A DNA stretch of 64,000 nucleotides from Bacteroidaceae bacterium (GTDB lineage: Bacteria; Bacillota_I; Bacilli_A; RFN20; CAG-826): assembly GCA_963624045.1 (NCBI GenBank), contig CAVFNI010000003.1:41022-105021 (forward strand). The letters are read 5' to 3'. This document shows positions 1-64,000 of this stretch, piece after piece; within the stretch, counting starts at the first letter, position 1; each line of letters begins with the position of its first letter. The notes below the pieces were generated by a model. That model was not told where the DNA came from. It saw nothing but the letters and a program-made list of their open reading frames with translations, and did not search any database. A program made the translations under genes and the position numbers.

Positions 1-627
1 TATGGCGCCTATAATCTCCATGGTTCGTTGCTACCGAAATACCGCGGCGCCGCCCCGATGCAACGGGCGATTATGGATGGCGAAAGGGAAACCGGCGTTT
101 GCCTTATGCGGATGGTCAAGGAAATGGATGCCGGCGAGGTCTATAGCCGCCTTTCCTTCCCGATAGAGGAAGAAGATAATTACACCTCCCTTTCAATCAA
201 GATGGGCCAAGCGGCCGCCGCTTTGATCGTAAGAGACCTTTTGCCGCTTGTTAACGGCAAGCTTCGCGGCCTTCCCCAAGAGGAGAGGGAAGTCAGCTTC
301 GCCGCCAAGATATTGCCCGAAGAGGAGCATCTGCCATTGACTTTAAGCGCCATAAGGACCCGCGATTATATCCGCGCCTTAAGCGAGAAGCCGGGCGCTT
401 TCGTTTATTTAGACAATAAGAAAATCAAGATTTATGACGCCAAGATAGCGCCTATCTCGCCTAATGGCGTCGTTGGGAGCCTTACCGCCGATAAAAAGCA
501 CCTTTACCTCCATCTTAGCGACGGGGTTTTGTCGCTACTTAGAATCCAAGAAGAAGGGAAGAAGGCGATGGATGCCGCAAGTTTCCTTAATGGCCACCAT
601 ATCCTTCCCGACACGCTGGTCCATTAA
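1..627 (+). CDS. fmt: Methionyl-tRNA formyltransferase, C-terminal part (5' end lies outside the window)
   Basis: Frame 1 is open from nt 1 and reads YGAYNLHGSLLPKYRGAAPMQRAIMDGERETGV, the Fmt HxSLLPxxRG active-site motif. A C-terminal domain follows and the stop is TAA at 625-627. Confidence 0.9.
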   Translation, partial: YGAYNLHGSLLPKYRGAAPMQRAIMDGERETGVCLMRMVKEMDAGEVYSRLSFPIEEEDNYTSLSIKMGQAAAALIVRDLLPLVNGKLRGLPQEEREVSFAAKILPEEEHLPLTLSAIRTRDYIRALSEKPGAFVYLDNKKIKIYDAKIAPISPNGVVGSLTADKKHLYLHLSDGVLSLLRIQEEGKKAMDAASFLNGHHILPDTLVH

Positions 628-2975
628 TGAAACGAATTATTTCCTTAAGCGTGCATGGCTTAGTCGATTCTTTGCTAAGAAAAGGCGACATCGACATGCG
701 GATATATAACCGCGAGACGATGCAAATAGGGAGTAAAATCCATGCCGCCTATCAAGCCAAGCAAGGCAAGGAATACCTGTCGGAAGTGGAATTAAAAGGC
801 AGTTTCGAACGGGAGAGGGCAATCGTGGAGCTCGAGGGAAGGGCCGACGGGATCATCCTCGGCGGCGCCTACCCCATCATCGACGAGATCAAAAGCACCG
901 TAAGCGATCTCGACGCTTTCTATAAAGAGCAATACGAATGGCATTTGGGGCAAGCCGCTTGCTATGCCTTGCTATACCTAATGAAAGAGGGCGGAGAGAA
1001 AGTCGGGGTCAAATTGACCTACATCTCCCAAAAGACGGGCGAGAAAAAAGTTCATAGCAAAGTCTTTTCGTTAGCGGAACTACAGACGAAAGTATTAGAC
1101 CTCATCGACCTTTTCCTCGAACGGCAAGAGGACGTTTATCGGCATTTCGCCGCCCGTAACGAAAGCAGCGAACACCTTCTTTTTCCTTTCGAGCATTTTC
1201 GCAAAGGCCAACATGAGATGGCTAAATACGTCTATTCGGTGGCCAAAGGCGGCGGCTATTTCTATATCGAGGCGCCGACGGGCATTGGCAAGACGATGTC
1301 CTCTCTCTACCCAAGTATCAAAGCCTTCGCCCATTCGAGGCTCGATAAAATCTTTTTCCTTTCCGCCAAAAACAGCGGCAAAGCCAATGCCGAGAAGGCT
1401 TTGGAATTACTAAGAACGAAAGGGGCGAAGATCCGTTCTAGCACCCTGAGCGCCAAAGAGGCCATCTGCTTATCGAAAGGCTCCGAATGCCAGCCTGATG
1501 ACTGCCCTTTTGCCAAGCATTATTACGATCTTTTCCCCGAAGTGCGCGAAGAGGCTCTTTCCGCCTATTCCCACCTAGGGAAGGAAGAGATAACCGCTTT
1601 GGCAAAGAAACATCGCGTTTGCCCCTTCGAATTGCAATTGGATTTGTCGCTAGATAGCGATGTCATCGTCGCCGATTACAATTATTTTCTCGATCCTTTC
1701 GCCAAACTTGAGCGCTATTTCGGTCCCGAGGCCGATCCCTCCTCGTATTTCCTCATCGTCGACGAAGCCCATAACCTCATCGAGCGGGGCCGCAAATGCT
1801 ATAGCGAGCGCCTTAGTAGCGGGGAAATAAGAAAAGCGAAAGCCGCCCTTAAAGGCTATCCGAGCAAAAGCCCCATCTTACGGCTTACGAAGATTCTCAA
1901 AGAGATGGCGGAAATCGAGATTCCCGAAGAAGGGGAAGCGATTCTTCCTGAATTCCCTGCCTCTTTAGCGAAAGCCCTCTCTTCCTTCCTTGAGGCGAAG
2001 AAAAGGTGCGCTTCCGATGAGAAATTACCCAAATTGCCCGAGGAAATAAACGAGCTTTCGCGGAAGATATACCGTCTTACGAGCTTCCTTGAGGAAGGGA
2101 GGCCGCTTCTATATTACGCCACGAAGAAAGGCAAGGGGAAAAGGCTCATCGCCGCCTTTTGCCTCGATCCTTCGCCGATGCTTATGGAGGATTTCTCTCG
2201 CGTCAAAGGCGCCGTCTTCCTTAGCGCCACCCTCTCGCCCATCGATTATTTCATGGAGAGCACGCTTGGAAAGAAGGATTTCCCGTATTTGCTTCTCCCT
2301 TCGCCTTTCTCCCCAAAGCATTTTCGTCTTTTCCTCGCCCCGACCGTCGATATCCGTTATAAGAGGCGCGAAGAAACCTTAGAGGAAGTGGCCTCTTACC
2401 TTAAAGCCTTCGTGACGGCCAAAAAAGGCAATTATTTCATTTATCTGCCAAGTTTTCAGTATTTGACGATGATATCCTCATTTTTGTCTTTTTCACCGCA
2501 AACGAAGGTGCATATTCAACAAGAGGGGATGAACGAGGAGGAAAAGAAGGCTTTCTTGGACAATTTCCTCGTCAATCCCAAGGAAAGCCATGTCGGGGTC
2601 ATGGTGATCGGCGGATCTTTCGCCGAAGGGATCGATTTGCCATATGACCGCTTAATCGGGGTGGCGGTCGTCGGCATCGGCTTGCCGCAGGTCAATTTCG
2701 AGACGGAGCAATTAAGGAAATATTTCGATGCGAAGCTATCGATGGGCTTCGCTTACGCCTATCGGAATCCCGGCATCAACAAAGTGATGCAGGCCGTTGG
2801 ACGCCTCATTCGGACGGAAGAGGACGTCGGGGCGGCCCTTTTGATCGACAATCGCTACACGCAATGGCAGTATCGCGATATTTTTTCCAGGGTCTGGCCC
2901 GAATACGAAGTGGTGACGGACGCCTCCGAAATCGCCCCTAAAATCAAAGCCTTCTATAAAGCCAACCGAAAATAG
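627..2975 (+). CDS. XPD/DinG-family Fe-S ATP-dependent DNA helicase with an N-terminal PD-(D/E)XK nuclease-like module
   Basis: 782 aa. It has Walker A (EAPTGIGKT), DEAH (VDEAHNL) and four Cys (CLSKGSEC-x4-C ... RVCPFE) as in XPD/DinG Fe-S domains, plus a C-terminal [12 protein letters not shown] motif. The N-terminus carries GRADGI, IDEIKS and QAACYALLY (RecB/Cas4-like motifs). The start overlaps the fmt stop (TAATG). Confidence 0.8.
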
Positions 2976-2995
2976 GATATAATCCGCCTGTATTT

Positions 2996-4813
2996 ATGCC
3001 CTTCGATCAAAGAAAAATCCGAAACTTCAGCGTCATCGCCCATATCGACCATGGCAAAAGCACCCTCTGCGACCGCATTTTAGAAAGCACCGGCGCCGTC
3101 GAGAAGCGCAATCTCCAAGCCCAAATGCTCGATGACATGGCCCTAGAAAGGGAAAGGGGCATCACCATCAAATTGAATGCGGTGACCGTTTCTTATCGCG
3201 CCAAAGACGGGGAAAGTTATATTTTCAACCTGATCGATACCCCGGGGCACGTCGATTTCAGCTATGAGGTCTCGCGGAGCTTGGCCGCTTGCGAAGGGGC
3301 CCTTTTGGTGGTGGACGCCACCCAAGGGGTGGAAGCCCAAACCTTAGCTAATGTCTATTTGGCTTTGGATAACGATCTCATGATTCTGCCCGTCATCAAC
3401 AAAATCGATCTGCCTAGTGCCGACATCAAGAAAGTCGAGGCGGAGATCGAAGAAAGAATCGGCATCGGCGTCGAGGACGTTTCGCTAGTGAGCGCTAAAA
3501 CCGGCGTTGGCGTCGAGGAAATGCTTGAAAGGGCGGTGGCTCTTATCCCTCCGCCAGAAGGCGACCAGAAAGCCCCTCTAAAAGCTCTTATCTTCGATTC
3601 TTATTATGATTCTTATCGCGGCGTCGTCGTGCTTATCCGCGTCAAAGACGGCTCGGTGAAGGTTGGCGATGAGATTTTGCTAATGGCCGCCAAAAAGACT
3701 TACGTCGTCACCGAAATCGGCATCCGCACCCCCAAAGAGCTTCCCGTCAAGGAACTTTCGGCGGGGGAGGTCGGCTATCTTACCGCCACCATCAAAGACA
3801 TCAAAGACGTTTTCCCAGGCGAGACGATCACCATAGCGAATAACCCTTGCGATAAGGCTTTGCCTGGCTACCGCAAGATCAATCCGATGGTTTTCTGCGG
3901 CTTATATCCCGTCGATAGCCGCAAATACGAGGATTTGAAAGAAGCCCTCGATAAGCTTTCCCTTAATGACGCTTCGTTGGTTTATGAGCCTGAAAGCTCA
4001 AAGGCCCTTGGCTTTGGCTTCCGATGTGGTTTCTTAGGCCTTTTGCATATGGATATCGTCCAAGAGAGGCTCGAAAGGGAATATGGGTTGGATCTGATCT
4101 TAACCGCCCCGAGCGTCCGTTACCGCGTAATTTTGACGAGTGGCGAGGAAATGATGGTCGACAATCCTAGCGATCTCCCCGATCCTAGCAAGATAAAAGC
4201 AATCGAAGAGCCCTTTGTGGCCGCTTCGATCATGACGCCGAAGGAATATGTCGGCGCCGTCATGGAGCTTTGCCAGGAAAAGCGCGGGATTTACGATGAT
4301 TTGGTTTATTTTGACGACACGCGGCAAGTGGTCAAATACCATCTCCCCTTAAGCGAGATCGTCTTCAATTTCTTCGACCGCCTCAAAAGCATGAGCAAAG
4401 GCTACGCTTCCCTCGATTACGAGATCGACGATTATCGGCGTAGCGACCTAGCGAAGATGGATATCTTGCTTAATGGCGAGGTCATCGACGCCCTCTCTTC
4501 GATCGTCTATCGCCCCTTTGCCTATCAACGGGGAATCGCCATCGTCTCCCGATTAAAGGAAATCATCCCCAAACAGCAATTTGAGGTGCCCGTCCAAGCC
4601 GCTATCAACGGCAAAGTGGTGGCCCGTGCCGACATCAAAAGCATGCGCAAAGACGTCTTAGCCAAATGCTATGGCGGCGACATATCACGCAAGAAGAAGC
4701 TTCTCGAAAAGCAAAAGGAAGGCAAGAAGCGGATGAAGGCCATCGGCTCGGTCGAGGTGCCGCAGGAAGCCTTCATGGCCGTCCTTTCTTTGGATGACGA
4801 CCAAAAGAAGTGA
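2996..4813 (+). CDS. lepA: Elongation factor 4 (LepA)
   Basis: 605 aa with GTPase motifs [18 protein letters not shown] and NKIDL. It has the LepA-type C-terminal domain and tail ([15 protein letters not shown]), and lies in the conserved position upstream of hemW. Confidence 0.97.
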
Positions 4814-4896
4814 TTTTCATTAGTCATTTACGGCACTTTGATGTTCTTCTTCATCTATAAACATAGGATTTTTATAGTATTGAATTAGTATTTTAT

Positions 4897-4924
4897 TTGA
4901 TTCTTTTCGAATCTTGTGTAGAAT
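4897..4924 (+). promoter_or_regulatory. Putative sigma-70 promoter (TTGATT-16 nt-TAGAAT) ending 6 nt before the ATG at 4931
   Basis: TTGATT at 4897-4902 and TAGAAT at 4919-4924 sit in an AT-rich 117-nt gap after lepA. Only GGGGTT separates the -10 hexamer from the ATG. Confidence 0.4.
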
Positions 4925-4930
4925 GGGGTT

Positions 4931-6502
4931 ATGGAAACAAAGAAATACAGTAATGTGGCACTAGAATCCACCGATCTTAATTACCTCGATAAAAACGGCG
5001 TCTCCAAGAGCCTAGGCCTTTTCGCCATCGACGATTTCTGGAGAGAAGTCCTTCTTTATCGCGACGATCATCGCCTTTCCTTGCCTTTGCATCAGATTAA
5101 CGGGCGGCTTTTTTCCCTTGTCGTCACCCCGACTTTGAGGGGGAAATGGGACCGCGCTTCAGAGAACATCAAGCAAATGGCTTCTTCCATTAACGCTCGC
5201 CTCGGTGAGCGGGAAAGAAGAGAAGCTAGGAAGATCCTTTTCTTGCCGATCTTAAAAGCCATCAACGAATTAAGCGGCTCGGAAATGGGCGAAATATCAC
5301 TCAAAGCGCTTCTTAACGGCACTTATGGCGAAAGCGAGAAAGCCCATCGGCCGACGATCAATTACCTTTCCGCCCTCGATTATTATTGCGACAAATCGCC
5401 CCTTTCGGTCGATGAGGAATTCTTGGCTGAGGCCTATATGAAAATCAGCGGACAAGAGGAACTAACCTCCTTTTATCGCGAAATCGGCGCCGCTAGCAAA
5501 ATGAATTTCCCTCGTTTTGGCGGTTATGAGCAAGAAAAGGCGCCGGCTGGACACATCGAGGAATACATGGATCCGCTTTTCTCTTATTTAAGCGATTCGT
5601 CAACGACCTTGCCTCCTTTCGCTATCGCCGCCATCATCGCTTTCTATTTGCCGTACGTCTCTCCCGTCTCGGAGGGTAACGACGCCCTCGCCGCCATTTT
5701 GCTAAAGGGCTTTTTGGCTTCTCGATACGGCTCCGACGTCTTCGCGTTGCCTTTTGAGCGGTGGCTTCTCCCTTCGAAGGAACGCGAGCAAGCGCTTAGG
5801 AACGTCCGTAGCAGCGGCGATTTGACTTATTTCGTCGATTTCATTGAGAAGAGCATCGGCAAAATGGCGACGGAGATCAACGATTCCGTTAATAACGCCC
5901 GCATCGCCGTCTTTTCTCCCGAATACAATCAGCTTTCCGAAGAAGAGAAAACCATCGCGAGCCAAAAGGCCTTAGAGCAACCCCTTCCGCCGAAAAACGA
6001 GCAATTGACCTTCGACGCCTTCTTAGAAGAAGAGGAAAAAAAGGAAGAAATAGGCGTAGCGGAGCCTTCTTTGGCGCCTTTTGTTATGACGGAAGAGCCA
6101 TCAGCGCAGAAAGAAGAAGCGGCGCCCATCAAAGAAACGCCTGAAGCGCCTAAGAAAGCCGCCCTCCCTCCACAAGGGAATATCACCGAGGAGGAGATAA
6201 GGGAGAGAGCGCGTCGCGCCGTCGCTTCCGCCTATGAGCCCGACGTCTTAACGGAAAAGGAAGCCAAGGATTATATGCGGTATCTGCTAGAAACCAATCC
6301 CAATCTGAACCGCAAGCAAGCCTCTTTCCTCTCGACGCATTGCACGCCAGGGCGCTTCTATAGCATCCAGCAATACAAGGCCCACGCCCATTGCGTTTAC
6401 GAAACGGCGCGGACTTCTATGGATAAATTGGCCATAGAAGGATATTATGAAAAAATGCAGGTCAAGAACAAATTCGTCTACACACCTAAGAAAAGGAGCT
6501 AA
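4931..6502 (+). CDS. Fic-domain-like protein with a degenerate active-site motif, an E/K/P-rich linker and a C-terminal winged-helix-like domain
   Basis: 523 aa. The segment FYLPYVSPVSEGNDALAAILL aligns to the Fic signature HPFx(D/E)GNGRxxR with H, F, G and both R replaced. Residues ~340-400 are low-complexity E/K/P. The C-terminus (YSIQQYKAHAHCVYETARTSMDKLAIEGYYEK) resembles the wHTH tails of Fic-family proteins. Confidence 0.55.
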   Translation: METKKYSNVALESTDLNYLDKNGVSKSLGLFAIDDFWREVLLYRDDHRLSLPLHQINGRLFSLVVTPTLRGKWDRASENIKQMASSINARLGERERREARKILFLPILKAINELSGSEMGEISLKALLNGTYGESEKAHRPTINYLSALDYYCDKSPLSVDEEFLAEAYMKISGQEELTSFYREIGAASKMNFPRFGGYEQEKAPAGHIEEYMDPLFSYLSDSSTTLPPFAIAAIIAFYLPYVSPVSEGNDALAAILLKGFLASRYGSDVFALPFERWLLPSKEREQALRNVRSSGDLTYFVDFIEKSIGKMATEINDSVNNARIAVFSPEYNQLSEEEKTIASQKALEQPLPPKNEQLTFDAFLEEEEKKEEIGVAEPSLAPFVMTEEPSAQKEEAAPIKETPEAPKKAALPPQGNITEEEIRERARRAVASAYEPDVLTEKEAKDYMRYLLETNPNLNRKQASFLSTHCTPGRFYSIQQYKAHAHCVYETARTSMDKLAIEGYYEKMQVKNKFVYTPKKRS

Positions 6503-6927
6503 TGGATATGCTTAATAACATTCTCGCCGGCGTCACGAACCAATCGTGGTTCATCATCATCGCCTTGGTTTTGATTTTCGGAGTCATCGTCATCGCCGTC
6601 ATTTTGGTCCGCAAATACAGCAAGCACTTCAAAAGTGACGAAAAACCCAAAAGTGATCGCGAAATAGCCGAAGAGGAAGTCAATCGCATCCTCGTCGATG
6701 TCGAAGACGAGGAGACGAAGAAGGAAATGGAAGAAGCCTCGAAAGAAGCCTATAAAGCAAGCAAGGAAGAAAAACCTTCCGCCGAGGAGGCTTTGCAAGA
6801 TGAAATGAGCCGCACCGTCGAGCCTTTGGGCGATGAGGAAGCCGCCTTGGCGATGGAAGAATATCGCAAAGCGCACCCCGAAGAGGAGCGCAACGCCTTA
6901 AAAGGAAGCGAAAAAGAAGGGGAATAG
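6502..6927 (+). CDS. Small single-pass membrane protein with a long acidic tail
   Basis: 141 aa. There is one hydrophobic helix (WFIIIALVLIFGVIVIAVILV) followed by ~100 aa rich in E/K. It is coupled on both sides: TAATG with the upstream gene and TAGTG with hemW. Confidence 0.5.
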   Translation: MDMLNNILAGVTNQSWFIIIALVLIFGVIVIAVILVRKYSKHFKSDEKPKSDREIAEEEVNRILVDVEDEETKKEMEEASKEAYKASKEEKPSAEEALQDEMSRTVEPLGDEEAALAMEEYRKAHPEEERNALKGSEKEGE

Positions 6928-8015
6928 TGGTCAAATCCCTTTACGTCCACATTCCCTTTTGCCACCATCTTTGCGCCTATTGCGACTTCGCCAAAGTCCT
7001 TTATTCGGAAAGATGGGCTTTTTCTTATCTTTCTTCCCTTAAAAGAGAGTTGGAATCCCTGGCGATTAAGGAGAAACTCGAAACGATTTACGTCGGCGGG
7101 GGGACGCCTTCCTCGCTTTCTTTGGATTTATTGTCGGATCTTCTTCTTTCCTTACGCCCCCTTTTAGGAAGGGGATACGAATTCAGCGTGGAGATGAATC
7201 CCGAGGACCTTAAAGAGGATAAATTAGAGATTTTGCGCCGATATGGCGTCAATCGCCTTTCCGTCGGCATCGAATCATCGGTGCCTAGGCTCCTAGCCTT
7301 GATGGAGAGGAACCATACCTTCCTAGAAGCCAAGGAAGGAATCGGCTTGGCTAAGAAAATGGGTTTTTCGCGCCTTTCCGCCGATTTGATTTATGGTTTG
7401 CCTGGCGAAAGGAAGGAAGAAGTGCGGGAGGATATCGACAATTTCCTCAGTTTGGATATCGATCACCTTTCCGCTTATTGCCTTTCGGTCAACGAAGGCA
7501 CTCTTTTTTATAACCGCGGCTATCGCGAGATGGACGAGGAAGAGGCAGGCGAGCAATACGAGATGATTTTGGCGGGATTAAGAGGAGCCGGCTATCATAG
7601 ATACGAGGTCAGCAATTTTGCTAGAAACGGCCAAGAATCGAAACATAATCTTACCTATTGGCATGATGACGAATATTACGCGATAGGTCTTGGCGCGGCT
7701 AGCTATGTTAGTGGCGTGCGCAGGGAAAACACCCGGAATTTAAGTAAATATTTACAAGGGGAGTGGCGCGCTAAAGAAGAGAAGGTAACGCGCGAGGATG
7801 AGCTTAAGGAATTCTTTCTGACCAATCTCCGTTTGGAAGAGGGTTTCCAAGAAAGCCGTTTCGAAAAACGTTTCGGCTTTCCTTTCCTTTCTCGATACGC
7901 CGATGCATATACGAAATTATCGGGGAATGGCCTATTAACGCGAGAAAACGGCCATATTAGGCCCACCGATCGGGGGATGATGATCCTCGATACGCTCCTC
8001 ATGGAATTCTTTTAA
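6927..8015 (+). CDS. hemW: Radical SAM heme chaperone HemW (HemN-like, oxygen-independent coproporphyrinogen oxidase family)
   Basis: 362 aa with a GTG start and the radical-SAM motif YVHIPFCHHLCAYCDF. It lies in the lepA-hemW-hrcA position conserved in Bacillota. Confidence 0.9.
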   Translation: MVKSLYVHIPFCHHLCAYCDFAKVLYSERWAFSYLSSLKRELESLAIKEKLETIYVGGGTPSSLSLDLLSDLLLSLRPLLGRGYEFSVEMNPEDLKEDKLEILRRYGVNRLSVGIESSVPRLLALMERNHTFLEAKEGIGLAKKMGFSRLSADLIYGLPGERKEEVREDIDNFLSLDIDHLSAYCLSVNEGTLFYNRGYREMDEEEAGEQYEMILAGLRGAGYHRYEVSNFARNGQESKHNLTYWHDDEYYAIGLGAASYVSGVRRENTRNLSKYLQGEWRAKEEKVTREDELKEFFLTNLRLEEGFQESRFEKRFGFPFLSRYADAYTKLSGNGLLTRENGHIRPTDRGMMILDTLLMEFF

Positions 8016-8020
8016 AAAAA

Positions 8021-8047
8021 TTAGCACTAGAAGGTTGACAGTGCTAA
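8021..8047 (+). promoter_or_regulatory. CIRCE operator (HrcA binding site)
   Basis: TTAGCACTA-N9-CAGTGCTAA versus the consensus TTAGCACTC-N9-GAGTGCTAA, 8/9 in each arm. It lies directly upstream of hrcA. Confidence 0.85.
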
Positions 8048-8062
8048 AGTCCTGCATATAAT
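8035..8062 (+). promoter_or_regulatory. hrcA operon sigma-70 promoter (TTGACA-16 nt-TATAAT)
   Basis: TTGACA at 8035-8040 lies inside the CIRCE spacer and right arm. TATAAT is at 8057-8062, and the GGAGG Shine-Dalgarno at 8096-8100 precedes the ATG at 8106. Confidence 0.7.
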
Positions 8063-8066
8063 AGTC

Positions 8067-8093
8067 CTAGCAGTTGGAAGAAACGACTGCCAA
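8067..8093 (+). promoter_or_regulatory. Second, degenerate CIRCE-like inverted repeat downstream of the -10 box
   Basis: CTAGCAGTT-N9-GACTGCCAA matches the CIRCE arms 6/9 and 7/9 with the N9 spacing preserved. It lies between the -10 box and the SD of hrcA. Confidence 0.4.
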
Positions 8094-8105
8094 AGGAGGG
8101 AAGCG

Positions 8106-9209
8106 ATGACAAGACGCGACGAAGTATTGAAACTCATCGTAGAGCACTTCATCAAGACGGCTGAACCAGTCGGAAGCAAGACTCTGCAAGAAGCCTATAA
8201 GCTCGATGTGAGCAGCGCCACCATCCGCAACGAGATGAACGCCCTAGAAAAGGATGGCTATTTGGAAAAGACCCATACCTCCAGCGGGCGCATCCCATCG
8301 GAAAAAGGTTACCAATATTATGTCGATAACCTTCGAAGCGGCGGGGTCGACGAGAAAGCCAAGAACGCCTTGCAGACGATCCTTAGCGAAAAAGCCAAAT
8401 CCGTCGAAGAGGTAATGAAGGAAAGCTGCCAGATCCTTAGCCAAATGACCAATCTCGCTTCCTGCGTCATCGGTCAGAAAGCGAGCGAGGAAAGGCTTGT
8501 ATCAATCCAGATAATCCCCATCGGCCAAAACACGGCGACGGCCATCTTCGTCACCGATAAGGGGCATGTCGAGAATAAAACATTCATCATCGACGAGGCC
8601 GTGGAGGTCGAGGACGTGGCCAAAACCGTCAAGCTCCTCAATGAGCGGCTATCGGGCACCCCGATCGTCTCCGTGGTCCCCTTGATGGAAGCCATGCGGC
8701 CTGCCTTAACGGATTATCTCGTGGGGCAGCGGCTCGTCTTCGATGCTGTTCTAGGGGCCTTCACGAGTTTCGCTTCCAAGCATCTAGAGCTCTTCGGAAA
8801 GGATGAATTATATTCCCAGCCCGAATTCGCTAACGATGCGATGAAGCTAAGAGAACTCCTGCGCTTCATCGATAATCCAGACGAATTAAAGAAGGCGCTA
8901 GAGAAAGCCAAAGAAGGCAAAGACACCGACATCATCGTGCAGATCGGAACCCCTTCCGAGGGACTCGGCGATTTGGCCCTCGTTAGCGCCAAAATCAGCT
9001 TGCCAGGCGAGCAAAAGAGCGCTCTCACGGTCCTAGGCCCCAGCCGCATGGACTATGATCGCGTCGTCAGCACCTTGCAATATTTCGCCCAGGAGCTCGA
9101 CCGCTACTTCGAGACGGCCACGAAAGGAGATAAAACATGTTCGACAAAAGCAAAAAGCAAGACAAACAAGACAAGTCCGAACCTAACGAAGAACAAAAAG
9201 AAGAAATAA
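8106..9209 (+). CDS. hrcA: Heat-inducible transcription repressor HrcA
   Basis: 367 aa with an N-terminal wHTH (RRDEVLKLIVEHFIKTAEPVGSKTL, SSATIRNEMNALEKDGYLEKTHTSSGR). It is in the hrcA-grpE-dnaK-dnaJ order, and its Lys-rich tail overlaps grpE. Confidence 0.93.
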   Translation: MTRRDEVLKLIVEHFIKTAEPVGSKTLQEAYKLDVSSATIRNEMNALEKDGYLEKTHTSSGRIPSEKGYQYYVDNLRSGGVDEKAKNALQTILSEKAKSVEEVMKESCQILSQMTNLASCVIGQKASEERLVSIQIIPIGQNTATAIFVTDKGHVENKTFIIDEAVEVEDVAKTVKLLNERLSGTPIVSVVPLMEAMRPALTDYLVGQRLVFDAVLGAFTSFASKHLELFGKDELYSQPEFANDAMKLRELLRFIDNPDELKKALEKAKEGKDTDIIVQIGTPSEGLGDLALVSAKISLPGEQKSALTVLGPSRMDYDRVVSTLQYFAQELDRYFETATKGDKTCSTKAKSKTNKTSPNLTKNKKKK

Positions 9210-9781
9210 AAAAAGAAAAAGCCCAGGAAAAAAGCCCTGAGGAATCGTTGAAAGAGGAATTAGAGCAAGCCAACAAAGAAAAAGAGGAATGGAAGAACAA
9301 ATATTACATGGCCTTCGCCGATACGCAAAATCTCCGCAAATCGCTCGAAAGCGACCATCGCGAAGCCTTGCGCTACCGCGCTGAGGGCTTCCTCGAATCC
9401 TTGCTCCCCGCCCTCGATAGCTTCCATATGGCCCTCTCTTCCTCCCCCCAATCGGAGGAAGCGAGGAATTACCGCCAAGGCTTCGAATTCATCTACCGGC
9501 AGATCATTGCCAGCCTCGAAGCCGAAGGGGTGAGCGAATTATCGCCTAAGGAAGGAGACAAATTCGACCCGTCGTATATGCACGCGATCGACATGGCTCC
9601 TTACGCCGAAGGAAAGGAAGGAACCATCGCTAAAATATACGCGAAAGGATATAAGCTCCATGACCGCATCGTCTCGCCGGTCAAGGTAGCCGTCTATAAG
9701 AAGAAGGAAGATGGCGAGACCAAAAAAGAAGTCGAATCGAATGCCAATAATCAAGAAAAAGAGGCCGATCACGAGGCCTAA
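9137..9781 (+). CDS. grpE: Nucleotide exchange factor GrpE
   Basis: 214 aa. An AAAGGAGA Shine-Dalgarno precedes the ATG at 9137. It has a charged N-terminal coiled-coil and a GrpE core (FADTQNLRK ... FDPSYMHAI ... GYKLHDRIVSPVKV). Confidence 0.93.
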   Translation: MFDKSKKQDKQDKSEPNEEQKEEIKKEKAQEKSPEESLKEELEQANKEKEEWKNKYYMAFADTQNLRKSLESDHREALRYRAEGFLESLLPALDSFHMALSSSPQSEEARNYRQGFEFIYRQIIASLEAEGVSELSPKEGDKFDPSYMHAIDMAPYAEGKEGTIAKIYAKGYKLHDRIVSPVKVAVYKKKEDGETKKEVESNANNQEKEADHEA

Positions 9782-9793
9782 GGAGGAATAAAT

Positions 9794-11620
9794 ATGGCAA
9801 AAGAAATCATCGTCGGTATCGATTTAGGTACCACCAATAGCGTTATCAGCTACTTACAAGCGGATGGCAAAGTCAAAGTCATCCCCAATCCCGAAGGAAC
9901 CAACACCACCCCGAGCGTGGTCGCCTTTAAGGGCAGCGGCGAGGAGATCGTCGGCAACGCCGCCAAACGGCAGATGATCACCAACCCCGACACCGTCCGT
10001 AGCGCCAAGCGCCACATCGGCTTGCCCGACAAATTCCACATCAATTGCCTTAACAAGGACTTCACCCCGCAAGAGATCTCTTCCAAGGTCCTCGCTTATA
10101 TGAAATCCTATGCTGAGAAGAGCTTAGGGCAACCGGTCAAGAAAGCCGTCATCACCGTTCCGGCCTATTTCAACGACGCCCAACGTCAGGCCACTAAAGA
10201 CGCCGGCACCATCGCCGGGCTCGACGTCGTCCGCATCATCAACGAGCCGACGGCCAGCTGCTTAGCTTATGGCCTAGAGAACAATAAGAGCGAAAAGGTC
10301 CTCGTCTTCGATTTAGGCGGCGGTACCCTCGACGTCTCGATTCTCGATATTGGCGATGGCACCTTCCAAGTCCTCGCCACCAATGGCGACACCAAACTTG
10401 GCGGCGACGACTGGGATAACGCCTTAGCCGATTGGATCCACGCCGAGATTCTTCGCGAAACGGGCGCCGATCTCACCGACAAAATGGCCAAACAACGTTT
10501 CTTAGACGCCGCTGAAAAAGCCAAAATCGAGCTCTCGAGCAGCTTAGAGACAACCATTTCTTTGCCGTTCATCGGCATGGGAGCGAACGGGCCGATCAAC
10601 TGGGAAGGCAAAATCACCCGCGCCAAATTCCAGGATTTGACGAGAAATCTCCTCGAACGCTGCAAAGTGCCGATGGAGAAAGCCATGGCCGACGCCAAGC
10701 TTAGCTATAACGAACTCGGCGACATCTTAATGATCGGCGGCTCAATCAGAATGCCGGCCGTCCAAGAGATGGTCCGCAAAGTGACGGGACATGAAATCAA
10801 CCTTTCCGTCAACCCTGACGAAGCCGTTTCCATCGGCGCCGCCATCCAAGGCGGGGTCATCGCCGGAGACGTCAAAGACGTGGTTTTGCTAGACGTCACT
10901 CCGCTTACGCTTGGCATTGAAACCCTCGGCGGCGTCTTGACTCCTCTCATTCCGAGAAACACGACGATCCCGACTACCAAGAGCCAAGTCTTCTCCACGG
11001 CGCAAGATAACCAACCCGCCGTCGACATCATGGTCTACCAAGGAGAACGCCCGATGGCCCATGACAACAAACTCTTAGGCCACTTCCAGCTTTCCGGCAT
11101 CAAACCGGCCCTCAAAGGTCAGCCGCGAATCGAAGTCACCTTCTCAATCGACGTCAACGGCATCGTCAAAGTGACGGCCAAAGACCTCGACACCCAAAAG
11201 TCGCAAGACATCACCATCAGCGGCTCCAACGGCCTTTCGAAAGAGGACATCGACCGCATGGTCAAGGATGCTGAGGCCAACAAAGAAGCCGACGAGAAGC
11301 GCAAAGGCGATATCGAAGTCAAGAACAAGGCTCAGTCTTATGTCGACGAAATTAATCGCACCCTCGTTGAAAAAGGCGAGGGGATGAGCGCCGAGCAAAA
11401 GGAGCAATTGACTAAGCTCCGCGACGAAGCCCAAGGCGCCCTCCAAAGCGATGACATTAATAAGCTTCGCGAAATCGTCGGACGCCTCGAAGACGCCGCT
11501 GCCCAAGCGGCTAGCTATGGCCAAGCCTCTGGCGCAGCCTCTTCCGACGCCTCCAAAGGCGAAGGACACGAAGGGGCTGATGACGTCGTCGATGCCGATT
11601 TCACCGACAAAAAAGCCTAA
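9794..11620 (+). CDS. dnaK: Molecular chaperone DnaK (Hsp70)
   Basis: 608 aa with Hsp70 signatures [19 protein letters not shown] and [14 protein letters not shown]. Confidence 0.98.
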
Positions 11621-11636
11621 TAACGATTATGGATGG

Positions 11637-11673
11637 TAGGCGCTAGGAGGGTCTCTTAGCGCCTATCGCTTTT
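11637..11673 (+). terminator. Hairpin between dnaK and dnaJ (partial terminator or processing site)
   Basis: A perfect 9-bp stem, TAGGCGCTA / TAGCGCCTA, with an 11-nt loop, followed by TCGCTTTT. It starts 17 nt after the dnaK stop. Confidence 0.5.
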
Positions 11674-11694
11674 AGCAAAAAGAAAGGAGCGCAT

Positions 11695-12822
11695 ATGGCA
11701 ACAAAACGCGATTATTACGAAGTTCTTGGCATCAAGAAAAACGCGACCAAAGACGAGATCAAAAGCGCTTATCGCAAATTGGCCAAGCAATATCACCCCG
11801 ATATCAACAAAAGCCCGGACGCTCCGAAGAAATTCGAAGAAATCCAAGAGGCTTACGACGTTCTTTATGATGACGACAAACGCCGGCAATACGATCAATT
11901 CGGCCACGCCGCTTTCGAAAACGGATCTGGCATGGGCGGGGCTGGTAATCCCTTCGGCGGCTTTTCGAGCCAAGGCTTCGGAGACGTCGATTTGGGCGAT
12001 ATCTTCAGTTCGTTCTTCGGCGGTGGGAGTAGGAGAGGTCGTTCCTCCTCTGGCCCTAGCAAAGGCAATGACACCCTCTATACGGTCAATATTTCTTTCA
12101 TGGATGCCATTAACGGCTGCCATGTGACGATACCTCTCGATTACGATGAGCCTTGCGAACATTGCCATGGCAGCGGCGCCGAGAGCCCAAGCGACATGCA
12201 AACCTGCCCGTATTGCAATGGTCGCGGCAGCGTCCTTAAGCAACAGCGGACGATTTTCGGCGTCATGCAGACAGAGGTGACGTGTGAGAATTGCCATGGC
12301 AGCGGGAAGGTTGTCCGTAACGCTTGCCATCTTTGCCATGGCAGCGGCTATACGCATATCAAAAAGAACCTTGACGTCAATATCCCCGCCGGCATCAACG
12401 CCGGGCAGCAAGTCCGCGTCCGCGGCAAGGGGGAGAGAGGCACTTTAGGCGGCGAAAACGGTGATCTGTACGTTGAAATCAGAATCAAGCCCGACAAGAC
12501 CTTCCGCCGCGATGGCAACGACGTTCATATGGATTTGTCATTATCCTTCGTCTCCTGCGCTTTAGGGGAGAAGATCGACGTTCCGACCGTTTATGGCGAG
12601 GTGAGCGTGGAAATACCCGCGGGCACCCAACCCGAACAAATCCTTAAACTCAAGGGGAAGGGAATCAAGGATCTTCGCGATCCCAAGAAGGCGGGCGATC
12701 AGTACCTTCATATCAAGGTGAAAACGCCGACGGATCTAAGCGCTTCGCAAAAAGAGCTTCTCACCCAATTCCAAAAGGAAGAGGAAGCTCGCAAGGGCAA
12801 GTGGTGGAAGAAGCGCTCGTAA
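11695..12822 (+). CDS. dnaJ: Co-chaperone DnaJ
   Basis: 375 aa with a J-domain HPD motif (YHPDINK), a G/F region and four CxxCxGxG repeats ([32 protein letters not shown]). Confidence 0.97.
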
Positions 12823-12837
12823 AAACGATGAAAAACA

Positions 12838-12876
12838 AAGCCATCAGGAAGCGAAATTCCCGATGGCTTTTTTGAT
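12838..12876 (+). terminator. Rho-independent terminator after dnaJ
   Basis: Stem AAAGCCATC ... GATGGCTTT followed by a T-run (TTTTTTG). It starts 16 nt after the dnaJ stop. Confidence 0.75.
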
Positions 12877-12936
12877 AAAAAAAGAAAACCGCTCAAGCCT
12901 TTTTGTGCTATGCTATTGACGATTACGGAGTCGCTT

Positions 12937-13380
12937 ATGCCAATCTGCAAAAATTGCCATCATTCCATCTCTTCCTTCGACAAAGACGTTTGCCCTTATT
13001 GCGGGGAGAATAATCCCATCGACGAAAATTACGAAACCAAAGACATGACGCAATTCGTAGATCCCGTCTCTGGCGATTATAAGCTTTATAAGAGCAAATC
13101 GCGGAAAGCGAGCGCCTTTTTGTGCTTGTTTTTGGGCTATTTTGGCGCCCATAGTTTTTATTTGGGCTTTTATAGGCGCGGTGCGATTGAAGCGGTTGTT
13201 AGTCTCTTAATCATCGGCGGGATCGGTTCTTTGTTAGGCTTCTTATTGCAAAGGAAGATGCCTTTTTATCTTCCGCATATCATCCTTTTCGCCGTGCTTT
13301 TCCTTGTTTACGCCATTCTATCGATCCGCTACTTCCATAAAGATTCGTTGAAAGATTCGCGCGGGGAGTTTTTGCACTGA
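12937..13380 (+). CDS. Zinc-ribbon / TM2-domain membrane protein
   Basis: It has CKNCHH-x11-CPYCG (a zinc ribbon) and then the TM2-like motif FLGYFGAHSFYLGFY with two hydrophobic helices. I chose the ATG at 12937 because GGAG lies 6 nt upstream; the ORF track starts at 12910. Confidence 0.6.
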   Translation: MPICKNCHHSISSFDKDVCPYCGENNPIDENYETKDMTQFVDPVSGDYKLYKSKSRKASAFLCLFLGYFGAHSFYLGFYRRGAIEAVVSLLIIGGIGSLLGFLLQRKMPFYLPHIILFAVLFLVYAILSIRYFHKDSLKDSRGEFLH

Positions 13381-14105
13381 TGAACCGTTTTTTCGGGGAT
13401 ATCAAGGAAGGATCCGCTTTTTTATCGGCGGAGGATTCCCATCATCTTTTGCGGGTTTTGCGCGCTAAGGTCGGCGAAAAGGTCGAAATCGTTTATCAAG
13501 GGGAACTTTATATAGCTGCGCTCGCCTCTTTGAATCCTCTTTCTTTGAAGATAGAGGAGAAAGTCGCTTTCGATAACGAATTGCCTAGCGATTGCTATAT
13601 CGCCTTCGCCTTACTCAAAGGCGGGCACGATGAATTGGTGTTACAAAAATGCACCGAATTGGGAGCCAAGGGCTTTTTGCCTTTCGTTTCGAAAAGGACC
13701 ATCATCAAATTGGATCGCAAGGAAAGAGTGAAAAGAGAGGAAAGATATCGCAAAATCGTCCTTTCCGCTTCCGCCCAATCCAAGCGTCTATTAGTCCCTT
13801 CGGTCTCTCAAATATTCGATTTTGACGATGTTTTGAAACAAGATGCCGATTATAAATTCATCGCCTACGAAGGCCTTTCTTCTTCTAACCCCTTCTCTTC
13901 TTTCGCGTCTATTTCCGCCATCAAAGAAGGGGCCAAGACAATCTTCCTTATCGGCCCCGAAGGAGGGTTCGAAGAAAACGAAGTCGCTAGGGCCGTTAAA
14001 AACGGCTTTGCCCCGATTAGCTTAGGAAGGAGAATCCTTAGAGCCGAGACGGCCAGCATCTTCCTTTCCTCCGTCTTTTCCTATCTTACGGAGTCACGAG
14101 AATGA
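13380..14105 (+). CDS. rsmE: 16S rRNA (uracil1498-N3)-methyltransferase RsmE
   Basis: 241 aa with an N-terminal MNRFF...HHLLRVLR PUA-like region and a C-terminal SPOUT region (LIGPEGGFEENEV, LGRRILRAETA). It is in the yqeU position of the Bacillus dnaJ cluster. Confidence 0.9.
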   Translation: MNRFFGDIKEGSAFLSAEDSHHLLRVLRAKVGEKVEIVYQGELYIAALASLNPLSLKIEEKVAFDNELPSDCYIAFALLKGGHDELVLQKCTELGAKGFLPFVSKRTIIKLDRKERVKREERYRKIVLSASAQSKRLLVPSVSQIFDFDDVLKQDADYKFIAYEGLSSSNPFSSFASISAIKEGAKTIFLIGPEGGFEENEVARAVKNGFAPISLGRRILRAETASIFLSSVFSYLTESRE

Positions 14106-14866
14106 ATTTGTACGAAAGGCTGCGCAAAGAACAAAGGCCCACCGATTATCAGAAATCCACGGAAGCGCTTTATTTCGCCAAGCATAGCCTTTTGCTTTCT
14201 TCAATCGATATCTTTAAGCCACTAGCTAAAGCCGCTGGACCCTTCGATGTTATCCGCGCCAATATCGTGTTACGTTCTTTGGCCAACAAAGAGAAAATCG
14301 AAAGGGAAGCGCGGAAGGTTACCCGTTTAGAGAAAAATGAAGACGCTCTCTCGCCTAGCGAATTCATCGAAGGAATCCTGAATAATCTGCCATATCTTAA
14401 GGTTAACGGAACGGAGAATTACGTCCCTATTTTGCCCGAAAGCCTCGCATCGCTATATTCCAGGGATTTTTTGAAATTGGAAAAAGAGCCGTATCGCCGC
14501 TTGCTTCATAATTATCAAGCCATTTTGGTCGATCCTTTTGATCTATATGGATATCATCTCTTCGATTCTTATTTCACTTCCCTCGTCCCGATTGCTTACG
14601 ACAAGAAGGCGATGGCGGCTTTCGATTTCGATGCTAACCGCCTTTATTTTATTAACGATGAAGGGCGGCTAGATGACGAAATAGCCCTTTTCGATCGGAG
14701 ATTAGAGAAAGTAAGCAAAACCCATTTGGCCGTGCGATTAAAACGCGTGGCGTCCGCTTATTTTTCTTTTGACCGCGACGCGCTTCTTAAGGCGTTAGTG
14801 GAAGAGAACCTCGTTTCCAACTTCCTGATTCAAGATATAGCCAAAGACAAGCGGGAGGGGAAATAG
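14102..14866 (+). CDS. Hypothetical protein with no recognisable motif
   Basis: 254-aa ORF. Its start overlaps the rsmE stop (ATGA) and its stop overlaps the mtaB GTG (TAGTG). Coding-like composition is the only support. Confidence 0.6.
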   Translation: MNLYERLRKEQRPTDYQKSTEALYFAKHSLLLSSIDIFKPLAKAAGPFDVIRANIVLRSLANKEKIEREARKVTRLEKNEDALSPSEFIEGILNNLPYLKVNGTENYVPILPESLASLYSRDFLKLEKEPYRRLLHNYQAILVDPFDLYGYHLFDSYFTSLVPIAYDKKAMAAFDFDANRLYFINDEGRLDDEIALFDRRLEKVSKTHLAVRLKRVASAYFSFDRDALLKALVEENLVSNFLIQDIAKDKREGK

Positions 14867-16152
14867 TGCCGAAATGCTATGGTTTTTCCCTTGGTTGCAA
14901 GGTCAACGCTTATGAAACGAGACAGATTATCGCCGCTTTGCTGAGCAAAGGATATGAAGAAAGCGACGATCCGTCGAATAGCGACGTGATCCTTTTGAAT
15001 ACCTGCGCGGTCACCTCGACCGCCAGCCAGAAATCGCGGCAGCATATCCGTCGTTTTCGTCATCTCGCCCCGCAAGCCATTTTGGCCGTGATGGGGTGCT
15101 ATTCGAAAGAAGTCGGGGAAGAGGTCTTGCGCCTTGGGGCCGATATAGCGGTCGGCACGGAGGGGAGGTTGTTACTGCTCGACGCCATCGAACGTTACAA
15201 AAAAGAAGGGAAACCCCTTTGCTTGGTCAATAAAGGCCGTTTCAAAGCAGAGCCTTATGAGGATTTGCGCTTCCTTAGTGCCCCGAAGACCGTTCGAGCT
15301 TATGTGAAAATCCAAGACGGTTGCGACAAATTCTGCTCTTATTGCGCGATTGCGTCCTTACGCGGTCCCAGCCGTTCCCGTCTGCCCGAAAGCATCTTCT
15401 ATGAAGTGAAGGATTTGCTTGCCAAAGGCGTTAAGGAAATCGTCCTTTCGGGTGTGGAAATCGGAAATTATGGGCTGGATTTGGGCGATGGAAGCTATCG
15501 TTTGGGTGAATTGTTAAACGATTTGCTTTCCTTTTTCCCTAAGTTAGAGCGGCTTCGCGTCTCTTCTTTGGACGCTAGCGAAATATCGCCGTCCTTCCTC
15601 GAAGCTTATCGAAGATATCCGTCTTTTATGCCGCATTTTCATCTTTCCCTTCAAAGCGGCTCCCTCACGGTTTTAAAGAGGATGCGCCGCCAGTATGACC
15701 CTCAAATGTATTTAAACGCCCTTTCTTCGCTTCGTTCTATCCGCCCCGAAACGGCCATCACCACCGATATCATCGTCGGTTTCCCTTTAGAGAGCGAGGA
15801 AGAATGGGCGGAAACGGTTTCCTTCGCTAGGAAAGCGGCCTTCGCGGATATCCATGTTTTTCCTTTCTCTTCGCGCCCCGGGACCTATGCCGCCACCCTC
15901 AAAGAAGTGGAGCCTATGGTTAAAAAAAGGCGCGTTCATGAGCTTCTTGCCATTGCCAAAGAATTAAGGAGCGATTATGAACGGGCTTTTTATGGCCAAA
16001 AACTCCCCGTTCTTTTCGAAACTTATGACGAAGTCAGGCAAATAGCGACGGGCCATAGCCCCAACTTTTTGCTGATGAAGGCGAAAGCGGCCGCCTCGCC
16101 TATTGGCAAGACACAGTTTGTGATCTGCGACAAAGATACAATATTAGACTGA
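14866..16152 (+). CDS. mtaB: MiaB-family radical SAM methylthiotransferase, MtaB-like
   Basis: 428 aa. It has an N-terminal UPF0004 domain (GCKVNAYE ... LNTCAVT), radical SAM CDKFCSYC, and a C-terminal TRAM-like region. It is in the yqeV position after rsmE. Confidence 0.85.
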   Translation: MPKCYGFSLGCKVNAYETRQIIAALLSKGYEESDDPSNSDVILLNTCAVTSTASQKSRQHIRRFRHLAPQAILAVMGCYSKEVGEEVLRLGADIAVGTEGRLLLLDAIERYKKEGKPLCLVNKGRFKAEPYEDLRFLSAPKTVRAYVKIQDGCDKFCSYCAIASLRGPSRSRLPESIFYEVKDLLAKGVKEIVLSGVEIGNYGLDLGDGSYRLGELLNDLLSFFPKLERLRVSSLDASEISPSFLEAYRRYPSFMPHFHLSLQSGSLTVLKRMRRQYDPQMYLNALSSLRSIRPETAITTDIIVGFPLESEEEWAETVSFARKAAFADIHVFPFSSRPGTYAATLKEVEPMVKKRRVHELLAIAKELRSDYERAFYGQKLPVLFETYDEVRQIATGHSPNFLLMKAKAAASPIGKTQFVICDKDTILD

Positions 16153-16199
16153 TATCTTCTATTTAATATGATTATTTTTAGACATTGTCTAGATATCTA

Positions 16200-16227
16200 T
16201 TGAAGATGTCTTTCTTTCCCTTATAAT
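16200..16227 (+). promoter_or_regulatory. Putative rpmF promoter (TTGAAG-16 nt-TATAAT)
   Basis: TTGAAG at 16200-16205 and TATAAT at 16222-16227, 30 nt before the rpmF ATG, with an AAAGGAA SD in between. Confidence 0.5.
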
Positions 16228-16257
16228 TGACGAGGAAAAAGAAAGGAACCTTATTTT

Positions 16258-16446
16258 ATGGCAGTCCCTCAGAGAAGAACCAGCAAAACGGCTAAAAGAT
16301 TGCGTCGCACCCATTTCAAATTGAGCGTGACGGGCTTGACTACTTGCTCTCATTGCGGCGCGAGCATCCGCTCTCACCACGTTTGCCCCGAATGCGGGTA
16401 TTACGACGGCAAAGACGTCCTTCATCTTAAAAAGGAAGAGAAATAG
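16258..16446 (+). CDS. rpmF: 50S ribosomal protein L32 (Zn-ribbon form)
   Basis: 62 aa, [22 protein letters not shown], with CSHC...CPEC. Confidence 0.95.
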
Positions 16447-16451
16447 CCCAT

Positions 16452-16478
16452 AACGTCGCCAAAAGGTGACGTTTTTTC
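16452..16478 (+). terminator. Rho-independent terminator after rpmF
   Basis: AACGTCGCC-AAAA-GGTGACGTT stem (one G-U pair) followed by TTTTTT. Confidence 0.65.
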
Positions 16479-16511
16479 TTATATGGGTTATCATAATCAG
16501 AGGTAAAGAAA

Positions 16512-17171
16512 ATGAATTTAGCCAAATATTTCGATCACACCAACCTTAAAGCGGACGCTCGTCGTTCTGACATCGTCAAATTATGCCAGGAAGCCAAGAA
16601 ATATGGCTTCATGTCCGTTTGCGTGAACCCTTTCTTCGTCCCCGTCGCCAAAAAGGCATTAGAAGGCAGCGACGTATTGGTTTGCACAGTCATTGGCTTC
16701 CCGCTTGGGCAAATGACCCCGAAAATGAAGGCGATGGAGGCGCGTGACGCCATAAGGATGGGCGCCGATGAAATCGATATGGTGCAAAACATCTCGATGG
16801 CCAAGGATCACGATTATGAATTCATCGAACGGGAGATCCGCATGGTCAAGGAAGCGATTGGCGGACATACCCTCAAAGTCATTTTGGAGAATTGTTATCT
16901 AACCGACGAGGAAATTGCCGCTTGCTCAAGAGCGGCCGTTAAGGGCGGCGCCGATTTCGTCAAAACCTCGACGGGATTTGGCAAAAGCGGTGCCAAAGCC
17001 AAAGACGTCGCCATCATGCGGAGCGTTGTGGGCCCTTCGATTGGGGTCAAAGCGGCCGGCGGCATCGCCAATGCCGACGATTTCCGTCAGATGCTTCTCG
17101 CCGGGGCCAATCGCATCGGCACCTCGCACGGCGTGGAAGTCCTTAAGGAATTAAACGGGGAAGAGGATTAA
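16512..17171 (+). CDS. deoC: Deoxyribose-phosphate aldolase
   Basis: 219 aa with the DeoC class I aldolase pattern (KYFDHTNLK, VCVNP, FVKTSTGFG with the Schiff-base Lys, VKAAGGI). Confidence 0.93.
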   Translation: MNLAKYFDHTNLKADARRSDIVKLCQEAKKYGFMSVCVNPFFVPVAKKALEGSDVLVCTVIGFPLGQMTPKMKAMEARDAIRMGADEIDMVQNISMAKDHDYEFIEREIRMVKEAIGGHTLKVILENCYLTDEEIAACSRAAVKGGADFVKTSTGFGKSGAKAKDVAIMRSVVGPSIGVKAAGGIANADDFRQMLLAGANRIGTSHGVEVLKELNGEED

Positions 17172-18157
17172 TCCTTTTCTTTGATTTCGATGATCCGTTC
17201 CGTCAAAAAGGACGGAGAGAAAGTCGTATCGGGCGCAAAGACCTTCTTGCGCCTTTCTTTTTCCTTATTTATATAAGGGGAAGCGGCGCCACGACGACGG
17301 TCGAGCGATAAGTCAAAATATAGTGATATCTTAGAACGCCATTTTGTTCGATAGAACGCTCTCAAGGCCTCTTCTTCGCCATATTTTTCATAAAACAAGC
17401 GCAAGGCGAGGAAGACGTCCAAATGTTTTTCGTGGCGATTGGTGCGTGTCATGGAAGTGAGGCTAGCGGGATTGGTCTTATCGTAGAAATAAAGGGGGTC
17501 TTTGATGGAGACGACGCGTTTGGCGTTTAGGCAAAGGCTTCCTAGCAGTGCCGTATCCTCGAAAAGATCGCCTGGTTTTTCGAAGGAAAGGAGAGGCGAA
17601 TTGAGAAAAAGGGAGCGTTTAAAGAACTTATTCCACATGAAGGAACGGAAGGAAACATCCCTATAGAGCGCTTTTAGGATTGCTTCCTTACCAAGAAGAA
17701 GGCCGCTTTTTTTAAAGGGGCAAGCGCTGATCCCCTTCTTTTTGACGATGAAGAAGGAGGAATTGACGATGTCGGCTCCTTCTTTGATGGCCGTCGCATA
17801 GAAAGAGCTTAAGGCGTTATCGGCGTAATAATCGTCGCTATCGATGAAGCAAACGTATTCGCCTCTAGCTTCCTTGATGGCCTCAATCCTTCCTTTGCTA
17901 GGGCCGAACCGATAGGGGTGCTGGAATAAACGGAAATGCGGGTATTTGGCCATGTATCTTTCCAAAATAGTCAGCGATTCATCCCCTCCGTCGAAGGCGA
18001 AAAGGACTTCGAAGGGCAAGGAGAAATCCTGTCGCAAAAGGCTATCGATGGCGCGAGAAAGGGTCCGCTCGGCTTTGTAGACGGGCATGATGACGCTGAT
18101 AAGGGGGGCGGAAAGGTCTTTCGATAAGGTTTTTGTTCGTTCTTCGTTTTTGTCCAT
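17168..18157 (-). CDS. Family 2 glycosyltransferase
   Basis: 329 aa with the GT-A signature ISVIMPVYKAERTLSRAIDSLLRQ and a DxD-type FIDSDDYY. Its stop shares the TTAA tetranucleotide with the deoC stop. Confidence 0.8.
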   Translation of the reverse strand: MDKNEERTKTLSKDLSAPLISVIMPVYKAERTLSRAIDSLLRQDFSLPFEVLFAFDGGDESLTILERYMAKYPHFRLFQHPYRFGPSKGRIEAIKEARGEYVCFIDSDDYYADNALSSFYATAIKEGADIVNSSFFIVKKKGISACPFKKSGLLLGKEAILKALYRDVSFRSFMWNKFFKRSLFLNSPLLSFEKPGDLFEDTALLGSLCLNAKRVVSIKDPLYFYDKTNPASLTSMTRTNRHEKHLDVFLALRLFYEKYGEEEALRAFYRTKWRSKISLYFDLSLDRRRGAASPYINKEKERRKKVFAPDTTFSPSFLTERIIEIKEKD

Positions 18158-18233
18158 TATTCGATAATGATACTTGTTTTACGCACATAAAAGGATAGAA
18201 TTATTCCAGCCAGTCGGAAGGAAGGTGAAAACC

Positions 18234-18410
18234 ATGGCTATCAAAACGGTTCTCCACGAAGGCGAATCACTCGACGAAGGAATGCGTCGCTTCAAAAGAA
18301 GCGTCAACAAAAGCGGCGTCCTCCTAGAGACTCGCAAACGTGAATTCTTCCTTAAGACCGCTCTCCGTCGCAAGATGAAAAGCGAGCTCGCCCGTCGCAA
18401 AAAATATTAG
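18234..18410 (+). CDS. rpsU: 30S ribosomal protein S21
   Basis: 58 aa, [30 protein letters not shown]...RRKKY, with GGAAGGTGA upstream of the ATG at 18234. The ORF track's 18174 start is a spurious 5' extension. Confidence 0.93.
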
Positions 18411-18416
18411 ACCACA

Positions 18417-18447
18417 AGCCCATTTCGCGAGATCTGGGCTTTTTTTG
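18417..18447 (+). terminator. Rho-independent terminator after rpsU
   Basis: AGCCCA-loop-TGGGCT followed by TTTTTTT. Confidence 0.75.
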
Positions 18448-18479
18448 AACCATTTTTCCGTTTATCGCCCTATCTATTA

Positions 18480-19730
18480 GTGATGGAACAAATGGTTTAT
18501 GCCGGGAAAAGGGGAGGATGCGGCTTAGCTTCCCTCAAAATGCTCTTGATTCATTATCAGAAGCAACGTCGTTATGCCTATATGGAAAGCGAGCGGAACG
18601 GCGATTTGGAATCGCTACGCTTCTTGGCCGAAAGCGAAGGGGTCGCTTTGTCGTGGAAGAAAAGCGAGGATCATACCGCCTTGCTTCGGAACAAGCGTTA
18701 CCCTCTTTTGTTATTATTGGAAGAGGGAAGTAAAAAGCATCTTGTTTATTTAAGAAAGAGACGAGGCGACCGCTTTTACGTTTATGATCCCGACCGGGGG
18801 GAGATGAAGTTATCCGTCAAAGAACTCTTTCCTAAATGGACGGGGATATATGGCGAGGGCGAATTCGTTAAGAAAATTAAATGCCCTTATAAAAAGATGC
18901 GCCTTTATAGCGTTTTGGGAGTCGCGTCTATTTTGTTGTCGTCATTCCTTGCCGTTTTTTCTTTGGCCGCCGCCTTTTATTTCTTCAAAGAAGACCAAGC
19001 ACCAATAGGAACATTTATTTTTCTCGCTTCCTTCGGGCTTTTCTTCGTTCTTGAACGCTTCTTGCTCATTAAAGAGATGTCGCGTTTCGATGATAGGTAT
19101 TTGCGCCTTCCTTTAAGGAAGAAAGAAAGAAGGGAGACGACGAAGGGCAATTATATGCATTTCCTTTCCTTCAAAAAGCAAGCCTTCTTGCGTTTGAGGT
19201 GGTGGACGGAAGGACCATTTGTCCTATTGGTCGTTTTATTGCTTTTCGGTTTGGATTCGCCGTCTTTTTGGCTCTCCGGCGCCCTTTTGGTTTCGGTGCA
19301 AATCCTCTCCTCTTTCTTCGTTTCCTCACGCTCAAGGAAGGGCGCCCTTAAGGTGATGGAGGCCGAGGAGAAGGTCTTTTCCGAGAGAATAAGCGACCCA
19401 AAGGGGTTAAATGAGGAACTTCGCACCATAAAACGCGAAAGCTATTCGCTATGCCGCCTCTTCGAATATCGGAAAATCCTTTCGATTTGTTTGTTATTGG
19501 CCTTATCTTTCATTCCCGTTTTGTTTGAACAAAGAATCGAACTCAATTATTTCTTGTTGCAGTTTTTTGCTCTCTTCTCCCTCCACGACGCTCTTGCGCC
19601 CCTTTGCGAGATGCTAGCGGGAAGAGATGACTATTTGCGGGAAATGGCCTTTTTCTCCGCTCATTTTTCCTCTAACGAGGCAGAAAGGAGGGATAAAACT
19701 ACTTCTCGTGGCGGCTTTGTGGTAGAGTAG
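18480..19730 (+). CDS. Peptidase C39-like domain fused to a multi-pass membrane domain, with no ABC ATPase domain
   Basis: 416 aa with a GTG start. The N-terminus has GGCGLASLKMLLIHY (C39 catalytic Cys context), KKHLVYL (candidate His) and YVYDPD. By eye there are 4-6 hydrophobic segments. No Walker A/B or LSGGQ motif is present anywhere. Confidence 0.6.
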   Translation: MMEQMVYAGKRGGCGLASLKMLLIHYQKQRRYAYMESERNGDLESLRFLAESEGVALSWKKSEDHTALLRNKRYPLLLLLEEGSKKHLVYLRKRRGDRFYVYDPDRGEMKLSVKELFPKWTGIYGEGEFVKKIKCPYKKMRLYSVLGVASILLSSFLAVFSLAAAFYFFKEDQAPIGTFIFLASFGLFFVLERFLLIKEMSRFDDRYLRLPLRKKERRETTKGNYMHFLSFKKQAFLRLRWWTEGPFVLLVVLLLFGLDSPSFWLSGALLVSVQILSSFFVSSRSRKGALKVMEAEEKVFSERISDPKGLNEELRTIKRESYSLCRLFEYRKILSICLLLALSFIPVLFEQRIELNYFLLQFFALFSLHDALAPLCEMLAGRDDYLREMAFFSAHFSSNEAERRDKTTSRGGFVVE

Positions 19731-19734
19731 GCGC

Positions 19735-20205
19735 ATGGAACTCTTATTCGATAACCCTTTTGGAAGCGAATACGATAGATTGCTGCCGCTATATCGCGAA
19801 TTGGCCGCGAAGACGTTCGCCAAATTGAAGGTTCGCGCCAATTACGAGATCGATGTTTCTCTCGTCGACGAGGAAACGATACAAACCATTAACCGCGATT
19901 ACCGAAAAATCGATCGGGTGACCGATGTCATCAGCTTCGCCTTCAATGACGACACCGATCCGCGTGACCAAATCAATGACGAGAAGACTTTGCGGATGTT
20001 AGGGGAGATTTTGATTTGCTTGCCGCAGGCTAAAAGGCAAGCTGCCGATATCGGCAATAGCGAAAAGCGTGAGCTTTCCTTTTTGTTCGTGCATGGCTTA
20101 TTGCATCTACTTGGATATGACCACCAAACGAAAGAGGAAGAAGAGACCATGTTCGCTTTGCAAGAGGAGATATTGGACGGAGGGAAGAAAAATGCCGATC
20201 AATGA
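19735..20205 (+). CDS. ybeY: rRNA maturation endoribonuclease YbeY
   Basis: 156 aa with the metal-binding motif HGLLHLLGYDH. Confidence 0.93.
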   Translation: MELLFDNPFGSEYDRLLPLYRELAAKTFAKLKVRANYEIDVSLVDEETIQTINRDYRKIDRVTDVISFAFNDDTDPRDQINDEKTLRMLGEILICLPQAKRQAADIGNSEKRELSFLFVHGLLHLLGYDHQTKEEEETMFALQEEILDGGKKNADQ

Positions 20206-20596
20206 AACGGAATTGGTGCAAAAGGCGCAAGAGGCGATGGCTTTGTCGTATTCGCCATATTCGCATTTTCCCGTGGGGGCTGCGATTTTATGCTCCGACG
20301 GGACGATCTATTTGGGGGCCAATGTAGAAAATAGCTCCTTTCCATGCGGCATTTGCGCCGAACGCAACGCCATCTATCACGCGATGATGGAGGGGAAGAG
20401 CAAGGATGATTTTTTGGCTTTGGCCATCATCACGGATACCGATGAGGTCGCTTCGCCATGCGGTCTTTGCCGGCAGGTGATCAGCGAATTATTTCCAGCG
20501 GACGGCTTGATTTATTTAGCGAACACCAAAGGCGATATCCGCTCCACCAACATCGAGGAATTATTGCCTTTCGCCTTCAACGGGGATGAACTTTGA
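20192..20596 (+). CDS. cdd: Cytidine deaminase
   Basis: 134 aa from the ATG at 20192 (MPINETELV...), with zinc motifs CAERNA and PCGLCRQ. The ORF-track start at 20069 lies inside ybeY and is rejected. Confidence 0.9.
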   Translation: MPINETELVQKAQEAMALSYSPYSHFPVGAAILCSDGTIYLGANVENSSFPCGICAERNAIYHAMMEGKSKDDFLALAIITDTDEVASPCGLCRQVISELFPADGLIYLANTKGDIRSTNIEELLPFAFNGDEL

Positions 20597-21483
20597 TGAA
20601 AGCGGGTTTCGTGGCTATCCTCGGGCGTCCTAACGCCGGCAAAAGCACTTTGCTTAACGCTATTTTAAGCAAGAAAGTATCGATTGTTTCACCTCGTTCG
20701 CAAACGACGAGGGACGATATTATCGGCATTTATAACGAAAAGGATCTGCAAATCGTATACGTCGACACCCCGGGGCTATTCGAAGGGGAAGAGGCGCTAT
20801 ATAAGGCCATGTACCACAATGCCCGTCGTTCTTTAAGCGACATCGACGCGCTTTGTTATGTGGTGGACGTCTCTTTGGACGATTACGAGAAAGATGACGC
20901 TTTCTTATCGTCGATCAAAACGGATAAACCGAAATTTTTGCTCCTCAACAAAATCGATTTGGCGACCGCTCCAAAGATGGAAGCGACCAAAAAGCATTTT
21001 TCTAGCAGCGCCCCTCAATATGAGCAAATCGAAATCAGCGCGCTTAGGAATTACGGCCTCAAGGACATAAAAGAAAAAATAAAAGCGGTTTTGCCGGAAA
21101 ACCCGCCTTTTTTCCCAGAAGAGGTCATCACCGACAAAGACAAGCCCTTCATGGCGAAGGAAGTGGTGCGCGAAAGCCTCTTGCATTTCCTTAAGGAAGA
21201 GATCCCCCATGATTGCGCGGTCATGATCGATTCCTTCGAAGAAAAAGAGAAGGCCGTCGTATTGCACGCTTCGATATATTGTTCGAAAGATACCCAAAAG
21301 GCGATCTTGATCGGCAAAGGCGGCGAGATGATCAAGAAAATATCGATGAGAAGCCGTCACCAGCTCGAAAAGATGTGGAAAAAGAACGTCAGCTTATATT
21401 GCAAAGCGGAGGTTCTTTCCGACTGGCGTAGCGACCCGCGGAAACTCGCCAAGGTAGGCTATGGTCGCAAAGAGAGAGATTAA
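20593..21483 (+). CDS. era: GTPase Era
   Basis: 296 aa with GRPNAGKSTLLN, DTPG and NKID motifs plus a C-terminal KH domain (LIGKGGEMIKKI). Confidence 0.96.
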   Translation: MMKAGFVAILGRPNAGKSTLLNAILSKKVSIVSPRSQTTRDDIIGIYNEKDLQIVYVDTPGLFEGEEALYKAMYHNARRSLSDIDALCYVVDVSLDDYEKDDAFLSSIKTDKPKFLLLNKIDLATAPKMEATKKHFSSSAPQYEQIEISALRNYGLKDIKEKIKAVLPENPPFFPEEVITDKDKPFMAKEVVRESLLHFLKEEIPHDCAVMIDSFEEKEKAVVLHASIYCSKDTQKAILIGKGGEMIKKISMRSRHQLEKMWKKNVSLYCKAEVLSDWRSDPRKLAKVGYGRKERD

Positions 21484-22192
21484 AAGATTCAAGGGAATCG
21501 TCATTCGCCGCTCCGATTACCGCGATAACGATCTGATGGTTGAGATCCTTTCTTCCGAAGGAAAGAAATCATTTTTAGCGCGAGGCGCCAAAAAAAGCGG
21601 AAGCAAAAACGCCGCCTCCCTCAATCTCCTTTCCGAGGGCGAATTCTCTTTGCTTCTAAGCCCCAATGGCCATCTTTCTTTGCAAGAAGGAATCCCTTTA
21701 TCTTCCGTCGATGGCCAAGATGATTTGATGAGGTTGGCGATTTACGGCCTTTTGGCCGAATTATCGCGTTTTTTGATCGGCGAGGCGGAGAGCGAGGAAG
21801 GTTTCATGTGGCTTTCTAAGTGCCTCGAAGCGATGCGTGGAGGCTATGACCCTCTTAGCGCCGCCCTCATCTATATGGCCTTTCTTCTTAAGAAAAACGG
21901 TTATGGGCTATGCGTCGATCACTGCGTTAGATGCGGCACAAAGAGAGAAATAAGCGGCCTTTCTTACCTAGATGGCGGCTTTCTTTGTAAAAAGCATCTT
22001 CATGAAGGCGAACTAAAGGACGCCTATACGCTTAAGGTGATTCGTTATTGCTATATGTTGCCCTTGACGGAAATGGGGAAGGTCGCCTTTCAAAAGGACG
22101 CTTCTTTGTCCTTGCTTCGCGAATGGTCGCAAAATATCGAGGAGTGGTTGGGCATAAAATTACGTTCCGTTGAGCTCTTATCGCTATTTTGA
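21461..22192 (+). CDS. recO: DNA repair protein RecO
   Basis: 243 aa with an N-terminal OB-fold region (KGIVIRRSDYRDNDLMVEIL) and a zinc module CVRCG...CKKH. It lies in the era-recO order. Confidence 0.85.
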   Translation: MVAKREIKRFKGIVIRRSDYRDNDLMVEILSSEGKKSFLARGAKKSGSKNAASLNLLSEGEFSLLLSPNGHLSLQEGIPLSSVDGQDDLMRLAIYGLLAELSRFLIGEAESEEGFMWLSKCLEAMRGGYDPLSAALIYMAFLLKKNGYGLCVDHCVRCGTKREISGLSYLDGGFLCKKHLHEGELKDAYTLKVIRYCYMLPLTEMGKVAFQKDASLSLLREWSQNIEEWLGIKLRSVELLSLF

Positions 22193-22208
22193 GTTCACTT
22201 ATAGTGTG

Positions 22209-22236
22209 TTGACATCGTTTCAGAGGTCTTTAGAAT
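22209..22236 (+). promoter_or_regulatory. Putative glyQS promoter (TTGACA-16 nt-TAGAAT)
   Basis: TTGACA at 22209-22214 and TAGAAT at 22231-22236, leaving only ~30 nt of leader before the ATG at 22271. Confidence 0.5.
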
Positions 22237-22270
22237 TGTAACGTCTTTTTGGTTTAGGGAGAGTGAAAAA

Positions 22271-23650
<1,380 letters not shown>

Positions 23651-23656
23651 GGGTAA

Positions 23657-25483
23657 GTGATGCAAGATTCACGCGCGTTGATTGATTCCATATTATCCCA
23701 AACGGATATCGTGACGGTCATCTCCTCTTATATCAAAGTGGAGCAAAAAGGCCGTAATTACGTTTCCGTCTGCCCTTTTCATGATGATCACCATCCTTCG
23801 ATGAGCATCTCCAAAGAAAAACAGATTTTCAAATGCTTCTCTTGCGGAGCGAGCGGCAACGCCATCTCCTTCGTTGAGAAATATGAGCACATCCCCTTTT
23901 TCGAGGCTTTGCGCAAAGTGGCCGAAATCATGGGGATCGACGATGCGCGGCTAAAAAGCGATGCCTATGCGCCCAAGATAGATCCGCAGACGGCGGCGTT
24001 ATATTCCTGTATTAACGATTTGGCCCGTTTTTATGAATACGCCCTTACCACCAAAGAAGGAGAAACGGCGCGCGAATATCTCGTCAAACGGGGCATAACC
24101 CAGGAAGACGTCGCTAAATATTCCATTGGATATAGTCCTCGTGACGGACAAAAAACCATCGAATACCTTCGCAAAAAAGGCCATTCCGTTAAGACGATAG
24201 AAGATATTGGGATCAGCGTCGCGAAGGCGGAAGGCATGTCCGACACCAACGCCGGGCGCCTCATGTTCTCCATCAAAGACCCGCGTGGTCAGATTGTCGG
24301 TTATAGCGCTAGACGTTTGGCCGATGACGGCTCTCCGAAATACATCAATTCCCCCGAAACGCCAATCTTTAAGAAAAGAAACGTCTTATATAATTACCAC
24401 AATATTCGCCAAGTGGCCCACCACGAAGGCTATGTTTACCTTTTAGAAGGGTTTATGGACGTCATCGCTTTAGGGCATGCCAATATCCCTAGCGCCGTAG
24501 CACTTATGGGGACGAGCCTGACCGCCGATCAAATCGCCCTTTTAAGGCATCTTAACGCCGAAGTGCGCCTCTCTTTGGATGGCGATGCTCCTGGACAAGA
24601 GGGGATGATGAAAATCATTGCCCAACTCAACAAAGCCGGCCTTTCCTTCCGTTTGGTGAATAACCCTGGCGATACGCGCGATCCCGACGATATTTATAGC
24701 GAAGAAGGACCCGAGAAACTTCGCCAGGCGATGAATAATCTCGTCGACCCCTTCACCTTCCAAGTCAATTATTATTCGTCCATCCGTCATTTGGAAACGC
24801 CTGAGGAGCGCCTCAAGGTGATGCATTATTTCATTCCTCAGCTCCGTAACCTTCCGGCCGGATTGGAACGGGAAAACACCATCGTCAAACTTTCCAAAGC
24901 GACGGGATACGAAGTCGAAGCCATCCGCGCGGAAATCAATAAAGCCCCGCCAGGAGAAAAAACGGAAGAGGAGGTCGATTACGTTGAAGAAATCGAGCTT
25001 AATAACCTTTACCCCAAGGAACGCTTCCGCAAAAGGCTCTTCAAAGCCGAAAGAGAGACTCTCTATTACATGCTAAGCCATACGGAAGCTGTCCGATTCT
25101 TCATGGATAACATCGATAACTTCTATACGCCAAGTTATAACGAAATCGCCAATTACATCGTCGATTACGTCAAGGAAAGGGGAGGGGATATCTCCTTGCC
25201 GCTTCTCGTAAGCGATATCGAAAGCGATCTCGAGGAAGAGGAAAAAGATTCCTTGGTTGCTACCATCAGCGACGTGTCTAGCGATAATTATCATCCCGAA
25301 TTTAGCCTCGAACAGCTTCGTTCTTGCGCCGCCGCCATCGGCGAGGAAAAAGAGAAAATGTCCGATGAAGCCGCTTTGCGGAAGAGTCTATCCGACGACC
25401 TAGCCAGCCAAACCGAAGCCCTTGCGGAGTACGCCAAACGCCATAAAGAACGGCTCCGTCAGAAAAAGAAAACGATCAAATAG
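23657..25483 (+). CDS. dnaG: DNA primase
   Basis: 608 aa with the zinc finger [30 protein letters not shown] and [15 protein letters not shown]...DGDAPGQ. It is upstream of sigA as in the MMS operon. Confidence 0.95.
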
Positions 25484-25500
25484 AAAGGAAAAAAAGCCCC

Positions 25501-26913
25501 ATGACAGCCAAAAAAACCAAGAAAGAAGAATTAGTAGAAGAAGAGAAGAAAGTCGCAAGCGACGCCGAGGCAGAAGAGGATCTTTTTGATCTCGAAATCG
25601 AAGACGAGGAAGAAGACGAAGGCCTTATCAAAACTTTCGAAAACGTTAAAAAAGAGCTTTTGAGCAAAGCGAAAGCTAATGGCAATTCCATCACGCAAGA
25701 CGAAATCATGGACGCCCTTCAAAAATTCGATTATAGCGATGACGACTATGCCGGAATCATCACTTTCTTCCAAGAAAATAGCGTCAACGTCGAGTCCGAT
25801 GAGGAGGAGATGGCGTTAGACGAAGACGGCCCCACGGAAGCCGACTTGCTTAAGGACGAGGAGGACGAAGACGATTTAGACGACGTCGACGAAAGCGAGA
25901 AAGCGGAAATCGAGGACGTCGATGAATTCTCCAAAATTCAATCGGGCGAAGTTAAAGTAAACGATTCCGTCAAGATGTATTTGAAGGAAATCGGCAAAGT
26001 CAATTTGCTTAACGCCAAGCAAGAGACGGAACTCGCCATGCGCATCGCCGCGGGCGATAAAGCCAAAGCCGAGCTCGATAAGATCGTCGCTGGCGGTGAT
26101 GAAGCGGCCATTCGCGAAGCCAAATATCTCATCGCCGATGGCGGAGCGGCCAAAGATCAGCTTATCACTGCCAACCTTCGTTTGGTAATCGCCATCGCCA
26201 AGCATTATGTTGGACGTGGCATGCATTTCCTCGATCTCATACAAGAAGGAAATATGGGTCTCATCAAAGCGGTCGAAAAATTCGATTATACCAAAGGTTT
26301 CAAGTTCTCGACCTATGCGACTTGGTGGATTAGGCAAGCCATCACCCGCGCCATCGCCGACCAAGCTAGGACCATCCGCATCCCCGTCCATATGGTTGAG
26401 ACGATCAACAAGATGACGAGGATCCAACGCACGCTCGTGCAAGAACTCGGACGCGATCCGACGGCAGAGGAAATAAGCGAGAGGATGGATGGCGCCCTTT
26501 CCCCTGAAAGAATCAGGGAGATCCAACGCATCGCTTTGGAGCCTGTCTCTTTGGAAACGCCAATCGGCGAGGAAGATGATTCCCATTTGGGCGATTTCAT
26601 CGAAGACAAAGACGCCCAATCGCCCGAAGAATTCACCACCAAATCGTTACTTAAGGACGAATTGTATGACATCATGCGCGACCTTACCGACCGGGAAGAG
26701 AGGGTTTTGCGCCTTCGTTATGGCCTTGACGACAATCGTCCGCGGACTTTGGAGGAAGTTGGACGCGAATTCGGCGTCACCCGCGAACGTATCAGGCAAA
26801 TAGAAGCCAAGGCCATCAGGAAGCTTCGCCATCCGACGAGAGCCAAGCGTCTTGGCGATTATCGTGATTCCATCTATTTTAGTGGCCCCGAGACCCATAA
26901 CAAGGATCGTTGA
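25501..26913 (+). CDS. rpoD: Primary RNA polymerase sigma factor (SigA/RpoD)
   Basis: 470 aa. It has an acidic region 1.1, region 2 ([41 protein letters not shown]), region 3, and region 4.2 ([20 protein letters not shown]). Confidence 0.96.
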
Positions 26914-27989
26914 TGGAGAAAGAAGATAAAATCGCTTCCGCCGTCATGGAAGCAAGGAATAGTAGAAAAAAGAACGGCTATCTCGCCGTCGACGGCTTTT
27001 GGGATATCGCCGATCGCCATTCGTTATCGGAAAAAGAGGCGGAAGAGGCTCTTTTCCGTCTTTCGAAAGAGGGCATTAAGCCGCAGGTTCGCCTCGACGA
27101 AGGGCCAGTGAATAAAGCCGTCAACGACAGTTTGAGTTTTTATTATAGCCAAATGGGAAAATACCCCCTTTTGGACGAGGAGAAAATGGATGAATGTGCT
27201 AGAAAAGTCCGAGAAATCCCTCATTTGGAAGCGTCCTTGAAAGCCAATGGAGACGACCAAGAAACAAAACAAAAATTAGAAGAGGCGAAAAGAAGCAAGG
27301 ACGAAATGATTTTAGCTAATCTTCGTTTGGTCGTTTCCATCGCCAAAAAATACGGAGATTATGCGCATTCGACGCCTCTTATCGATCTCATCCAAGAAGG
27401 GAATATCGGTTTAGAGAAGGCGGTGAGCCGCTTTGACCCCGATAAAGGGGTTTGCTTTTCGACTTATGCTTATTATTGGATTAGACAATCGATCATCGGA
27501 TATCTCAACGGCGATTCTCGCCTAATCCATATACCGACTAGGGCTTTAAGCAATCTCCGCTTGGTTCAGAAAACGATCGATGAGCTTTCCCAAAACTTAG
27601 GAAGGGAGCCTTCGATTAACGAAATCTCATGCCAAAGTGGTCTCTCCATCGAGCAAATCTCCGAATGCCTATCCCTTCCTTTGAATCTGCTTTCCATCGA
27701 TGCCCCAATCGATCAAGATGGCGACGATTTCTCGTCATTCATCGCTTCGGACGATGAAGAGAAAAGCAAAAGCGAAATCGAGCGAAAAGAAGACGATATC
27801 GCGGTGCAAGACGCCATCAATTGTCTCACGGAGCGGGAAAAGGATATCGTTGTCCGTAATTTCGGCTTGAATGGCGGAGAGCCGGAAAGCCTAGAAGCGA
27901 TCGGAAAATCATATGGGATAACGCGGGAAAGGGCGCGGCAGATACGCGAAAAGGCGCTTATTAAAATGCGAAAAGGAATCAAAAGATGA
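26910..27989 (+). CDS. Second sigma-70 family factor with regions 1.2-4 (primary-like paralogue)
   Basis: 359 aa. Its start overlaps the rpoD stop (ATGA). It has region 1.2-like [18 protein letters not shown], region 2 ([37 protein letters not shown]) and region 4.2 ([19 protein letters not shown]). Confidence 0.8.
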
Positions 27990-28651
27990 TTTCCCTTTCC
28001 CCGCGTTTGCTTTCCTTGTCTGGAATGGTCGATAAAGGCTCTTATATCGCTGATGTCGGCAGCGACCATTGCGCGCTTCCCATCTACCTTTTTGAAAAGG
28101 GATTTATTAGAGGCGCCATGGCGATTGAGAACAAAAAGAAACCCTTTGAACGGATGAAAAAGGCCGTCGAAGCGACTTCTTTCCCGATAATCACCTCCCT
28201 TTCCGATGGCTTAGAAGCGCTTAATAAAGAAGTCGATACCATCGTTTTGGCGGGGATGGGTGGCAACCTCATCATCGATATCCTAAAAAAAGGAAGAAAT
28301 AAATTAGCTAACATCAAAACGATTATCATCGACGCCCATAACGACCATCCGAAGGTAATCGCCTTTTTGGCTATGGAAGGCTATCATCTTGCACAAAATG
28401 AATTTCTATATGACGCTGGCGTTTATTATGACCTCATGAAATGGGAAAAGGGGGCGCCTAGCGCGTCTTATAGCGAATTAGAGCTCAAATATGGGCCACT
28501 TAATGTCCTGACTAAGCCTAAGGAATGGCAGAACTGGCTCCGCCATAAAATCACGGAAAAGAAAGCTATCGTCGATGCAATAGGTAAGAAAAATGAAAAA
28601 GTCCTCGCTTTGGAGAAGGAAATAGACGAGATGGAGGGGTTGTTACGATGA
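27986..28651 (+). CDS. trmK: tRNA (adenine22-N1)-methyltransferase TrmK-like
   Basis: 221 aa with IADVGSDHCALPIYL and IVLAGMGGNLI, typical of the TrmK/YqfN family. It is in the conserved position before nif3 (yqfO). Confidence 0.85.
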   Translation: MISLSPRLLSLSGMVDKGSYIADVGSDHCALPIYLFEKGFIRGAMAIENKKKPFERMKKAVEATSFPIITSLSDGLEALNKEVDTIVLAGMGGNLIIDILKKGRNKLANIKTIIIDAHNDHPKVIAFLAMEGYHLAQNEFLYDAGVYYDLMKWEKGAPSASYSELELKYGPLNVLTKPKEWQNWLRHKITEKKAIVDAIGKKNEKVLALEKEIDEMEGLLR

Positions 28652-29427
28652 AAACGGCTTCTTTGCTTAGGTCTTTAGCGGCATTCTATCCGGCTAAATT
28701 ACGCGAACCATACGATTACGGCGGGCTTATGGTCGGACATTACAAAGTAGAGACCCAACGCATTTTCCTGTCTTTGGATTTCGATCGGACCTTATTCGAT
28801 GAGGTTCTTTCCTTCAAACCAGATCTCATCATCACCCATCATCCCTTTTTCTTCGGAAAGAAGAAGGAAATCCTCGAAAGAGACGAAGAAAAGCGGGAAA
28901 GCTATGCGTTTTTGGAAAGAAATGACATCCCATTAAGCAGCTATCACACCAATTTCGACCGCGCCAAAGAAGGGATGAACGATGCCATCGCTTTAGCGCT
29001 AGGTTTGCAAAATGTCCGCGAACTAGAGGGCGATAATATGGCTAGGGGCGGCCTTTTGCCTTATGAGATGAATCAAAAAGAATTCGTTTTGTATGTTTTG
29101 AAAGCGTTATCGCTCCCTTATGGCACCTTTATTGGCGAAGGCAAAGAGAAGATAAGAAAAGTGGCCGTAATCGGCGGTGGCGGTTATAGAAGCGCTCTTA
29201 TTGCCAAGCAAGAAGGCTATGACGCCTTCATATCAGGCGATTGCCCACATCATGCAAGAAGGGAAATGATACTATCTCATTACAATTATCTAGATATACC
29301 GCATGAAGTCGAAGAAATATTTATTGACCAAATGACTAAAACTTTACTAAAAATAAACCAAAATTTAACTATTAAAGGCGTAAAGCACGAGCGACCGGCA
29401 ACTCTTTTTTATAACGATTCCAAATAG
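28648..29427 (+). CDS. Nif3-like dinuclear metal centre protein (YqfO family)
   Basis: 259 aa with DLIITHHPFFF and SYHTNFD metal-ligand motifs and a C-terminal GDCPHH. It follows trmK as in Bacillus. Confidence 0.85.
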   Translation: MKTASLLRSLAAFYPAKLREPYDYGGLMVGHYKVETQRIFLSLDFDRTLFDEVLSFKPDLIITHHPFFFGKKKEILERDEEKRESYAFLERNDIPLSSYHTNFDRAKEGMNDAIALALGLQNVRELEGDNMARGGLLPYEMNQKEFVLYVLKALSLPYGTFIGEGKEKIRKVAVIGGGGYRSALIAKQEGYDAFISGDCPHHARREMILSHYNYLDIPHEVEEIFIDQMTKTLLKINQNLTIKGVKHERPATLFYNDSK

Positions 29428-30275
29428 GCTTTCGATTTACGGACGTCCGCTTCGTCGGTCGAGGCGCCGCTAGATAAAAGGGCGTGATGATGACCAATAA
29501 GCGCCTTTTTATCGATATCGGTGGCGGATAGGACTAAAAATGCATCGATGCCTGGGAAAGCGCTTTTAGCGAGGTTAAGAAGCTCCTTGCTGTTATTGCT
29601 AGTGCGACTGCCAAGAATCACGACGAGGTCGATGCCTTCGCGTTTCTTTTGGATGCCTTCTTGTCTTTTTTGGGCATCGGGGCAACGCTTGGCTTGGATA
29701 CTCGCTTGGGGATCAATCGTCTTTATTTCTTCGATCGCTTCTTTGATTTTGCTTTGCGACACGGTCGTTTGGGAGAAGACGACTATCGACGTTCCGTCAG
29801 CATTCTTTTTGAAGGCGTCGACCCCCTCATATAAATGCACTTTGGGGCTTATCGACAGGGCGGAGATGGCTTCGGCATGGCCTTTTTTACCGATATAGTA
29901 GACTTCTTGCTCATTTTCGATCGCTTCTTTAATGCGTTTTTCGTTCAATTTGACGAAAGGGCAAGTGGCGTCATATACGATAAGGCCCTTAGCAGCGGCG
30001 ATTTCCTCGTATTCGGAAGGATGGCCGTGCGCCGAAAAGCAGATGACGCTGCCTTTTTCCAATTTCCAAAGCTCCTTTTTTATTGCCTTCTCATCGCCGT
30101 CAAGGAAGACGAATCCGCCTTTTTGAAGGCTGTCGGTCACTTTTTCATTATGAACGAGGGCCCCGATGAGATATATTGTTTCGGTGGGGTGTTTTTTCTT
30201 AGCGAGAAAAGCCGTTTGCAAGGCGCGTGTCACCCCGCCGCAGAATCCATATGGTTCGATGAGAGTGACTTTCAT
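29409..30275 (-). CDS. ispH: 4-hydroxy-3-methylbut-2-enyl diphosphate reductase (IspH/LytB)
   Basis: MKVTLIEPYGFCGGVTRA..., three-Cys pattern (GFCGG, ATCPFV, and C near KRCPDA) and SSNSKEL. I chose the start at 30275 (288 aa); in-frame alternatives are 30293 and 30389. No clear SD is visible. Confidence 0.88.
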   Translation of the reverse strand: MKVTLIEPYGFCGGVTRALQTAFLAKKKHPTETIYLIGALVHNEKVTDSLQKGGFVFLDGDEKAIKKELWKLEKGSVICFSAHGHPSEYEEIAAAKGLIVYDATCPFVKLNEKRIKEAIENEQEVYYIGKKGHAEAISALSISPKVHLYEGVDAFKKNADGTSIVVFSQTTVSQSKIKEAIEEIKTIDPQASIQAKRCPDAQKRQEGIQKKREGIDLVVILGSRTSNNSKELLNLAKSAFPGIDAFLVLSATDIDKKALIGHHHALLSSGASTDEADVRKSKAYLESL

Positions 30276-30338
30276 GGTTGCATTATCCGACATTATGGCC
30301 AAGAAGTAGAGAAGAAAGCGTCGGAAGGGAGCGAAAAA

Positions 30339-31682
30339 ATGAGTTTCAAGGAATTCGATTTGTCCGAAGAGATGGTTAACGCTTTGCAAAAACTAGGCTA
30401 CCTTAATCCTTCGGCCGTTCAAAGCGCTGTCATTCCCAAGGCGTTAAAAGGCCGTTCTTTGCTCGTTCAAAGTGAGACTGGAAGCGGCAAAACGCATGCT
30501 TTTTTGGTGCCCATCATCGAAAGAATCGACAAAAGCCTCGCCCGTCCTCAGGGGCTTATAATATCGCCGACGCGGGAGCTTGCCCGCCAAACTTACGAAT
30601 TCGCCAAAGCGTTCGAGCGTTTCTATCCGTCTTTTCGCGTTAGGCTATTTACTAGCGAAAACGACGTCAGCGATAACGCCGAAGGCTCGAAAAGGCCTCC
30701 ACAGCTTATTATCGGCACTCCCGGAAGGCTAAGAGACGTCATCATAACCCGTCAGCTTTATAGCGTTAGGAACGTCCGCTTCTTCGTTCTCGATGAGGCG
30801 GATATGCTCCTCGATATGGGTTTTTTCGAGGACGTCCAGATGATCGCGAGCGCCTTAAAAGAACCGCAGACGATGGTTTTTAGCGCCACTTTGAAGCCCA
30901 ATCTCAAAAGCGAGCTTGATAAATTCGTCGGCGCCAATTTCGAATTCGAAAGTGAAAAAACGGAGACGTCCGGCAATGTCGCTCACCATCTTGTCGACGT
31001 CAAGCACATGGGCACCGTCTCCGCCCTTTTGAAATTTTTGTCGATAAGACGTCCGTATTTGGCCATTGTTTTCGCTTCCACCGTCGAGAAGGTGGGGGAA
31101 ATCCATAAGGCCCTCAAAGAAAACGGAGTGGATGCCATCTATTACAGCGGCTCCCTTGATGAGCGCAGCCGCAAAAAGGCTTTGCGGGAAATCAAAGCGA
31201 ACAAGCATTCGCTCATCGTCTCGAGCGACTTGCTTTCCCGCGGCATCGATATTAGCGACGTCAGCGACGTCATATCCGTTGATTTGCCTAGCGACTTGGA
31301 GTTTTATCACCATCGCGCCGGCCGCACCGGCCGCTTCGGCAAAAGCGGAGATTCCTGGGTTTTCTACAATAGCGATTCCCTCTCTTTGCCGCAAAAACTC
31401 ATCGAAGAGGGTGTCGTTTTCGATTTTCTGACCCTTAATAAAGACGGCTTGAAAGTCGATCCGGTTGGGTTATTGCCCAAAACGAAGCTCAAGAAGAAAA
31501 AAGAATTGCCCGATGAGGAAATCAAAGAAATCAAGATAGCGAAGGCCCTCTCGCGCCCTAAGCACATCGAGCCGATGTATAAGAAAAAACGGCAATTTGC
31601 CATCGAGAAAGTCAAAAAGAAATACCGCAAAAAAGCCATCCGCAAGGCTATTAGAAAGAATCTGGCCAAGGGTAATGGCTAG
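30339..31682 (+). CDS. DEAD-box ATP-dependent RNA helicase with a Lys-rich C-terminal tail
   Basis: 447 aa from the ATG at 30339, with a GGAAGGGAG SD. Motifs: Q motif (F...LGYLNPSAVQ), SETGSGKTHAF, DEAD, SAT and HRAGRTGR. The ORF-track 5' extension to 29835 is antisense to ispH and is rejected. Confidence 0.9.
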   Translation: MSFKEFDLSEEMVNALQKLGYLNPSAVQSAVIPKALKGRSLLVQSETGSGKTHAFLVPIIERIDKSLARPQGLIISPTRELARQTYEFAKAFERFYPSFRVRLFTSENDVSDNAEGSKRPPQLIIGTPGRLRDVIITRQLYSVRNVRFFVLDEADMLLDMGFFEDVQMIASALKEPQTMVFSATLKPNLKSELDKFVGANFEFESEKTETSGNVAHHLVDVKHMGTVSALLKFLSIRRPYLAIVFASTVEKVGEIHKALKENGVDAIYYSGSLDERSRKKALREIKANKHSLIVSSDLLSRGIDISDVSDVISVDLPSDLEFYHHRAGRTGRFGKSGDSWVFYNSDSLSLPQKLIEEGVVFDFLTLNKDGLKVDPVGLLPKTKLKKKKELPDEEIKEIKIAKALSRPKHIEPMYKKKRQFAIEKVKKKYRKKAIRKAIRKNLAKGNG

Positions 31683-31689
31683 GCTCGTT

Positions 31690-32739
31690 TCATTTCGCCA
31701 ATTCAGCGATCAATTCATCGAAGGCGCCTTCTTCTTTTATTTGCCTTATCGGCTTCCCTTTTTTGAATAAGACCCAAACATTATGGCCGCCAGCTAAGCC
31801 GACATCGGCGTTTTTCGCTTCGCCTGGACCATTGACGACGCATCCCATGATGGCAACTGTTTTGTTAATGTGATGAGATTCGAGATAATTCATGACTTTC
31901 TTGGCTAAAGGCAAGAGGGCGACTTGCGTCCGTCCGCATGTCGGGCAGGAAATGAAAGTTGGCCAATCTTCTTTTAATCCCAGATCGTGAAGCAGCCGGT
32001 TGGCCGCTTTGACTTCTTCCAAAGGATCTTCGGTAAGGGAAAGACGGATCGTATCCCCGATGCCATCGAGCAAAAGAGGGGATAAAGCGGCGCTAGAGCG
32101 GATGAGAGAGGTTTCCATCGGGCCCGCTTCGGTGACGCCCAAATGTAAGGGATAGGGGAAGAAATCGGATGCAAGGCGGTAGGCTTTGATCGTTTCGATG
32201 GCGTTGCTTCCCTTCAAGGAAATGACGATGTCGTCGAAAAGGAAACCTTCGAGGATGGAAACGTGTTTTTTAGCGCTTTCGAAGAGGCGGAGCGCGGGAT
32301 CGTCGACGGTCGTTTCGGCGATGCTTTTATCTAAGGAGCCGCCATTGACGCCTATGCGGATGGGGGCTTTCCTCTTTTTTGCGGCATCCGTAACTTCCTT
32401 GACCTTCCAATTCTCGCCGATGTTGCCTGGGTTGATGCGAATGGCGTCGGCGCCACTATCCAAAGCGGCCAAAGCCAAGCGATAATCGATATGGATATCC
32501 GCCACGAGGGGGATTTTCGTCCTTTTTTTGATTTCCGAGATGGCGGAAGCATCCGTGAAATCGAGAACCGATACGCGCATTATCTTCGCCCCAAAGGCGG
32601 CGCATTCGTTGATTTGTTGGCTCACGGCGAGGAAATTAGAAGTCTTGATATTGCACATCGATTGGACGATGACTTCCTTTTGCCCGCCGATTTTAAAGGG
32701 GCCGACGGCGATTTGTTTCGTGTTTTCTCTGATTGGCAT
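31690..32739 (-). CDS. ispG: 4-hydroxy-3-methylbut-2-en-1-yl diphosphate synthase (IspG/GcpE)
   Basis: 349 aa with VQSMCN, VADIHIDYRLAL, ISCPTCGRT and GCVVNGPGE motifs. Confidence 0.95.
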   Translation of the reverse strand: MPIRENTKQIAVGPFKIGGQKEVIVQSMCNIKTSNFLAVSQQINECAAFGAKIMRVSVLDFTDASAISEIKKRTKIPLVADIHIDYRLALAALDSGADAIRINPGNIGENWKVKEVTDAAKKRKAPIRIGVNGGSLDKSIAETTVDDPALRLFESAKKHVSILEGFLFDDIVISLKGSNAIETIKAYRLASDFFPYPLHLGVTEAGPMETSLIRSSAALSPLLLDGIGDTIRLSLTEDPLEEVKAANRLLHDLGLKEDWPTFISCPTCGRTQVALLPLAKKVMNYLESHHINKTVAIMGCVVNGPGEAKNADVGLAGGHNVWVLFKKGKPIRQIKEEGAFDELIAELAK

Positions 32740-32962
32740 TGCCTTATTTTATCTCGCTGGCGGGCAAAAAGGGAAAGAAGAGCGCTACCAAAAAGGAATA
32801 AAAGTCAGCGCGTTAAAGTAAGACGAAAGAAAAAACGCCGTTCCCATCGGACTTTTATCGTCTCGTGACGGAAAGGGGCCCGCTTGCTAATTTTCTTCTA
32901 GATAAATAAATTGCCTTGTGATACACTAGCGCTTGCGAAAAAAGAAAGAAGAGTGAACTTTT

Positions 32963-33124
32963 ATGGCCAACAGCAAACGCGATCAAGTCATCCTTGCCTG
33001 CAGTGAATGCAAGGAACACAATTACATCACCACCCGTAACAAAAAGACCCATCCCAACAAGCTGGAAACGATGAAATATTGCAAACGTTGCCGGCACGAA
33101 ACGCTTCATAAGGAGTGCAAATAA
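32963..33124 (+). CDS. rpmG: 50S ribosomal protein L33 (Zn-ribbon form)
   Basis: Hand translation gives MANSKRDQVILACSECKEHNYITTRNKKTHPNKLETMKYCKRCRHETLHKECK (53 aa). It is too short for the ORF track. The 5' coordinate may be off by 1; see the rejected frameshift note. Confidence 0.8.
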   Translation: MANSKRDQVILACSECKEHNYITTRNKKTHPNKLETMKYCKRCRHETLHKECK

Positions 33125-33144
33125 GGCTTCGGCCTTATTTTTTT
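33122..33144 (+). terminator. Rho-independent terminator after rpmG
   Basis: TAAGGC-TTCG-GCCTTA hairpin followed by TTTTTTT. It overlaps the rpmG stop codon. Confidence 0.6.
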
Positions 33145-33150
33145 ATTCCG

Positions 33151-33792
33151 ATGCGGATTGAGCGATTACGTTTCTTGCCTGAATATTCGTCGAACATTTA
33201 TGTCGTCGGCAACGAAGGCGAACCGGCCATCATAATCGACCCTGGCAGCAATCTCGATTCGCATTTAGAACGCTATATATCCCGCCATCATGGCGGTAAG
33301 ATCGCCGCTATTTTATTGACGCACGGCCATATCGATCATATCGAAGGCCTTAGAACGCTTAAGACGGAGGCTCCGATTTATCTTTCCGTCTACGACGCCA
33401 AATATCTAAGCGATCCCAAATTTAATCTTTCGCGAGAGCTTACGGGCGAGGATTTTGTTTATGAAAATCCCAATCTCCGTTTTCTTGAAGGCGGTGAGCG
33501 TTTGAGTTTCACGCTCCCGAAAGCGGAATTCCTCGTTATATCCACCCCTTTCCATACGCCGGGTAGCCTTTGTTTTTATAATGAGGATGAAAGAGCCCTC
33601 TTTAGCGGAGATACCCTCTTCCATCTAGGAATAGGGCGAAGCGATTTGCCAGGCGGAAGAAGTCGCGATATCAAATCCTCTTTGCAAAAATTATCCGTTT
33701 TGTCAGAAGAAACCCGCGTTTATCCTGGGCATGGCGAGGGAAGCGTAATGGGCAACGAAAGGAGATATAACCCCTTCCTTTTGGGTTTATGA
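33151..33792 (+). CDS. MBL-fold metallo-hydrolase (glyoxalase II-like)
   Basis: 213 aa from the ATG at 33151 with the HxHxDH motif (THGHIDHIEG), TPFHTPGS and GDTLF. The ORF-track GTG at 33115 lies inside rpmG and its terminator. Confidence 0.8.
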   Translation: MRIERLRFLPEYSSNIYVVGNEGEPAIIIDPGSNLDSHLERYISRHHGGKIAAILLTHGHIDHIEGLRTLKTEAPIYLSVYDAKYLSDPKFNLSRELTGEDFVYENPNLRFLEGGERLSFTLPKAEFLVISTPFHTPGSLCFYNEDERALFSGDTLFHLGIGRSDLPGGRSRDIKSSLQKLSVLSEETRVYPGHGEGSVMGNERRYNPFLLGL

Positions 33793-33878
33793 GGCGTTTC
33801 CCGTTATAAAAACCTAAAAATCGTGGAAGAGCGGGCAGTTTTGTAATATCATACTGCCGTATTTAAAAGGAGAAACAA

Positions 33879-34436
33879 ATGAACGTTACTGAATTACGTC
33901 CCGGAAATTATTTCGAGGACGAGAACACCCTTTATCAAGTCATCGACATTTTGCTTAACAAAACGGCGATGCGCAAAATGGTCGCCAAAGTCAAAGTGCG
34001 AAACGTTCGCACCGGCGCCATCACCGAATTAAGCCGCAACAGCGGTTATGACGTGACGCAGGTTTCCATCACCAAGAAAGCCATGCAATACCTTTATGAC
34101 GGTGGCGAGACGCTCGTCTTCATGGATCCGAAGACTTATGAGCAAATCGAGCTTCCCAAGACGGGCCTTGATAGCCAAATCCCATATTTGGCCCCCAATG
34201 GCGATGTCACGATCATCTGCTATGACGAAGAAGTCCTCGGCCTCGAGCTTCCTAGCAAAGTGGCATTGGAAGTCATCGATTGCGAGCCTGGCGTCCGCGG
34301 GGACACGGTCACCAATGGCGGCAGCAAAGACGCCACCCTTGAGACAGGTCTAAAGATTCGCATTCCGCTTTTCATTGAAAAAGGCGAGAAAGTCATGGTT
34401 GATACGACCACTGGCAAATACGATAAGAGGGCCTAA
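33879..34436 (+). CDS. efp: Elongation factor P
   Basis: 185 aa, with an AAAGGAG SD and three OB/KOW-like segments (LRPGNYFEDENTLYQV..., KPGVRGDTVTNG-type loop). Confidence 0.95.
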   Translation: MNVTELRPGNYFEDENTLYQVIDILLNKTAMRKMVAKVKVRNVRTGAITELSRNSGYDVTQVSITKKAMQYLYDGGETLVFMDPKTYEQIELPKTGLDSQIPYLAPNGDVTIICYDEEVLGLELPSKVALEVIDCEPGVRGDTVTNGGSKDATLETGLKIRIPLFIEKGEKVMVDTTTGKYDKRA

Positions 34437-34438
34437 GG

Positions 34439-34660
34439 ATGACGATTGAGGTTTGGCAGCTAATCCTCTACATCGTCTTGGCTTTCATCGCCGGCGGGGC
34501 GGTGGGTTTCTTCGGGGCCCGCGCCTTGATCAAGCGTGAGATGAAAAAACATCCTCCGATCAGCGAAGCGGCTATCCGTGCCATGTATATGCAAATGGGA
34601 CGCAAGCCCAGCGAAGCGCAGATCCGCGCCGTCATGAACAAAATGAAGCAGGGCGAATAA
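34439..34660 (+). CDS. UPF0154/YneF-family small membrane protein
   Basis: 73 aa with one N-terminal TM helix, then KKHPPISEAAIRAMYMQMGRKPSEAQIRAVMNKM, the typical YneF pattern. Confidence 0.75.
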   Translation: MTIEVWQLILYIVLAFIAGGAVGFFGARALIKREMKKHPPISEAAIRAMYMQMGRKPSEAQIRAVMNKMKQGE

Positions 34661-34678
34661 GAGAAAGAGGCAATTCCT

Positions 34679-34705
34679 AGCGGTGCGGCAAGCGCCGCTT
34701 TTTTA
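34679..34705 (+). terminator. Rho-independent terminator after the efp/yneF unit
   Basis: AGCGGTGC-GGCAA-GCGCCGCT stem (one G-U pair) followed by TTTTTT. Confidence 0.7.
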
Positions 34706-34939
34706 ATGCGTAAGAGAGTGTGAAATAGATAACGGTAACCCTTATTGGAAAGAAAAATACGGCAGTGGAATCATCTAAAAAACCATTTCTTCAATTTTAT
34801 CGCGGCTGACGATGTTTTTAGCGCCAAGCAAAAAAGTGTCAATGAAAAACATAGATAAAATCTAAGGAAAATTGTTATATTTTGAATGGCTATGAATTTT
34901 CCACAGAACATTTATAAAAACTAAAAAACTACTAAATAA

Positions 34940-35674
34940 CTACTTTTCCCATTTGAGGGGCTTCTCTTCTCCCGAATGGATTCTTCGGATGTTATCGGCA
35001 TGTCTTAATAGCAAGATCAGATAGACGAGGGATATCGCTATGAAGGATTCGTAACCGAAGGCGGCGCTTTCACCTAAGCCAAAAGACCAACTAAAGAAGG
35101 AGAAATCGAATTGCGGGGAAAGCAAAATCGAAAGGATGCTGAGGGCCCCTTCGAGCAATAGCAAAATCGCTCCGGTCCAAATGGACGCCTTGCTCATTAT
35201 GCGTTTGGTGATCTTGAATACGAGGAAGAAAATCAGGAAGCAAAACGGGAAAAGCAACCAGCTAGTTCCGCCGACCGAACCATAAAAGCAGGCGACGGCT
35301 TTTCCTCCCTTGCCTTTGAGATAGGGCGAGAAACAATGACCGAGACTAGCGAAGAATAGCGAGGACCAAACGTAAAAACGCCCTTCGCCCCATATCGGCA
35401 TCGCCCTCCTTAACCCCGAGAATTCGATGATGGCGTAAATGCTCCAAAAGACGGCGACGGTTTTAAGGATATCGAGCGCGATGACGATGATTCCCGCTTT
35501 CTTACCTAAAACGCGCCCGGCGTTGGTGCCGCCGGAATTATGGGAGCCGTATTCCAAAGGATTTTTGGCGAAGAAAACCTTGCCGATGACGACGGCCGTC
35601 GGGATTCCGCCGATAAGGAAAGAGAAAACGGCCACCGAAAGACCTAGTAGGATGTTCGCGAGGATGGGGTTCAT
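34940..35674 (-). CDS. plsY: Glycerol-3-phosphate acyltransferase PlsY
   Basis: 244 aa, multi-pass, with GSHNSGGTNAGR (the GSGNxGATN-type motif) and C-terminal HADNIRRIHSGEE. It is divergent from parE as in Bacillus (plsY-parE-parC). Confidence 0.88.
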   Translation of the reverse strand: MNPILANILLGLSVAVFSFLIGGIPTAVVIGKVFFAKNPLEYGSHNSGGTNAGRVLGKKAGIIVIALDILKTVAVFWSIYAIIEFSGLRRAMPIWGEGRFYVWSSLFFASLGHCFSPYLKGKGGKAVACFYGSVGGTSWLLFPFCFLIFFLVFKITKRIMSKASIWTGAILLLLEGALSILSILLSPQFDFSFFSWSFGLGESAAFGYESFIAISLVYLILLLRHADNIRRIHSGEEKPLKWEK

Positions 35675-35774
35675 GGTTCTCTAGTAAAGTTCTTTTTAAG
35701 AAAATGTAGTAATTCTCTTACATTTTGTTGGCGGTTTTTGCTACAATTACCAACGGAGTGATTTTATACCATTA

Positions 35775-37733
35775 ATGGACGATTTGCTAAACGAAGAAAA
35801 GAAATATTCGGCGAGCCAGATTGAAATCCTTTCCGAACTCGAGGGGGTGCGGAAACGTCCTGGCATGTATATCGGCTCGACGAACCTCACCGGACTTCAC
35901 CATCTGGTTTGGGAAGTGGTCGATAACGCCGTCGACGAGGCCGTCAACGGCTTTGGCAAGAAAATCACCGTGACTTTGCTTAAAGACGGCTCCGTCCAAG
36001 TCGAAGACGAAGGGCGCGGTATCCCCGTCGACATTCATCCGGAGGCTAAAATACCGGCTGTTCAGCTTATTTTCACCACTCTTCATAGCGGTGGTAAATT
36101 CAATAGCAAGGTCTATCAAACGGCCGCTGGGCTCCATGGCGTCGGCGCCACCGTCACGAACGCTTTAAGCGAATGGCTCGAAGTCACCGTTTGCCGTCAG
36201 GGCTCGATTTATCAGATCCGCTTCCATAACGGCGGCGAATTAGAGACCCCTTTGCATATCATCGGAGAAACTTCTAAACACGGTACGACCGTTCGTTTCA
36301 AACCCGATCCCAAGGTTTTCCCCAACACCAAATTCAGCTGGGACACCATTTATAACCGCCTTGAGGAGAAAAGCTACCTTCTTAAGGGCGTCCGTTTCAT
36401 CCTGAAAGAGCAAGCGTCGGGCAATTCTCACGAATTCTATACCGAGCGGGGCTTGTACGAATATGTCTCCTCCCTCACTCAGAACAAGACTCCGATGGGC
36501 GATATTATCGATTTTAACGACTCCTCTTCCCCAAGCGGCATCAAAGTCGAGTTGGCGATGAGGTGGTGCTCTCAGGATTATAACGAAAATATTTTCTCGT
36601 ACGCCAACGACGTTCGCACGGCCGATGGCGGAACCCACGAAAGCGGCTTCAAAGGCGCCCTTACCAAAGCCCTTAACGATTGGGCCCTAACTAGCGAAGT
36701 CATCCGTCCAAACCAATCGATCGACGGCGTCGACATCCGCGAAGGCCTGACGGCCATCCTTTCCGTCAAGGTGCCCGAAAGCAAATTGGAATACGAAGGG
36801 CAGACGAAAGGGAAACTCGGTACCCCCGAAGCCGGAACGGTGGTGGGCGACATCGTTTTCAAGAAACTCAGCTATTATTTTAACGAACATAAGGCTTTCG
36901 CCGTTGATTTGGTCAAGAAGTGCATGATGTCCAAAGACGCCAGAGAAGCGGCAAGGAAAGCGCGAGAAGCCGCTCGCGGCGCCAAAAAGAAGAACAACGA
37001 TCTGATTATCAGCGACAAATTGGCCAGCGCCCAATCCAAGGATTACATGGAAAACGAATTGTTCATCGTCGAAGGCGATTCGGCCGGAGGCAGCGCCAAA
37101 ACGGGACGCGACCGTCTGCACCAAGCCATTTTGCCATTGCGGGGAAAGCCTCTTAATACCGACAGCGTTTCGATGGAGAAAATCGTCGAGAACGTCGAAT
37201 TCAGCACCCTCATTCAAACCATCGGCGCAGGCGTGGGACAGGATTTCGATCCCGACGAGAGCCATTATGGGAAAATCATCATCATGACCGACGCCGATAC
37301 CGACGGCGCCCATATCCAAACATTGTTACTAACCTTCTTTTATAATTACATGAAACCTTTGATCGAAAGGGGCATGGTTTATATCGCCCAGCCTCCGCTT
37401 TATCGCGTTTATAAAAAAAGCGACCCTTCTAAGCATGTTTATTGTTGGAATGAAGACGAATTAGCGGCGGGAAAAGCCAAAATCGGCCCCGGATACGCCA
37501 TCGCCCGTTATAAAGGCTTAGGCGAAATGAACGCCGATCAACTGGCTCTCACGACGATGAATAAGAAAACCCGCGTTCTGACCCGCGTCGCCATCGACGA
37601 CCCCCTTTTGGTGGAGAAAAGAATCGGCACTTTGATGGGAAAGGACAGCTCCCTTAGATGGAATTGGATCAAAGAGAACGTGACTTTCAACGAGGAAGAT
37701 ACCTTCATGAAGGAAGTGCGCATCGGCAAATAA
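35775..37733 (+). CDS. parE: Type IIA topoisomerase subunit B, assigned ParE (topoisomerase IV) from context
   Basis: 652 aa with GHKL ATPase (GLHHLVWEVVDNAVDE, GLHGVGA) and TOPRIM (EGDSAGGSAK, DADTDGAHI). The ParE call rests on plsY adjacency and the terminus-proximal location rather than on sequence. Confidence 0.8.
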   Translation: MDDLLNEEKKYSASQIEILSELEGVRKRPGMYIGSTNLTGLHHLVWEVVDNAVDEAVNGFGKKITVTLLKDGSVQVEDEGRGIPVDIHPEAKIPAVQLIFTTLHSGGKFNSKVYQTAAGLHGVGATVTNALSEWLEVTVCRQGSIYQIRFHNGGELETPLHIIGETSKHGTTVRFKPDPKVFPNTKFSWDTIYNRLEEKSYLLKGVRFILKEQASGNSHEFYTERGLYEYVSSLTQNKTPMGDIIDFNDSSSPSGIKVELAMRWCSQDYNENIFSYANDVRTADGGTHESGFKGALTKALNDWALTSEVIRPNQSIDGVDIREGLTAILSVKVPESKLEYEGQTKGKLGTPEAGTVVGDIVFKKLSYYFNEHKAFAVDLVKKCMMSKDAREAARKAREAARGAKKKNNDLIISDKLASAQSKDYMENELFIVEGDSAGGSAKTGRDRLHQAILPLRGKPLNTDSVSMEKIVENVEFSTLIQTIGAGVGQDFDPDESHYGKIIIMTDADTDGAHIQTLLLTFFYNYMKPLIERGMVYIAQPPLYRVYKKSDPSKHVYCWNEDELAAGKAKIGPGYAIARYKGLGEMNADQLALTTMNKKTRVLTRVAIDDPLLVEKRIGTLMGKDSSLRWNWIKENVTFNEEDTFMKEVRIGK

Positions 37734-37736
37734 TAT

Positions 37737-40346
37737 ATGAAAAAGAAAAAGGAAGAGAAATCGGAAATAATCGAGAACATCGTCAAAGGGACGCTTGACG
37801 AATTGATGGGGGAGAAATACGCCATCTATGCCAAAGACGTCATCCAAGACCGCGCCATCCCCGATGCGCGCGATGGCCTTAAGCCCGTACAAAGACGCAT
37901 CGTTTTCGATATGTGGAAGAACGGCTATCTCATTAGCAAACCCACCACGAAATGCGCCCGCATCGTCGGGGATGTCATGGGTAAACTCCATCCGCATGGC
38001 GATTCTTCTATTTACGAGGCTTTGGTCCATATGTCGCAACCATGGGCCTATCGTTATCCCCTAATCGACTTCCAAGGCAATAACGGATCCATCGATGGCG
38101 ATGGCCCTGCGGCCATGCGTTACACCGAAGCGCGCCTAAGCGCTATTGCCGACGAACTCATCGCCGACATCGACAAGGACACCGTCGATATGGAACTTAC
38201 TTTCGACGATTCGCAACTTGAGCCCTCCGTCCTTCCCAGCCGCTTTCCCAATTTATTCGCCAACGGTAGCGAAGGCATCGCCGTCGGCGTTTCGACTTCC
38301 ATTCCTCCCCATAACCTCGGAGAGATTTCTAACGCCATCATCTACCGCATCAAACATCCGAAGTGCGGAATCGACGATTTGCTTCCTTTGGTTCCGGGCC
38401 CTGATTTCCCGACGGGTGGCATCATTTACGAATCGGAGTCGTTAAAGGACATTTATCGGACGGGGCGCGGCAAAGTGACGGTCAGCTCAAAAACGGAGAT
38501 CGTCGTATCTCCTAAAGGGGAAAAGCAAATAATCGTCAGCGCTATCCCTTATCAAGTCAATAAGAGCGCTTTGATTAAAAGCATTGCCAAAATCCGTCAT
38601 GACAAAACGATCCCTGGTATCGATGATGTGCGCGACGAGACCGATAAAAGCGGACTTCGCATCGCCATCGATTTGAAAAACGATGCCAAGCCCGAAGCGA
38701 TTTTGGCTTATCTCATGGCCAAAACGCAGCTTAAGACCAATTATACTGCCCACATGATGGCCATCGTCGATGATCGGCCCAAAACCCTCGATCTGCTTTC
38801 TTATTGCGATTGTTATATCCAACATCAGCTTGATGTCATCACTAGAAGAAGCCGTTTCCTTTTCGAACGTTCGAAGAACCGCTTCTCCATCGTAAGCGGC
38901 CTTATCAAAGCCGTTTCCATCCTCGACGAGGTCGTCAAGACGATCCGCAATAGTAGTGACAAAGCCGACGCCAAGAAGAATTTGGTTTCCGTCTTTTCCT
39001 TCACCGAGGATCAAGCCGAAGCCATCTTGATGATGCCGCTATACAAATTGTCCCATACCGACATCACCGTTTTGGAAAATGAAAAGCAAGCCCTTGAGGA
39101 GGAGATCAAAACTCTCGATGAGCTTTTGCATAGCCAAGAAAAGCGCGAAACCCTCATCGTAAGCGACCTTAAAGCCTTAGTGAAACGATATGGCGATGCC
39201 CGCAAAACCGAAGTGGTCGCCGAAGAGACGGAAATGGTAATCGATAAGCGCGATCTTATCGCCAAGGAAGCTTGCCGTCTAGTCGTCACCAAAGACGGAT
39301 ACCTTAAGCGCAGCTCTTTAAAGAGTTGGAAGGGCTCGGGTGGCCAAAACGGGGCCAAACCGGGCATAAAAAACGGCGACGTCTTCGTTTTCGAAGGCGA
39401 ATGCGAGACGACCGATTACGCCCTCATCTTTACTAACAAAGGGAATTATCTTTATATCCCGATCAACGAAATCAAGGAAGCCAAATGGAACGATGAAGGT
39501 TATCACGTCAACATTCTCGTGGGCGTCGATAGCAATGAAAAGATGGTCAAGGCCTTCGCCGTGCGCCATTTCCGTTCCGATCTTTATGTCATAATCGTCA
39601 CCAAAAACGGCGTCATTAAGCGCATCAGGCTCGATTCCTTCCCGGTTATCCGCCGCTCTAAGGCCCTTGGGGCCATCCGCCTTTCGAAGGACGACGAATT
39701 GCTTGATGTGGCCGTTGGCAGTGGCAATAGCAACCTTTTCATCGCTTCGAGCGATGGCAAAGCCGCCTTCTATAACGAAAACGACATCGCCATTTCCAAC
39801 CCAAAGACCGGCGGCCTTAAAGCGGGCTTATTCCATGGCAAAGAACTCGCCGGCCTTCTTTCTTTTGATCCTGAAGCCAACCCCAATTCGAAGATATTGT
39901 TGCTTACCGACCGCGGTGATACGCGCGTTTATATCCTTAAGAATACCCCGCTAGGAAAGAGGCTCGATAAGACGACCCTGCTATTTAGCAGCTTCAAGAA
40001 AGAACCGCATCGCTTGATCCATTTAATCAAAGCCGATGGCAAAGAGCCACCATTTAGCGTCGATGCCGTCTTGTCGGATGGCTCGCGTGTCGATGCCGTC
40101 TGGGAGGATTTTAACGCCACGCCCGTCGACTTATATGCCAAGCGAGGCGATTTCTTGTCCGCCAAAGCCAAAATCCAAACCTTCTCCGAAAGCGATTCTC
40201 CATTAATCGATGATTCCTTGCCTTCCTATCCTATCCGCGTGGAAGAAAAGGAAGACATCCAAGAAGAGGCATCTAAACCATCGCAAAGCAATTTCGAGCA
40301 GATATCCCTTTTTGACGAATTGATGGGGAACGACGAAGACAAATAA
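37737..40346 (+). CDS. parC: Type IIA topoisomerase subunit A, assigned ParC (topoisomerase IV) from context
   Basis: 869 aa with DGLKPVQRR and the catalytic Tyr context [11 protein letters not shown] saw no canonical GyrA box (QRRGGKG). It has an acidic C-terminal tail. Confidence 0.8.
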
Positions 40347-40870
40347 TGAAGATGACGCCATCCCTTCGCGCTCATAGCGCTTACCGCTTGCCGTACGAAT
40401 TATTGAAAAAAGCCGGCATCAAGGTTCTTTTATTCGATCTCGATAACACCATCGCCTCTTTTTACGAGACGTTTGCCAATCGTGAGGAAATGGCGAGGAA
40501 ATTGAAAGAGGAATGCGAAAAAGAGGGCTTTATCATCGCTTTGGCATCCAATGGCCAAGGCCATCGCGTCAAGGCTTTCGCCACGCGGTGGGGGGTCAGG
40601 TATTTCCCGATGATGATGAAGCCTTTTTCCTTCCGGCTAAAGAAGGTTCTTAGAAAAGAAGGATGGAAAAAAGAGGAGGTGGCCCTAATCGGCGACCAGC
40701 TTTTGACCGACCTAAAAGCGGCCAAACGCGCTGGCATTTTCTTCGTTTTGACCGATCCTCTAGTCAAAGAGGAGCCGTTTTTCACCCGCATAAACCGCTT
40801 TTTCGAAAAAAAGAAGCGCGTGAAGATAGATAAAATGCCTTATGATATCCTTATAAAGGAGAAAGCATGA
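40346..40870 (+). CDS. YqeG-family HAD phosphatase
   Basis: 174 aa with HAD motif I (LFDLDNT) and motif IV (GDQLLTD). It leads the yqeG-yqeH cluster. Confidence 0.8.
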   Translation: MKMTPSLRAHSAYRLPYELLKKAGIKVLLFDLDNTIASFYETFANREEMARKLKEECEKEGFIIALASNGQGHRVKAFATRWGVRYFPMMMKPFSFRLKKVLRKEGWKKEEVALIGDQLLTDLKAAKRAGIFFVLTDPLVKEEPFFTRINRFFEKKKRVKIDKMPYDILIKEKA

Positions 40871-42039
40871 GCGAAATCAAGAAAGTGCGGCGTTGTTTGC
40901 GTTGCGGCGCGCCTATACAAAGCGAAGACCCCTTAGACGAAGGCTATCTTTCCCCCGAAACGGCAAAGCTTGAAGGAAGGGAATCCCTTTTGTGTTCATC
41001 TTGCTACAAAGAAGCCAATTGGAACGATAACCCTTCGCGGGAAGAGGTATCGGATGCCCTTTTTTCCATCATCGAATCCGCCAAAGAGGAAAAGGCCCTC
41101 TTCCTTTATATGATTGACGTTTTCTCATTCGAAGCGGCTTTCATCGAGCGGATATCCAGAGCCATTGACGGTGAGAAGATCCTTATCTTAGCCAACAAGC
41201 GCGATTTATTGCCGCCTAATATCGACATAGCCTCCCTCAAGGATTATATCGCCCATCAATTTCACGTTAATGGTATCCATTCGGTGACCGCCGATGATGT
41301 CTTTTTATCTTCCATTAGCCTCAATAGCGACATTTCTTTGATCGTCAAGGAAATGAATAAGCGCCGAAAAAACCATAACGTCTATCTGATTGGCGCCGCC
41401 AAAAGCGGCAAATCGGCGTTCATCAACGCTTTTCTCTTGTCTTATAAAAACGATTCTGGGCGCGCTATCGCAGGCCTTCTTTATAAGCAAAGCGGCATCC
41501 AAGCGATGGAAATACCTCTCGATCGCTCTTCTAGTCTTTTCGATGTCCCCGGCTTCCCTAACGACAATAGCATCTTCGGGCATAAAGAGACGCCCAAGGA
41601 AGCGGTTTTGCCAGACGGCGAGCCCGTGAAGGCGGTCCGTAATCGTTTGGAAAAGAAAGGCAGCCTCTTCATTGGCTTATTGGGCCATCTGGATTATGTC
41701 AAAGGCGAACGCAAAAGCGTTCCGTCGATTTGCTATTTCGCGAAAAAAGTCGATATCAAGAAGATTTTCCCCAAGCGTGACATCAACGCCCTTTTCGACA
41801 AATACATCGAAAAGAAAGTCCTCAAGCCACGTTTGCCTTCCCTTCATTCCAATAAGGATTATGACGCTTTCGAATTCGCTTTCGACAAGAACGAAGTCCG
41901 CGATTTTGGTATCGCCGGCCTAGGATGGGTTAGCGTCGAAGGAAAAGAAGGGGAAGTCTATCATCTTTATGTCCCTAAAGGCATTGGCGCTTATGTTACG
42001 CGCCCTAAAATCGTTCCCGCGAAGAAAAAGGAGAAATAA
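40867..42039 (+). CDS. yqeH: Ribosome biogenesis GTPase YqeH (circularly permuted)
   Basis: 390 aa with an N-terminal zinc finger (CLRCG...CSSC) and permuted G motifs (NKRDL before GAAKSGKSAFIN). Confidence 0.85.
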   Translation: MSEIKKVRRCLRCGAPIQSEDPLDEGYLSPETAKLEGRESLLCSSCYKEANWNDNPSREEVSDALFSIIESAKEEKALFLYMIDVFSFEAAFIERISRAIDGEKILILANKRDLLPPNIDIASLKDYIAHQFHVNGIHSVTADDVFLSSISLNSDISLIVKEMNKRRKNHNVYLIGAAKSGKSAFINAFLLSYKNDSGRAIAGLLYKQSGIQAMEIPLDRSSSLFDVPGFPNDNSIFGHKETPKEAVLPDGEPVKAVRNRLEKKGSLFIGLLGHLDYVKGERKSVPSICYFAKKVDIKKIFPKRDINALFDKYIEKKVLKPRLPSLHSNKDYDAFEFAFDKNEVRDFGIAGLGWVSVEGKEGEVYHLYVPKGIGAYVTRPKIVPAKKKEK

Positions 42040-42338
42040 TGAGCCTATCTACCAAAAACCGCGCTTATTTGCGGAGTTTAGCTAATACCATCTCGCCATC
42101 GCTAATCTTGGGCAAAGGCGAAGCCGATATGAAGTTCCTTGAAGCGGCCGATCATGCCTTAGAGGCCCACGAGCTCATCAAAATAAAGGTTTTGCCTTCC
42201 GCTTCGAAGTCGCCAGACGAATTTTTAGAGGAGCTTTGTTTGCTTCTTAAAGCCGAGCCGGTTAACCGTTTGGGGCGGATATTGACGATTTATCGACCCA
42301 ATGAGAAGAAGAAACAGAAAATCGTTCTGCCTCGTTAA
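42039..42338 (+). CDS. YhbY/CRS1-type RNA-binding protein (YqeI)
   Basis: 99 aa with LRSLANTISPSLILGKGE ... HELIKIKV, the typical CRM domain. Confidence 0.8.
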   Translation: MSLSTKNRAYLRSLANTISPSLILGKGEADMKFLEAADHALEAHELIKIKVLPSASKSPDEFLEELCLLLKAEPVNRLGRILTIYRPNEKKKQKIVLPR

Positions 42339-42343
42339 TTCAT

Positions 42344-43405
42344 ATGGGACTTATCATCTTCGGCGGCAGCTTTGATCCGCTGCATAATGGCCATCTACGA
42401 ATCGCTAGGGCGGCGAAGGAAGAACTTTCCTCGCCCGTCGTTTTCGTTCCGGCCAAAAAGCCACGTTGGAAAGAAACGGAGGAAACCGAAGGCGATCGCC
42501 TAGCGATGTTGGAAGCCGCCATCATGGAAGAAAACGATCCGGCTTTTAGCATTTCTCGTTATGAGCTGGATAAAAACGACGGCGAAATAAGTTATACCAT
42601 CGACACCATCCGCCATTTTCGCTCTATTTACCAATATGAAGAGCTCTTTTTCCTAATGGGCGGCGATGAAGCCAACCGTTTTGGGAAATGGAAAGATGCC
42701 TTGGAATTATCGAGGCTTTGCCATATCGTTTATTCGCCACGTCCAAAAGTCCAAATAGACTTCGAAAACGTTGAAAAATATAACATGCATGGTCTTTCAT
42801 ATAGCGAATCGGGGGAAGTTTCTTCCAATGACGTCCGCTCTCTTCGGAGCGCTGATATTCCTATGTCGGTACTTCGCTATATCGAAGGCCATCGGCTTTA
42901 TTATGTGCGAAAAATCGAATCGTATATCGGCAGAAAACGGACTGACCATAGCCTTTCGGTGGCTCATTTATGCGAAGAGATCATCGAAAGCAACGGACTA
43001 ACTTCATTGAAGGGCAAAGGCTATATCGCCGGCGCCGTCCATGACATTGCCAAACACTTAAACGAAGAAGAGGGGAGAAAGGCGATGCTTAGAAGCTTTC
43101 CTGACATCGATTCATCGAAGATTCCTTCCTTCGCCGTTCATCAATATGCCGGCGTCAGTTTAGCCAAGGAGATTTTCGGCATCTATGATGCTGATATCCT
43201 AGACGCTATATCGGCGCATTGCCTAGCCAAAAAAGAGATGCGGCCTTTGGCGAAAATCCTATATTCGGCCGACAAAATCGAGCCGACGAGGGGATATGAT
43301 TCATCTAAATTAATCGAAGGATGCTTAAAAGATTATATTAAAGGATATGAAGGAGTTCGTCTTGCCAACGAAGAATTCTTAAAGAGCAAAGAGGGAGAAA
43401 AATGA
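42344..43405 (+). CDS. nadD: Fusion of nicotinate-nucleotide adenylyltransferase (NadD) and a YqeK-type HD phosphohydrolase
   Basis: 353 aa. The N-terminal half has GGSFDPLHNGH and ISYTIDT. The C-terminal half has an HD domain (RTDHSLSV ... AVHDIAKH ... SADKIEPTR). Confidence 0.85.
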   Translation: MGLIIFGGSFDPLHNGHLRIARAAKEELSSPVVFVPAKKPRWKETEETEGDRLAMLEAAIMEENDPAFSISRYELDKNDGEISYTIDTIRHFRSIYQYEELFFLMGGDEANRFGKWKDALELSRLCHIVYSPRPKVQIDFENVEKYNMHGLSYSESGEVSSNDVRSLRSADIPMSVLRYIEGHRLYYVRKIESYIGRKRTDHSLSVAHLCEEIIESNGLTSLKGKGYIAGAVHDIAKHLNEEEGRKAMLRSFPDIDSSKIPSFAVHQYAGVSLAKEIFGIYDADILDAISAHCLAKKEMRPLAKILYSADKIEPTRGYDSSKLIEGCLKDYIKGYEGVRLANEEFLKSKEGEK

Positions 43406-43719
43406 ATATAAGCGAAAGAATCATTGCCTTTTTAGAAGAAAAGAAAGCCGATGAGGTGACGGTCATTGATATGGAGGGACGTTCGCCTTTCTTTGATGAA
43501 ATCATCATCGCGACCGTTCCTAGCCTCCGTGCTTTAAGCGCTTATGCCGAAGAAGTGGAGGAAATTCTTGAAACATTGGGCGCTGAACGTCATAAAATCG
43601 AAGGAAACGAAGAATCGGAATGGGTTCTAGTCGACGGCGGGGACTTCGTTCTGCATTTGCTCACCAAAGAGAAGCGCGAGGAGCTTTCCTTAGAGAAGCT
43701 TATTGCAGCATCTAATTAA
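43402..43719 (+). CDS. rsfS: Ribosome silencing factor RsfS
   Basis: 105 aa with the RsfS pattern (FFDEIIIATVPSLRALSAYAEEV ... WVLVDGGDFVLHL). It is last in the yqe cluster. Confidence 0.9.
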   Translation: MNISERIIAFLEEKKADEVTVIDMEGRSPFFDEIIIATVPSLRALSAYAEEVEEILETLGAERHKIEGNEESEWVLVDGGDFVLHLLTKEKREELSLEKLIAASN

Positions 43720-43734
43720 TTTTATGCGATTTGT

Positions 43735-43763
43735 AAAGGATGGCTAACGGCCATCCTTTTTTT
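43735..43763 (+). terminator. Strong rho-independent terminator after rsfS
   Basis: A perfect 10-bp stem, AAAGGATGGC / GCCATCCTTT, with a 5-nt loop; the T-run continues as TTTT. Confidence 0.85.
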
Positions 43764-43969
43764 CTTCCTGATTGCGCTATTTATATTCGATCAAAAAAGA
43801 CAACGAAAATACATTGACGTATTTTTCTCATTTTATCATAAAGAGGCATTGAGATATTGAAACTTCATTCAGCAAGAAGCGGTGCATAAGAGATAATGAA
43901 TCTAAATATAGATTTTATAAAACTACCAATTATTTTTTTGGCACCGCTGATTTATATAATTTTACAATA

Positions 43970-43997
43970 ACTTCGTATAATGTCCATTATGTTAACT
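43970..43997. other. dif: dif-like XerC/XerD chromosome dimer resolution site
   Basis: ACTTCGTATAA-TGTCCA-TTATGTTAACT. Against B. subtilis dif (ACTTCCTAGAA-TATATA-TTATGTAAACT) the arms match 9/11 and 10/11. Against the E. coli dif XerD arm (TTATGTTAAAT) the match is 10/11. It lies in the convergent, AT-rich gap where coding-strand polarity flips. Confidence 0.7.
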
Positions 43998-44323
43998 AAA
44001 ATTAAATAAAAAGCGATTATTACGAAATTTTATTTTTTATAATTCATTGAATTTTTACATTATTAATAGTAATTAACATAGATTTTGCACATTTTTTAAA
44101 ACTACTAATTTTCGACTTATTTTTATTTTTGTCTCAAGGAATATTCTTTTGATCTAATTCATTCGGAAAAGAATCTAAATATCGATGGCACAATTTTATA
44201 TTTGCTTAATTCATTGCTTTTATTGACTTAATATAAGCGCATCAAATTACCAGATTAATCACTTCCATAAACAAATTCTAAAAGGATTTTTAGGTATGTA
44301 TCATTTCAATTTATTCTTTACAA

Positions 44324-45148
44324 TTAATTGTTTATTTTTTTGTGGACCGCTTTCGAGATCGCCAGATTTATTAAATCAATGAGCAAAACAAACAAGACGG
44401 CGATGAGAGAATAAGCCATCGCCAGATTCAAATCAGCTTTTTCTTGGATCGATTTACCGATAAGCGTTCCAAGCCCCATCGCCGTAACCGTCCCCGAATT
44501 GGTCACGATCTCACTCATGATGGTCACCTTTAAAGAAAGCCCGAAAGCCTGCTTTAACGACATCAGAATGAATTCTTGGGAATCGGGCCAATAGACATTA
44601 AAAATTGTAAAGATTTTCTTTTCTGCCCCTTCTAGCCTTAAAGCGTCTTTCTCCTCCTTCGAAATGGCGGATATGCCATCAAGGAAGGCTTGGTAGAAAA
44701 TCGGAAAGGCGATTAAAAAAGAAAGAATCGACGGAATAAAGGGTTGTAAAGCCGGTATTTCTAGCCAAAACGCCGTGCCTAAGATCATGGCGATCCCGGC
44801 CGTCGGAACGCTTCTAAAAAGGATGACATGGCTTCGTTCGAAGGCTTCGAACAAAGGAAAAATGGCCGCCAACGTGCCTAGAATGGCCGCCAAAAGGAAA
44901 GAGATTACGAAGCCGATTGTGAGTTTTAAAAGGCTATATCCGAGGGCTATGAAGGTTTTTCTTGCATCATCGGCGAAAAGCAATGACCACGTTTTCGACA
45001 AAATCGTCGATGGCGATGGCAAATAATGAAGGTCATTGGCTTTTAGGGCGATCGATAATACCCACCAGAGCAGGATCACGAAAAAGAAACCCAAGAGAAA
45101 AGCGAGCGCTTTCTCGATTGGATTCCCCTTCTTTTTCATTTTATTCAA
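44324..45148 (-). CDS. ABC transporter permease (binding-protein-dependent inner membrane component)
   Basis: 274 aa, about 6 TM segments, and an EAA-like loop (ISKEEKDALRLEGAEKKIFTIFNVYWP). Confidence 0.8.
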   Translation of the reverse strand: MNKMKKKGNPIEKALAFLLGFFFVILLWWVLSIALKANDLHYLPSPSTILSKTWSLLFADDARKTFIALGYSLLKLTIGFVISFLLAAILGTLAAIFPLFEAFERSHVILFRSVPTAGIAMILGTAFWLEIPALQPFIPSILSFLIAFPIFYQAFLDGISAISKEEKDALRLEGAEKKIFTIFNVYWPDSQEFILMSLKQAFGLSLKVTIMSEIVTNSGTVTAMGLGTLIGKSIQEKADLNLAMAYSLIAVLFVLLIDLINLAISKAVHKKINN

Positions 45149-46169
45149 GGAATTGTTCGGCGCTAAAGGAAACGCTTTCGCCGACCTTGCTCATGAAATC
45201 GTTCACGAAAGAACGGTTGTCGGTTATCGTCCCTGGTTTGACGATCCCGAAACGATTGGCGCCGTCTTTTTGCAAGGCGCCGATTAAAGCCGCTTTGAAA
45301 CCGAGTTTGTCGGTTTGCTTTTCTTCCGAGGGCTCAAGTTCGTTTAATTTCTTTACAATTTCCGATGGATTATCGACGGCATCGGTAAGGTTCTGATCAA
45401 TTTCTTTTAGGAGAACGTCGAAGGATGAACGTTTGTTTTCATAAGAATCGGGATTAACAAATAATCCCGCTTGCGGAATGTAATCCATTTTGGAATATGC
45501 GGCCCATTCAGTCCGAAGGTTATATATTTCATTGATTGTCACTTCGGGGTGGGAGGTTTTTAAAGTCGCCTTGGCGGCTTGTAGGCTCGGCTCGGCGATG
45601 AAATAATAGTCATACGAAGCATAAGCGTCGCTAGCGAGAATGGCGGAAACCTGAGCCGTGCCAGTTTGGTAATTGATATTCTCGTCGGCGATATCCCATT
45701 CCCATTTTTTATTAGTTAATTCGCGAAAGACCTTATCGGGCAACAAACCATTCCCGAATGAACATATTTTCGAGTTTGTATCGAATGTTTCTTCTTTCGT
45801 GTGCTTGGTGGAAACAATGAAGAAATTTCCTCCGGTTAGCCATCTGGCCAACTTCCATTTCGTCTGCGTTTGCCCTCCCTTGACGAATTTAAGGGCATTG
45901 ACGCCGTCAAAAACGATGGCATCGACGTTGGTGGATTGCTTGACGGCAAGAGCGACTTGCGTGGCATCTTTGTTCGTCACGAAGGATTCGTCGTTGATAT
46001 GCGTATATAAGGAAATGGCGGGCGCTCCCGCGGGCGAGGCGATTTTTAAGGACGGATCGGTGATTGAACTATCCGAAGAAGAGCTATCGCTACTAGATGA
46101 CGAAGGATTCGAGCAAGCGGACAACGACGCCAAGATGGCGATTGTGCCTAAGAATAATTTTTTATGCAT
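45141..46169 (-). CDS. Lipoprotein, putative ABC substrate-binding protein
   Basis: 342 aa with a signal peptide and lipobox (ILASLSAC) followed by a Ser-rich linker. It overlaps the permease start by 8 nt. The ligand is unknown. Confidence 0.65.
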   Translation of the reverse strand: MHKKLFLGTIAILASLSACSNPSSSSSDSSSSDSSITDPSLKIASPAGAPAISLYTHINDESFVTNKDATQVALAVKQSTNVDAIVFDGVNALKFVKGGQTQTKWKLARWLTGGNFFIVSTKHTKEETFDTNSKICSFGNGLLPDKVFRELTNKKWEWDIADENINYQTGTAQVSAILASDAYASYDYYFIAEPSLQAAKATLKTSHPEVTINEIYNLRTEWAAYSKMDYIPQAGLFVNPDSYENKRSSFDVLLKEIDQNLTDAVDNPSEIVKKLNELEPSEEKQTDKLGFKAALIGALQKDGANRFGIVKPGTITDNRSFVNDFMSKVGESVSFSAEQFLE

Positions 46170-46178
46170 TTTTGTCTC

Positions 46179-47378
46179 CTATTCCAGTATTTCATCGATC
46201 GGCGTTCCGATTAAATGGGCGTCTTTCGTTAACGAGAAATTCTTGATGATCGTAGCGCCTATATCGGCGAAGGAGGCGCGTTCATCGAGCAAACGTCCGT
46301 TTTCAATCGATTTTGAATAGGCGAGCAACGGCACCTTTTCTCTGGTATGATCGCTGCCTTTGAAGGTCGGATCGTTGCCATGGTCGGCGGTGACGAGCAA
46401 CAAATCGTCTTCGCGCATTTCTTCCATCATTTCGCCAAGCCTTTCATCGAAGTCCATCAAGGCTTTGGCATAGCCTGGCGCGTTGCGGCGATGCCCGTAT
46501 TCGCTATCGAATTCGACGAGGTTAACGAAACATAGTCCGATCCAGTCCTCGTTTTTAAGCTGTCCAATCGTTTTGTCCATCCCGTCCATATTAGAGACGG
46601 TGTGAACGGTTTTGCTGACGCCAGCGCCATTGAAGATATCGGCTATCTTGCCTATGCAACTGGTCATGAAGCCAGCGTCTTTAAGGATATCCATATCCGT
46701 CTTGGTTGGTGGCTTAAGCGCATAATCGTGACGATTGGGTGTGCGTTTGAAATTGTCTTTGGAAGTTCCGATGAAAGGCCTGGCGATGACCCTGCCAACG
46801 CGCCATTCTTCTTTCATACAGATTTCGCGGGCGATTTCGCAAGCGCGGTAAAGCTCTTCGAGGCCTGTGACCTCCTCATGGGCGGCGATTTGCAAGACGC
46901 TATCGGCGGAAGTATAGACGATAAGGCTATTTTCGCGCATCTGACGCTCACCTAATTCTTTTAAGATTTCAGTGCCGCTGGCGGCGCAATTGCCGATTAT
47001 CTTATGGCCGGTTCTCCGTTCTAATTCGTCGATTAATTCTTTAGGAAAGCCTGTGTCGGTGAAGGACTTAAAGGGCGAGGTGGTAAGAATCCCCATCATC
47101 TCCCAATGCCCGGTCATCGTGTCTTTGCCATTGCTTTTTTCTCTTAAGCGCATCGCGAAGGCATGTTTGCTTCCCAAAAGAGGCCTGACCCCTTTGATGT
47201 CATCCAATAGACCGATTCCCAATTTCTCCATGTTCGGAACACGGAAGGCGGGAACGCTTGCGGCAGCGTGGCTCCAGGTATTGGCTCCGACATCACCATA
47301 TTCGGCGGCGTCCGGCTCTTCGCCGATGCCAGCGCTATCGGCCACGATGAGGAAGATCCTTTTGAAACGATAATCCAT
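46179..47378 (-). CDS. deoB: Phosphopentomutase
   Basis: 399 aa from the ATG at 47378, with a GGGAGG SD. It has MDYRFKRIFLIVADSAGIG, and metal-site motifs (VTADHGNDPT, HTRE). Confidence 0.93.
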   Translation of the reverse strand: MDYRFKRIFLIVADSAGIGEEPDAAEYGDVGANTWSHAAASVPAFRVPNMEKLGIGLLDDIKGVRPLLGSKHAFAMRLREKSNGKDTMTGHWEMMGILTTSPFKSFTDTGFPKELIDELERRTGHKIIGNCAASGTEILKELGERQMRENSLIVYTSADSVLQIAAHEEVTGLEELYRACEIAREICMKEEWRVGRVIARPFIGTSKDNFKRTPNRHDYALKPPTKTDMDILKDAGFMTSCIGKIADIFNGAGVSKTVHTVSNMDGMDKTIGQLKNEDWIGLCFVNLVEFDSEYGHRRNAPGYAKALMDFDERLGEMMEEMREDDLLLVTADHGNDPTFKGSDHTREKVPLLAYSKSIENGRLLDERASFADIGATIIKNFSLTKDAHLIGTPIDEILE

Positions 47379-47403
47379 ATTTTTTCCTCCCGTAGATTCT
47401 ACT

Positions 47404-48294
47404 TTATTTGCCTTTGTTATACAAATCATATGCGCTGATGATGCGGTTAAGGGAAACTTCGGTATAAATCTGCGTGGTGGTTATTTTGCTGTGCCCTAAA
47501 AGCTCTTGCACGCTCCTAAGGTCAGCCCCTTTCTCCAACAGATGGGTGGCGAAGCTATGTCTTAAGGCGTGCGGCGAAATCGGCTTATCGATATAGGCCA
47601 TCGTGGCGTATTTTTTGACCATTTTGAAGAAATAGACGCGCGAAAGCCTTTCGCCTCGGTGGTTTAAAAAGAGATACGGGGAGGAAGAGCCTTTGTTTCT
47701 TTTTCTGGCTCCGTCGATGTATTTTTGAAGGTATTTGTCCGCGAAGGAGGAATAAGGGACGACCCTTTCCTTATCGCCTTTGCCTCGGACGTCGATATAG
47801 CGATTGGCAAAATCGAAGTCCTTGAAGCGAAGGGAAAGGAGTTCGCTGACACGGAGGCCGCTGGCGTAGATAAGTTCTAACATCGCTTTGTCCCTCATCC
47901 CCGCATCGGTCGATAGGTCGGGGGCTTCTAAAAGGTCTTCGACCTCCTCTTTGCTAAGGACGTTGGGGATTTTCTTCGAATGACGAGGCTTCTCGTAATC
48001 TGGTAATTCCCCTTGATAATATCCTTCGTTCTGCAAGAACCTATAAAAGCCTAGAAGCGAGGAGGCGCGCCGCAAAATCGTGGAGGAGGCCCTCTCTTTA
48101 TCGTCTTCGTTTAAAAGAAAAGAGATCAGCATCTCTTTGGTCAGGTCGCTGCTGTTATGCAATTGACCGCGATGGAAAGACAAAAAAAGCTTGAGATCCT
48201 CTTTATAGCTCTCGATCGTGAGGGGGGATGAGCCGTCTTCGACCCGCTTGGCCCCGAGATATAAGCTCACGGCTTTATCGATTGCGATGTCCAT
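47404..48294 (-). CDS. xerD: Tyrosine recombinase XerD-like (XerC versus XerD not resolvable by eye)
   Basis: 296 aa with an N-terminal SAM-like core-binding domain, catalytic R...HALRHSFATHLL...LGHSKITTTQIYT. It lies 3.4 kb from the dif-like site. Confidence 0.85.
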   Translation of the reverse strand: MDIAIDKAVSLYLGAKRVEDGSSPLTIESYKEDLKLFLSFHRGQLHNSSDLTKEMLISFLLNEDDKERASSTILRRASSLLGFYRFLQNEGYYQGELPDYEKPRHSKKIPNVLSKEEVEDLLEAPDLSTDAGMRDKAMLELIYASGLRVSELLSLRFKDFDFANRYIDVRGKGDKERVVPYSSFADKYLQKYIDGARKRNKGSSSPYLFLNHRGERLSRVYFFKMVKKYATMAYIDKPISPHALRHSFATHLLEKGADLRSVQELLGHSKITTTQIYTEVSLNRIISAYDLYNKGK

Positions 48295-49495
48295 CTTTCT
48301 TATCCCCTTTCTTTTGGCTGGCGATGCTAAGGCTAGGCTTTTTTAACCGCCTATTCAGCTCGTTGACCAAAAGCTTGGTGCGATCGAGCTTTTCGTATTC
48401 CTGATAATTCCAAAGGCTCATTTGCAACGTCTCTTTATACGGATCGACTAAAGAGGAAAGGGAAACGCCGACCAAACGGAGTTCCTTTCCCAAAAAATTA
48501 TTCTCATACAGGTTCAAGGCCGTTTTGATAATCGTCGCCTCTTCTTCGCTAGCTTCGGGCAAAGTGAGGCTGCGGGTGAAGGAACGGAAGGAGCTATCTT
48601 TGACGGAAAGGATCACTGTTTTAGCCCTTTTGCGGTCGCCTTTAAGGGCGATGACGCTCCTATGGGCAAGTTCTTTGATCTTGTCCTTAATCATCGTTTC
48701 CTCATCGGTGTCGTAAGGGAAGGTTTCGCTATGGCCGACGCTTTTGGGGTCGGCGGGAGCTACATCGACGGTGGAATCGCTTTGGCCTAGAAGGTCTTTG
48801 CGGATCTCCTCGCTAAATTTGCCAAACCTCCTTTTGCCCCATTCTTCGTCGGCGAAGATCATCTTCGCCAAATCGCCGATGGTGAGGATTCCTTCCTTTT
48901 CAAGCGCGGCGGCGCCTTTTTTTCCGATTCCATAAAAAGAGGAAACGGGCAACGGATAGAGAATTTTCGAGATATCCTTCTTCCTGATGATGGTGATGCC
49001 CATCGGCTTTTTCATGTCGCTGCCCATCTTGGCTAAGAATTTGGTGGGCGCCACCCCTAGCGAGCTTTTTAATCCTATTTCCTGATATAAACCCTCTTGG
49101 ATTCGGCGTAGGTAATCAAGCGGGTCGGAAGCGCTTTTGATGCCTTTGGTGATATCAACATAGCCTTCATCGATCGAAAGAGGCTCGATCAGTTGGCTCC
49201 ATTTGGCGAGATAAGCGAAAAAAGAACGGGACAACATGGCGTAATAAGGGAAATCGCAAGGCAAGAAATGCCCTTTCGGGCAAAGCCTTTTCGCTTCCAC
49301 GATCGGCATGGCGCTTTTGACGCCAAAGGCGCGCGCCGAATAGGAGCAGGTCGAAACGACGCCGCGAAAGCTTTCCCCGCCGACGATGATCGGTTCCTCT
49401 CCCCATTCGGGGTGGCGCAAGGATTCCGCCGTGGCGAAGAAGGCGTTCAAATCGATGTGCAGAATGACCTTACCCATATAGGGTAATGATAGCAT
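48275..49495 (-). CDS. dinB: DNA polymerase IV (Y-family)
   Basis: 406 aa with ILHIDLNAFFATAE, SIDEGYVD and little-finger region. An alternative start is at 49477. Its 3' end overlaps the xerD start by 20 nt. Confidence 0.88.
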   Translation of the reverse strand: MLSLPYMGKVILHIDLNAFFATAESLRHPEWGEEPIIVGGESFRGVVSTCSYSARAFGVKSAMPIVEAKRLCPKGHFLPCDFPYYAMLSRSFFAYLAKWSQLIEPLSIDEGYVDITKGIKSASDPLDYLRRIQEGLYQEIGLKSSLGVAPTKFLAKMGSDMKKPMGITIIRKKDISKILYPLPVSSFYGIGKKGAAALEKEGILTIGDLAKMIFADEEWGKRRFGKFSEEIRKDLLGQSDSTVDVAPADPKSVGHSETFPYDTDEETMIKDKIKELAHRSVIALKGDRKRAKTVILSVKDSSFRSFTRSLTLPEASEEEATIIKTALNLYENNFLGKELRLVGVSLSSLVDPYKETLQMSLWNYQEYEKLDRTKLLVNELNRRLKKPSLSIASQKKGDKKDGHRNR

Positions 49496-49514
49496 TTTCT
49501 CTTGGAAAAAATCT

Positions 49515-51395
49515 TTACAATTTCTTTTTGGATTCAGTTTCCTTGATTTTTCTTATCACCGAATCGAAATCGACGCCAAGCATCTTTGCCTGTTCGTCTT
49601 TCTTTCCATGCGGGATGAAGGCGTTAGGCAAGCAAAAAGAGACGATGTCGGGCGATAAATGGTGTTTCGACAATGAATCGCATATCGATGAAAGGAAACC
49701 TAATTCCGTCGAATAGCGATCGAAAACGTATATTCTTTCGGCGCGCTCCAATCTCTCCAATAAAGATGGCGTTACCTCGCTAAGCAATAAAGGGATGATG
49801 ATTTCGCCAGGAAAATCGTTTTGCAGGCGTTTAGCCAATTCGCGGCCGTCGGGTCCGACGGAAAGCAATACCGTTTTGGCGTCGTTTACTGGCTTATATC
49901 GATAAAAGCCGGCGTCGATATGCTCTTTTTCGTTTCCTTCGTCGATTTCTAAGGAACCTAAGGCATTGGGATAGCGGATGGCGTTGATGCCATGGCCTTT
50001 TTCTAACGAGAAGGCGATAAGCGAACGCGTTTCCTTAAAGGAAGAAGGCATCCACACTTTGATGCCAGGAATCGTTTTTAGGAAGGAAACGTCGTATATT
50101 CCGGCGTGCGTTTCGCCATCTTTTCCCGGTAAGCCCGCCCGGTCGATAAGCAAAGTCATATTGAGGTGCTTGCGGGCGCAATCATGAAGGAGTTCGTCGT
50201 AAGCCCGCTGCAAAAACGTCGAATACATCGAAATGATCGGATGGTAGTCGGATAAAGCGAAGGCGCTTGCCATCGTCAAGGCGTGTTCTTCGGCGATGCC
50301 GACGTCGAAACACCTAGAAGGGAAAGCTTCAAAGCAACCTTCAATTTTGCTTCCTTTCATCATCGCGGCAGCGATAAGGACCAATTTATCGTTTTCCTTC
50401 ATCGCCTCATAAAGGCTTTCGCCGACGAATTTCGGATACGTTTCGGCATTTGGCTTCAGGGCTTGGCCGCTAATGACATCGAAAGGCTCAACGGAATGAT
50501 AGGCGCCGCTATCGCGTTCGGCGAAGGAATAGCCGCGTCCTTTTTGGGTGAGGACGTGAACGATGGTCGATTTGGTCGAATTCTTGGCGCGGCCAAAGGC
50601 TTTTTCCATCGCCTTGATATTATGTCCATCCACCGGGCCGAGGTAAGAGAACCCCAGCGTTTCGAAGAGGTTGATGGGAATAAGGATGCGTTTGACTTTG
50701 TTTTTAAAGGAAGTCGACAGGCGGTAAATGGAGCGACCTAATTTAGTTTTCGTGAGGACTTTCCGATAGCCGATCTTCATCTTGTTATAGACTTTGCCGG
50801 TGGAAATGCGGCGAAAGAATTTGCTTAAGGCCCCCGAGGGAGCGGAGATGCTCATGTCGTTGTCGTTGAGGATGACGATCACCTTGTTAGAGCGGCTGCC
50901 GATGGAATTTAGGGCCTCGAAGGCAAGGCCGTTGGCGATGGAAGCATCGCCAATTACGGCGATAACATCGTATTTTTCGCCTTTTAAATCGCGAGCGATG
51001 GCAAAGCCCTCGGCTAAACTTAAGGAGGTCGAGCTATGACCGGCGTCGGCGGGATCGTATTCGCTTTCGGAAGTGTCGGCGAAGCGCGATGTAGAAAGGG
51101 CGTTACCGATGCCCTCTAAGCTCCGCCCGGTCAGGATCTTATGGGCATAAGTTTGGTGCCCGACGTCGAAAATTAGCTTATCGGAAGGCAGATTGAAGCT
51201 TCGATGGAGGGCGATCGTTAGTTCGACATCGCCGAGATTAGAGCTAAGATGTCCGCCTTCTTTGGAGGCGGCCGAAAGGATTTCCTCGCGAATCTTCTTG
51301 GCTAATTCCTCTAATTCGCTTTTGCTTAGGCTTTTTATGCACAATTCCTCTTTTTTAGAAGAAATATGTTCGTTATAAGCTGGTATTTTATCCAT
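49515..51395 (-). CDS. dxs: 1-deoxy-D-xylulose-5-phosphate synthase
   Basis: 626 aa with GGHLSSNLG, DVGHQTYAHKILTGR and the ThDP motif GDASIANGLAFEALN. Confidence 0.95.
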   Translation of the reverse strand: MDKIPAYNEHISSKKEELCIKSLSKSELEELAKKIREEILSAASKEGGHLSSNLGDVELTIALHRSFNLPSDKLIFDVGHQTYAHKILTGRSLEGIGNALSTSRFADTSESEYDPADAGHSSTSLSLAEGFAIARDLKGEKYDVIAVIGDASIANGLAFEALNSIGSRSNKVIVILNDNDMSISAPSGALSKFFRRISTGKVYNKMKIGYRKVLTKTKLGRSIYRLSTSFKNKVKRILIPINLFETLGFSYLGPVDGHNIKAMEKAFGRAKNSTKSTIVHVLTQKGRGYSFAERDSGAYHSVEPFDVISGQALKPNAETYPKFVGESLYEAMKENDKLVLIAAAMMKGSKIEGCFEAFPSRCFDVGIAEEHALTMASAFALSDYHPIISMYSTFLQRAYDELLHDCARKHLNMTLLIDRAGLPGKDGETHAGIYDVSFLKTIPGIKVWMPSSFKETRSLIAFSLEKGHGINAIRYPNALGSLEIDEGNEKEHIDAGFYRYKPVNDAKTVLLSVGPDGRELAKRLQNDFPGEIIIPLLLSEVTPSLLERLERAERIYVFDRYSTELGFLSSICDSLSKHHLSPDIVSFCLPNAFIPHGKKDEQAKMLGVDFDSVIRKIKETESKKKL

Positions 51396-51432
51396 TATAA
51401 AATATACTAAAAAACAACTACAAAACTACTGT

Positions 51433-51630
51433 TTATTTATTATCGTCCACCTTGATGATTTTAGTTTTCGCTTCATTTAACGTTTTTTGGCACTCTTTGA
51501 TGATGGCCATGCCCTCGTCGTAATATTTCAAGGATTCTTCGAGCGAGAGCGCTTCGTTTTCGACTTTTTCGACGATTTCCTCAAGGCGGCTAAGCTTCTC
51601 TTGGAAGGATTCTTTCTTTTTTTCGCTCAT
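51433..51630 (-). CDS. xseB: Exodeoxyribonuclease VII small subunit
   Basis: 65 aa with the helical-hairpin pattern FQEKLSRLEEIVEKVENEALSLEESLKYYDEG. It overlaps the xseA stop. Confidence 0.85.
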   Translation of the reverse strand: MSEKKKESFQEKLSRLEEIVEKVENEALSLEESLKYYDEGMAIIKECQKTLNEAKTKIIKVDDNK

Positions 51631-52844
51631 TTTCTTTCCTCTTTTTCGATGACTCGCCCCTTAATCTTACCACCCTTCATCAAGACGTTAAACTCTTCGC
51701 CGACCACGATCTTCGAGACATGGTCAAGCGGTTTCCCGTTTTCGTTCATTATGACGCCATATCCGCGGGCGATGATGGCGTCGGGCGAAGAGGCTTTAAG
51801 GCGCTTGGAAAGATTGTCGAGCTGATTCTCGGTGAGCGAAAAATGGGCCACCACGCCGTTTTTTAGCCTTTTCTCCATGTCGATAAGCAAACGGTTTTTT
51901 TCTTCGTATGGCGAGAGGGGGTTTTTGAAGAAAGGGCGGGAAGAAATGTTTTTTAATCGTTCGCTAGATAATAGCAGAGTCTTTTTGATTGCCGTTATGG
52001 TCCTTTTTTCGTCGTTTAGCAAAGTCTCTTTGATTTCTTCGATGTCCGGCGTCGCTTTTTCGGCCGCCCCTGTCGGGGTGCTGACGCGAAGGTCGCTAAC
52101 ATAATCGACCAAAGTGACGTCGATTTCATGCCCGACCGCGCTGATGGTGGGCTTAGGGAAAGCGGCGAATTTCCTTACCACCCCCTCGTCGTTAAAGGCG
52201 GATAAATCCTCGCTTGAGCCGCCCCCGCGGGCCAAAATCAAGGTGTCTATCGGGCTTTTTTTCGCGTCTTCTAACGCTTTTAGAAGACTATTAGGGGCTT
52301 TTTCACCTTGCACAATGGCATGAAAAACGTATATTTCCAATAACGGCCAACGCCTCGAAAGATTTCTTAGAAGATCGCTTTCGGCCGCGCTATTGGCGCC
52401 GCAGATAATCCCGACGGCCGTAGGAAAGGAAGGGATTGGCCGTTTCTTGCTTTCGTCGAAAAGGCCTTCTTTGGCCAATTTCTTTTTGAGCTCTTCCAAA
52501 GCGAGTAAGGCGCTTCCTAAGCCTTTTTTCTCTAATGAAGAGATCGATAGGCTATAACGGCCGCGTTTGGCGTAAACGGAGATCCTTCCGCGAGCGATAA
52601 CACGGTCGCCATCTTGCGGAAGGAAGGATAAAGACGAAAGGGCATCGTTCCAGATGGTGCATGAAAGGAGGCTATCATCCTCTCCCTTCAAATCGAAAAA
52701 GACGCCGGAACGGTATCTTTTCCAATTGCTGATTTCGCCATCGACGGCTAAAGAGGAGAAAAACGGAATGCCTTCTATTATGCCTTTGATGCATTCGTTT
52801 ACTTCATTGACGGTCAGGACGCGCTTTTCGTTATTCATGAACAA
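51627..52844 (-). CDS. xseA: Exodeoxyribonuclease VII large subunit
   Basis: 405 aa with an N-terminal OB fold (LTVNEVNECIKGIIE ... GEISNWKRYRSGVFFDLKG) and the catalytic region RGGGSSEDL. Confidence 0.9.
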   Translation of the reverse strand: MFMNNEKRVLTVNEVNECIKGIIEGIPFFSSLAVDGEISNWKRYRSGVFFDLKGEDDSLLSCTIWNDALSSLSFLPQDGDRVIARGRISVYAKRGRYSLSISSLEKKGLGSALLALEELKKKLAKEGLFDESKKRPIPSFPTAVGIICGANSAAESDLLRNLSRRWPLLEIYVFHAIVQGEKAPNSLLKALEDAKKSPIDTLILARGGGSSEDLSAFNDEGVVRKFAAFPKPTISAVGHEIDVTLVDYVSDLRVSTPTGAAEKATPDIEEIKETLLNDEKRTITAIKKTLLLSSERLKNISSRPFFKNPLSPYEEKNRLLIDMEKRLKNGVVAHFSLTENQLDNLSKRLKASSPDAIIARGYGVIMNENGKPLDHVSKIVVGEEFNVLMKGGKIKGRVIEKEERK

Positions 52845-53313
52845 GCACCTTGTCTAAGATGGCGTTCACGAAACGATAATCGCCTTCGCCTAGATATTTT
52901 TTGGCGAAAGAGACGGAGAAATTGATGATGACGGCTTTGTTGACTTCCTCTTCATCATAGAAAAAGTGGCAATATGCTAGGAATAAGATGGCTTGTTCGA
53001 CTTTGTTAAGGCGGGGGAATTTCCATTTGGGCATCCGCGCTTGAAAGGCGGCTTCGATATCGGCGGAATGCTTCAAGAAAGCGATGATCATCCTCTTTAT
53101 GTAGACGTCGCATTCTTCATATGGCGCTTCGGATAGGCCAGAAACGATCGCGGGAATGTCCGCTTCGAGCCCCATTTCGGCGTAAAGCAAAAGGTCATAA
53201 ATGGCAAAAAGGGCGATTTGCTCGGCCTTTCCGCGCGAGATGTTCGGGTTTTTATCGATTGTTTTTTCGTTGTCTTCCATACTTGTAACAAAAAAAGCGA
53301 CTAAGTTTAGCAC
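52831..53313 (-). CDS. nusB: Transcription antitermination factor NusB (start uncertain: 53313 GTG or 53280 ATG)
   Basis: It has the ISRGKAEQIALFAIYDLLLY helical pattern and lies in the asp23-nusB-xseA order as in Bacillus. Confidence 0.8.
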   Translation of the reverse strand: MLNLVAFFVTSMEDNEKTIDKNPNISRGKAEQIALFAIYDLLLYAEMGLEADIPAIVSGLSEAPYEECDVYIKRMIIAFLKHSADIEAAFQARMPKWKFPRLNKVEQAILFLAYCHFFYDEEEVNKAVIINFSVSFAKKYLGEGDYRFVNAILDKVLVHE

Positions 53314-53358
53314 ATCTTTCGGATAGGTGGCAGCGAAAGATGGCTTTTCATCCTAGAA

Positions 53359-53697
53359 TTAACGGAATTTGACGACGTGGACGGCAACGGATAGAGGAAC
53401 CGTTTCGACCATGATGGAGATGGCGCTGGTTATTTTTTCTTGGATGGCGAGGCATACTTCATGCACAGGGGAATCCTTCTTCAAAGAGACGTCGATTTGT
53501 AGTTCGACGCGGCCGTCCTTGCGGAAAATCGCCCTCGCTGGCTTGGTCAATTTGAAAAAGCCGGTCGGCTTCTGATTGACGTTGACGCCCTTAAGGCTTT
53601 TGGCGGCCAAGGTTGCGATATCTTCGAAAGCTTGACGGGAAATGCCCATTTTTCCTGAGCGTTTGTAGGATTTTAGATAATAATAAGATGAACTCAT
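53359..53697 (-). CDS. Asp23/Gls24-family envelope stress protein
   Basis: 112 aa with ISRQAFEDIATLAAKSLKGV, typical of the Asp23 family, in the position of Bacillus yqhY upstream of nusB. Confidence 0.8.
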   Translation of the reverse strand: MSSSYYYLKSYKRSGKMGISRQAFEDIATLAAKSLKGVNVNQKPTGFFKLTKPARAIFRKDGRVELQIDVSLKKDSPVHEVCLAIQEKITSAISIMVETVPLSVAVHVVKFR

Positions 53698-53735
53698 GGC
53701 TAGATTTTAATCCAAAGCGAGCAAAAAGGCACTCC

Positions 53736-55721
53736 CTAACGAGATAAAATGGAGGAAATCCAAGCGACCACCGCGTTTATATCGAAGCCGTAGGCCGATA
53801 GAACGTCTTTGGCTTTGCCTGAGGATCCAAAAGAGGAAACGCCTTTGACGTGCTTGGCGTAGCGGTACCATAAATCGGGGCTTCCCATCTCTAGGGCGAA
53901 GCGTTTTTCGTAAGGGACGCGGAAGAGGCTCTTTCGCTCTTCCTCACTCATCTTTTCGATCCCTTTGAATTCAGGGACGGAGACGATGTCGACTCGTTCG
54001 CCTTCTTTTTCCAATGATGAAGCGGCTTCGAAAGCCAGGGAGACCTCGCTGCCGCTAGCTAAGATGCTGATGGTCGGATTCTCGGCTTTTTTGATTAGAT
54101 AGGCGCCTTTAGCGACCCCAGCGAAAGAAGAATCGCTTAGGTTTGGCAAATCTTGTCGCGATAAAACGATGGCGATCGGGCCTTCTTTGTTTTGCAAAGC
54201 TATGCGCCAAGCGGCGAAGGTTTCGCGGGCGTCGGCCGGACGATAGACGCGTAGGCCCGGTATTAAGCGCAACGATGAAAGCTGCTCGATGGGCTCATGG
54301 GTCGGACCATCTTCCCCTACCGCCAAAGAATCGTGGGAGAGAAGGTAGATCACTGGCAATTTCTCTAGTGCGCTCATACGGATAGCGCTACGCATATAGT
54401 CGCTAAAAATCATGAAACTGCCGCAATAAGGCAATAACCCCTTGTGCAAAGCGATGCCGTTGGAGGCGGAGGCCATGATGAATTCGCGGATGCCGAAGGC
54501 GATGTTTTTGGCGCTTGGATCATCGGAAGAGAAATTTTTCTCTCCTTTGATCGCCGTTTTGACGCTCGAAGCGACGTCGGCGCTGCCGCCAAAGGTGAAA
54601 GGAACGGCTTTAACTAAGGCATTAAGGAAGCGTCCGCTGGCGTTCCTTGTCGATTCGTTTTTATCCAAAATGGCGGGATCATCGAAAGAATAGGCTGTAG
54701 TGTCGCGGCTAAGGGAATGAAGAAAGTTCTCATAAGCCTCAGGATATTCGAGACGATATTCTTCTAGGTCCTTTTGATAGGACGCATAAGCCTCTTGCCC
54801 CCTCTTTTTAAAAGAGGCGGATAAATTGCCATAAACTTCGCTAGGGACGCTGAAAAGGGCTTCGTCATAGCCATAAAAGGCCTTGGCTTTCTTCCCTTCC
54901 TCTTCCCCTAAGGGGGCGCCATGGCAAAGATGGCTTCCTTCTAGAGAGGTGCCATAACCGATTTTCGTATGGACGATGATTAAGGTCGGGAAGGAGAAGG
55001 ATTTGCGCGCTTTGGCGATGGCGGAAGCGATGGAATCGGCATCGTTGCCGTCTTTTACCTCCAAAACATTCCATTTAGAGGCCATGAAACGGAGTTTAAT
55101 GTCTTCGTCCATGCTCTCCTTCGTCGGTTCATCGAGGGTGCTTAGGTTGGCGTCGTAAATCAAAATCAGCTTATTAAGGCGCAATTTGCCTGCCAAGGAG
55201 ATGGCCTCTTGGCTGATTCCTTCCTCCAAACAACCATCGCCGCATAGGCAATAAGTGAAATGCGAACAAAGACGCTCGCCTTCGGGATAGGAGGCGGCGA
55301 TCTTCTTTTCGGCCATCGCCATGCCGACGGCTTGGGCGATGCCTTGGCCCAAAGGCCCGCTGGTGGCGTCGACGCCGGGCGTCACGCCGATTTCTGGATG
55401 GCCGGGAGTGCGGCTCCCTAATTGGCGAAAAGCCTTGAGGTCATCGATGGAAATGTTATATCCACATAAATGAAGTAAAGCATATAGCAGAGCGCTATTA
55501 TGGCCGCTAGAAAGGACAAAGCGGTCGCGGTTGAACCATTCAGGATGATCGGGGTCGGCGACTAAAAAATTCTTGTAGAGGGAAAAGATGGCGGGAGCGA
55601 TATCAAGCGCCATGCCGGGATGGCCGCTTTTGGCGGCGTTGATTTCGTCGATAAGCAAGGCGCGTAGGACGGCGATAGATAGGCAATCAAGATCTCGCTC
55701 TTTTTTGTCGATGAAATTCAT
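53736..55721 (-). CDS. tkt: Transketolase
   Basis: 661 aa with SGHPGMAL, SSGHNSALLYALLHL, GDGCLEEGIS and GEDGPTHEPIE. Confidence 0.95.
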   Translation of the reverse strand: MNFIDKKERDLDCLSIAVLRALLIDEINAAKSGHPGMALDIAPAIFSLYKNFLVADPDHPEWFNRDRFVLSSGHNSALLYALLHLCGYNISIDDLKAFRQLGSRTPGHPEIGVTPGVDATSGPLGQGIAQAVGMAMAEKKIAASYPEGERLCSHFTYCLCGDGCLEEGISQEAISLAGKLRLNKLILIYDANLSTLDEPTKESMDEDIKLRFMASKWNVLEVKDGNDADSIASAIAKARKSFSFPTLIIVHTKIGYGTSLEGSHLCHGAPLGEEEGKKAKAFYGYDEALFSVPSEVYGNLSASFKKRGQEAYASYQKDLEEYRLEYPEAYENFLHSLSRDTTAYSFDDPAILDKNESTRNASGRFLNALVKAVPFTFGGSADVASSVKTAIKGEKNFSSDDPSAKNIAFGIREFIMASASNGIALHKGLLPYCGSFMIFSDYMRSAIRMSALEKLPVIYLLSHDSLAVGEDGPTHEPIEQLSSLRLIPGLRVYRPADARETFAAWRIALQNKEGPIAIVLSRQDLPNLSDSSFAGVAKGAYLIKKAENPTISILASGSEVSLAFEAASSLEKEGERVDIVSVPEFKGIEKMSEEERKSLFRVPYEKRFALEMGSPDLWYRYAKHVKGVSSFGSSGKAKDVLSAYGFDINAVVAWISSILSR

Positions 55722-55786
55722 TTTTTATCTCCTTTGGTATTTATTTAGTAGTTAATTAGTAATAACTAAAATTTATATTGTTTCGA

Positions 55787-57526
55787 TTATTGCTCTTTTT
55801 TAATGGAAATGCCAACGGCATCGAGGTCTTTTTCTTTGACTTCCCCTGGAGCCCCCGACATCGGATCGACGGCTTGCAGATTCTTAGGAAAGGCGATGAC
55901 ATCACGGATGTTTTCGGTGCCAGAAAGTATCATCGCCAAGCGGTCCATGCCAAGGGCGAATCCGCCATGGGGCGGGCAGCCGTATTTGAAGGCATCGATG
56001 AACCAGCCGAAGCGTTTGCGGACTTCTTCATCGCTTAAGCCGATGATTTTGAAGATCTTTTGCTGGATGTCGTGATCGTAGATGCGAAGGGTCCCTCCCC
56101 CTGCTTCATAACCGTTGATGACGATGTCATAAGCGTAGGCTAAGACTTTCTCGGGCGCCGTGTCGAGAAGAGGCAAATCCTCATCGCGCGGGCGGGTGAA
56201 AGGATGGTGTTCGGCCGTATAGGTCGTTTCTTCCCCTTCGATTTTATCGAACATCGGGAAATTGACGATCCATAAAAGATCATAGCTATTTTCCGGTATC
56301 AGTTTCATTTCTTTAGCGAAGATCGTGCGGATGGCGCCTAAGCCGAAGGAAATATTCCGACGGTCATTGCTTTCCGCCACCAAAAGCAAATCGCCATCAT
56401 TTATCTTCTCTTCTTCGATTAATCGCTTTTCTAGGCTCTCATCGATGAATTTCATAAATGATCCGAGCAAACGCCCTCCTTCCATCTTGAGTGCGACGAG
56501 GCTCTTAAGCTGGAATTTCTTAGCTTCCATATTGAGGTAATCGAGGCGCTTGCGGCTTGTTTCCGCCGCTTTGCCTGGAATAAGAAGGCCTTTGACGTAT
56601 TTGCTTTCTTTATACGGAGCGAAGGAAGAAAGAGACAATTTATCCTTCAAATCACGGATTTCTAGGCCATAACGGGTATCTGGTTTATCGCTTCCGAAGC
56701 GGTCCATCGCCTCCCAATAATCCATTCTTCTCAATGGCAATTTGATTTCGTATCCGACGATTTCCTTAAAATAACGGGCCAACATACCCTCGCATAAAGT
56801 CAGGACGTCGTCTTGGCTGAAAAAGGAGGTTTCCACGTCGATTTGCGTGAATTCAGGCTGCCTATCGGCGCGAAGATCCTCGTCGCGGAAGCAACGGGCG
56901 ATTTGATAATATCTTTCCACTCCTCCGACCATCAATAATTGTTTGAAGATCTGAGGCGATTGCGGCAAGGCGTAAAAAGAGCCGTGATGTAGTCTTGAAG
57001 GGACCAAATAATCGCGCGCCCCTTCGGGGGTGGCAAGGTTCAAAATCGGGGTCTCCACTTCCAAAAAACCGTTTTCATCGAGGTAATCTCTCGTTATTTT
57101 GGCTATTTTGGCGCGCGTTTTAAGTCGCGATAAGGTAATGGGTCGGCGGATATCAAGATAACGATACTGCAATCGCGTGTCTTCTAAGGCGTCGGTATCG
57201 TCGTTAATGATGAAGGGTGGGTTCTCCGCTTTGTTGAGGACGACGAGCTTAGAGACATGAACCTCGATTTCGCCCGTCGGCAAATTGGGGTTAGGATGTT
57301 CTTTCTTTTGCACTTCGCCTTCGACATAAAGGACGTATTCGTTGCGGACATCGGGGAATTTGGCGGGATCGTCGATCGTTAGTTGAACGATGCCGGTGCT
57401 GTCCCGCAAATCGATGAATAAGAGAGAGCCAAGATGCCTTCTGGTGGCCATCCAGCCGTATAGCGCGACTTTCCTGCCGACGTCTTTGAGGCGCAAATTG
57501 CCGTTATAATCAGTTCTTTTCATCAT
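55787..57526 (-). CDS. aspS: Aspartate--tRNA ligase
   Basis: 579 aa with an N-terminal OB domain, class II motifs (FRDEDLRADRQPEFTQID, GGTLRIYD, GFALGMDRL). Confidence 0.97.
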   Translation of the reverse strand: MMKRTDYNGNLRLKDVGRKVALYGWMATRRHLGSLLFIDLRDSTGIVQLTIDDPAKFPDVRNEYVLYVEGEVQKKEHPNPNLPTGEIEVHVSKLVVLNKAENPPFIINDDTDALEDTRLQYRYLDIRRPITLSRLKTRAKIAKITRDYLDENGFLEVETPILNLATPEGARDYLVPSRLHHGSFYALPQSPQIFKQLLMVGGVERYYQIARCFRDEDLRADRQPEFTQIDVETSFFSQDDVLTLCEGMLARYFKEIVGYEIKLPLRRMDYWEAMDRFGSDKPDTRYGLEIRDLKDKLSLSSFAPYKESKYVKGLLIPGKAAETSRKRLDYLNMEAKKFQLKSLVALKMEGGRLLGSFMKFIDESLEKRLIEEEKINDGDLLLVAESNDRRNISFGLGAIRTIFAKEMKLIPENSYDLLWIVNFPMFDKIEGEETTYTAEHHPFTRPRDEDLPLLDTAPEKVLAYAYDIVINGYEAGGGTLRIYDHDIQQKIFKIIGLSDEEVRKRFGWFIDAFKYGCPPHGGFALGMDRLAMILSGTENIRDVIAFPKNLQAVDPMSGAPGEVKEKDLDAVGISIKKEQ

Positions 57527-58839
57527 TTTTCCTCCTCGTCATCGTGGTGGTTATGGCATCCTTCGCATTCATGAAAAGCCTTCTCTAATTCTTCTTCGAG
57601 GTTTTCTAAGGAGATGCTCGTTTGGGTTTTGGTGGCCAGATTCTTTAAGTTGGCCGTTTTCTTGGATAATTCCTCCTCGCCGAAGATGAGGGCGAATTTA
57701 GCTTTCCTCTTTTCGGCTTTTTTGAAGAGAGTGGAGAATTTCAAAGACCCGAAAGGAACTTCCGTCCGATATCCGTACATCCGGCATTCTTGGGCCAAAT
57801 GATCGGCGTTTTCGAGGTTTTCTTTCCCAATCGGCATCACGTAGATGTCGATGCCATCGTCGAGTTCTTCCTTTTCTCCCCCTTCTTCTTTGAGGATGGA
57901 GCAAAGGCGTTCTAAGCCCATGGCAAAACCGACGCCAGGGAGATCGGGACCGCCCAAATCGCGAAGAAGAGAGGAATAATGCCCTCCGCCAAGAAGCGCT
58001 CCGTAATCGAGGCCGCTCGGGGCTTTGGCATGAACTTCGAAGACGACCTCGCTATAATAATCGAGGCCTCTTACCAAACCTTCGTCGCGAACATAAGAAA
58101 CTCCCATGTCATTGAGGATCGAAAGGGTGTCGTAAAAGCGTTTCTCGCTTTCTGGGCTTAAATATTCGGATATTTTCGGCGCTCCTTTCGCTATTTCTTG
58201 ATCTTGTTGGACTTTGCAATCGAGTATGCGCAGGGGATTTAGGCGCAGCCTTTCCTTGCAATCATCGCACATTTCCTCGATATGCTTCGAGAAATATTCG
58301 GTCAACGCCTTGCGATACGCCTCACGCGAAGCGGCATCGCCCAGAGAATTGATGTGTAACGACACGTCTTTAAAACCTAGTAGCGATAGCGATTGCACGG
58401 CTATAAGGATCGTTTCGGCGTCTAAGCGCGCGGAATCCTCGCCAATGGCTTCGATGCCGAATTGGTTGAATTGGCGGTAACGCCCAAGCTGCGGCCTTTC
58501 ATAACGGAACAAAGGGCCGTGGTAATATAATTTAAGTGGCAGGTCTTCGTTGATGTAAAGGCGATTGGAAATCACCGAGCGGGCCACTCCCGCCGTGAAT
58601 TCGGGCCGTAAGGTGAGGGAGCGCTCCCCTTTATCGAGGAAAGTATACATTTCCTTGCGCACGACATCGCTTCCTTCGCCCGTGCCGCGGCTAAAGACTT
58701 CGGTATATTCGAAAACCGGCAAGATGATCTCCTTATAGCCGTATAATTCGGCGACGCTTAGCAAGGTGTTTTCGACGTAACGGAGGAGTTCGGCGTCGCT
58801 TCCGTATAAATCGTGGGTTCCTTTGACTGGTTGAATCAT
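57523..58839 (-). CDS. hisS: Histidine--tRNA ligase
   Basis: 438 aa with GTHDLYG, FRYERPQLGRYRQF and GGGHYSSL motifs. It overlaps the aspS start by 4 nt. Confidence 0.96.
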   Translation of the reverse strand: MIQPVKGTHDLYGSDAELLRYVENTLLSVAELYGYKEIILPVFEYTEVFSRGTGEGSDVVRKEMYTFLDKGERSLTLRPEFTAGVARSVISNRLYINEDLPLKLYYHGPLFRYERPQLGRYRQFNQFGIEAIGEDSARLDAETILIAVQSLSLLGFKDVSLHINSLGDAASREAYRKALTEYFSKHIEEMCDDCKERLRLNPLRILDCKVQQDQEIAKGAPKISEYLSPESEKRFYDTLSILNDMGVSYVRDEGLVRGLDYYSEVVFEVHAKAPSGLDYGALLGGGHYSSLLRDLGGPDLPGVGFAMGLERLCSILKEEGGEKEELDDGIDIYVMPIGKENLENADHLAQECRMYGYRTEVPFGSLKFSTLFKKAEKRKAKFALIFGEEELSKKTANLKNLATKTQTSISLENLEEELEKAFHECEGCHNHHDDEEEK

Positions 58840-58854
58840 GTTTATCTCCTTTAA

Positions 58855-61074
58855 TTAATGGGTGAGCCGGACGGTATCATAAACGCCTTTGACTTGATGG
58901 AGTTCTAAGAAGATATTATCAAGGGTTTGGGCGTCTGGCACGTAGATAGTAAGGTTAACGATGTCATTCATCGACGCTTCGATGAGATGACATTTAAGGT
59001 CGGTCACCGAGATGCCTTTCGCGCTCAGGCAATTTAGAAGGTCGGCTAAGAGGTTAGGCCTATCGTTGGCGTACACCGAGATGGAGACGGGGTAGCTGCT
59101 CACGCCCAAATCGGGGTTCCAAGAGACGGGAATGAGGCGTTTGGCGTTGGCGGCGACATTCGGGCAACTGCGGCGATGAACGATGATGCCTTTGCCCTTG
59201 CTTACGTAACCTACGATATCGTCGCCCGGTATCGGCGAGCAGCATTTAGCCAACGAAGTGGCCAAATTGTCGGCTCCTTCGACGATGATTGGCTCTTTGG
59301 ATTCGTGACGAATGTTCCTCCGTTCGTAAATGAGGGGGGAATTTTGCTTTTTTCTTAACCCCAAGAAATCGATAACAGCAAGGGGCGTGGGGTTTTTGCT
59401 GGCCACCGATTCGTAGAATGTATCCATATCGGGAGCGGTGAATTCGGTCAATATCCGCGGATCGCTTAGGTATTTGTCCATTTCTCCGACCCCCATCCCC
59501 TGCGCTTCGAAGGCGTCGATGAGGCTTTGGCGGCCGCGGGCGATCGTCTCCTCACGGATGAAGACGTTCTTTTTCTGGAGTGCTTTGCGGATGCGGGCCT
59601 TGGCGCTGGCGGTTTTGGCGATTTCTAGCCACGAATCATTCGGCCCTTTGGCTGTTTTTGAAGTGCGTATCTCGCATACGTCCCCGGTTTTTAAGACGGT
59701 TCCTAGCGGCACTAGGGCGCCGTTGACGATGGCGCCGACGGCGCTTTCGCCGACTTTGGTGTGGATTTTGTAGGCGAAATCCAAGGTGGTGGCGCCACTA
59801 GGGAGGTCGATGACCTTGCCTAAGGGCGTGAAAACGTAGACGTTGGCATTGAAGACGTCTTGCTCGAGAGCGGCCATATAAGCCTTGGCATCTTCTTCCC
59901 CTTGATCGCCCGAAATGCTCACGAAATCGCGGAACCAATGGAGTTTTTCCTCGATGTCGCGCTGCTCTTCACGGGCATTATAATGCTCCCCTTCTTTGTA
60001 GCGCCAATGGGCGGCGATGCCGCTTTCGGCGACGCTATCCATCTCTTTGGTGCGGATCTGCACTTCATAAATGTTGCCGTCCCCCGAGACGATCGTCGTA
60101 TGCAAGGACTGATACATGTTGGGCTTAGGCATGGCGATATAGTCTTTGAAGCGCCCGGGCACCGGTTTATAGGTGGCGTGGACGATCCCCAATATCTCAT
60201 AGCAATTGATGACGGTTTCGGTGATGACGCGCACCGCTAAAACATCGTATATTTCGTCGAAATTGTAATGTTTTAGATACATTTTGCGGTAAATGCTATA
60301 GATGCTTTTGACCCGCGATTCCATCTTAAAAGGGATATGGTGCTCGAACAAGATGTCGGCGATGCGTTTCTTTAAGGCATTCAAAGATCCCTGGCGATTT
60401 TCCTCGCGGGCGTTCATCAAAGCGAGGATCTCGTTATATTTTTCCGGTTCGAGGTATTTGATGGAAAGGTCTTCCATCTCGCTTTGGAAACGATAGATAC
60501 CCAAGCGATGGGCGATGGGCGTGAAGACATCGAGGGTTTCTTTGGCTAAAGCCTTCTGACGTTCGGGCGGCAAAGCGGCCAAAGTCCTAAGGTTATGAAG
60601 GCGATCGGCCAATTTGACGAGGATAACTCGGATGTCGCGAGCCATGCCTAAGAATATTTTGCGGTGATCTTCCGCTTCAAAATCGCTTTCGGTGCGATGG
60701 GAAAGCTTCATCCTTTGGATTTTGGTGAGGGAATCGACGATCATGCCGACGTCTTTGCCGAATTGATTTTCGACGTCTTCAATCGTGAGGTCGGTATCTT
60801 CGACGGTGTCGTGGAGAAGGCCGGCGGTGATCGTTTCGGGCCCTCCTTGGATTTGGGCGAGGATATAAGCCACTTCGATAGGGTGATGGATATATGGCTC
60901 ACCGCTTTTGCGTAAGGCACCGGCATGCTTTTCGGCGGCCAAATGATATGCGTCTTCGATCATTTGGCGGTCTTTGGGGTTTTTGATGTAGGTGCAATAA
61001 AGTTCGCGAAGATCCTCGAAAGTGTGGATGGGATAGCCGCCGTTCCAAGGTAATTTTTCCTGCTTCTCTTCCAT
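58855..61074 (-). CDS. relA: Bifunctional (p)ppGpp synthetase/hydrolase (RelA/SpoT homologue)
   Basis: 739 aa with an HD hydrolase domain (HPIEVA ... LHDTVEDT), a synthetase domain (YQSLHTT), and TGS and ACT domains. Confidence 0.95.
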   Translation of the reverse strand: MEEKQEKLPWNGGYPIHTFEDLRELYCTYIKNPKDRQMIEDAYHLAAEKHAGALRKSGEPYIHHPIEVAYILAQIQGGPETITAGLLHDTVEDTDLTIEDVENQFGKDVGMIVDSLTKIQRMKLSHRTESDFEAEDHRKIFLGMARDIRVILVKLADRLHNLRTLAALPPERQKALAKETLDVFTPIAHRLGIYRFQSEMEDLSIKYLEPEKYNEILALMNAREENRQGSLNALKKRIADILFEHHIPFKMESRVKSIYSIYRKMYLKHYNFDEIYDVLAVRVITETVINCYEILGIVHATYKPVPGRFKDYIAMPKPNMYQSLHTTIVSGDGNIYEVQIRTKEMDSVAESGIAAHWRYKEGEHYNAREEQRDIEEKLHWFRDFVSISGDQGEEDAKAYMAALEQDVFNANVYVFTPLGKVIDLPSGATTLDFAYKIHTKVGESAVGAIVNGALVPLGTVLKTGDVCEIRTSKTAKGPNDSWLEIAKTASAKARIRKALQKKNVFIREETIARGRQSLIDAFEAQGMGVGEMDKYLSDPRILTEFTAPDMDTFYESVASKNPTPLAVIDFLGLRKKQNSPLIYERRNIRHESKEPIIVEGADNLATSLAKCCSPIPGDDIVGYVSKGKGIIVHRRSCPNVAANAKRLIPVSWNPDLGVSSYPVSISVYANDRPNLLADLLNCLSAKGISVTDLKCHLIEASMNDIVNLTIYVPDAQTLDNIFLELHQVKGVYDTVRLTH

Positions 61075-61115
61075 AATGCCTTAATTATACGCCTGCGCGA
61101 GCGCGTTTGTTTCGC

Positions 61116-62660
61116 TTAAAGCGCTTTCGTGACGATTAGTTGGATGCTTTTTTGTCCTCGATATTCGTTTTCCTTCATTTCTCCGATGAAGGACACCTTC
61201 TCCCCTAAAGCGAAAGAGTCGCGCCCCAAAGAAAAGGAAAGGAGACGGTATTGGCCGTATGGCGAAGAAAGATAAGCCCCTCCTTTAAGATAGGAAAAAA
61301 GGCGGGAATCAAGCTCCTCCAAGGCGAAGCGCGGCGCTTTCCACCCCTCCCCAAAGGGAGCGAATGTTCTATAGAAATCGTAGGTTTCTTGGGTAGCTTC
61401 GTTTCGGGAGAGGGAAATCGTCCTCTCTTTAGGCACGATGATTTTCGTTTGGCTAAAAACCGAGGAAAATTCGCGTTTAAAGGCAGGAAAAGAAGAGACC
61501 AAGATACTACATCCGGCCGCTTTCGGATGGCCGCCGAGGGTTAGGAAATCGACGTTCATATGTCGCATTGCGCTAATTACGTCGAACCCATCGACGCTTC
61601 TTAACGATCCAACAAGGACGTTATCATCCCTTTCCTTATATCCGAAGACGGCTACGGGCTTATGGAAAGAGGAAAGTAGTCGCGAAGCCAAAAGCCCGTT
61701 TAGACCTTCAGGAAGGTTGCTACAGACGGCAATCGTTGGCTCTTTATCGTCGATAAGAAGCGTTTCGACGGCGTCTTTGGTCAGTTTCTTTCTTTTTTCG
61801 TTGGTTTCGTTAAGGTATTGGGCCAGAGACGGAATTTGCTCGTCGTGACGGGTAAAATAAGATAATAAGCGATTTATTTGCGGGCCTTTCTCGATGCGGC
61901 CGACAGCATTGATTTTGGGAATGATATCGAACTGGATGGTCGTCTCGTCGAGCGGGTATTTGTCGATCAAGTGTCGGAATTCGGGGTAACGCTCCTCGTT
62001 CATCGTCATGATCGTCAGTCTTACCAAATCGCGGTTCTCTCTTATTAAAGGCATGCTGTCGCTCAAGGTGCTAAGACCCGCTAAAACAAGCAAATACGGG
62101 TCATAATGGCCTAGCAGCGATTCGCTAAAAAGGAAAGAGAGGAAGCCGGCGCTAACGGGGACGCTTAGGCTTTTGCATCTTGAGGAGTGAATCAAATATT
62201 GCGTTTCAGGCGGGACGTCATCGAATTCGTGATGGTCGAGGACAATCGTTTCTAGCCCTTTTGCCTTTGCTTCCTTCAAAGCTTCGTGGGCCGTGACGCC
62301 GTTATCCGTCGTGAAAATGATATGGAAGCCTTTAGCGGCGATTTTATCGACGTTTTCCTTGGTGAGGCCATATCCATCGAGGTAGCGGGAAGGAAGGTAG
62401 CCTTCCGCTTTTATGCCGCTTTCTCTTAACGCTAAAAGCAAAATGGAGGAGCTCATCACCCCATCGCAATCATAATCGCCGTAAATGAGGACTTTCTCCC
62501 CTCTTTCTTTGGCTAAAAGGAGACGGGCGATGGTTTTCTTGACGTTTTCGTCGTCTTTAATCGACGGCAAAGATGAAAAAGTAAGAGGAGAGACCAATTT
62601 GGCATAGCTCTCCTCATCCAAAGAGAAATATTCGAAGAATTTTTCGCGGATGTCCATCAA
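61116..62660 (-). CDS. recJ: Single-stranded-DNA-specific exonuclease RecJ (short form)
   Basis: 514 aa with DHH-family motifs (YGDYDCDGV, TTDNG, VLDHHE) and DHHA1 (GGHPKAAG). Confidence 0.88.
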   Translation of the reverse strand: MMDIREKFFEYFSLDEESYAKLVSPLTFSSLPSIKDDENVKKTIARLLLAKERGEKVLIYGDYDCDGVMSSSILLLALRESGIKAEGYLPSRYLDGYGLTKENVDKIAAKGFHIIFTTDNGVTAHEALKEAKAKGLETIVLDHHEFDDVPPETQYLIHSSRCKSLSVPVSAGFLSFLFSESLLGHYDPYLLVLAGLSTLSDSMPLIRENRDLVRLTIMTMNEERYPEFRHLIDKYPLDETTIQFDIIPKINAVGRIEKGPQINRLLSYFTRHDEQIPSLAQYLNETNEKRKKLTKDAVETLLIDDKEPTIAVCSNLPEGLNGLLASRLLSSFHKPVAVFGYKERDDNVLVGSLRSVDGFDVISAMRHMNVDFLTLGGHPKAAGCSILVSSFPAFKREFSSVFSQTKIIVPKERTISLSRNEATQETYDFYRTFAPFGEGWKAPRFALEELDSRLFSYLKGGAYLSSPYGQYRLLSFSLGRDSFALGEKVSFIGEMKENEYRGQKSIQLIVTKAL

Positions 62661-64000
62661 TCGTTGATGCCGATGAAGATGGCCTCTTCTGGCTCGGCGC
62701 GGCGGCGGGTTGAAGGAAGGTTGCCGCTATTGGGCTTGCTTTCCTTGTTCTTTTTACGGCTTTCTTCGATGGAGGTCTTAGCTAAGCGTAGCCATTTCGA
62801 TAATAACGTCGATAAAGGCGTCAAAGCGCATAGCGATAAGAAGGTAACGAACAATAAACCGACGATCGCTCCTAAGAAAATCGGATAATAGGTGATGGGT
62901 CCTAAAGCCATGAAGGATAGGAGGAGTCCGAAGACGATTATCGCGAAGACGATCAAATCGCCGGCCGCTTCGCTATTGGCGCGCAACAAGCAAGCATCGC
63001 GGAAGGCGGCGCTTTCCTTTTCGTGTTCGCGGCTTTCTTTACGGATTTCCTTTTCTTTGTTAAGGATATAAGAAGATAAGAGAAGAGCGACGAAGAAAAC
63101 GGTTATCAAAGCGATGTTTGCAACCGGTGTTATGGCAAGACGCGTCAAGGAATATAGCCCGGCGACGAAGACGCTTGAGCCCAAAGAAATCAAGGATGCG
63201 GCCAAAGCGCGCGATGGGCGATGACGCAAGAAGAGATAAGCGAGGCTAGCTAAAGAAGCCACGCCTAAAGAAAGGTAAATCGTTCCTAACGTCGGGACGC
63301 CAGCCTGGACGGTGACGTTGTTGGCCACGCCCGTTTCCATGCCGCAATCATCGGCCAATTTGGCGATGACGTTGGTCAACAAATCGGTTTCGTTAACGCC
63401 GTTAACGACGAAGGCATAATCGGTATCAGGGGCGAAATAGCGGTTCAAATCGATATGGAAATAATAGACGGTGTAGGCTTCTTGCTCGCCGCTTATGGTA
63501 TCGCTATCGTAAATTGTCGCCGATTCGACGATGATGCCGTCTTCTTTGACGTATTCATCGAAGGTCTTTTCCTCAAAGGAGAGCAAAGGGAGGAATTTTG
63601 TTTCGATATCCTCGACTTTGGAGAATTCGGCGGTGCTTTGGCCTTCGCGGATACGGTATTCTAAGGAAATCGAGGTGGTGTCGTCGTAGGCGTCCGCATA
63701 ATTGTAGCCGCTACCTAAGCCGCTCCAAACCGAAACGCCGAGGGCGGAAGCGAGAAGCAACGCCCCTGCCACGATTCCAAAAATCGTTTTATGCTTGGTG
63801 AAATCGGTTTTGGCATAGGGGCCAAAGTAGGTTTGCTTTTCTTCTTTCAAAGCGTTGGGTATTTTTTTGGTATCGACGCCATAAAGGGAGGAAAGATGGG
63901 CTTCCGTTTGGTTGTCGTTGGCTAGCAAATATCCTTCCAAACGGAGCAAAAGGATGTTGGCTAAGGTGCCAAAGAAGCTCGATAAGATGAGGCTAAGTCC
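62657..64000 (-). CDS. secDF: Protein translocase subunit SecDF (SecF part complete; N-terminus outside the window)
   Basis: The frame stays open upstream of the listed TTG at 63949 to the window edge (GLSLILSSFFGTLANILLL...). It has a SecF-like start (DFTKHKTIFGIVAGALLLASALG) and C-terminal multi-pass region. It lies in the secDF-recJ-relA order as in Bacillus. Confidence 0.7.
   Translation of the reverse strand, partial: GLSLILSSFFGTLANILLLRLEGYLLANDNQTEAHLSSLYGVDTKKIPNALKEEKQTYFGPYAKTDFTKHKTIFGIVAGALLLASALGVSVWSGLGSGYNYADAYDDTTSISLEYRIREGQSTAEFSKVEDIETKFLPLLSFEEKTFDEYVKEDGIIVESATIYDSDTISGEQEAYTVYYFHIDLNRYFAPDTDYAFVVNGVNETDLLTNVIAKLADDCGMETGVANNVTVQAGVPTLGTIYLSLGVASLASLAYLFLRHRPSRALAASLISLGSSVFVAGLYSLTRLAITPVANIALITVFFVALLLSSYILNKEKEIRKESREHEKESAAFRDACLLRANSEAAGDLIVFAIIVFGLLLSFMALGPITYYPIFLGAIVGLLFVTFLSLCALTPLSTLLSKWLRLAKTSIEESRKKNKESKPNSGNLPSTRRRAEPEEAIFIGIND

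Follow-up and report, generated by a model that had tools for sequence, protein, structure and literature searches.

The gap and its flanking gene blocks

Two blocks of genes converge on an AT-rich, non-coding gap of 604 bp (positions 43720–44323) in the DNA analysed here, a stretch of 64 kb that is called the window below. The question was what this gap represents in the chromosome that carries it. A reading of the sequence alone (the sequence-only reading) had placed a probable replication terminus in the gap, around a 28-bp dif-like site, and its claims were re-examined computationally. The best explanation, to which we assign a probability of about 0.8 from sequence comparison, is that an uncultured, gut-type Bacilli bacterium (RF39-like) has its chromosomal dif site at positions 43970–43997, where the two replichores meet. 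RF39-like Bacilli is what we take the clade to be, as homologues in it carry the labels Bacillota bacterium, Bacilli bacterium and Candidatus Enteromonas. Identical or near-identical proteins were found on MAG contigs of 170 kb (GCA_963643055.1) and 117 kb (GCA_963614415.1) and also on Logan contigs. The loci compared are referred to by L numbers.

The gap is bordered by rsfS (43402–43719, + strand) and an ABC-permease-like gene (44324–45148, − strand). It had been described as visibly AT-rich and free of any ORF of 60 aa or more; the longest ORF was found to be 28 aa, and the GC content was 0.22 within 150 bp either side of dif, compared with 0.46 in the flanks. An intrinsic terminator hairpin follows rsfS at 43735–43759 on the + strand and ends the left operon. 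Neither an Rfam family nor a tRNA was found in the gap, the sole Rfam match being far below threshold and overlapping the rsfS terminator. In addition, a −35-box-like sequence, TTGACTTAATAT, lies at 44219–44235, approximately 250 bp to the right of dif, and points towards the 3′ end of the permease gene. L103 shares it and L006 does so in part; the sequence might act as the promoter of an antisense or small RNA.

In the left block, the + strand order is fmt, lepA, hrcA-grpE-dnaK-dnaJ, era, recO, dnaG, sigA and, further on, efp, parE and parC, after which yqeG, yqeH, yhbY, nadD-yqeK and rsfS lead up to dif. The right block begins with the permease gene and continues with a gene for a 342-aa protein, deoB, the xerD-like gene, dinB, dxs, xseB and xseA; its distal part holds nusB, asp23, tkt, aspS, hisS, relA, recJ and one more gene. 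A mechanical count placed 37 of the 45 ORFs left of the gap on the + strand. After the small spurious ORFs were removed, the only real − strand genes on the left were those for GT2, IspH, IspG and PlsY, and the polarity originally counted (40 of 44 on the + strand to the left, with these four exceptions, and 16 of 16 on the − strand to the right) was upheld.

Some features of the left block deserve mention in their own right. The nadD and yqeK genes form one fused ORF of 353 aa (42344–43405), with homologues of 343–381 aa throughout the clade that likewise contain both domains. Tandem sigma-70-family genes follow dnaG, namely sigA (25501–26913) and a 359-aa paralogue with regions 2–4 (26910–27989). 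The longest ORFs of ispH (29409–30389, − strand) and a DEAD-box helicase gene (29835–31682, + strand) overlap by approximately 550 bp. However, the family matches begin at residue 36–40 of IspH and at residue ~168 of the helicase, inside both ORFs. Both genes thus begin further downstream than their longest ORFs suggest, and the overlap is not real.

The junction was also checked in other assemblies. It is spanned by three independent assemblies of the species (L001, L002 and L003) and by all syntenic relatives. Therefore, the junction is not a misassembly.

A dif-type site and its conservation

The 28-bp sequence was found again exactly where it had been reported, at 43970–43997 on the + strand, and reads ACTTCGTATAATGTCCATTATGTTAACT in the 11-6-11 layout. 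It consists of a left arm of the XerC/CodV type (43970–43980, ACTTCGTATAA), a central region of 6 bp (43981–43986, TGTCCA) and a right arm of the XerD/RipX type (43987–43997, TTATGTTAACT). The 28-mer shows imperfect symmetry, as it is a dyad with inner TATAA and TTATG halves and asymmetric outer halves. When the window was searched at up to 3 mismatches, ACTTCGTATAATGTCCATTATGTTAACT was present in a single copy. In the case of the B. subtilis dif arms, for which the published sequence was used (PMC3025954), the query gave one match in the window with 3 mismatches, corresponding to 19 of the 22 arm positions. The reported arm matches of 9/11 and 10/11 were thereby reproduced, and none of 100 shuffles matched the B. 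subtilis arms as well. Direct comparison with E. coli dif likewise gave the 10/11 match to the XerD arm that had been claimed, with 7/11 for the left arm. No XerD-only half-sites were found close to dif, and none of the loci examined had a second dif-like site within ~10 kb of dif on either side.

The orthologous intergenic region was then aligned between relatives. In L006, which has the same gap and the same gene order, all 28 bp are identical, while the gaps outside dif are only ~45–50% identical and the flank proteins are 58–88% identical (62% for NadD-YqeK). The longest string common to the two gaps is an exact match of 30 nt that covers dif; in shuffled gaps, the mean was 10.8 nt and the maximum was 15 nt. 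The gap length of 550–615 bp is kept in relatives. Moreover, the synteny from ispG to nusB is kept in the more distant L103, L104 and L105 (NadD 47–50% identical, GC 0.40–0.55), which carry the variants ACTTCGCATAATGTCCATTATGTTAATT, ACTGCGCATAATGTCCATTATGTAAACA and ACTTCGTATAATGTCCATTATGTTAAGT, respectively, in the same gap. The TGTCCA centre is invariant among these variants, and changes occur in the arms alone, mainly at outer positions, leaving a core of CATAA/TATAA-TGTCCA-TTATGT. There is one dif site per locus in L006 and in L103–L105. By sequence comparison, the site stands out as a strong phylogenetic footprint.

To these relatives can be added the metagenome contigs that share both arms with any 6-bp centre. 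There were 96 of them, with one copy in each, and the flanks of their sites ranged from AT-rich to 65% GC. Their centres were of kinds common in dif sites, the most frequent being TATATA (30 contigs), followed by TTAATA and TGTATA. Context statistics were obtained for the 37 loci with enough flank, where the ORFs were convergent in 25 and divergent in none. Read from left to right, the GC skew changed from positive to negative across the site in 23 loci and in the opposite direction in 6, of which 4 belong to the window's own species. No viral contig with the arms was found, and an origin from a phage or IMEX was rejected because the arms are absent from viral contigs. Single copy, convergence, a skew switch and no viral contig are the behaviour that would be expected of a chromosomal dif.

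Recombinase, topoisomerase IV and known Xer systems

The sequence-only reading had also pointed to a XerD-like gene 3.4 kb from the site. This gene (47404–48294, − strand) encodes a tyrosine recombinase of 296 aa, the presumed enzyme of the right arm, and profile scores agreed with the earlier assignment. The protein scored 309 bits with TIGR02225 (XerD) and 276 bits with XerC, exceeded the PRK00283 cut-off, and reached 125 bits with the XerS model, whose cut-off is 267. Its best PDB match was E. coli XerD (9e-49), and the C-terminal motifs are conserved. In the alignment, the QQ and RQ of E. coli XerD are replaced by ER and RV; the placement of the FtsK-contact residues at this QQ and RQ is our own assumption. 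With ER and RV in these positions, direct activation by FtsK is doubtful, as the RQ-QQ residues of XerD are needed for the FtsK interaction (PMC5357621). No second recombinase of the XerC type was found within the 64-kb window.

The proximity of these genes to dif needs to be read with care. The deoB-xerD pair lies 1–5 kb from the site in L006, L009, L018, L057, L059, L078, L081 and L103–L106. In B. subtilis, deoB and ripX are adjacent as well. In the survey of Kono et al., xerD genes were mostly far from dif (PMC3025954). As xerD is usually distant and the gene pair is shared with B. subtilis, the linkage between xerD and dif is read as clade synteny. Similarly, the parE and parC genes of a Gram-positive-type topoisomerase IV (35775–40346, + strand) form a conserved left flank. 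Their proximity on the left, as previously described, is real and conserved in the clade, but parC ends 3.6 kb from the site and not 3.4 kb. Accordingly, the nearness of XerD and topoisomerase IV to dif is best read as conserved synteny, not as independent proof.

If the site is a dif, two Xer-family tyrosine recombinases would bind its 11-bp arms. The XerD/RipX-like enzyme, whose gene lies 3.4 kb away, would occupy the right arm, and a partner, probably CodV/XerC-like and encoded outside the window, would occupy the left. Cleavage and strand exchange across TGTCCA would then convert chromosome dimers to monomers at division. Dependence on a translocase and a position opposite oriC would be anticipated for such a site.

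The CodV/RipX system at B. subtilis dif is closely similar, with 28 bp, the 11-6-11 layout, arms matching at 9/11 and 10/11, a more conserved right arm, a XerD/RipX-like recombinase and, probably, a location at the replichore junction. The plsY-parE-parC neighbourhood is close to dif in B. subtilis too. The two differ in the centre, which is TATATA in B. subtilis and TGTCCA in the window, and in the window's xerD-like gene 3.4 kb away and a box-plus-repeat module on the XerD side, described below. E. coli dif with XerCD and FtsK shares the layout, the 10/11 XerD arm and, in XerD, the nearest solved recombinase, whereas the left arm is matched at 7/11 only and QQ/RQ stand against ER/RV.

In the XerS/difSL system of streptococci and lactococci, the recombinase gene is likewise linked to its site. 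However, difSL measures 31 bp, of which the centre takes 11 bp, and it lies directly beside xerS (356 aa) (PMC5357621). The window site has a 6-bp centre, an enzyme of 296 aa that is XerD-like, and three genes between gene and site; both the centre size and the XerS score (125 bits against 267) set it apart from a XerS/difSL module. Finally, positions 43967–43983, ATAACTTCGTATAATGT, are identical to loxP of phage P1 over its initial 17 nt, which comprise one arm and 4 nt of the spacer. The other loxP arm is missing, and the layout is 11-6-11 where loxP has 13-8-13. This match is probably a half-site resemblance between targets of tyrosine recombinases.

A conserved module beside the site

The dif site itself is an ordinary, textbook feature. 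It is the flanking module, not dif, that deserves the attention of specialists. To the right of dif, a DnaA-box-like 9-mer, TTTTGCACA, lies at 44083–44091 on the + strand, 113 bp from the dif start and about 85 bp past the right arm, and matches TTATCCACA at 7 of 9 positions. In 12 lineages, a 9-mer with 0–1 mismatches was found at +107 to +118, among them a perfect TTATCCACA in L059, L062, L073 and L081. It is followed by a CTACTAA unit, AAACTACTAATTTT, at 44099–44112 on the + strand, 130 bp from the dif start. The repeat unit is (A/T)ACTACTAA, occurring in one or two copies at +128 to +156 with an 11-bp period; many relatives have a tandem CTACTAA pair there. On the + strand, NTACTA was present in the +120 to +159 bin in all 17 lineage representatives, while other 40-bp bins gave 0–5.

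Both elements lie to the right of dif and on the same strand in every lineage of the syntenic clade (17/17), namely in the window and in L006, L018, L039, L041, L046, L057, L059, L062, L073, L078, L081, L087, L091 and L103–L105. The distance between module and dif is constant in lineages from 25% to 55% GC. In contrast, the adjoining gene varies by lineage and may be an ABC permease, PemK-like, Crp-like or membrane protein gene. Since the adjoining gene varies while the offset stays, the module travels with dif and not with a gene. To the left, a degenerate CTACTAA unit, AAACTACCAATTAT, was found at 43920–43933 on the + strand, 50 bp from dif, and left-side units at −36 to −47 are also present in L006, L059, L062 and L104.

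The same motifs were detected away from dif. A second composite copy at 34897–34945 on the + strand (TTTTCCACA, 22 nt, ACTACTAAAT-AACTAC) abuts the plsY stop codon; L006, L104 and L105 have kept it in this place. Tandem units without a box, TTACTAATT-AACTACTAAAT, lie at 55741–55762 on the − strand between aspS and tkt, with the ribosome-binding site of tkt following after approximately 20 nt. In relatives, arrays of 2–5 units occur in the parC-yqeG interval (L062, L067 and L078) and directly after dif (L008). As the plsY, tkt and parC-yqeG copies lie away from dif, a factor binding the motifs is probably not specific to dif.

Two side observations concern the same motifs. The repeat contains, or borders on, the stop codon of a − strand gene in several lineages. 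Moreover, L018, L039, L041, L043, L067 and L093, which form one subclade, carry a DnaA-box-like tandem TTTTCCACATTTTCCACA at −49 to −30, which pairs with an upstream GTGGAAAA as a weak hairpin.

Several functions were considered for the repeats and set aside. A KOPS/SRS-like polarity of ACTACTA was rejected because there are only 4 copies, 2 of them pointing the wrong way. CTACTAA repeats resemble the RTP Ter consensus; a polar fork trap of the Ter type was nevertheless weakened by copies left of dif in both orientations in relatives. A promoter reading failed for want of a convincing −35/−10 pair.

The strongest alternative enlarges the explanation rather than replacing it. Here, dif would be the core of a nucleoprotein module of ~190 bp, in which the box, together with CTACTAA repeats in helical phase, would attract DnaA and/or another DNA-binding protein that shapes or controls Xer recombination or fork fusion. 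This accessory-DNA reading refines the dif explanation without excluding it, and we hold it tentatively, as an idea that is rather unlikely but worth stating. It draws on the box and repeats, fixed in distance and orientation in 17 of 17 lineages beside a variable neighbouring gene, and on the 11-bp period, which suggests binding on the same face. The ER/RV residues of the XerD-like protein, where E. coli XerD has QQ/RQ, point the same way. In B. subtilis, SftA and SpoIIIE are not direct activators of CodV/RipX, and the activation of Xer recombination in Firmicutes is an open question (PMC5357621). Against it, the motifs also stand just after plsY, ahead of tkt and, in relatives, between parC and yqeG, so the factor may be a general one.

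The nearest precedent is found in the plasmid sites cer and psi, where an Xer core is accompanied by conserved protein-binding DNA ~100 bp away at a fixed distance, as may be the case here. Regulators of the ArcA type bind direct repeats with an 11-bp period. However, the accessory sequences of cer and psi (~180 bp, acting with PepA and ArgR or ArcA) lie on the XerC side, whereas the window's module lies on the XerD side, which also speaks against the accessory-DNA reading. The window site further differs in being chromosomal, in having other motifs and in sharing these with places elsewhere, and no ARG box was found in its module. If the reading were true, a chromosomal dif would depend on accessory DNA, and the initiator protein could be tied to events at the terminus.

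Replication terminus and skew

Whether the dif site coincides with the replication terminus has to be considered separately. We judge it likely that the terminus lies at the dif gap. This reading follows from the gene polarity, from dif itself and from the sign change of GC skew at dif in relatives. An improbable alternative is that the Xer site is genuine but the gap is a mere boundary between convergent operons, with the terminus elsewhere. In favour of that alternative, the cumulative GC skew within the window had no extremum at 44 kb, and the + strand GC skew went from about 0 to +0.06 across the gap, which is a non-canonical polarity. The AT skew flipped at the gap within the window. At 4-fold sites, the AT skew differed between the blocks (P = 0.001), and the third-position GC skew of the right block (−0.335) was similar to that of the few − strand genes of the left block (−0.379), compared with −0.231 for the + strand genes of the left block; both observations were counted toward a terminus elsewhere.

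On the other hand, the coding-strand GC skew at 4-fold sites was −0.37 in the left block and −0.39 in the right block, a difference that was not significant. As the coding strands are equally C-rich at these sites, codon bias swamps any replication signal, and the non-canonical GC skew of the window is attributed to this C-ending codon bias, which is equally strong on both sides. Moreover, gene orientation and skew are confounded because nearly all genes are co-oriented, with 3–4 head-on genes. The pooled intergenic skew was +0.025 on the left and −0.061 on the right, which is the canonical direction but not significant, as intergenic DNA is scarce.

Further evidence against a terminus elsewhere comes from the polarity switch (40/44 versus 16/16), which is typical of replichore junctions in Bacilli, and from relatives. 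In relatives with 55% GC, the skew was negative and then positive across dif, whereas it was positive and then negative in those with 25–40% GC; in all of these relatives, the sign switch was located exactly at dif. In Firmicutes, the distance between a predicted dif site and the skew shift point amounts to no more than a few percent of the genome length (PMC3025954). In two scaffolds of ~1 Mb, dif was located at 29% and 68% of the length, though scaffold start points are arbitrary. As a separate observation, the bulk GC-skew polarity at dif flips with genomic GC when the window is compared with L103 and L104 (0.55) and with L105 and L078 (0.32–0.40). The sign of GC skew is an unsafe guide to the leading strand in this clade.

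With the terminus placed at dif, the site marks the likely replichore junction and dimer-resolution site of an uncultured Bacilli lineage with a reduced genome. It may be used for closing MAGs, orienting contigs, estimating growth rates from coverage and spotting elements that integrate at dif.

Origin and chance readings

A further alternative is that the gap is an origin, or an origin-like unwinding element, in which the box, the DnaA-trio-like CTA-CTA and the AT-rich DNA are the functional parts and the dif-like sequence is there by chance. The window, L006, L103 and L104 do have the box, 9–11 nt and then CTA CTA ATT on the same strand. This pattern in AT-rich DNA satisfies a lenient search rule of box, spacer and (NAN)x3 (PMC8287927). 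Nevertheless, the local pattern is only loosely that of a basal unwinding region and occurs so in four lineages, and such a region of oriC would combine a DnaA box, a spacer of at most 16 nt, at least 3 trios and AT-rich DNA with a position where genes and skew diverge. With convergent genes, an origin here would leave ~95% of them head-on to the forks. Only one box is present, with neither dnaA nor dnaN. The 11-bp period breaks the 3-nt register of the trios, and the spacing is 19–31 nt in about half of the lineages, compared with a limit of 16 nt. The same composite is found at the plsY 3′ end as well. An origin is therefore a very improbable reading of the gap.

The weakest alternative, a chance resemblance in an AT-rich spacer or an attachment scar of a mobile element, could appeal to the many partial matches that AT-rich DNA gives and to several contigs that break close to the site, but its probability is negligible in view of the shuffles, the perfect conservation across species, the lack of a second dif-like site within ~10 kb in any locus, and the lack of mobile-element genes and viral matches.

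The contig breaks lie within a few hundred bp of dif in the assemblies L004, L005, L007, L041, L059 and L081. In L081, a locus cut from a 228-kb contig, dif lies 249 bp short of the locus end. These breaks may reflect poor coverage of AT-rich DNA or variation between strains beside dif.
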